Virus record (IMG/VR): IMGVR_UViG_2648501841_000005
Strand: one strand, 5' to 3'
Length of the DNA stretch: 11,538 nucleotides
DNA from: a virus
Lineage: Duplodnaviria; Heunggongvirae; Uroviricota; Caudoviricetes
Part shown: piece by piece, positions 1 through 11,538 of the stretch
How positions within the stretch are numbered: position 1 is the first letter of the stretch
Layout of the letters: every line of letters begins with the position of its first letter
Program-made: the position numbers and the translations under genes
The notes under the pieces: model-generated
What the model saw: the letters and a program-made list of their open reading frames with translations, nothing else
Told to the model about the DNA's origin: nothing
The model's database searches: none

Positions 1-161
1 ATAATCAAAAACGATACACACCGGGGTTTACCGCGTTAACGGAGCGCGGTGTTGTCCCCTCATAGTCGCCAGTCCGGTGCGATGGTGGAAGAAACTGGAT
101 TTTGTTGCAAATGATAACCATTATCGTTTTTGCGGGTCCTCCTGGTGGGGTGGGCCTGAAC

Positions 162-181
162 ACGGGGCGGGCGGGCGCGGA
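162..181. other. Candidate cosN (cohesive-end nicking site) of a lambda-like cos
   Basis: GC-rich ACGGGGCGGGCGGGCGCGG lies about 200 bp upstream of the small terminase start, the same spacing as lambda cosN to Nu1 (about 190 bp). From memory, lambda reads ACGGGGCGGCGACCTCGCGGG at the cos junction, sharing the ACGGGGCGG core. Exact nick positions cannot be set from sequence alone. Confidence 0.35.
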
Positions 182-189
182 AAAAGGCG

Positions 190-345
190 CATTTTTGTGA
201 TTTTATCGTCATCATCATCATGATGGTAACTTGTTGTTTTTAATGCTGTTAGTATTAAAAAGATGATGATTGTGGTTGTTTTTTGTTCGACATCTTTATA
301 TGGCGGCATTTCTTTACAAAAAAACAGAGTCACTTCTGTTCTGCG
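190..345. promoter_or_regulatory. Candidate cosB (small-terminase and IHF binding region)
   Basis: AT-rich non-coding stretch between the candidate cosN and the small terminase gene. CGTCAT...TAACTTGTTGTTTTTAAT (about 207..245) resembles the lambda R3/I1 region (CGTCATAACTTAATGTTTTTATTT, recalled). An inverted repeat ATCATCATCAT (about 209..222) / AGATGATGATT (261..271) and direct TTGTTGTTTTT / GTGGTTGTTTTTT motifs are also present. Confidence 0.4.
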
Positions 346-365
346 GTTTATGTGGAGGGATGTAA

Positions 366-842
366 ATGGACGGCGAGCTGAAAAATATGAAGTTAAATAT
401 TAATCAACTGGCAGCCCTTTCAGGTCTGCACCGGCAGACTGTTGCCGCCAGAATGGCGGATGTTCCTCTTGCACCAGGCAGTAATGAAAAGAAAAAACTG
501 TATCTCCTGACGGATTTGATAACTTCGTTGCTGGAAAAACCACCATCTTCCGAAGATGAGGATATGGATCCTCACGCTCGTAAGGCATGGTATCAGTCCG
601 AGCGCGAGCGTCTTAAATTTCAGCATGAAACTGTTCAGCTTGTGCCAGTCAGTGATGTCAGGCGGTCCTTTTCTGTCGTGGTGAAAGCGATAGTTCAGGT
701 ACTGGAAACCTGGCCTGACCGGCTGGAGAGGGACAGGGGGTGGACCGCATCACAACTGAATGAAGTACAGATTGTGGTTGATGAGATCCGCGACACACTG
801 GAAAAGGCAGTCATTGACTGTTGTGATGAGGCCGATATGTGA
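366..842 (+). CDS. nu1: Terminase small subunit (lambda Nu1-like, N-terminal winged-helix DNA-binding domain)
   Basis: 158-aa ORF directly 5' of the large terminase gene. The N-terminus (MKLNINQLAALSGLHRQTVAARMADVPL) aligns with the lambda Nu1 N-terminus (MEVNKKQLADIFGASIRTIQNWQEQGMPV, recalled). GGAGGG at 355..360 sits 5 nt before ATG 366; ATG 387 is an alternative start. Its stop TGA (840..842) overlaps the GTG start of the next gene. Confidence 0.8.
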   Translation: MDGELKNMKLNINQLAALSGLHRQTVAARMADVPLAPGSNEKKKLYLLTDLITSLLEKPPSSEDEDMDPHARKAWYQSERERLKFQHETVQLVPVSDVRRSFSVVVKAIVQVLETWPDRLERDRGWTASQLNEVQIVVDEIRDTLEKAVIDCCDEADM

Positions 843-2962
843 ATCAGGTGAACGAGAGCCATAGCCGCGCATCCGATATCTGGCGCGAAGTGGCCTCGCT
901 GTTTCGCCCACCCAGCCGGTTACCAGTAGCGGAAGCCATCAGGCGTTATATGCGGGTTCCACGGGGAGCCAATACTTCCGGTCCGTGGGAGTCATCGCTG
1001 ACGCCCTATATGATTGACCCCATTAATACATTATCAGCCCGTGAATATGACGCGGTGGTGTTTGTGGGACCTGCGCGAACCGGGAAAACCGAAGGGCTGA
1101 TTGATGGCTGGATTGTGTACGGCATCATCTGTGATCCGGCGGATATGCTGGTGGTGCAGATGACTGAGACGAAGGCGCGTGAGCATTCCAGAACGCGTCT
1201 TTCCAGGACGTTTCGCCACAGTCCGGAGGTCAGCAAGCGCCTCAGTCCTTCCCGTAATGACAACAACGTCCACGATAAAATGTTTCTTGACGGCTCCTTC
1301 CTGAAGATTGGCTGGCCGTCGATCACCGTCTTTTCCTCTTCGGATTACCGTCGTGTGGCGCTGACGGATTATGACCGTTTCCCTGAAAACGTGGACGGGG
1401 AAGGGGATGCCTTCACGCTGGCCTCAAAGCGTACCACCACCTTTATGTCCTCGGGGATGACCCTGGTCGAGAGTTCACCGGGGCGGGATATCACCGATAC
1501 CAAATGGCGTTGTGGTGGCGCACATGAGGCACCGCCAACAACGGGGATCCTGTCACTGTATAACCGGGGAGACCGCCGCCGGTGGTACTGGCCGTGTCCG
1601 CACTGCGGGGAATATTTTCAGCCGGTGATGGATAACATGACCGGATACCGGAATAACCCGGATTTTGTGGCTGCCGGTCAGGCTGCCCGTCTGATGTGTC
1701 CGCATTGTCGCGGGCTGATTGCCCCTGAGCAGAAACGCGAACTGAATAACCAGGGGATCTGGCTTCGTGAAGGTGAACGGGCGGCGGCGGACGGCAGTAT
1801 CACCGGAACGCCACGAAACTCCCGGATTGCGTCATTTTGGATGGAGGGGCCAGCTGCGGCGTTTCAGACCTGGGAACAACTGATTTTTAAACTGCTGGCG
1901 GCAGAAGAAGAGTATGAGCGAACCGGCAGTGAAGAGACCCTGAAAGCGGTGGTGAACACCGATATCGGACGACCCTATCTGCCCCGTTCAGCCACGGAAC
2001 AGCGTAAAAGTGAACTGCTTGAACAGCGTGCCGAGCCGTTTCCCCGGCGATCTGTGCCGGATGGTGTGCGTTTTATTGAGGCAACGGTTGACGTACAGGG
2101 CGGTAAAAATCGCCGTTTTGTTGTGCAGATCACCGGATACGGAGAGCAGGGGGAACGCTGGATTGTTGATCGCTACAACATCCGGCATTCACTGCGCTGC
2201 AGTCCCAACGGTGAAAGTCTGCCGGTTGATCCGGCGGCATATCCGGAGGACTGGGATTTGTTGCTGACGGATGTGTTCCATAAAACATGGCCGCTGGCTT
2301 CTGATCCGGATGTGCGCATGCGTCTGATGGCCATGGCGGTGGATACGGGAGGGGAAGCCGGGGTGACAGATAACGCCTATCGTTTCTGGCGTCGTTGCCG
2401 GAGTGACGGACTGGGCAACAGGGTGTTTCTGTTCAAGGGGGATGGACTTCGCCGTGACAGGCTGATTAACCGAACCTTCCCGGATAATACCGGCAGAAGT
2501 GCCCGCCGTGCCAGAGCCAGTGGCGATGTCGCGCTGTGGCTGGTTCAGACGGATGCGTTTAAGGATCGTGTAAATAATGCCCTGTGGCGTGACACACCAG
2601 GGCCGAACTATATCCACTTTCCCGACTGGCTGGGGCGGTGGTTTTACGATGAGCTGACCTATGAAGAGCGCGGCAGTGACGGAAAATGGCGAAAACCGGG
2701 CAGGGGCGCTAACGAAGCGTTTGACCTGCTGGTTTATGCGGATGCGCTTGCCGTTCTGCATGGTTACGAAAAGATCCGCTGGCCCTCCGCACCGGACTGG
2801 GCACAGCGGGAAACGTGGCTCGTCTTCCCGCAGGAGCGTTCTGGTGAAACGGTATCCCCGGAACTGACGGCCGGGGCAGAAAAACGCCGTCGCCGGAAGA
2901 AAAAACTGTGGACGGAGCGTGCGGAAGATAATCCATGGATAACATCAGGAGGCTGGTTGTGA
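839..2962 (+). CDS. A: Terminase large subunit (lambda gpA family; ATPase/endonuclease)
   Basis: 707-aa ORF. The N-terminal LFRPP region matches the lambda gpA N-terminus (LRSLFRPEP). Walker A-like GPARTGKT at 1067..1090. Paired Cys motifs CPHCGEYF and CPHCRG parallel the lambda gpA CPHCGEE motif. GTG start at 839 overlaps the upstream stop (GTGA). Position after Nu1 and before W matches lambda. Confidence 0.95.
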   Translation: MNQVNESHSRASDIWREVASLFRPPSRLPVAEAIRRYMRVPRGANTSGPWESSLTPYMIDPINTLSAREYDAVVFVGPARTGKTEGLIDGWIVYGIICDPADMLVVQMTETKAREHSRTRLSRTFRHSPEVSKRLSPSRNDNNVHDKMFLDGSFLKIGWPSITVFSSSDYRRVALTDYDRFPENVDGEGDAFTLASKRTTTFMSSGMTLVESSPGRDITDTKWRCGGAHEAPPTTGILSLYNRGDRRRWYWPCPHCGEYFQPVMDNMTGYRNNPDFVAAGQAARLMCPHCRGLIAPEQKRELNNQGIWLREGERAAADGSITGTPRNSRIASFWMEGPAAAFQTWEQLIFKLLAAEEEYERTGSEETLKAVVNTDIGRPYLPRSATEQRKSELLEQRAEPFPRRSVPDGVRFIEATVDVQGGKNRRFVVQITGYGEQGERWIVDRYNIRHSLRCSPNGESLPVDPAAYPEDWDLLLTDVFHKTWPLASDPDVRMRLMAMAVDTGGEAGVTDNAYRFWRRCRSDGLGNRVFLFKGDGLRRDRLINRTFPDNTGRSARRARASGDVALWLVQTDAFKDRVNNALWRDTPGPNYIHFPDWLGRWFYDELTYEERGSDGKWRKPGRGANEAFDLLVYADALAVLHGYEKIRWPSAPDWAQRETWLVFPQERSGETVSPELTAGAEKRRRRKKKLWTERAEDNPWITSGGWL
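1147..1154 (+). other. Chi octamer 5'-GCTGGTGG-3' (RecBCD regulatory sequence) inside the large terminase gene
   Basis: Exact octamer read directly from the + strand; function depends on the host being a RecBCD/Chi(GCTGGTGG) organism. Confidence 0.5.
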
Positions 2963-3171
2963 GCACAGAAGAAGCCAGAGAAATGATACAGCGGTACCGT
3001 GAAGCGGAAATGGCCGTACTGGAGGGAAAGTCTGTCACCTTCAACGGGCAGCAACTGACGCTGGAAAGCCTTTCTCAGATCCGCGCCGGACGTCAGGAGT
3101 GGGAACGCAGGCTTGCCGCGATGGTGAGCCGCAGGCGGGGAAAACCGGGATTTAAACTGGCGAGGTTTTAA
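2959..3171 (+). CDS. W: Head-tail joining / head completion protein (lambda gpW family)
   Basis: Small ORF between terminase and portal. C-terminal RRRGKPGF matches lambda W RRRGPAGF, and STEEAREMIQ aligns with lambda W MTRQEELAAA (recalled). AGGAGG at 2947..2952 sits 6 nt before GTG 2959, which overlaps the terminase stop (GTGA). An in-frame ATG at 2935 (78 aa) is the longer alternative but lacks an RBS. Confidence 0.8.
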   Translation: MSTEEAREMIQRYREAEMAVLEGKSVTFNGQQLTLESLSQIRAGRQEWERRLAAMVSRRRGKPGFKLARF

Positions 3172-4673
3172 TGGCAATTATTGATGATGTGATCGGCGTG
3201 TTTTCCCCCGGGTGGAAAGCAGCCAGACTGCGTTCAAGGGCGTTAATCATGGCCTATGAGGCGGTGAAACCGACCCGGACACATAAAGCCCGGCGGGAAA
3301 ATCGCTCTGCTGATCAGCTCAGTAAATACGGTGCGGTTTCCCTGCGGGAGCAGGCCCGTTTTCTGGATATCAATCATGACCTGGTGATTGGTGTGTTTGA
3401 CAAGCTGGAAGAGCGGGTGATTGGTGCCAGGGGAATTATTGTGGAGCCTCAGCCATTACGAAAAAACGGGGAAATGGCGGCTGAGCTGGCTGCGGATATC
3501 CGCCGTTTGTGGGCTGAATGGTCCGTGAGTCCGGATGTGACAGGGCAGTATACCCGTCCTGTGCTTGAACGTTTACTGCTGCGGACCTGGCTGCGGGATG
3601 GTGAAGTGTTTGCGCAGATGGTCAGTGGTGCGGGAAACGGTCTGGAACGGACGGCGGGAGTGCCATTCTGGCTTGAGGCGATGGAGCCGGATTTTGTTCC
3701 CATGCGCACTGATGAATCCGCCGGACTGAATCAGGGGGTTTTTCTTGATGAGTGGGGAAGACCGAAAAAATATCTGGTTTATAAAAATTATCCGGTCAGC
3801 GGCCGGCAGAGTGATACGAAAGAAATCGCTGCCGGAAAAATGATCCACCTGAAGTTCACTCGTCGTCTGCATCAGACGCGAGGCTCATCCATGTTATCGG
3901 GGGTGCTGATGCGGATCAGTGCCCTTAAGGAGTATGAGGATGCGGAACTGACAGCGGCGCGTATTGCTGCGGCGCTGGGACTGTATATCCGTAAAGGTGA
4001 CGGACAGGACTATGAAGATCCGGGGAGCAAAGAGACCGAGCGGGAAGTCCATATCACCCCGGGTATTATTTATGACGATTTGCGCAAGGGCGAGGATATC
4101 GGCATGGTCAAATCTGACCGTCCCAATCCCAACCTTGAAACTTTCCGCAACGGCCAGTTGCGTGCAGTGGCAGCAGGCAGTCGTCTGAGTTTTTCCAGTG
4201 CGGCGCGTAACTATAACGGCACCTACAGCGCCCAGCGGCAGGAGTTGGTCGAGTCCACGGATGGTTACCTGATCCTGCAGGACTGTTTTATTGGCGCGGT
4301 AACCCGCCCGGTGTACCGGACATGGCTGAATATGGTGGTTGCGGCAGGTCTGCTGAAAATTCCGGCGGATGTGGAGATGAAAACGCTATATAACGCGACG
4401 TATTCCGGTCCGGTGATGCCGTGGATCGACCCGGTTAAGGAAGCTGAAGCCTGGAGAATTCAGATCCGGGGTGGTGCAGCGACAGAATCTGACTGGGTGC
4501 GTGCTGGTGGGCGCAATCCGGATGAGGTCAAACGTCGCCGCAAGGCTGAAATTGATGAAAACAGCAGACTGGGGCTGGTCTTTGATACTGACCCCGTCAA
4601 CGACAAAGGAGGCAACAGTGCCGGAACTGAACGACAGTATCAGCGCGACACCGAAAGCCAGCATGAAGAATAA
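3171..4673 (+). CDS. Portal protein (lambda B-position portal)
   Basis: 500-aa ORF in the portal position between W and the prohead protease; size is typical of lambda-family portals (lambda gpB is 533 aa). Its ATG overlaps the W stop (TAATG). Family assignment rests on synteny and size; I did not verify the alignment residue by residue. Confidence 0.85.
   Translation: MAIIDDVIGVFSPGWKAARLRSRALIMAYEAVKPTRTHKARRENRSADQLSKYGAVSLREQARFLDINHDLVIGVFDKLEERVIGARGIIVEPQPLRKNGEMAAELAADIRRLWAEWSVSPDVTGQYTRPVLERLLLRTWLRDGEVFAQMVSGAGNGLERTAGVPFWLEAMEPDFVPMRTDESAGLNQGVFLDEWGRPKKYLVYKNYPVSGRQSDTKEIAAGKMIHLKFTRRLHQTRGSSMLSGVLMRISALKEYEDAELTAARIAAALGLYIRKGDGQDYEDPGSKETEREVHITPGIIYDDLRKGEDIGMVKSDRPNPNLETFRNGQLRAVAAGSRLSFSSAARNYNGTYSAQRQELVESTDGYLILQDCFIGAVTRPVYRTWLNMVVAAGLLKIPADVEMKTLYNATYSGPVMPWIDPVKEAEAWRIQIRGGAATESDWVRAGGRNPDEVKRRRKAEIDENSRLGLVFDTDPVNDKGGNSAGTERQYQRDTESQHEE
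4503..4510 (+). other. Chi octamer 5'-GCTGGTGG-3' near the 3' end of the portal gene
   Basis: Exact octamer on the + strand, same orientation as the copy at 1147..1154. Confidence 0.5.
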
Positions 4674-6642
4674 ATCCTGGTTCAGGATGCAGGCTGGGGG
4701 GCCGGGTGACGCGGATATTTATATTTATGACGAGATTGGTTTCTGGGGAGTTACCGCGAAGCAGTTTGTCAGCGAACTGAATGCACTGGGTGATATCACC
4801 CACATTAATCTCCATATCAATTCACCGGGTGGCGATGTCTTTGAAGGCATCGCCATTTTTAATGCCCTGAAAAATCAGGGGGCGACCATTACCGTGTATG
4901 TGGATGGCGTTGCCGCCTCGATGGCATCTGTGATTGCGATGGCCGGTGATACGGTCATTATGCCGGAAAATGCCTTCATGATGATCCATAAGCCATGGGG
5001 ATTCAGTGGCGGGGATGCTGAGGATATGCGCAGTTATGCCGATTTGCTGGATAAAGTCGAATCGGTACTGTTGCCAGCCTATGCGCAGAAAACCGGAAAA
5101 ACCACCGATGAAATTGCCGCCATGCTGGCGGATGAAACCTGGATGTCCGGTGCCGAATGTCTGGCACACGGATTTGCTGACCAGGTGACACCCGCTGTTG
5201 AGGCAATGGCATGTATTCAGTCAAAACGTACAGAGGAATTTAAAAAGATGCCGGAATCCATCCGAAACATGATTACTCCGCCACGCAACAGTGCCCCGCG
5301 TGATACCACAGTGACAATCCCTGCACCGGCGGTAACAGAACCATCACCGGTACCGGCAGTGTCTGATGAGGCGACCATTCGCGCCCGCGTTATGGCAGAA
5401 CAGAAAGCCCACATGTCAGGCATTAACGATCTGTTTGCCATGTTCGGTGGTCGCTATCAGACGCTTCAGGCACAGTGCGTGGCTGATCCTGACTGTTCGC
5501 TGGAAATGGCCCGTGAACGACTGCTGAATGAAATGGGCAAGGAGTCCTCGCCGACCAACAAAAATACACCGGCCCATATTTATGCCGGAAACGGCAATTT
5601 TGTGGGGGACGGGATCCGCCAGGCGATGCTGGCCCGTGCCGGATTTGAAAATGCCGAGAAGGATAACGCCTATAACGGGATGACCCTGCGTGAATGGGCT
5701 CGCATGTCACTGACGGAGCGCGGTATTGGGGTGGCCAGTTATAACCCCATGCAGATGGTCGGGCTGGCGCTGACGCACAGCACCTCTGATTTTGGCAATA
5801 TTCTGCTGGATGTGTCGAACAAGGGGCTGATCCAGGGCTGGGAGGAATCAGAAGAAACCTTCCAGAAGTGGACCCGTAAGGGACGCCTGTCAGACTTCAA
5901 AACAGCGTATCGCGTGGGGATGGGCGGTTTTGGTTCTCTGCGCCAGGTTCGTGAGGGGGCGGAGTATAAATACATCACCACCTCAGATCGCAAGGAGACC
6001 ATTGCACTGGCCACTTACGGGGAGATTTTCTCCATCACCCGCCAGGCCATTATCAATGATGATCTGAATATGCTGGTGGACGTGCCGATGAAGATGGGGC
6101 GTGCGGCGAAGGCAACGATTGGTGACCTGGTCTACAAGGTGCTGACGGATAACCCGAAACTGTCCGACGGTAAGGCGCTGTTCCATGCCGATCACAAAAA
6201 TATTGCCACCGGGGGGATCTCCGTTTCCGGACTGGATGCGGCCCGTCAGATGATGCGCCTGCAGAAAGAAGGCGATCGTGCCCTGAATATCCGTCCGGCC
6301 TTTATGCTGGTACCGGTGGCACTGGAGACGGTGGCGAACCAGACCATCAAATCGGCCAGTGTGAAAGGGGCGGATGCAAACGCCGGTGTCATTAACCCTA
6401 TCCAGAACTTTGCTGAGGTGATTGCAGAAGCGCGTCTTGATGCGGCAGACCCGAAAACCTGGTATCTGGCGGCGGCACAGGGCACTGACACCATTGAAGT
6501 GGCCTGGCTGGATGGTGTGGACACGCCATACATTGATCAGCAGGAAGGTTTCACCACTGACGGCATTGCCACAAAAATCCGTATTGATGCCGGAGTGGCA
6601 CCACTTGACTGGCGCGGGCTGGTGCGTTCGTCGGTGGCCTGA
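4618..6642 (+). CDS. Prohead protease (ClpP/S49-like) - scaffold-like linker - major capsid protein fusion polyprotein
   Basis: Single long ORF. The N-terminal domain carries ClpP-type motifs: INSPGGDV, catalytic-Ser context GVAASMAS (Ser codon 4918..4920) and His context MMIHKPWG (His codon 4987..4989). The middle is Pro-rich and coiled-coil-like (about 5180..5580). The C-terminal roughly 350 aa is major-capsid-like by size and position. The track ORF begins at GTG 4471, but AAGGAGG (4606..4612) 5 nt before in-frame GTG 4618 is the best start; ATG 4663 is an alternative. The ORF overlaps the portal gene's 3' end. Confidence 0.85.
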   Translation: MPELNDSISATPKASMKNKSWFRMQAGGPGDADIYIYDEIGFWGVTAKQFVSELNALGDITHINLHINSPGGDVFEGIAIFNALKNQGATITVYVDGVAASMASVIAMAGDTVIMPENAFMMIHKPWGFSGGDAEDMRSYADLLDKVESVLLPAYAQKTGKTTDEIAAMLADETWMSGAECLAHGFADQVTPAVEAMACIQSKRTEEFKKMPESIRNMITPPRNSAPRDTTVTIPAPAVTEPSPVPAVSDEATIRARVMAEQKAHMSGINDLFAMFGGRYQTLQAQCVADPDCSLEMARERLLNEMGKESSPTNKNTPAHIYAGNGNFVGDGIRQAMLARAGFENAEKDNAYNGMTLREWARMSLTERGIGVASYNPMQMVGLALTHSTSDFGNILLDVSNKGLIQGWEESEETFQKWTRKGRLSDFKTAYRVGMGGFGSLRQVREGAEYKYITTSDRKETIALATYGEIFSITRQAIINDDLNMLVDVPMKMGRAAKATIGDLVYKVLTDNPKLSDGKALFHADHKNIATGGISVSGLDAARQMMRLQKEGDRALNIRPAFMLVPVALETVANQTIKSASVKGADANAGVINPIQNFAEVIAEARLDAADPKTWYLAAAQGTDTIEVAWLDGVDTPYIDQQEGFTTDGIATKIRIDAGVAPLDWRGLVRSSVA

Positions 6643-6664
6643 TAACCGCGTTATCACAATCACT

Positions 6665-6683
6665 GCCCGAAAGGGCTTTTTTT
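6665..6683 (+). terminator. Possible weak intrinsic terminator / attenuator hairpin after the capsid gene
   Basis: GCCC-GAAA-GGGC stem-loop followed by seven T residues, 23 nt after the capsid stop. A second 7-bp hairpin CAGCCCC-ACC-GGGGCTG (6696..6712) lies just before the RBS of the next gene. The first stem is short, so likely leaky. Confidence 0.3.
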
Positions 6684-6729
6684 ATGCCTGAAAAACAGCC
6701 CCACCGGGGCTGTCCGGAGAAACAGCATT

Positions 6730-7056
6730 ATGGCGAAAAATTTTGTACAGGACGGTACCACCATTGAACTGGTGAATGCCGGAGATCAGACCATCCTGAG
6801 CGGTGCTGCGGTGGTGGTCGGCAGTATGGTGGCCGTGGCCATTACCGATATTCCTGCCGGTGAGGCCGGTGACGGTTTTGCCGAAGGCGTGTTCCTGCTG
6901 CCCAAACAGTCTGCTGACGACATTCAGTCCGGCGCGGTGGTTTATCTGAAGGACGGGGTTGTGCAGCTGGCTGCAGACGGTGCGGTGGCAGCGGGGGTAG
7001 CCTGGGAAAATGCCCCTGCAAACAGCGCCACTGTGGCGGTAAAAATCAATGTCTGA
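6730..7056 (+). CDS. Small head protein, putative capsid decoration/cement protein (DUF2190-like, lambda D-position analogue)
   Basis: 108-aa Gly/Ala/Val-rich ORF immediately after the capsid gene. GGAGA lies about 10 nt upstream of the ATG. Family identity is recalled, not searched. Confidence 0.65.
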   Translation: MAKNFVQDGTTIELVNAGDQTILSGAAVVVGSMVAVAITDIPAGEAGDGFAEGVFLLPKQSADDIQSGAVVYLKDGVVQLAADGAVAAGVAWENAPANSATVAVKINV

Positions 7057-7330
7057 TCTGTTTACGCGAATGTGTTGCCGGATGGACGTGGCGACCGTTC
7101 GGGTGATGGGCAAACAGGCGGAGATTAACGGCGTCGTGTACGACGTGATGCCGGAGGAAGAGTCCGCGGAGATGGGGGCGCTTTCGGGCAGCCAGTTGTC
7201 ACTGGTGGTGTTTTCAGCCCGGTACCGTCCGGCCCGTCATGATGTTGTTGTGTTTGCGGGGCGCACACTGACGGTGACCCGTTATGACACGTACAACGGT
7301 AAACCCCGGATTTTTGTCGAACAGGAATGA
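7049..7330 (+). CDS. Head-tail connector / head closure protein (lambda FII-position; Gifsy-2-type small joining protein)
   Basis: 93-aa ORF between the decoration-like gene and Z, overlapping the upstream stop by 8 nt. Its C-terminal region (RTLTVTRYDTYNG) loosely resembles lambda FII (GDTLTIGEENFWVDRV). The start codon is uncertain. Confidence 0.55.
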   Translation: MSDLFTRMCCRMDVATVRVMGKQAEINGVVYDVMPEEESAEMGALSGSQLSLVVFSARYRPARHDVVVFAGRTLTVTRYDTYNGKPRIFVEQE

Positions 7331-7332
7331 GT

Positions 7333-7956
7333 ATGGCAATAAAAGGTCTGGCGCAGGCCATGAAAAATCTGGATGCAATTGATCGCCGTGCCGTTCCCCG
7401 GGCCTCTGCCACGACACTGAACCGAGTGGCGGGGGCCATTATTGCGAAAACGGCCTCTTCAGTTGCCAGGGAGCTGGCCGTTCCCCGTCGTCTTATCCGT
7501 GCCCGCATCCGGTTAAGTGCGGCACGACCGGATAAGGTTTACGCAAAGGTTTACATCAATACCGGCAACCTGCCCGCCATCAAACTGGGGGAGGCCCGCG
7601 TTCGACTTTCCCGCAGAAAACGGAGAAAGAAAGGACAGCGTGCGGCCCTGAAAGGGGGCGGCAGTGTGCTGATTGTGGGGAAAAGACGGATCCCGGACGC
7701 CTTTATCACCCGGCTGGCTAACGGACGCTGGCATGTGATGCAGCGTATGCCGTGGGCATCATCATCCACCGGCGCGGACAGCAAAGGGAGGCCGAAACGC
7801 CACCGTCTGCCGATCGAAGTGGTGAAGATTACGACTGCCGGACCGCTGGCAGAAACCTTTGAACGTGAACGGGACCGGATGTACCGGGAAAAATTACCGG
7901 CGCAGAGGATGAAAGCCATGACGCATCAGTTACGCCTGGTGCTGAAAAGAAAATGA
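7333..7956 (+). CDS. Z: Tail completion protein (lambda gpZ family)
   Basis: Strong similarity to recalled lambda gpZ: MAIKGL start, RVASSAI/RVAGAII, the basic LSRRKRRKKGQR block, GGGSVL and NGRWHVMQR. ATG 7333 matches the lambda Z start, with AGGAA 6 nt upstream; the track ORF begins 2 codons earlier at 7327. Confidence 0.85.
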   Translation: MAIKGLAQAMKNLDAIDRRAVPRASATTLNRVAGAIIAKTASSVARELAVPRRLIRARIRLSAARPDKVYAKVYINTGNLPAIKLGEARVRLSRRKRRKKGQRAALKGGGSVLIVGKRRIPDAFITRLANGRWHVMQRMPWASSSTGADSKGRPKRHRLPIEVVKITTAGPLAETFERERDRMYREKLPAQRMKAMTHQLRLVLKRK

Positions 7957-7968
7957 CTGGGAGGGTGT

Positions 7969-8367
7969 ATGAAACACCGTGAAATACGGGCGGCAGTTCT
8001 GTCTGCCCTGAAAGAAAATATTTCTGAGAGGGTGAGCTGGTTTGACGGTCGCCCGGTTTTTATTGATGAACAGGAACTGCCTGCTGTTGCTGTTTACCTG
8101 ACAGATGCGTCTGCTGCTGACGAGTTCGTTGATGAGGGAACCTGGGAGGCGACACTGCATATTGAGGTTTTTCTCAGGGCAAAAGAACCGGACTCGGCAC
8201 TGGATATGTGGATGGAAGAAAAAATTCTTCCTGCGCTGGAGGCAGTTCCCGGGCTCAGTGCATTACTGCTGAAGATGAATCTTCAGGGGTATGACTACCG
8301 CCGGGATGATGAGTTTATGATGTGGGGATCGGCAGATCTCCTGTGGAAAATTACCTACGAGATGTGA
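7969..8367 (+). CDS. U: Tail terminator protein (lambda gpU family)
   Basis: 132 aa. Near-colinear match to recalled lambda gpU: MKHxELRAAVL, [29 protein letters not shown] and the C-terminal ITYEM. GGGAGGG RBS upstream. Confidence 0.92.
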
Positions 8368-8374
8368 GGACGAT

Positions 8375-9164
8375 ATGGCAACACCAAATCCCCTTGAGCC
8401 GGTAAAAGGTGCCGGTCCCACTCTGTGGGTTTACAACGGCAAGGGTGATGCTTATGCAAACCCGTTGTCAGACGATGACTGGCAGCGANNNNNNNNNNNN
8501 NNNNNNNNNNNNNNNNNNNNNNNNNNNNNNNNNNNNNNNNNNNNNNNNNNNNNNNNNNNNNNNNNNNNNNNNNNNNNNNNNNNNNNNNNNNNNNNNNNNN
8601 NNNNNNNNNNNNNNNNNNNNNNNNNNNNNNNNNNNGTCTGCAGGAGATACCAGTTTTACGCTGGCCTGGAAACCGGGAGAAGAAGGTCAGAAAGGGCTTA
8701 TAGGCTGGTTTGAAAGCGGGGATGTGCGGGCCTATAAAATCCGTTTCCCAAATGGCACGGTGGATGTGTTCCGTGGCTGGGTCAGCAGTATCGGTAAGGC
8801 CGTGACGGCGAAAGAAGTGATCACCCGCACGGTGAAAGTCACTAACGTGGGCAAACCTTCCGTGGCGGAAGAACGCAGCGAAATTACGCCGGCCACTGCA
8901 ATTAAGGTGACACCGACATCCGGTACGGTGGCAAAAGGGAAAACAACCACCCTGACGGTTTCTTTTGAGCCGGAAAGTGCAACAGACAAGACGTTCAGAG
9001 CGGTTTCCGCCGATCCGTCGAAAGCCACCATTAGTGTGAAAGATATGACAATTACGGTAAACGGCGTGGCGACAGGTAAGGTGCAGATCCCTGTGGTGAG
9101 CGGAAATGGTCAGTTCGCCGCAGTGGCTGAAGTCACCGTTACTGAAGCGGGCGCTGCAGGGTAA
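8375..9164 (+). CDS. V: Major tail protein (lambda gpV family) with C-terminal Ig-like domain; interrupted by a 147-nt N gap
   Basis: The N-terminal part ([19 protein letters not shown]...PLSDDDWQR) and the post-gap part ([11 protein letters not shown]...[41 protein letters not shown]...) both match recalled lambda gpV closely. The two parts are in different frames across the N run, so the true gap length is not 147. Confidence 0.85.
8489..8635. other. Assembly/masking gap (147 N) inside the major tail gene
   Basis: Continuous run of n read directly from the sequence; flanked on both sides by gpV-homologous coding sequence in different frames. Confidence 0.95.
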
Positions 9165-9177
9165 ACGGAGGTCATAC

Positions 9178-9600
9178 ATGTTTCTGAAAACAGAACAATT
9201 TGAATATAACGGTGTGTCCGTCACGCTTTCCGAATTGTCTGCGCTGCAGCGGTTTGATTATATGAAGTTTGTTTCAGACGCAGAACAACAGAAGACAACG
9301 AAGCATGATGTCGTGCGCATTAACCAGCGATATCTGGAAACGGCATCCCTGCTTGTGGCGATGTCGCTATGGCATTCCCATTCCCTCAAAGGCACTCTGG
9401 CCTCTCCGGAGACAGAGATGCAGCAGATCCGCCGTGAAGTGATGCTGGGATGGCCTGCTGATGCACTGAATCAGGCAACGAACCGGGTGCTTTATCTTTC
9501 AGGTATGCTGGATAACCGGCACGATGCCGATCCTGAACCAACCGGGAAAACAGAAGCGACTGAGCCGGTAACATCAAAAAAGCATTCGAAGGCGAGCTGA
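9178..9600 (+). CDS. G: Tail assembly chaperone (lambda gpG family)
   Basis: MFLKTEQFEYNGVSVTLSELSALQR matches the recalled lambda gpG start MFLKTESFEHNGVTVTLSELSALQR. GGAGG at 9166..9170 sits 7 nt before ATG 9178. The track ORF extends upstream to 9106, overlapping V; I reject that extension. Confidence 0.9.
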   Translation: MFLKTEQFEYNGVSVTLSELSALQRFDYMKFVSDAEQQKTTKHDVVRINQRYLETASLLVAMSLWHSHSLKGTLASPETEMQQIRREVMLGWPADALNQATNRVLYLSGMLDNRHDADPEPTGKTEATEPVTSKKHSKAS

Positions 9601-9935
9601 ACTTTGTCCTGAAACTGGCGCGTGAGATGGGGAGAGCCGACTGGCGCGCCATGCTTGCCGGGATGACATCCACCGAATATGCCGACTGGCACCGTTTTTA
9701 CCGCACGCATTATTTTCAGGATACCCAGCTGGATATGCATTTTTCCGGGCTGACGTACGCTGTACTCAGCCTGTTTTTTTGCGATCCGGATATGCATCCG
9801 GCGGATTTCAGCCTGTTCGCTCCGGAGGCAGAGGAAGGACAGGCGGAGACGCCGGACGAAAATGATGTACTGATGCAGAAGGCGGCGGGCCTCGCCGGTG
9901 GAGTCCGTTTCGGGGAGGAGGGAAGGAGGTTGTGA
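9178..9935 (+). CDS. T: Tail assembly chaperone G-T fusion (lambda gpGT family), made by -1 frameshifting at 9576..9582
   Basis: The downstream T ORF (track 9627..9935) is in the -1 frame relative to G and that frame is open from the slippery site onward. The conserved G/G-T arrangement sits directly upstream of the tape measure gene, as in lambda. Confidence 0.75.
9576..9582 (+). promoter_or_regulatory. Programmed -1 ribosomal frameshift slippery heptamer A_AAA_AAG (G to G-T)
   Basis: The heptamer sits in the gpG zero frame (TCA AAA AAG) 6 codons before the G stop. The -1 frame is open from here through the T ORF to the stop at 9933..9935, with no stop between 9576 and 9627. Confidence 0.7.
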
Positions 9936-9978
9936 CAGTTATTGATGGTATCAGAGGACATTTCAGGAGGTGACCACG

Positions 9979-11538
9979 ATGGCAGGTAATTTTGCCGATC
10001 TGACAGCCGTGCTGACACTGGATTCTGCCCGTTTTTCTGAAGAGGCAGCGCGGGTAAAAAAAGAGCTGGGTGAAACCAGTGCGCTTGCTGATTTGATGTC
10101 CGGGAAAGTCAGTCAGTCTTTCAGAAAACAGGCTGATGCTGCTGAGCAGAGTCTGAGCCGACAGGCGCTGGCGGCACAAAAAGCCGGGATATCAGTCGGA
10201 CAGTATAAGGCTGCCATGCGCACACTGCCCGCACAGTTCACGGATATTGTCACTCAGCTTGCCGGTGGTCAGAATCCCTTCCTTATCATGCTGCAGCAGG
10301 GGGGGCAGATCAGCGATTCATTCGGTGGACCGCTCAGCCTGCTTACCCTGCTGAAGGAGGAACTTCTCGGGATCAGGGATGCCTCTGAATCATCAGAGGA
10401 GTCGCTGTCAGATACGGCAAATGCACTGGCTGAAAATGCCCGGAATGCCGGTGAGCTGGGACGATTTATGTCGGTGGCCCGTGTGGCGGCAGGTGGCGGG
10501 GTTGCCGTACTGGCCGCGCTTGCTGCCGCCGCCTGGCAGGCAGAGCAGGCTGACCGGGCCTTATTGCGTTCACTGATCCTGACCGGAGGGGCGGCTGCCA
10601 CCACAACGGCAGAATTGTGGAAAATGGCCGGGGTGATCAGCGATGAAGCCGGTGGTGGTATCAGACAGGCGGCAGAAAATCTGGCCCGTCTGGCAGAAAG
10701 CGGGAAATATACCGCCGGGCAGCTACGGATCATGGGGGAAACCTCTCAGAGATGGCTGCAGACGGTGGGGGACGATGCCGGGAAGGTGGAAAAAGCCTTT
10801 GAAGGGATTGCAGCAGATCCGGTGAAGGCGCTGGCCTCCCTGAATCAGCAGTATAACTTCCTGAGCGTTTCCCAGTTACGCCATATTGATGAGCTTGAGC
10901 GCACGAAAGGTAAACAGGCTGCGGTGACGGAGGCGATGTCCCTGTTTGCGGATGTCATGAATGCACGTCTGGAGCAACTTGATAAAGCGGCCACGCCGGT
11001 GGAAAAAATCTGGGACGATGTTAAAACCTGGACTTCTGACGCATGGGCATGGATAGGTGATCATACACTGGGGGCACTCAGTCTGATCACTGACGTGGTG
11101 GCCGGAACCGTTGAACAAGTGAAGCTGCTGCTTGTGCAGGGGGATCTGGCGCTGGCTGAATTTATTCAGTCAGCCTGGGAAACGACAAAGAATGTGCCCG
11201 GCGTTGGTGCGTTGTTTGGTGAACTGGCAGAAGAGAACCGCGTATTTATTGAGAAAACAAAACGCGATGAACTGGCGCTGAGAAAATCCATTGCGGAACG
11301 GGATGCGCGTATACGCCAGGGGGAAATGGGGTACATCAACCGCTCGCGTGCAACAGGCGTCAGCAAAGGTCCGGGGCAGCAGGAAGCCGTCAGCCGTCTG
11401 GCTGAAGAGCTGACAGGTAAAAAGCATACATCACCGAAAACGCGCTCTGCCGGGGAGAGGGAAGAGGAGCAGGCAAGAGAGGCTCTGCTTGCCCTTGAAG
11501 CTGAGCTCAGGACGCTGGAAAAACACAGCGGTGCGAAT
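9979..11538 (+). CDS. H: Tail tape measure protein (lambda gpH family), 5' partial, truncated by the window end
   Basis: Open frame from ATG 9979 to the window end (520 codons, no stop). Multiple blocks match recalled lambda gpH: SLSRQALAAQKAGISVGQYKAAMR, LPAQFTD, TQLAGGQ, LQQGGQ, SDSFGG and, near the window end, LLALEAELRTLEKHSGAN (lambda LLTLQAELRTLEKHAGAN). GGAGG lies 10 nt upstream. Confidence 0.92.
   Translation, partial: MAGNFADLTAVLTLDSARFSEEAARVKKELGETSALADLMSGKVSQSFRKQADAAEQSLSRQALAAQKAGISVGQYKAAMRTLPAQFTDIVTQLAGGQNPFLIMLQQGGQISDSFGGPLSLLTLLKEELLGIRDASESSEESLSDTANALAENARNAGELGRFMSVARVAAGGGVAVLAALAAAAWQAEQADRALLRSLILTGGAAATTTAELWKMAGVISDEAGGGIRQAAENLARLAESGKYTAGQLRIMGETSQRWLQTVGDDAGKVEKAFEGIAADPVKALASLNQQYNFLSVSQLRHIDELERTKGKQAAVTEAMSLFADVMNARLEQLDKAATPVEKIWDDVKTWTSDAWAWIGDHTLGALSLITDVVAGTVEQVKLLLVQGDLALAEFIQSAWETTKNVPGVGALFGELAEENRVFIEKTKRDELALRKSIAERDARIRQGEMGYINRSRATGVSKGPGQQEAVSRLAEELTGKKHTSPKTRSAGEREEEQAREALLALEAELRTLEKHSGAN

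Follow-up and report, generated by a model that had tools for sequence, protein, structure and literature searches.

Gene context and identity of the window

The window, by which we mean the whole stretch of 11,538 nucleotides analysed here, carries near its left end a small terminase gene (TerS; positions 366-842, plus strand), whose product matches Pfam DUF1441 (E = 3.8e-48), followed by a large terminase gene (TerL; 839-2962, plus strand) of the lambda gpA family, with strong matches to both Pfam GpA_ATPase (E = 1.8e-81) and GpA_nuclease (E = 6.2e-84). Pfam further assigns a lambda-family portal to positions 3171-4673 and a ClpP-protease/capsid fusion to positions 4471-6642; a fused protease/coat gene of the Gifsy-2 type has been mentioned previously (PMC12315714). 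In the records of relatives, the TerS homologue is labelled as terminase small subunit. Upstream of these genes, between positions 134 and 294, lies a series of short elements that stand in the order of the sub-sites of the lambda cos site.

Over the first 900 bases of the window, the only part compared in this way, identity was 99.7% with the Stx1 prophage VT1-Sakai (AP000400) and 96-99% with several Stx2 prophages; the window is a Shiga-toxin prophage of VT1-Sakai type from E. coli O157:H7. In VT1-Sakai, this region is found directly 3' of the lysis genes S, R, ant, and Rz and is followed by an unnamed gene encoding 158 amino acids, a gene annotated as 'terminase large subunit', and the portal gene. 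A search of 5426 complete E. coli genomes found an exact 69-mer of the window in 270, the majority of them O157:H7, and the sequence is thus real and lineage-associated rather than a sequencing error; the cos type as such was found in 541 of the 5426 genomes.

cosQ, cosN, and the length of the cohesive end

An earlier note, made from the DNA sequence alone, had placed a lambda-like cosN and cosB at positions 150-365. When window positions 100-400 were aligned with the circularised lambda cos region, the three best local matches were colinear and fell on cosQ, cosN, and I1; specifically, window positions 111-140 matched lambda -52 to -24, including the heptamer GGGTCCT, ACGGGGCGG at positions 162-170 matched lambda -3 to +6, and TAACTTGTTGTTTTTA at positions 227-242 matched lambda +74 to +89 in the I1 region. 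The best local score was 33, as compared to 19.3 +/- 2.3 in 1000 mononucleotide shuffles, one of which attained 33; the resemblance to lambda exceeds chance.

GGGTCCT, which we take to be the lambda cosQ heptamer, and for whose identity Wieczorek and Feiss in 2001 are reportedly the source, occurs once in the 11.5-kb window, at positions 134-140 on the plus strand, where this exact copy would by homology to lambda serve as the packaging termination signal. Of 80 IMG/VR relatives, 78 have the heptamer in exact form and two are truncated, and in the window it stands 24 bp from the predicted nick, as compared to 23 bp in lambda and 22-24 bp in the relatives; a conserved 7-bp element is thus found about two helical turns before the nick, and cosQ has been described as a highly conserved element of 7 bp (PMC4669245). 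The site accordingly begins further left than position 150, the bounds proposed earlier having left cosQ out. On the far side of cosQ, a stretch with the near-palindrome TGATAACCATTATC (111-133, plus strand) is, together with cosQ, identical to lambda 48450-48479 at 26 of 30 positions; this stretch is present in most relatives and is replaced in some by terminator-like hairpins that abut cosQ, and it is probably not essential to cos. The spacer between cosQ and cosN (CCTGGTGGGGTGGGCCTGAACA; 141-162, plus strand) is conserved, being kept across phages with a DUF1441 TerS as CCYGGTGGGGTGGCCTG, and its CCGGTG is common to lambda too.

The GC-rich element that the earlier note described about 200 bp before TerS corresponds to ACGGGGCGGGCGGGCGCGG at positions 162-180, the TerS reading frame starting, at position 366, 202 nt past the predicted left nick. 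Within the cosN nicking site (163-179, plus strand), ACG/GGGCGG (the slash marks the nick) is identical to lambda -3 to +6 at 9 of 9 positions, and we predict with good confidence a top-strand nick at 164/165. Beyond the common GGGCGG core, the cohesive end diverges from that of lambda, as the note had correctly observed, with cohesive-end positions 7-12 all differing; cosN is conserved on the left and variable on the right, the latter being a published pattern (PMC4669245).

The core between the conserved CACG and AAAAAGG is 16 bp long in the window, and 17 bp (12 nt plus CGCGG) in lambda, cdtI, mEp460, LLS, and Fels-1. Among 85 distinct IMG/VR contexts of close relatives, this core measured 15 bp in 55, 16 bp in 27, 17 bp in 2, and 12 bp in 1. 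The core of the window, GGGCGGGCGGGCGCGG, is the majority 15-bp form with one additional G and represents 8 of the 27 contexts with 16 bp, other 16-bp cores (GGGCGGGTCGGCGCGG, GGGCGGAGGGGCGCGG, and others) being found in several independent lineages. The CG dinucleotides that flank both nicks are highly conserved (PMC4669245). With a 12-nt stagger, the 15-bp form resembles lambda in having CG on both flanks and symmetry in 5 of 8 pairs; with the same stagger, the window has the left CG, GC as its right flank, and symmetry in 3 of 8 pairs. A stagger of 13 nt gives the window CG on both sides and 5 of 8 symmetric pairs, and a stagger of 11 nt gives it CG on both sides by homology of the right flank CGCGG.

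By the flank rule, the window fits a stagger of 13 or 11 nt better than one of 12 nt, and the bottom-strand nick is predicted at one of three positions, 11-13 nt to the right of the top-strand nick (i.e., 175/176, 176/177, or 177/178). If the stagger were 12 nt, homology would predict GGGCGGGCGGGC (165-176, plus strand) as the 5' cohesive end; the predicted end is 165-175 under a flank-homology model and 165-177 under a symmetry model. The overhang may therefore be 11, 12, or 13 nt in the form carried by the window, and a length of 12 nt is not a safe assumption. Overhangs of 7-12 nt have been described among lambda-like phages with gpA-type terminases (PMC9303873).

This published variation in overhang length, as well as the occurrence of other 16-bp cores in several independent lineages, which makes a core of 16 bp no isolated lesion, speaks against an alternative that we consider unlikely, namely that the window holds a cos-derived but impaired relic of the O157:H7 lineage in which the extra G hampers cutting by misplacing a nick or breaking a CG flank. 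Under this alternative, which is compatible with the lambda-type cos reading preferred here, packaging would depend on other prophages; it would account for the one G by which the window core exceeds the majority form, for the lower symmetry and missing right CG flank with a 12-nt stagger, and for the concentration of the exact form in O157:H7 genomes. The published behaviour of Sp15, the VT1-Sakai prophage, bears on both sides of the question: Sp15 shows morphogenesis defects and has been described as multiply defective, its packaging level is far below that of Sp5, and its marker was transferred into K-12 solely as Sp5 chimeras, but mitomycin C does induce Sp15 and its DNA then turns DNase-resistant, i.e., is packaged (PMC2669165). 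With the terminase genes and all sub-sites, including cosQ and cosB, intact, an impaired cos in the Sp15 copy is possible but not indicated.

A second suggestion, which we offer tentatively and at clearly less than even odds, is that co-circulating STEC prophages make cohesive ends of differing length (approximately 10-13 nt) and sequence, the end in O157:H7 being 11 or 13 nt long; it is based on the finding that TerL is 98-100% identical (window positions 843-2200) among prophages with cores of 15, 16, 17, and 12 bp. If true, end-joining and cross-packaging between co-resident Stx prophages would meet barriers of compatibility, and a gpA terminase would set both nicks by flank sequence, with no fixed 12-bp ruler.

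Between cosN and cosB, an A5-N6-T5 block (AAAAAGGCGCATTTTT; 181-196, plus strand) is near-invariant in the family alignment. This block, which may bend the DNA intrinsically or serve as a contact for terminase, forms the left edge of the exchanged specificity cassette described below.

cosB and its joint exchange with the predicted DNA-binding half of the small terminase

cosB was mapped in the window and in ten divergent relatives with TerS identities of 36%-97%, using as +1 the first G after CACG (window position 165); Fels-1 and Gifsy-2 among these relatives were read by eye from sequence and alignment rather than pattern-scanned. The R motif used, TCRNCAYC, was derived from these same sequences, and it is hence only as a post hoc statistic that 5 of its 19 matches in the 11.5-kb window fall within the 89 bp of positions 206-294. 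A predicted R3-like TerS site (TCGTCATCATCATC; 206-219, +42 to +55, plus strand) contains three overlapping matches to this motif, and homologous R3 motifs are found at +41 to +59 in 8 of the 10 relatives mapped; lambda R3 is located at +50 to +65 (PMC9026076). The next element, an IHF-like site equivalent to lambda I1 (AAACAACAAGTTA; 227-239, minus strand), has one mismatch to WATCAANNNNTTR, as compared to two mismatches to the IHF consensus in lambda's own I1. This site is one of four matches with at most one mismatch in the whole window, and zero-mismatch matches at the same distance were identified in L077, L062, L086, mEp460, and cdtI. Further right, a predicted R2-like site (TCATCATC; 262-269, +98 to +105, minus strand) is inverted and lies approximately 52 bp, centre to centre, from the R3-like site; an inverted R2 motif is found at +95 to +106 in 9 of 10 relatives and is absent from L055. 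Finally, a predicted R1-like site (TCGACATC; 287-294, +123 to +130, plus strand) is direct; the TGTTC just before it is invariant in the family alignment, and LLS and yong2 carry the same TTCGACATCTT in inverted orientation where R2 lies.

When scanned with TCRNCAYY and the IHF consensus, the window and most relatives share a map with a plus-strand motif at +41 to +59, a minus-strand IHF site at +61 to +76, a minus-strand motif at +95 to +106, and a plus-strand motif at +120 to +130. Gaps in this pattern scan include L077 (no TCRNCAYY match at the R3 position), L055 (no R2), and L059 (no R1); in yong2, no IHF-like match with at most one mismatch was found, and cdtI (TerS identity of 37.6%) shows the IHF-like site only, without TCRNCAYY motifs. 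At the sequence level, the window thus has the layout of a complex cosB (R3, IHF, inverted R2, R1), and the complex cosB sites of lambda, 21, phi80, and Gifsy-1 have been described with the same order of R3, I1, inverted R2, R1 (PMC9026076; PMC4669245). That the position and orientation of these sites are kept while the intervening sequence diverges is a stronger argument than motif statistics.

This map also indicates how to read the elements to which the earlier note had drawn attention, all of its quoted strings being present at, or within one base of, the places it gave. The I1-like segment (TAACTTGTTGTTTTTAAT, 227-244) is present and aligns with the lambda I1 region. CGTCAT (207-212), which the note had likened to the R3/I1 segment, is indeed common to lambda but stands in another register, inside the R3-like site here and between R3 and I1 in lambda. 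The note's inverted repeat (ATCATCATCAT at 211-221 and AGATGATGATT at 261-271) was recovered by a repeat finder with a perfect 9-nt core (ATCATCATC at 211-219 and GATGATGAT at 262-270). With regard to candidate small-terminase binding sites, the proposal is probably right for this inverted CAT/ATG repeat, which forms part of the TCRNCAYC motifs, but not for the direct repeats TTGTTGTTTTT (231-241) and the similar GTTGTTTTTTGTT (275-287); the repeat finder reported no direct-repeat family, and one copy coincides with the IHF-like site and the other with a conserved T-rich spacer before R1.

The small terminase itself does not belong to the Nu1 family: BLASTP gave no alignment between TerS and lambda Nu1, and Pfam assigns TerS to DUF1441, not to Phage_Nu1. 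With a TerS that lacks detectable sequence similarity to Nu1, the R sites are not those of lambda. PDB sequence searches with TerS and TerL gave nothing significant. An AlphaFold (AF2) model of TerS built on 32 homologues (mean pLDDT of 77.7) shows a strand at residues 9-11, helices at 12-19 and 23-32, a wing, a strand at 45-47, and a helix at 48-57, followed by three long helices. Foldseek comparison of this model with the PDB yielded no significant match (best E = 0.08), although MerR-type wHTH DNA-binding domains made up most of the highest-ranking entries (a qualitative enrichment), and Pfam HTH families of this class also match Nu1, though weakly; the predicted fold suggests that TerS likely has an N-terminal Nu1-like wHTH.

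Comparison with prophages that carry a 78%-identical TerS revealed a module swap. In these prophages, positions 197-650 are only 34-74% identical to the window, as compared to 98% identity across positions 134-196 (i.e., cosQ, cosN, and the A5/T5 block) and 99-100% identity across positions 651-2200 (the C-terminal part of TerS and TerL), except in one of the four prophages compared, L089, for which the latter figure is 95-100%. In the protein alignment with the same group, the C-terminal 62 residues of TerS are identical and the N-terminal 95 residues are 63% identical; the limits of the swap and the protein alignment thus define the exchanged specificity cassette (197-650, plus strand) as exactly cosB plus the N-terminal, DNA-binding half of TerS. 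The N-terminal type with the wing ...PGSNEKKKLY... pairs with the R core CATC, and the type with the wing ...GGHESNLKLY... pairs with the R core CACY. This module swap is the best evidence here that the N-terminal domain of TerS would read positions 197-300.

Both the motif map and the joint exchange with the DNA-binding half of TerS point to recognition by terminase, and we regard as very improbable the alternative that the AT-rich positions 197-365 are a transcriptional control region, such as a promoter, operator, or terminator, or a small-protein gene. A 'hypothetical protein' is called across the region in several RefSeq and GenBank records, and there are minus-strand ORFs at positions 121-333 and 60-221, but frame-breaking indels among close relatives fall within the stretch that these ORFs cross and rule out a coding reading over cosN; since core lengths differ by 1, 3, and 4 bp among close relatives, there is no conserved ORF across cosN. 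As to transcriptional control, promoter-like and terminator-like sites were no commoner than in shuffled sequences, no terminator was found, and an Rfam search as well as promoter and terminator scans of positions 1-1000 and 1-900 returned nothing.

Genome ends, packaging, and relation to known cos sites

A tblastn search with the small terminase retrieved 56 phage records, several of which are laid out from a genome end. The records of cdtI, Tritos, and LLS (TerS identities of 36-57%) begin at the GGGCGG of the homologous nick and finish with ...GGGTCCT(22 nt)CACG. The starts of the cdtI and Tritos records read GGGCGGGAGCGT/CGCGGAAAAAGG, and the LLS record starts with GGGCGGCGCGCT, annotated as a misc_feature '5' extended single-strand cohesive site'; the LLS end was explicitly drawn by its authors from similarity to lambda and mEp213, the cohesive end of mEp213/LLS being given as GGGCGGCGCGCT (PMC12315714). 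In the yong2 record, the break falls at the opposite side of the 12 nt; in mEp460 the junction is uninterrupted, and the independent assembly mEp460_4F5 breaks 4 nt from the predicted nick. An exact-pattern scan of IMG/VR returned 99 loci, all prophage-derived, none of which starts at the site. For Cr-LKS3, a more distant phage with a DUF1441 TerS and a gpA TerL, 9-nt 5' cohesive ends with lambda-like flanks have been measured (PMC9303873). PhageTerm data published for induced Stx phages concern a different cos type with 3' ends, and the Ahp2 paper names a DUF1441 TerS.

We interpret bases 134-294, with a probability of roughly 0.88, as the cos of a lambdoid Stx prophage, made up of cosQ, cosN, and cosB and read by the terminase encoded directly downstream; this reading is founded on the homology and conservation of the sequence, on the position of the site, on the module swap, and on where the records of relatives end. 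The earlier proposal of a lambda-like cosN and cosB upstream of the small terminase gene is thereby borne out by comparative evidence. Headful (pac) packaging, with the G-rich element a coincidental or ancestral resemblance, has next to no probability, given the strong match of TerL to both gpA domains, the association of gpA-type terminases with 5' cohesive ends (PMC12315714), the colinearity of cosQ, cosN, and I1 with lambda, the ends of relatives' records at the site, and the 5' cohesive ends measured in the related Cr-LKS3. As a cos, the element is an ordinary and expected feature, of a known kind and in the expected place, directly upstream of terS-terL with a gpA-family TerL. It belongs to the DUF1441-TerS subgroup of lambda-like phages, which combines a DUF1441 TerS with a gpA TerL, a lambda-family portal, and a ClpP-capsid fusion and shares the blocks GGGTCCT, CCGGTGGGGTGGCCTG, CACG/GGGCGG, and CGCGG, the A/T block, and the TCRNCAYY sites.

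The actual nick positions, the binding of TerS and IHF, and the efficiency of this copy of the site are what we infer from these comparisons, and the packaging mechanism proposed here is modelled on lambda. Dimers of the DUF1441-type TerS would bind the R3-like site (206-219) and the inverted R2-like site (262-269) across an IHF bend at positions 227-239, with the R1-like site (287-294) assisting TerS binding, and the bound TerS would anchor the gpA-type TerL on cosN. TerL would then cut the top strand at 164/165 and the bottom strand 11-13 nt rightward, such that the left genome end after cutting would be 5'-GGGCGGGCGG...; the terminase would remain on the cosB end, dock on the portal, and package rightwards until, at the next cos, cosQ (134-140) and cosN would trigger the terminating cut.

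By locating the genome ends and packaging signals of a widespread type of Stx prophage, these results help to orient prophage and virion assemblies, to spot spurious ORF calls across cos, and to predict which terminase can package which co-resident prophages or islands. They also offer a candidate recognition motif and a positional map for DUF1441 small terminases, for which no experimentally defined binding site was found in the literature searched, and they describe a natural swap of a cassette of cosB and the TerS DNA-binding domain that is analogous to lambda versus 21. That near-identical terminase modules differ in the length of their cosN core is, like the motif and the map, a minor addition, and the understanding of cos packaging is unchanged.

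Among known systems, the window is most readily set beside other phages with a DUF1441 TerS. Fels-1, Gifsy-2, mEp213/LLS, mEp460, and cdtI/Tritos share its TerS family (36-57% identity), its cosQ, spacer, CACG/GGGCGG, and A5/T5 block, and the positions of R3, I1, R2, and R1 (in cdtI, of the IHF-like site only), and Fels-1 in addition shares the arrangement (CAT)4 ... GATGATGAT. By contrast, the core in these phages is 17 bp long (the canonical 12 nt plus CGCGG), as compared to 15-16 bp in the lineage of the window, and the R core differs by subgroup, being CATC in the window, Fels-1, LLS, and yong2 and CACY in mEp460, Gifsy-2, and the group with 78%-identical TerS.

The cos of lambda likewise is located between lysis genes and terminase genes and shows the cosQ heptamer in exact form almost equally far from the nick (23 bp, as compared to 24 bp here), ACG/GGGCGG at the left nick, an IHF site (I1), with which the IHF-like site of the window aligns, flanked by an inverted pair of sites approximately 52 bp apart, and a third, direct site; both phages have a gpA-family TerL and a lambda-family portal, and TerS starts approximately 200 nt from the nick (191 nt in lambda). 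The window differs from lambda in all six right-half positions of the cohesive end, in a cosN core that is one bp shorter, in a cosB that is approximately 10 bp nearer to cosN, in the unrelated sequence of its R sites (TCRNCAYC, as compared to the CGTTTCC type of lambda), and in a TerS that is a DUF1441 protein without detectable sequence similarity to Nu1. Finally, the module swap parallels the packaging-specificity pair of lambda and 21 (PMC4669245): in both cases two packaging modules that are otherwise nearly identical have cosQ, cosN, and TerL in common and differ in cosB and in the DNA-binding domain of TerS, whereas the pair to which the window belongs involves the DUF1441 protein family, and its packaging specificity is a prediction from sequence.

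Exchange of cosB and the amino-terminal half of TerS

Window positions 197-650, which cover cosB (206-294) and the N-terminal half of the DUF1441 small terminase TerS, show only 34-74% identity to the corresponding segment of four prophages (L064, L065, L080, and L089), while both flanks, including the large terminase TerL, reach 98-100% in three of these prophages and drop to 95% in L089. On these alignments, segment 197-650 is a swapped cassette, and its divergence between near-identical flanks suggests that two packaging specificities share a single cosN and a single TerL.

Variation in cosN, cosQ, and predicted ends

The cosN core, defined as the segment bounded by the conserved CACG and AAAAAGG (165-180 in the window), varies in length across close relatives (loci L016-L177); among 85 distinct contexts, 55 have a core of 15 bp, 27 of 16 bp, two of 17 bp, and one of 12 bp. 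Several sequence variants also occur (e.g., GGGCGGGTCGGCGCGG and GGGCGGAGGGGCGCGG), and the window carries the majority form plus one G. At the cosQ position, the Salmonella relatives Fels-1 (L096) and Gifsy-2 (L097) have AGGTACT rather than GGGTCCT, which is at odds with the statement that there is no apparent natural cosQ variation; the predicted end of Gifsy-2 is GGTGGCTTCGGG. The break in the mEp460_4F5 assembly (L004/L005, LR595868.1) lies to the left of the predicted nick, at a distance of 4 nt. The assembly is also short of 3 nt (GGGCGGGAG-CGCGG) that the cohesive-end sequence has in the lambda-like phage mEp460 (L006, JQ182728.1). This may reflect an artefact of assembling physical ends. 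In JQ182728, ACG replaces the TerS ATG, and the annotated start lies further downstream. Two IMG/VR contigs of approximately 11-12 kb each (L156 and L167) contain the cosN-flank 20-mer twice, approximately 8.6 kb apart, and the presence of two copies in a single contig suggests tandem or adjacent prophage remnants of the same cos type.

Annotated reading frames at cos and in the capsid gene

Several RefSeq/GenBank records annotate a "hypothetical protein" over cosQ/cosN, at places homologous to window 121-333 (minus strand); examples are mEp460_059 and various RefSeq genomes of O157:H7. Frame-breaking indels among relatives suggest that these calls are spurious. The long ORF at 4471-6642, a Gifsy-2-type fused protease/coat gene, joins a major capsid domain to a protease domain of the ClpP type. 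Its listed coordinates run across the end of the portal ORF at 4673, so the true start probably lies downstream of 4471.

The boundary upstream of cosQ

In approximately 95 other Stx phage records, similarity to the window is confined to 1-110 or 1-140 (92-93% identity) and is lost beyond, a pattern that places a mosaic boundary, as read from these alignments, at the junction of the lysis and packaging modules just left of cosQ. In some relatives, a GC-rich hairpin with a T-run, which resembles a terminator, lies 2-9 nt from cosQ in place of a near-palindrome, TGATAACCATTATC, that the window carries upstream of cosQ within 111-133. This near-palindrome is common to lambda, where its counterpart is GATAATCATTATC.

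Follow-up and report, generated by a model that had tools for sequence, protein, structure and literature searches.

A Gifsy-2-type tripartite capsid gene in a lambdoid prophage of Escherichia coli O157:H7, with a conserved candidate internal start

Background

Nested protease/scaffold genes of the lambda type have parallels in the I/Z genes of Mu and the UL26/UL26.5 genes of the herpesviruses. The tripartite capsid gene of the Salmonella phage Gifsy-2, STM1034.3n, was reportedly the subject of a 2010 study by Effantin et al. (Virology 402:355). The Gifsy-2 gene is described as a protease-coat fusion (PMC12315714), and the Gifsy-2 capsid has T=7 geometry and a trimeric cement protein (PMC8814770; PMC8538268). 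In the MD8-like Pseudomonas phages, a single gene (gp5) is described as serving all three functions (PMC8508860). The protease-capsid fusion architecture is already known and curated, and the fusion itself is ordinary: it is present in more than one third of complete E. coli genomes, has been studied structurally in Gifsy-2, and is curated in NCBIfam. Database names such as "Clp protease ClpP" nevertheless mask the role of these genes as phage capsid genes.

Locus and gene identity

The window analyzed here, a stretch of 11,538 nucleotides, is a lambdoid prophage of E. coli O157:H7 (99.9% identity), and all features described below lie on its + strand. The tripartite head gene sits in the late operon, with the portal gene before it and the decoration gene after it. 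The lambda-family portal gene (3171..4673; Pfam Phage_portal_2, E 1.6e-80) overlaps the start of the capsid gene with its 3' end, its stop codon lying at 4671-4673. Directly downstream of the capsid gene is a head decoration (cement) protein gene (6730..7056), which matches Pfam Phage_cement_2 (E 6.6e-19) and PHROG 122 (head decoration). Lambda-family genes in the window, identified through Pfam and NCBIfam matches, comprise terminase, portal, Z, U, V, G and T. The suggestion in the initial annotation that the head module is mosaic relative to the lambda-like genes is borne out: a ClpP-like protease stands in place of an S49 one, the capsid domain resembles Mu gpT and not gpE, and the decoration gene belongs to Phage_cement_2, whereas the terminase, portal and tail genes belong to lambda families. 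No separate capsid gene is found in the head module of the window, nor any further capsid-family match among the ten ORFs scanned. An Rfam scan of the window detected no RNA family, and a promoter and terminator scan of positions 4400-6800 returned nothing exceeding shuffled expectation.

The tripartite capsid gene at full length spans 4618..6642 and, as originally described, is a single uninterrupted ORF, its translation comprising 674 amino acids (73.0 kDa) plus a stop codon with no internal stop. The frame measured from stop to stop (4471..6642) yields 723 amino acids when counted from its first GTG, but this alternative figure in the initial annotation takes in 49 codons within the portal gene that are unsupported as coding in that frame. 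A Shine-Dalgarno sequence, AAGGAGG (4606..4612), can be read 5 nt ahead of GTG 4618, with an anti-Shine-Dalgarno duplex energy of -11.6 kcal/mol, versus -0.1 kcal/mol before ATG 4663, the start given by RefSeq. Homologues begin with MPx at the position aligned with GTG 4618, where Gifsy-2 uses an ATG. Because of this strong Shine-Dalgarno sequence and the aligned MPx starts, GTG 4618 is the better-supported start. The RefSeq start, which lacks a Shine-Dalgarno sequence and corresponds to a position at which Gifsy-2 has no methionine, was rejected as probably 15 codons too short.

The gene product scores 1002 bits against NCBIfam NF045540 ('ClpP-like prohead protease/major capsid protein fusion protein'; cut-off 475), with residues 32-672 covering model positions 2-651 of 652, and 1151 bits against PHROG 133. 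It is 60% identical over its full length to the Gifsy-2 tripartite capsid gene product. RefSeq annotates the gene under that same name. The synteny agrees, in that the gene lies between portal and cement genes and is unaccompanied by a separate capsid gene, as in the NF045540 type. As the initial annotation had anticipated, profile searches (Pfam, NCBIfam, PHROG) matched both protease and capsid models. Given these matches, together with the NF045542 match, the alignment of the catalytic triad and the capsid profile matches detailed below, it is virtually certain that this ORF is a Gifsy-2-type tripartite capsid gene encoding a ClpP-like maturation protease, a scaffold-like domain and a major capsid protein.

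Domain organization

A ClpP-related head-maturation protease domain occupies 4711..5190 (residues about 32-191), and is detected both by NF045542 (head maturation protease, ClpP-related; 224 bits versus a cut-off of 120) and by Pfam CLP_protease (residues 46-191, E 1.7e-36). These matches agree with the N-terminal ClpP-type Ser/His protease proposed from the motifs GVAASMAS and MMIHKPWG, which are present at residues 97-104 and 121-128. Ser101 (4918-4920) and His124 (4987-4989) align with Ser97 and His122 of solved ClpP chains, and Glu173 (5134-5136) occupies the position of ClpP Asp171, next to a variable D172. S101, H124 and E173 are invariant in 69/69 sequences, and the third catalytic position is, as judged from these alignments, an invariant Glu and not Asp.

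The protease/scaffold junction is marked by a conserved peptide, MPxSIRNMITPPRNS (5248..5292), recognized in alignments of homologues; the linker motif PESIRNMITPPRNSAPRDTT reported earlier is present, beginning at residue 212. A hypervariable Pro/Thr/Gln-rich spacer of varying length follows (5293..5364, residues about 226-249), in which column conservation is 0.36-0.5 versus about 0.85 elsewhere and the alignment contains indels. Beyond it lies a conserved helical scaffold-like domain (5365..5535, residues about 250-306). The earlier description of a Pro-rich, coiled-coil-prone, scaffold-like linker needs correcting in detail: the Pro-rich stretch is a hypervariable spacer, neither coiled-coil-like itself nor the scaffold proper, and the conserved helices follow it, at about 250-306. 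When the homologue alignment is compared with lambda gpC using hhalign, residues 40-335 are collinear with gpC 105-433 (E 1.7e-4, probability 49%), and the scaffold-like domain weakly resembles the C-terminal (Nu3) part of gpC. An AlphaFold2 model of the full-length protein with 21 homologues (75-94% identity) has a mean pLDDT of 35, too poor for a fold search, and for that reason the domain boundaries rest on alignments. Helices at 251-274, 281-289 and 295-305 are the top-scoring part of this otherwise poor model.

A variable junction with indels (5536..5574, residues about 307-319), evident in the alignment and the conservation profile, separates the scaffold-like domain from the capsid domain, and maturation cleavage is likely to occur there, at about residues 307-320. 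The major capsid domain, of the Mu gpT / Phage_capsid_4 type, spans 5575..6639 (Pfam core 5761-6630) and would comprise about 356 amino acids (38.7 kDa) if cleavage occurs near residue 319. It matches Phage_capsid_4 (PF25209; residues 382-671, E 9.4e-56) and Mu-like_gpT (PF10124; E 6.8e-10), and a profile of 36 homologues matches solved Mu GpT-type capsid chains (8rkx/8rkc, 4.7e-10; 9jod, 6e-8). With no stop in 4618-6639, the capsid-sized C-terminal domain that had been postulated in the same frame as the protease is present and, on the strength of these profile matches, is an HK97-fold major capsid protein of the Mu gpT subgroup.

A probable internal start at the protease/scaffold boundary

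At the boundary between protease and scaffold-like domain, the conserved peptide opens with an in-frame ATG (5248, Met211), which is preceded at a distance of 10 nt by a Shine-Dalgarno-like GAGGA (5233..5237) that is conserved in homologues. A conserved in-frame start with a ribosome binding site at this boundary is what lambda C/Nu3-type nesting would require. The ATG is invariant in 69/69 diverse homologues, across 51 distinct 33-nt contexts, and an AGGA core is found at the internal Shine-Dalgarno position in every one of the 69. Fourteen Met codons are conserved in the gene, and only Met211 has an upstream Shine-Dalgarno core (100%, versus 0-10% for the others). The first codon of the Shine-Dalgarno motif is NAG (GAG, AAG or CAG, encoding E, K or Q) and never NAA in 68/69 sequences, even where NAG accounts for only 16-31% of such codons; in the single exception, a GGA at this position restores AGGAG. 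Synonymous divergence reaches its minimum for the gene over the seven codons at 5224-5244 (0.309 versus a mean of 0.559, z -4.0), as computed on 52 sequences under 90% nucleotide identity. Between -30 and +20 around ATG 5248, folding of the mRNA is weaker than the average for the gene in 29/29 sequences (mean z +1.74).

The same signal recurs in the sister family NF045541, in which 69% of 74 sequences have a Shine-Dalgarno-preceded ATG within one codon of the aligned junction, while control columns scored in the same way (±one codon, ATG only) average 0.6% and peak at 8%. A looser control, with a tolerance of ±15 codons, was discarded as too permissive (control maximum 0.81) and replaced by the ±one-codon, ATG-only test. 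The residues encoded at the Shine-Dalgarno position in NF045541 vary widely (EEN, KET, KGN, QGA, KDS and others), and the Shine-Dalgarno motif and the ATG persist. The two fusion families share a scaffold-capsid module, and so common inheritance, not independent evolution, may account for their junction signals. The residues of the motif (E-E/D-F) are also fairly conserved in the protein, and part of the nucleotide conservation therefore reflects the protein.

The internal Shine-Dalgarno motif stands 10 nt from the ATG, among the longer of the functional spacings, and its duplex is moderately stable (-6 kcal/mol). Literature searches on an internal start in such fusions, within a reach that did not extend to the primary Gifsy-2 paper, returned nothing relevant.

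The invariance of the AGGA core and the ATG, the minimal synonymous variation, the open mRNA and the recurrence of the signal in NF045541 together suggest a nested scaffold-capsid product. ATG 5248 thus probably yields, beside the 73-kDa form, a shorter protein consisting of the scaffold-like and capsid parts (putatively 5248..6642; 464 aa, 50.4 kDa). A stronger version of this proposal, to which we would give even chances, is that the 'single-ORF' capsid gene is a nested pair in which the protease-free scaffold-capsid protein is the main shell subunit and the full-length protein a minority protease carrier, specified by the ribosome binding site and ATG at 5233-5250 and conserved in at least two fusion families, from Enterobacterales to Pasteurellaceae, Pseudomonas and Ralstonia.

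Proposed mechanism and alternatives

The observations as a whole are probably best explained by a Gifsy-2-type tripartite gene with a second, internal initiation at ATG 5248. Initiation at GTG 4618 would produce the 73-kDa polypeptide, consisting of a ClpP-fold serine protease (Ser101, His124, Glu173), a spacer, a helical scaffold-like domain of approximately 60 residues related to the Nu3 part of gpC, and a Mu gpT-type HK97-fold capsid domain. The capsid domains would assemble into a T=7 procapsid enclosing the scaffold and protease parts, after which the protease would cut off everything N-terminal to the capsid domain, probably at residues 307-320, leaving a protein of about 39 kDa. The shell would then expand and be decorated by the downstream cement protein. 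This maturation pathway has been established by others for Gifsy-2 and is transferred here by orthology. Second, in-frame initiation at ATG 5248, with GAGGA 10 nt upstream, would yield a probable 50-kDa scaffold-capsid protein lacking the protease; in this nested pair the short form would provide most shell subunits and the long form would take the protease into the procapsid. Were the internal start in use, it would account for the control of the ratio of protease to capsid subunits in such phages, and the nested protease/scaffold design of lambda and Mu would then be seen to persist even with all three functions fused.

Two other accounts concern the gene itself. In the first, which is scarcely conceivable, separate protease and capsid genes have been joined by a frameshift, a lost stop codon or a misassembly, and the long ORF is an artefact or a product of gene decay. 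Damaged copies do occur elsewhere, the one in VT1-Sakai being split by IS629 and three in IMG/VR having a length that is not a multiple of three, but an identical uninterrupted ORF (100% identity) is found in O157:H7 chromosomes, the ORF is present at at least 80% coverage in 2016 of 5426 complete E. coli genomes, and the fusion also occurs in 69 diverse loci from Enterobacterales, Pseudomonas, Shewanella and Pasteurellaceae. Because the same intact ORF recurs in all of these, the fusion is not a sequencing artefact, and the splitting stop that the initial annotation had considered is not seen here. The intact fusion is moreover kept across these groups at 50-100% protein identity, has its own curated HMM, and is the functional capsid gene of a viable phage, Gifsy-2 (PMC12315714); in the window, moreover, the head module contains no capsid gene apart from it. 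For practical purposes this account is already refuted. A second account, also very improbable, takes the N-terminal domain for a cellular-type ClpP subunit partnering the host ClpX/ClpA unfoldases rather than a self-contained prohead protease. Database names such as 'Clp protease ClpP' and 'ATP-dependent Clp protease proteolytic subunit' are common for these proteins, and the best PDB matches are solved ClpP chains. The domain nonetheless scores far below every ClpP equivalog cut-off (TIGR00493, for instance, 61.6 versus 308.6; the PRK ClpP models are all far under theirs) and above that of NF045542. It also lacks the Ser-His-Asp triad of bona fide ClpP, having Ser and His in place and Glu at the Asp171 position, and its gene is fused to a capsid protein and flanked by portal and decoration genes.

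A further explanation, possible although we doubt it, keeps the same tripartite gene and allows only the 73-kDa product, so that a protease and a scaffold come with each capsid subunit. The GAGGA-N10-ATG site would then be a relic of an ancestral stand-alone scaffold-capsid start, kept for the residues EEF..MP, or an interdomain elongation pause. In favour of this reading, every database record annotates one CDS, and the accessible published accounts speak of one gene with three functions and leave a second product unmentioned (PMC8508860; PMC12315714); the E-E/D-F and M-P residues are conserved in the protein, and the internal Shine-Dalgarno motif is widely spaced and of moderate strength. 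Conservation of residues does not, however, account for a Shine-Dalgarno codon that changes its amino acid (E, K, Q, and G once) while the AGGA core is always kept, or for the avoidance of the commoner NAA synonyms even in AT-rich hosts. In NF045541 the encoded residues vary widely and yet the motif and ATG remain, and the combination of lowest synonymous divergence with unusually open mRNA fits an initiation site rather than a protein motif.

Comparison with known systems

The closest system is Gifsy-2, which has the same domain order (ClpP-like protease, middle domain, capsid), the same junction motif and Met211, and the same neighbours, with a terminase and a portal of lambda type upstream, a cement protein downstream and tail genes that are also lambda-type. 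The gene described here differs in its host, E. coli O157:H7, in a shorter linker and in a GTG start instead of the ATG of Gifsy-2, and is otherwise an orthologue. Within NF045540, which includes gp5 of the MD8-like Pseudomonas phages, it is a typical member with no substantive difference, matching the model over its whole length with double the cut-off score; the Pseudomonas phage proteins of this type are 58-59% identical to it.

Lambda C/Nu3/E is similar in its position within the head module, in the linkage of protease to scaffold and in a weak collinear similarity to gpC that includes the Nu3 part. Its protease is S49, whereas that of the prophage is ClpP-like; its capsid protein, gpE, is separate, whereas here the capsid protein is Mu gpT-like and fused; and its decoration gene precedes the capsid gene instead of following it. 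The nested in-frame start of Nu3 within C is known from annotation, while the corresponding start is here only proposed. Homology between the Nu3 start and Met211 was considered and rejected: hhalign puts the Nu3 start within the protease fold, around residue 150, and the parallel is therefore one of analogy only.

Relative to HK97 gp5, the proposed short form, with its 108-residue N-terminal scaffold part followed by the capsid domain, would have a delta-plus-capsid layout, the HK97 delta domain being 102 residues long (PMC8508860), and its scaffold part, like the delta domain, would be cleaved off by a prohead protease. Here, however, the protease is in the same frame and of a different family from gp4, and a separate cement protein takes the place of the covalent chainmail (PMC8538268). 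The NF045541 proteins of Ralstonia, Vibrio, Shewanella and Rhodobacter phages ('prohead protease/major capsid protein fusion protein') have in common with this gene the scaffold and Phage_capsid_4 module and the Shine-Dalgarno-preceded junction ATG, but their N-terminal domain is unrelated, with no ClpP match, and the shared part is only 27-34% identical.

The fused capsid gene

The ORF at 4618-6642 on the plus strand is translated without interruption into 674 residues and a stop. The initial annotation had read it as a single-ORF fusion of a ClpP-like protease, a scaffold-like linker and a major capsid protein, and both the observation and its interpretation are correct, with domain, motif and orthology evidence in agreement. 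The protease and linker motifs that it quoted are all found in the ORF where it had placed them, including Ser101 at 4918-4920, and the profile search that it proposed matched both the protease and the capsid domain (Pfam, NCBIfam and PHROG). Pfam CLP_protease covers residues 46-191 (E = 1.7e-36) and Phage_capsid_4 residues 382-671 (E = 9.4e-56), with Mu-like_gpT also matched. The NCBIfam model for the ClpP-like prohead protease/major capsid protein fusion, NF045540, matches end to end at 1002 bits against a cut-off of 475, and NF045542 ("head maturation protease, ClpP-related") scores 224 bits against 120; all of the cellular ClpP models in the same NCBIfam search score far below their cut-offs. 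PHROG 133 is matched across the entire ORF. Given these matches, the fusion is real, well past chance.

The fused gene is already known, curated and very common. RefSeq gives the ORF the NF045540 name in matching O157:H7 genomes, and the gene is present in 2016 of 5426 complete E. coli genomes (at least 80% coverage) as well as in many lambdoid phages, Stx-converting and other (ASU11, 1720a-02, CP-1639, mEp460, cdtI and mEp213). Its Gifsy-2 orthologue, STM1034.3n, is 60% identical over the full length and is the gene that Effantin et al. 2010 described as the "tripartite capsid gene"; its product reportedly carries an N-terminal ClpP-like protease, then a central domain of ~200 residues that may act in scaffolding, and finally the capsid protein. 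The same three-in-one arrangement has been described in Pseudomonas MD8-like phages (PMC8508860).

Damaged copies were also encountered. In the Stx1 prophage VT1-Sakai (AP000400.1, 3921-5230), an IS629 element splits the gene into parts annotated as 'scaffolding protein' and 'hypothetical protein', leaving this prophage without an intact capsid gene. Three IMG/VR contigs (L051, L052 and L056) carry near-identical copies with broken ORFs. Their matches run to 2021 or 2023 nt, neither divisible by three, and they reflect either decay of the prophage copies or errors in sequencing.

Gene neighborhood

E. coli O157:H7 chromosomes match the 11.5-kb window at 99.9% identity, and the window corresponds to the late genes of a lambdoid prophage. 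Along it, a DUF1441 small-terminase-like protein is followed by a large terminase of the lambda gpA type, a small protein at the W position, a lambda-family portal, the fused capsid gene, a cement/decoration protein (Phage_cement_2), a Gifsy-2-family head-tail protein, homologues of Z, U, V, G and T, and the start of the tape measure gene. The gap between the capsid and decoration genes contains two small GC-rich hairpins, GCCC-GAAA-GGGC followed by T7 (6665-6683) and CAGCCCC-ACC-GGGGCTG (6697-6713), and a rho-independent terminator is annotated at the equivalent place in the mEp460 record. The consensus terminator scan missed them, since the stem of the first falls short of five pairs and no T run accompanies the second.

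The gene at 7049-7330 occupies the position of lambda FII (head-tail joining) and is misleadingly named, as an 'ATP-binding sugar transporter from pro-phage' in Pfam (PF13856) and a 'DNA breaking-rejoining protein' in RefSeq; its Phage_attach match is weak (E = 0.004). Within the tail-tube gene V (8375-9164), 147 N at 8489-8635 represent a masked stretch or assembly gap where the reference strain has 110 nt, and this mask is what makes gene V look like two ORFs (8375..8713 and 8409..9164); the gene is not frameshifted. The G/GT tail assembly chaperone pair, whose G and T parts match TIGR01674 and TIGR01715, has a slippery heptamer, A AAA AAG, in the G frame (9576-9582), shortly 5' of the TGA at 9598-9600 that ends the G ORF (9106-9600); the T frame is open from 9564 to 9935. 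The lambda heptamer is G GGA AAG. RefSeq treats the T part as an incomplete pseudogene, not as a frameshift product.

Anatomy of the protein

The protein was mapped with an alignment of close homologues (A1), a broader one including Gifsy-2 and a Pseudomonas phage (A2), and a diverse set of 69 loci drawn from a one-genome-per-species collection and phage records. With residues numbered from GTG 4618, a conserved ClpP-fold protease (about 20-195) leads into a conserved junction, ...AMACIQSKRxEEFxKMPxSIRNMITPPRNS (196-225), and a Pro/Thr/Gln-rich spacer that is hypervariable in sequence and length (about 226-249). A conserved helical block, DExxIRAxVxAEQKxR...LL (about 250-306), and a short variable stretch with indels (about 307-319) precede the highly conserved capsid domain (320 to the end).

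In the protease, the catalytic Ser101 and His124 correspond to Ser97 and His122 of ClpP. The position of ClpP Asp171 is taken by Glu173 (5134-5136), which is invariant in 69 of 69 homologues, and the preceding Asp172 is variable. This suggests a Ser-His-Glu arrangement in the ClpP-like prohead proteases of this group, in which Glu173 may have a role in catalysis. A profile of the C-terminal 464 residues (36 homologues) matches solved "Mu GpT domain" capsid proteins (E = 4.7e-10), which places the capsid domain in the Mu gpT branch of the HK97-fold proteins. Residues 40-335 are collinear with lambda gpC 105-433, including the Nu3 portion, although this profile comparison is weak (E = 1.7e-4, probability 49%). 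The predicted structure was unusable (pLDDT 35), and the fold statements rest on profiles.

The start of the gene

RefSeq begins the gene at ATG 4663. The start is probably GTG 4618, which would make the annotated protein 15 residues too short. GTG 4618 is preceded at 5 nt by AAGGAGG (4606-4612; duplex energy -11.6 kcal/mol), whereas ATG 4663 has no Shine-Dalgarno sequence (-0.1 kcal/mol). GTG 4618 is preferred both for this strong signal and because homologues begin with MPx at the aligned position, where Gifsy-2 has an ATG, and the Gifsy-2 alignment has no Met opposite 4663. With this start, the gene overlaps the final 56 nt of the portal gene.

A conserved signal for a probable internal start

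In a scan of synonymous-site conservation, the few codons directly 5' of Met211 (ATG 5248) vary least in the gene once the portal overlap is set aside. Among 52 sequences with <90% nucleotide identity to one another, synonymous divergence reaches its lowest value in the whole gene at codons 5224-5244 (0.309; gene mean, 0.559; z = -4.0). The sequence at 5233-5250 is GAGGA-N10-ATG. The 69 loci span 50-100% protein identity and 51 distinct 33-nt contexts, yet all of them have the ATG, with an AGGA core at a constant distance from it. The codon supplying the AG is GAG in 59, AAG in 6 and CAG in 3, so that the encoded residue shifts among Glu, Lys and Gln; in the single exception, TTA GGA GAC recreates AGGAG. 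The synonymous NAA is never used among these loci, including those from the Pasteurellaceae, in which NAG accounts for just 16-31% of such codons. Among the 14 conserved Met codons of the gene, Met211 alone has a Shine-Dalgarno core upstream, in 100% of sequences compared to 0-10% at the others. Around ATG 5248 (-30 to +20), the mRNA has less structure than is average for the gene in every one of 29 diverse sequences (mean z = +1.74). The spacing between the Shine-Dalgarno sequence and the ATG is long.

A similar signal is found in the sister fusion family, NF045541, which shares the scaffold and Phage_capsid_4 parts but whose N-terminal domain does not match ClpP. Among 74 sequences (L166 and 73 further loci among L165, L168 and L169-L248), 69% have an in-frame ATG preceded by a Shine-Dalgarno sequence within one codon of the aligned protease/scaffold junction, as opposed to a mean of 0.6% and a peak of 8% in control columns, and the residues encoded by the Shine-Dalgarno sequence vary widely. 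In Ralstonia phage YO135_4 (L166), the signal at about 2505-2524 is AGAGGAAAACACC ATG. More broadly, the annotations of nearly all phage relatives of the capsid domain describe a fusion of protease and capsid protein, the protease being ClpP-like, peptidase U35 or unnamed. Rhodobacter phages and an archaeal virus, Methanoculleus virus Blf4, are among these relatives, and fusion appears to be the norm in the Phage_capsid_4 family.

Judging from these comparisons, the protease/scaffold junction is the boundary at which differing proteases were joined to a common scaffold-capsid module, and the signal may thus be derived from the start of a gene that was once separate. That it has been kept at the nucleotide level speaks for continued use of the internal start. 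The junction looks like a working translation start, and we consider it fairly likely that nested initiation occurs at ATG 5248; the gene may then yield two translation products. No mention of the signal was found in the accessible literature, which did not extend to the primary Gifsy-2 paper. The conserved signal is the only part of this analysis with some novelty value, and it is cheap to test.

Proposed products and maturation

Initiation at ATG 5248 would produce a protein of 464 residues and 50.4 kDa, starting (M)PESIRN, in which a scaffold part of 108 residues precedes the capsid domain. This product would be nested, in the same reading frame, within the 73-kDa form that bears the protease. 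In HK97, lambda and Mu, scaffold parts inside the procapsid are broken down by a maturation protease (PMC8508860). By analogy with these phages, the N-terminal parts would be removed from the capsid domain, and cleavage may fall near residues 307-320, leaving about 39 kDa; the N-terminus of the mature capsid protein is predicted to fall between residues 307 and 325. Gifsy-2 is listed as T=7 with a trimeric cement protein on the threefold axes (PMC8814770; PMC8538268), and a similar T=7 shell with cement protein on those axes might be expected here.

In lambda, Nu3 is annotated as nested in C in the same manner as proposed here, but profile comparison indicates that the position of the Nu3 start is not homologous to Met211. 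The proposed 50.4-kDa scaffold-capsid product would have the same layout as HK97 gp5.

Follow-up and report, generated by a model that had tools for sequence, protein, structure and literature searches.

The tail-gene region analysed here very probably harbours a ribosomal -1 slip site of the phage lambda type, A_AAA_AAG at positions 9576-9582 of the plus strand, at which a few percent of the ribosomes translating the chaperone gene G would pass into the T frame and produce a G-T fusion protein for tail assembly. Positions are those of the window, by which we mean the whole stretch of 11,538 nt of tailed-phage DNA that was analysed; the features of the tail-gene locus lie on its plus strand, and contigs used for comparison are referred to by L numbers.

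The tail-gene locus

Over the 901 nt around the G-T junction, the window shares 99.0-99.4% identity with Stx-converting lambdoid phages and prophages found in enterohaemorrhagic E. coli, VT1-Sakai among them. Across the window, Pfam matches were found to a gpA-type terminase, a lambda-family portal, a ClpP-protease/capsid fusion, a cement protein, Z, U, V, G, T in the -1 frame, and H, and on sequence grounds the window is a Shiga-toxin-phage, VT1-Sakai-like lambdoid tail-gene block with the canonical V-G-T-H order. The gene of the major tail tube protein V (8412..9164; Pfam Phage_TTP_12 and Big_2), to which the VT1-Sakai annotation maps, lies directly 5' of G. Gene G (9178..9600) encodes in the zero frame a tail assembly chaperone of 140 aa, the translation of which matches Phage_TAC_2 (PF06894) above the Pfam cut-off (E = 4.3e-34); its start codon, ATG 9178, stands 8 nt past a GGAGG Shine-Dalgarno sequence, and its stop codon is the TGA at 9598-9600. 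The T segment that would be read in the -1 frame after a slip (9582..9935) translates into 117 aa, AFEGELNF...GEEGRRL, shows codon periodicity and ends with the TGA at 9933-9935; the T-frame product matches Phage_tail_T (PF06223) with an E value of 4.8e-14. The 5' part of the tape measure protein gene H (9979..11538; Pfam TMP_2, E = 4e-48) runs off the window and is preceded by a strong Shine-Dalgarno sequence, AGGAGGTG. We take the H tape measure protein to be the client of the G/G-T chaperone.

In the head-gene part of the window, a single ORF of 723 aa (4471-6642) contains both a ClpP-type protease domain (residues 95-240) and a Phage_capsid_4 major capsid domain (residues 429-720). By its domain content it is a protease-capsid fusion head gene, in contrast to the separate C, Nu3 and E genes of lambda. 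Since the 5' end of this ORF overlaps the portal ORF, its true start is probably further downstream.

Register and position of the slippery heptamer

The 3' codons of G, ACA TCA AAA AAG CAT TCG AAG GCG AGC TGA, place the heptamer in the X_XXY_YYZ register, with Lys134 (AAA) and Lys135 (AAG) as its zero-frame codons, and an automated scan of the G/T overlap returned A_AAA_AAG as the only canonical heptamer in register. The first-pass annotation of this DNA had proposed the same slip site as the correctly phased one, and both the codon phasing and the overlap scan confirm it. On the 5' side, the region in which a shift could take place is limited by the TGA at 9561-9563, the last -1-frame stop before T. 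The -1 frame is open from 9564 to 9935, in agreement with the earlier statement that it is open through T, and reads NIKK AFEGELNF, i.e. KK AFEGELNFVLKLAREMGR past the heptamer; the junction predicted previously, TSKK-AFEGELNF, is likewise obtained by translation. As for the distance to the end of G, the site had been described as lying 6 codons from the stop, which is right insofar as the stop occupies the sixth codon position past AAG, but only five sense codons (CAT TCG AAG GCG AGC) stand between them.

As a bare motif, the heptamer is not enriched in the whole window (3 found vs 1.7 expected), and the bare count is not above chance; the significance of the site comes from its register, position and homology. 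The G/T overlap contains just 10 in-register positions. A canonical heptamer of any kind would fall into one of them by chance with a probability of ~4%, and one of the three E. coli heptamers with the highest efficiency with a probability of ~0.2%. Another AAAAAAG, at 10057-10063 inside H, is phased AAA_AAA_G, so it is not a -1 tandem-slip site.

A second candidate, GGGAAAA at 9544-9550, was rejected as a real slip site. It is phased GGG_AAA_A (zero-frame codons ACC GGG AAA ACA), which is the wrong register for a -1 tandem slip, as had been recognised in the first-pass annotation, and the -1-frame TGA at 9561-9563 lies downstream of it. Being both out of register and before a -1-frame stop, this sequence cannot lead into T. 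Many relatives of the same lineage (contigs L057, L013 and L016 among them) carry at a distance of 32 nt 5' of the real site the sequence GGGAAAG, which has the letters of the lambda heptamer. This look-alike is phased GGG_AAA_G, also lies before the -1-frame stop, and could mislead motif-based frameshift finders.

Comparison with phage lambda

The -1 frameshift that joins lambda G to T was reportedly described by Levin, Hendrix and Casjens in 1993 and by Xu, Hendrix and Duda in 2004, 2013 and 2014. The end of G in lambda (J02459) reads gag cct gtt tct gcG GGA AAG tgt tcg acg gtg agc tga, and the window, aligned to it, reads gag ccg gta aca tcA AAA AAG cat tcg aag gcg agc tga. The AAG of the heptamer is the 135th of the 140 codons of G at either locus, with five further codons before TGA, and the -1-frame peptides after the site, VFDGELSFALKLAREMGRPDWRAML (lambda) and AFEGELNFVLKLAREMGRADWRAML (window), are homologous as well. 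The earlier claim that A_AAA_AAG takes the place of G_GGA_AAG of lambda is thus supported by a codon-for-codon alignment at the mapped lambda site. The two loci further share the V-G-T-H gene order, the Pfam families PF06894 and PF06223, AAG as the A-site codon, and the lack of an evident strong stimulator. They differ in the P-site codon together with the base preceding it (A_AA in the window, G_GG in lambda), which gives a Lys-Lys junction instead of Gly-Lys, and in the T part after the slip, which comprises 117 aa and does not overlap H in the window, whereas it comprises 144 aa in lambda. The T proteins are 76% identical in amino acid sequence, whereas the G proteins are just 41% identical. 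All sequence-level features that define the lambda G/G-T system are present at the locus, for which a G-T fusion is predicted.

The drop in identity to lambda from 76% over 9582-9935 (T) to 41% over 9178-9582 (G) marks the slip site as a mosaic joint, and the type of heptamer goes with the upstream G allele. One contig, L058, is a recombinant (positions 1455-1560 of that contig), in which GGGAAAG is followed by window-type sequence downstream. The G_GG and A_AA forms are separated by three substitutions, which are tied to one divergent G allele. It seems to us unlikely that the change from G_GG to A_AA is non-neutral, with the G-T:G ratio retuned by it, and that the slip site is also a preferred recombination joint of exchangeable G and T modules. 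Such retuning could proceed through the Lys-Lys pair in the P and A sites, the 3' C context, or minor transcriptional slippage on the run of six A, and it could suit the different G domain, the shorter T and the different tape measure protein of this lineage.

Translation of the T reading frame

In the database records, T is presented as a separate gene starting at ATG 9627 (9627..9629), in which case no fusion would be made. An ORF with this start codon, 9627-9935, does exist, and all the records examined annotate T in this way. Nevertheless, we consider a separate T gene extremely unlikely. Its putative start encodes a Met inside the T frame (LAREMGR) and is not a credible initiation site. 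No Shine-Dalgarno sequence precedes ATG 9627: its duplex with the anti-Shine-Dalgarno sequence amounts to -2.3 kcal/mol, compared with -10.2 kcal/mol for the start of G and -11.6 kcal/mol for that of H. In the phi80, mEp237, mEp460, Klebsiella and Providencia relatives the same codon is a Phe codon (TTC or TTT). Moreover, the 15 codons 5' of ATG 9627 are conserved as protein in the T frame. In an alignment of 12 sequences, variability peaks at the third position of the -1 frame all the way from the heptamer across the G stop to ATG 9627, with third-position entropies of 1.10 and 0.82 vs 0.30-0.67 at the first and second positions. RefSeq itself flags the ORF as incomplete and, according to the account of Levin et al. 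1993 that is given in PMC5009743, the homologous T of lambda is made only as the G-T fusion.

The coding signal of the T frame, in terms of both periodicity and protein conservation, begins at the heptamer, and the comparison of relatives supports the view that the stretch 9582-9626 would be translated in the -1 frame through the site. Independent initiation of T, which the first-pass annotation had singled out as the counter-case to its proposal, therefore has the comparative evidence against it, with no Shine-Dalgarno sequence at the ATG and a Phe codon in its place in relatives.

The T of the window is a short form: its 117 aa after the slip contain the LMQKAAGxAGGVRFG motif once, and it is separated from H by 43 nt (9880-9978). 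In 42 of the 69 contigs of the same lineage, T is 152 aa long, contains MMASAGISGGVRY as a second motif and, like that of lambda, abuts H. RefSeq labels the short T as 'incomplete; missing C-terminus'.

The locus might also be regarded as a decaying prophage remnant, in which the heptamer and the T frame are out of use: T is marked as a pseudogene in RefSeq, U, V and H are frameshifted in one genome, and the window T is without the second C-terminal repeat found in those 42 contigs. We find decay exceedingly improbable, given that the genes from terminase to H are all intact ORFs in the window with full-length Pfam matches, and that phage ASU11 (obtained by mitomycin C induction, according to the source given in its record) and many genomes of Stx-converting phages have a T of the same short form. 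The T proteins of the phi80 type are equally short.

Stimulatory elements and the dnaX cassette

The 65-nt segment 9576-9640, comprising the heptamer and the following 58 nt, folds worse than its shuffled versions (z = +1.9), and longer segments give marginal folds by way of long-range pairings (z = -2.0 for 9583-9682 and z = -1.7 for 9583-9732). The only hairpin kept in the consensus fold of the 12 sequences is a GC-rich one, GGCGCG...CGCGCC (9616..9651), located 34 nt 3' of the heptamer. A stimulatory role of this hairpin was rejected as unsupported: its covariation score of +0.18 indicates none, its pairs are disrupted in the two sequences that diverge most, and it lies too far from the heptamer. 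The hairpin coincides with the conserved peptide LAREMGRxDWRAM. A search of Rfam yielded no match at E values up to 5. Hence, the check for downstream stimulatory RNA structure that had been proposed earlier ended without support for any such structure from the folds, covariation or Rfam. No upstream stimulator resembling a Shine-Dalgarno sequence was found either: within a 17-nt stretch whose 3' end lies 4 nt ahead of the heptamer, the best anti-Shine-Dalgarno duplex amounts to -4.4 kcal/mol and the GGAG/AGGA core is absent.

In the dnaX cassette, a Shine-Dalgarno-like stimulator is situated ~10 nt upstream of the heptamer and a stable stem-loop ~5-8 nt downstream, and the efficiency reaches ~50%. 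The site in the window had been called the same heptamer as that of dnaX. This holds for the heptamer itself, since A_AAA_AAG is identical to that of dnaX tau/gamma and is decoded by the one tRNA-Lys of E. coli; it does not extend to the dnaX stimulators, which were looked for and not found. Thus, dnaX has two stimulators, ~50% frameshifting and a shifted product that is the shorter one, whereas in the window neither stimulator was found, a few percent would be expected, and the shifted product would be the longer one. Judged by these searches, the window site shares the heptamer alone with dnaX, without the architecture of the dnaX cassette.

Proposed mechanism and level of frameshifting

The following course of translation may be proposed. 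Most ribosomes on G would terminate at TGA 9598 and release the 140-aa G protein, whereas in a few percent of cases the tRNA-Lys on AAA in the P site and that on AAG in the A site would slip back by one base. Both tRNAs would then re-pair with AAA AAA, and translation would resume in the -1 frame with GCA TTC GAA and continue to TGA 9933. The product would be a G-T fusion of 252 aa, composed of G residues 1-135 and the 117 aa of T, which would be joined at PVTSKK/AFEGELNF. If the analogy with lambda holds, the tape measure protein H would be coated by G and by the G part of G-T, the T part would recruit the tube protein V, and the heptamer would fix the low G-T:G ratio.

The slip-prone nature of such a site is understandable from the E. 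coli decoding apparatus, as the only tRNA-Lys of this host (mnm5s2UUU) pairs better with AAA than with AAG, and this preference makes N_NNA_AAG sequences shifty in E. coli (PMC5009743). In the E. coli reporters of Sharma et al. 2014, frameshifting at A_AAA_AAG was 0.29% with no stimulator, 4.26% with the IS911 stimulators and 39.0% with the IS3 pseudoknot, and the values for G_GGA_AAG in the same three contexts were 0.28%, 3.80% and 43.0% (PMC4066793, Table S3). Because these efficiencies are equal, the two heptamers are functionally interchangeable in E. coli. The present locus and lambda form a natural pair of two heptamers rated equally efficient by reporter data.

The G:GT ratio in lambda is ~30:1 and is required for assembly (PMC5009743), and by analogy the window site should give roughly the same ~30 G to 1 G-T. 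It is plausible that a low G-T:G ratio is set by the heptamer here as well, judging from lambda and from the equal published efficiencies of the two heptamers. That the G-T fusion is made, the level at which it is made and its role in assembly we infer from the same analogy. Since the bare heptamer gives ~0.3% in the reporter, a lambda-like few percent needs an extra context effect; no local structure, covariation or upstream Shine-Dalgarno sequence that would lift the level of the bare heptamer was found.

The same junction could also arise during transcription, as the heptamer contains six consecutive A and the addition of one A to the mRNA by slipping RNA polymerase would give TCA AAA AAA GCA; transcriptional slippage is a known route to such products (PMC5009743). 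As the main source of G-T it is, however, very improbable in our opinion, since transcriptional slippage is efficient only with runs of usually ~8-9 or more (PMC3711429), and relatives with runs of three A (G_GGA_AAG) or four A (G_GAA_AAG) keep the ribosomal slip pattern and register. Such register-specific conservation is predicted by ribosomal slippage and not by transcriptional slippage. At the run of six A, both processes would lead to an identical protein (TSKK-AFEG) and be indistinguishable by proteomics.

Precedents and annotation

A passage in Lynch et al. 2012 (PMC3483164) gives AAAAAAG as the G-T site of VT1-Sakai, citing Xu, Hendrix and Duda 2004. VT1-Sakai is prophage Sp15 of E. 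coli O157:H7 Sakai, and its G-T region is in effect the element seen in the window: 8 of the 758 nt of G-T differ, and the junction (9540-9640) is identical. The prediction of the site there is likewise computational. The A_AAA_AAG variant of the G-T site and its mechanism have already been described, and the frameshift is an ordinary one of the lambda type. The main value of the present analysis lies in annotation, and no new question is opened by it.

In the GenBank record of VT1-Sakai (AP000400), G and T are annotated separately. None of the six records of this allele contains an annotated join or slippage feature; T is given either from the internal ATG or, in RefSeq, as an incomplete pseudogene. 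Such annotation of T as a separate gene or a pseudogene reflects ORF callers rather than data. The proper annotation would be a predicted 252-aa G-T fusion with ribosomal slippage at 9582. The allele is common in prophages of pathogenic E. coli, with at least 460 RefSeq replicons matching the 901-nt query at 95% identity or higher.

Frameshifting of 6-7% was reported for two genes of an HK97-like prophage tail-chaperone cluster that had been chosen for their A-rich heptamers (Antonov et al. 2013, PMC3711429). Another recorded case of A_AAA_AAG is ECs1801 of prophage Sp9 (cluster A_AAA_AAG_25; Sharma et al. 2014, PMC4066793), which resembles the window gene in the heptamer, the host and the functional class, a chaperone pair encoded between the tube and tape-measure genes. 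In ECs1801, however, the stop codon follows immediately on the heptamer (AGA AAA AAG TAG, positions 20362-20376 of contig L085), and a BLASTP comparison of the window G with ECs1801 revealed no detectable similarity (E = 23). ECs1801 was rejected as a precedent for the gene in the window, as it belongs to a non-homologous chaperone family, and is a precedent for the heptamer alone. The -1 frame of ECs1801 runs 101 codons past its stop, and this pair is likewise annotated as two separate genes.

Conservation of the site among relatives

A pattern scan found A_AAA_AAG in this context in 69 viral contigs. All of them represent one lineage, because their G alleles are 87-100% identical to that of the window; the heptamer is invariant across them, while the flanking bases vary. 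The 84 viral contigs retrieved by T similarity all have either G_GGA_AAG or A_AAA_AAG at the aligned position. A species-level scan was carried out with one genome per species, the site being read 42 nt before the conserved ARE codons. It gave G_GAA_AAG at 42 loci, G_GGA_AAG at 20 (of which 16 are almost certainly lambda DNA contaminating unrelated assemblies), G_GCA_AAA at 2 and G_GGA_AAA at 1, and the more distant loci of Morganella, Proteus and Pantoea have A_GAA_AAG, G_GAA_AAG and G_GTA_AAG. In different relatives, the G stop is found 0, 1 or 5 codons past the site, while the A_AAG/A_AAA core stays put, and a slip-prone N_NNA_AAR sequence is kept at this position in every relative examined. 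The comparison with the G/T junctions of related phages, suggested in the first-pass annotation, thus bears out its proposal, a slip-prone heptamer being kept at the same position.

The G-T genes of the phi80/N15 type have homologous G and T and a site with the A_AAG core at the same aligned position. Their heptamer is, however, the non-canonical G_GAA_AAG, the commonest form across species, in which re-pairing of the P-site tRNA-Glu on GGA requires a G·U pair at the middle position. The loci with this or another non-canonical heptamer include 1208-1214 of L087 (phi80) and 1199-1205 of L095 (mEp237), and further ones in L090, L089, L091 and L092 as well as within L115-L175. As the A_AAG/A_AAA core is the only invariant part, the alignment suggests that A-site slippage may carry most of the shift in the G-T family.

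The species-level scan also led to an observation on the assemblies themselves. The 16 'genomes' of unrelated taxa mentioned above contain contigs that are 99.6-100% identical to phage lambda (L101-L107, L109-L114, L116, L134, L136 and L160). The taxa concerned include Neobacillus, Oceanobacillus, Kitasatospora, Chromatium, Shewanella and Pseudomonas, as well as Paenibacillus, Enterococcus, Leeuwenhoekiella, Pseudoxanthomonas and Psychrobacter. Several of these contigs are ~48.4-48.5 kb long or have very low coverage stated in their names, and the lambda-like contigs in the 16 unrelated assemblies are almost certainly contamination with lambda control DNA.
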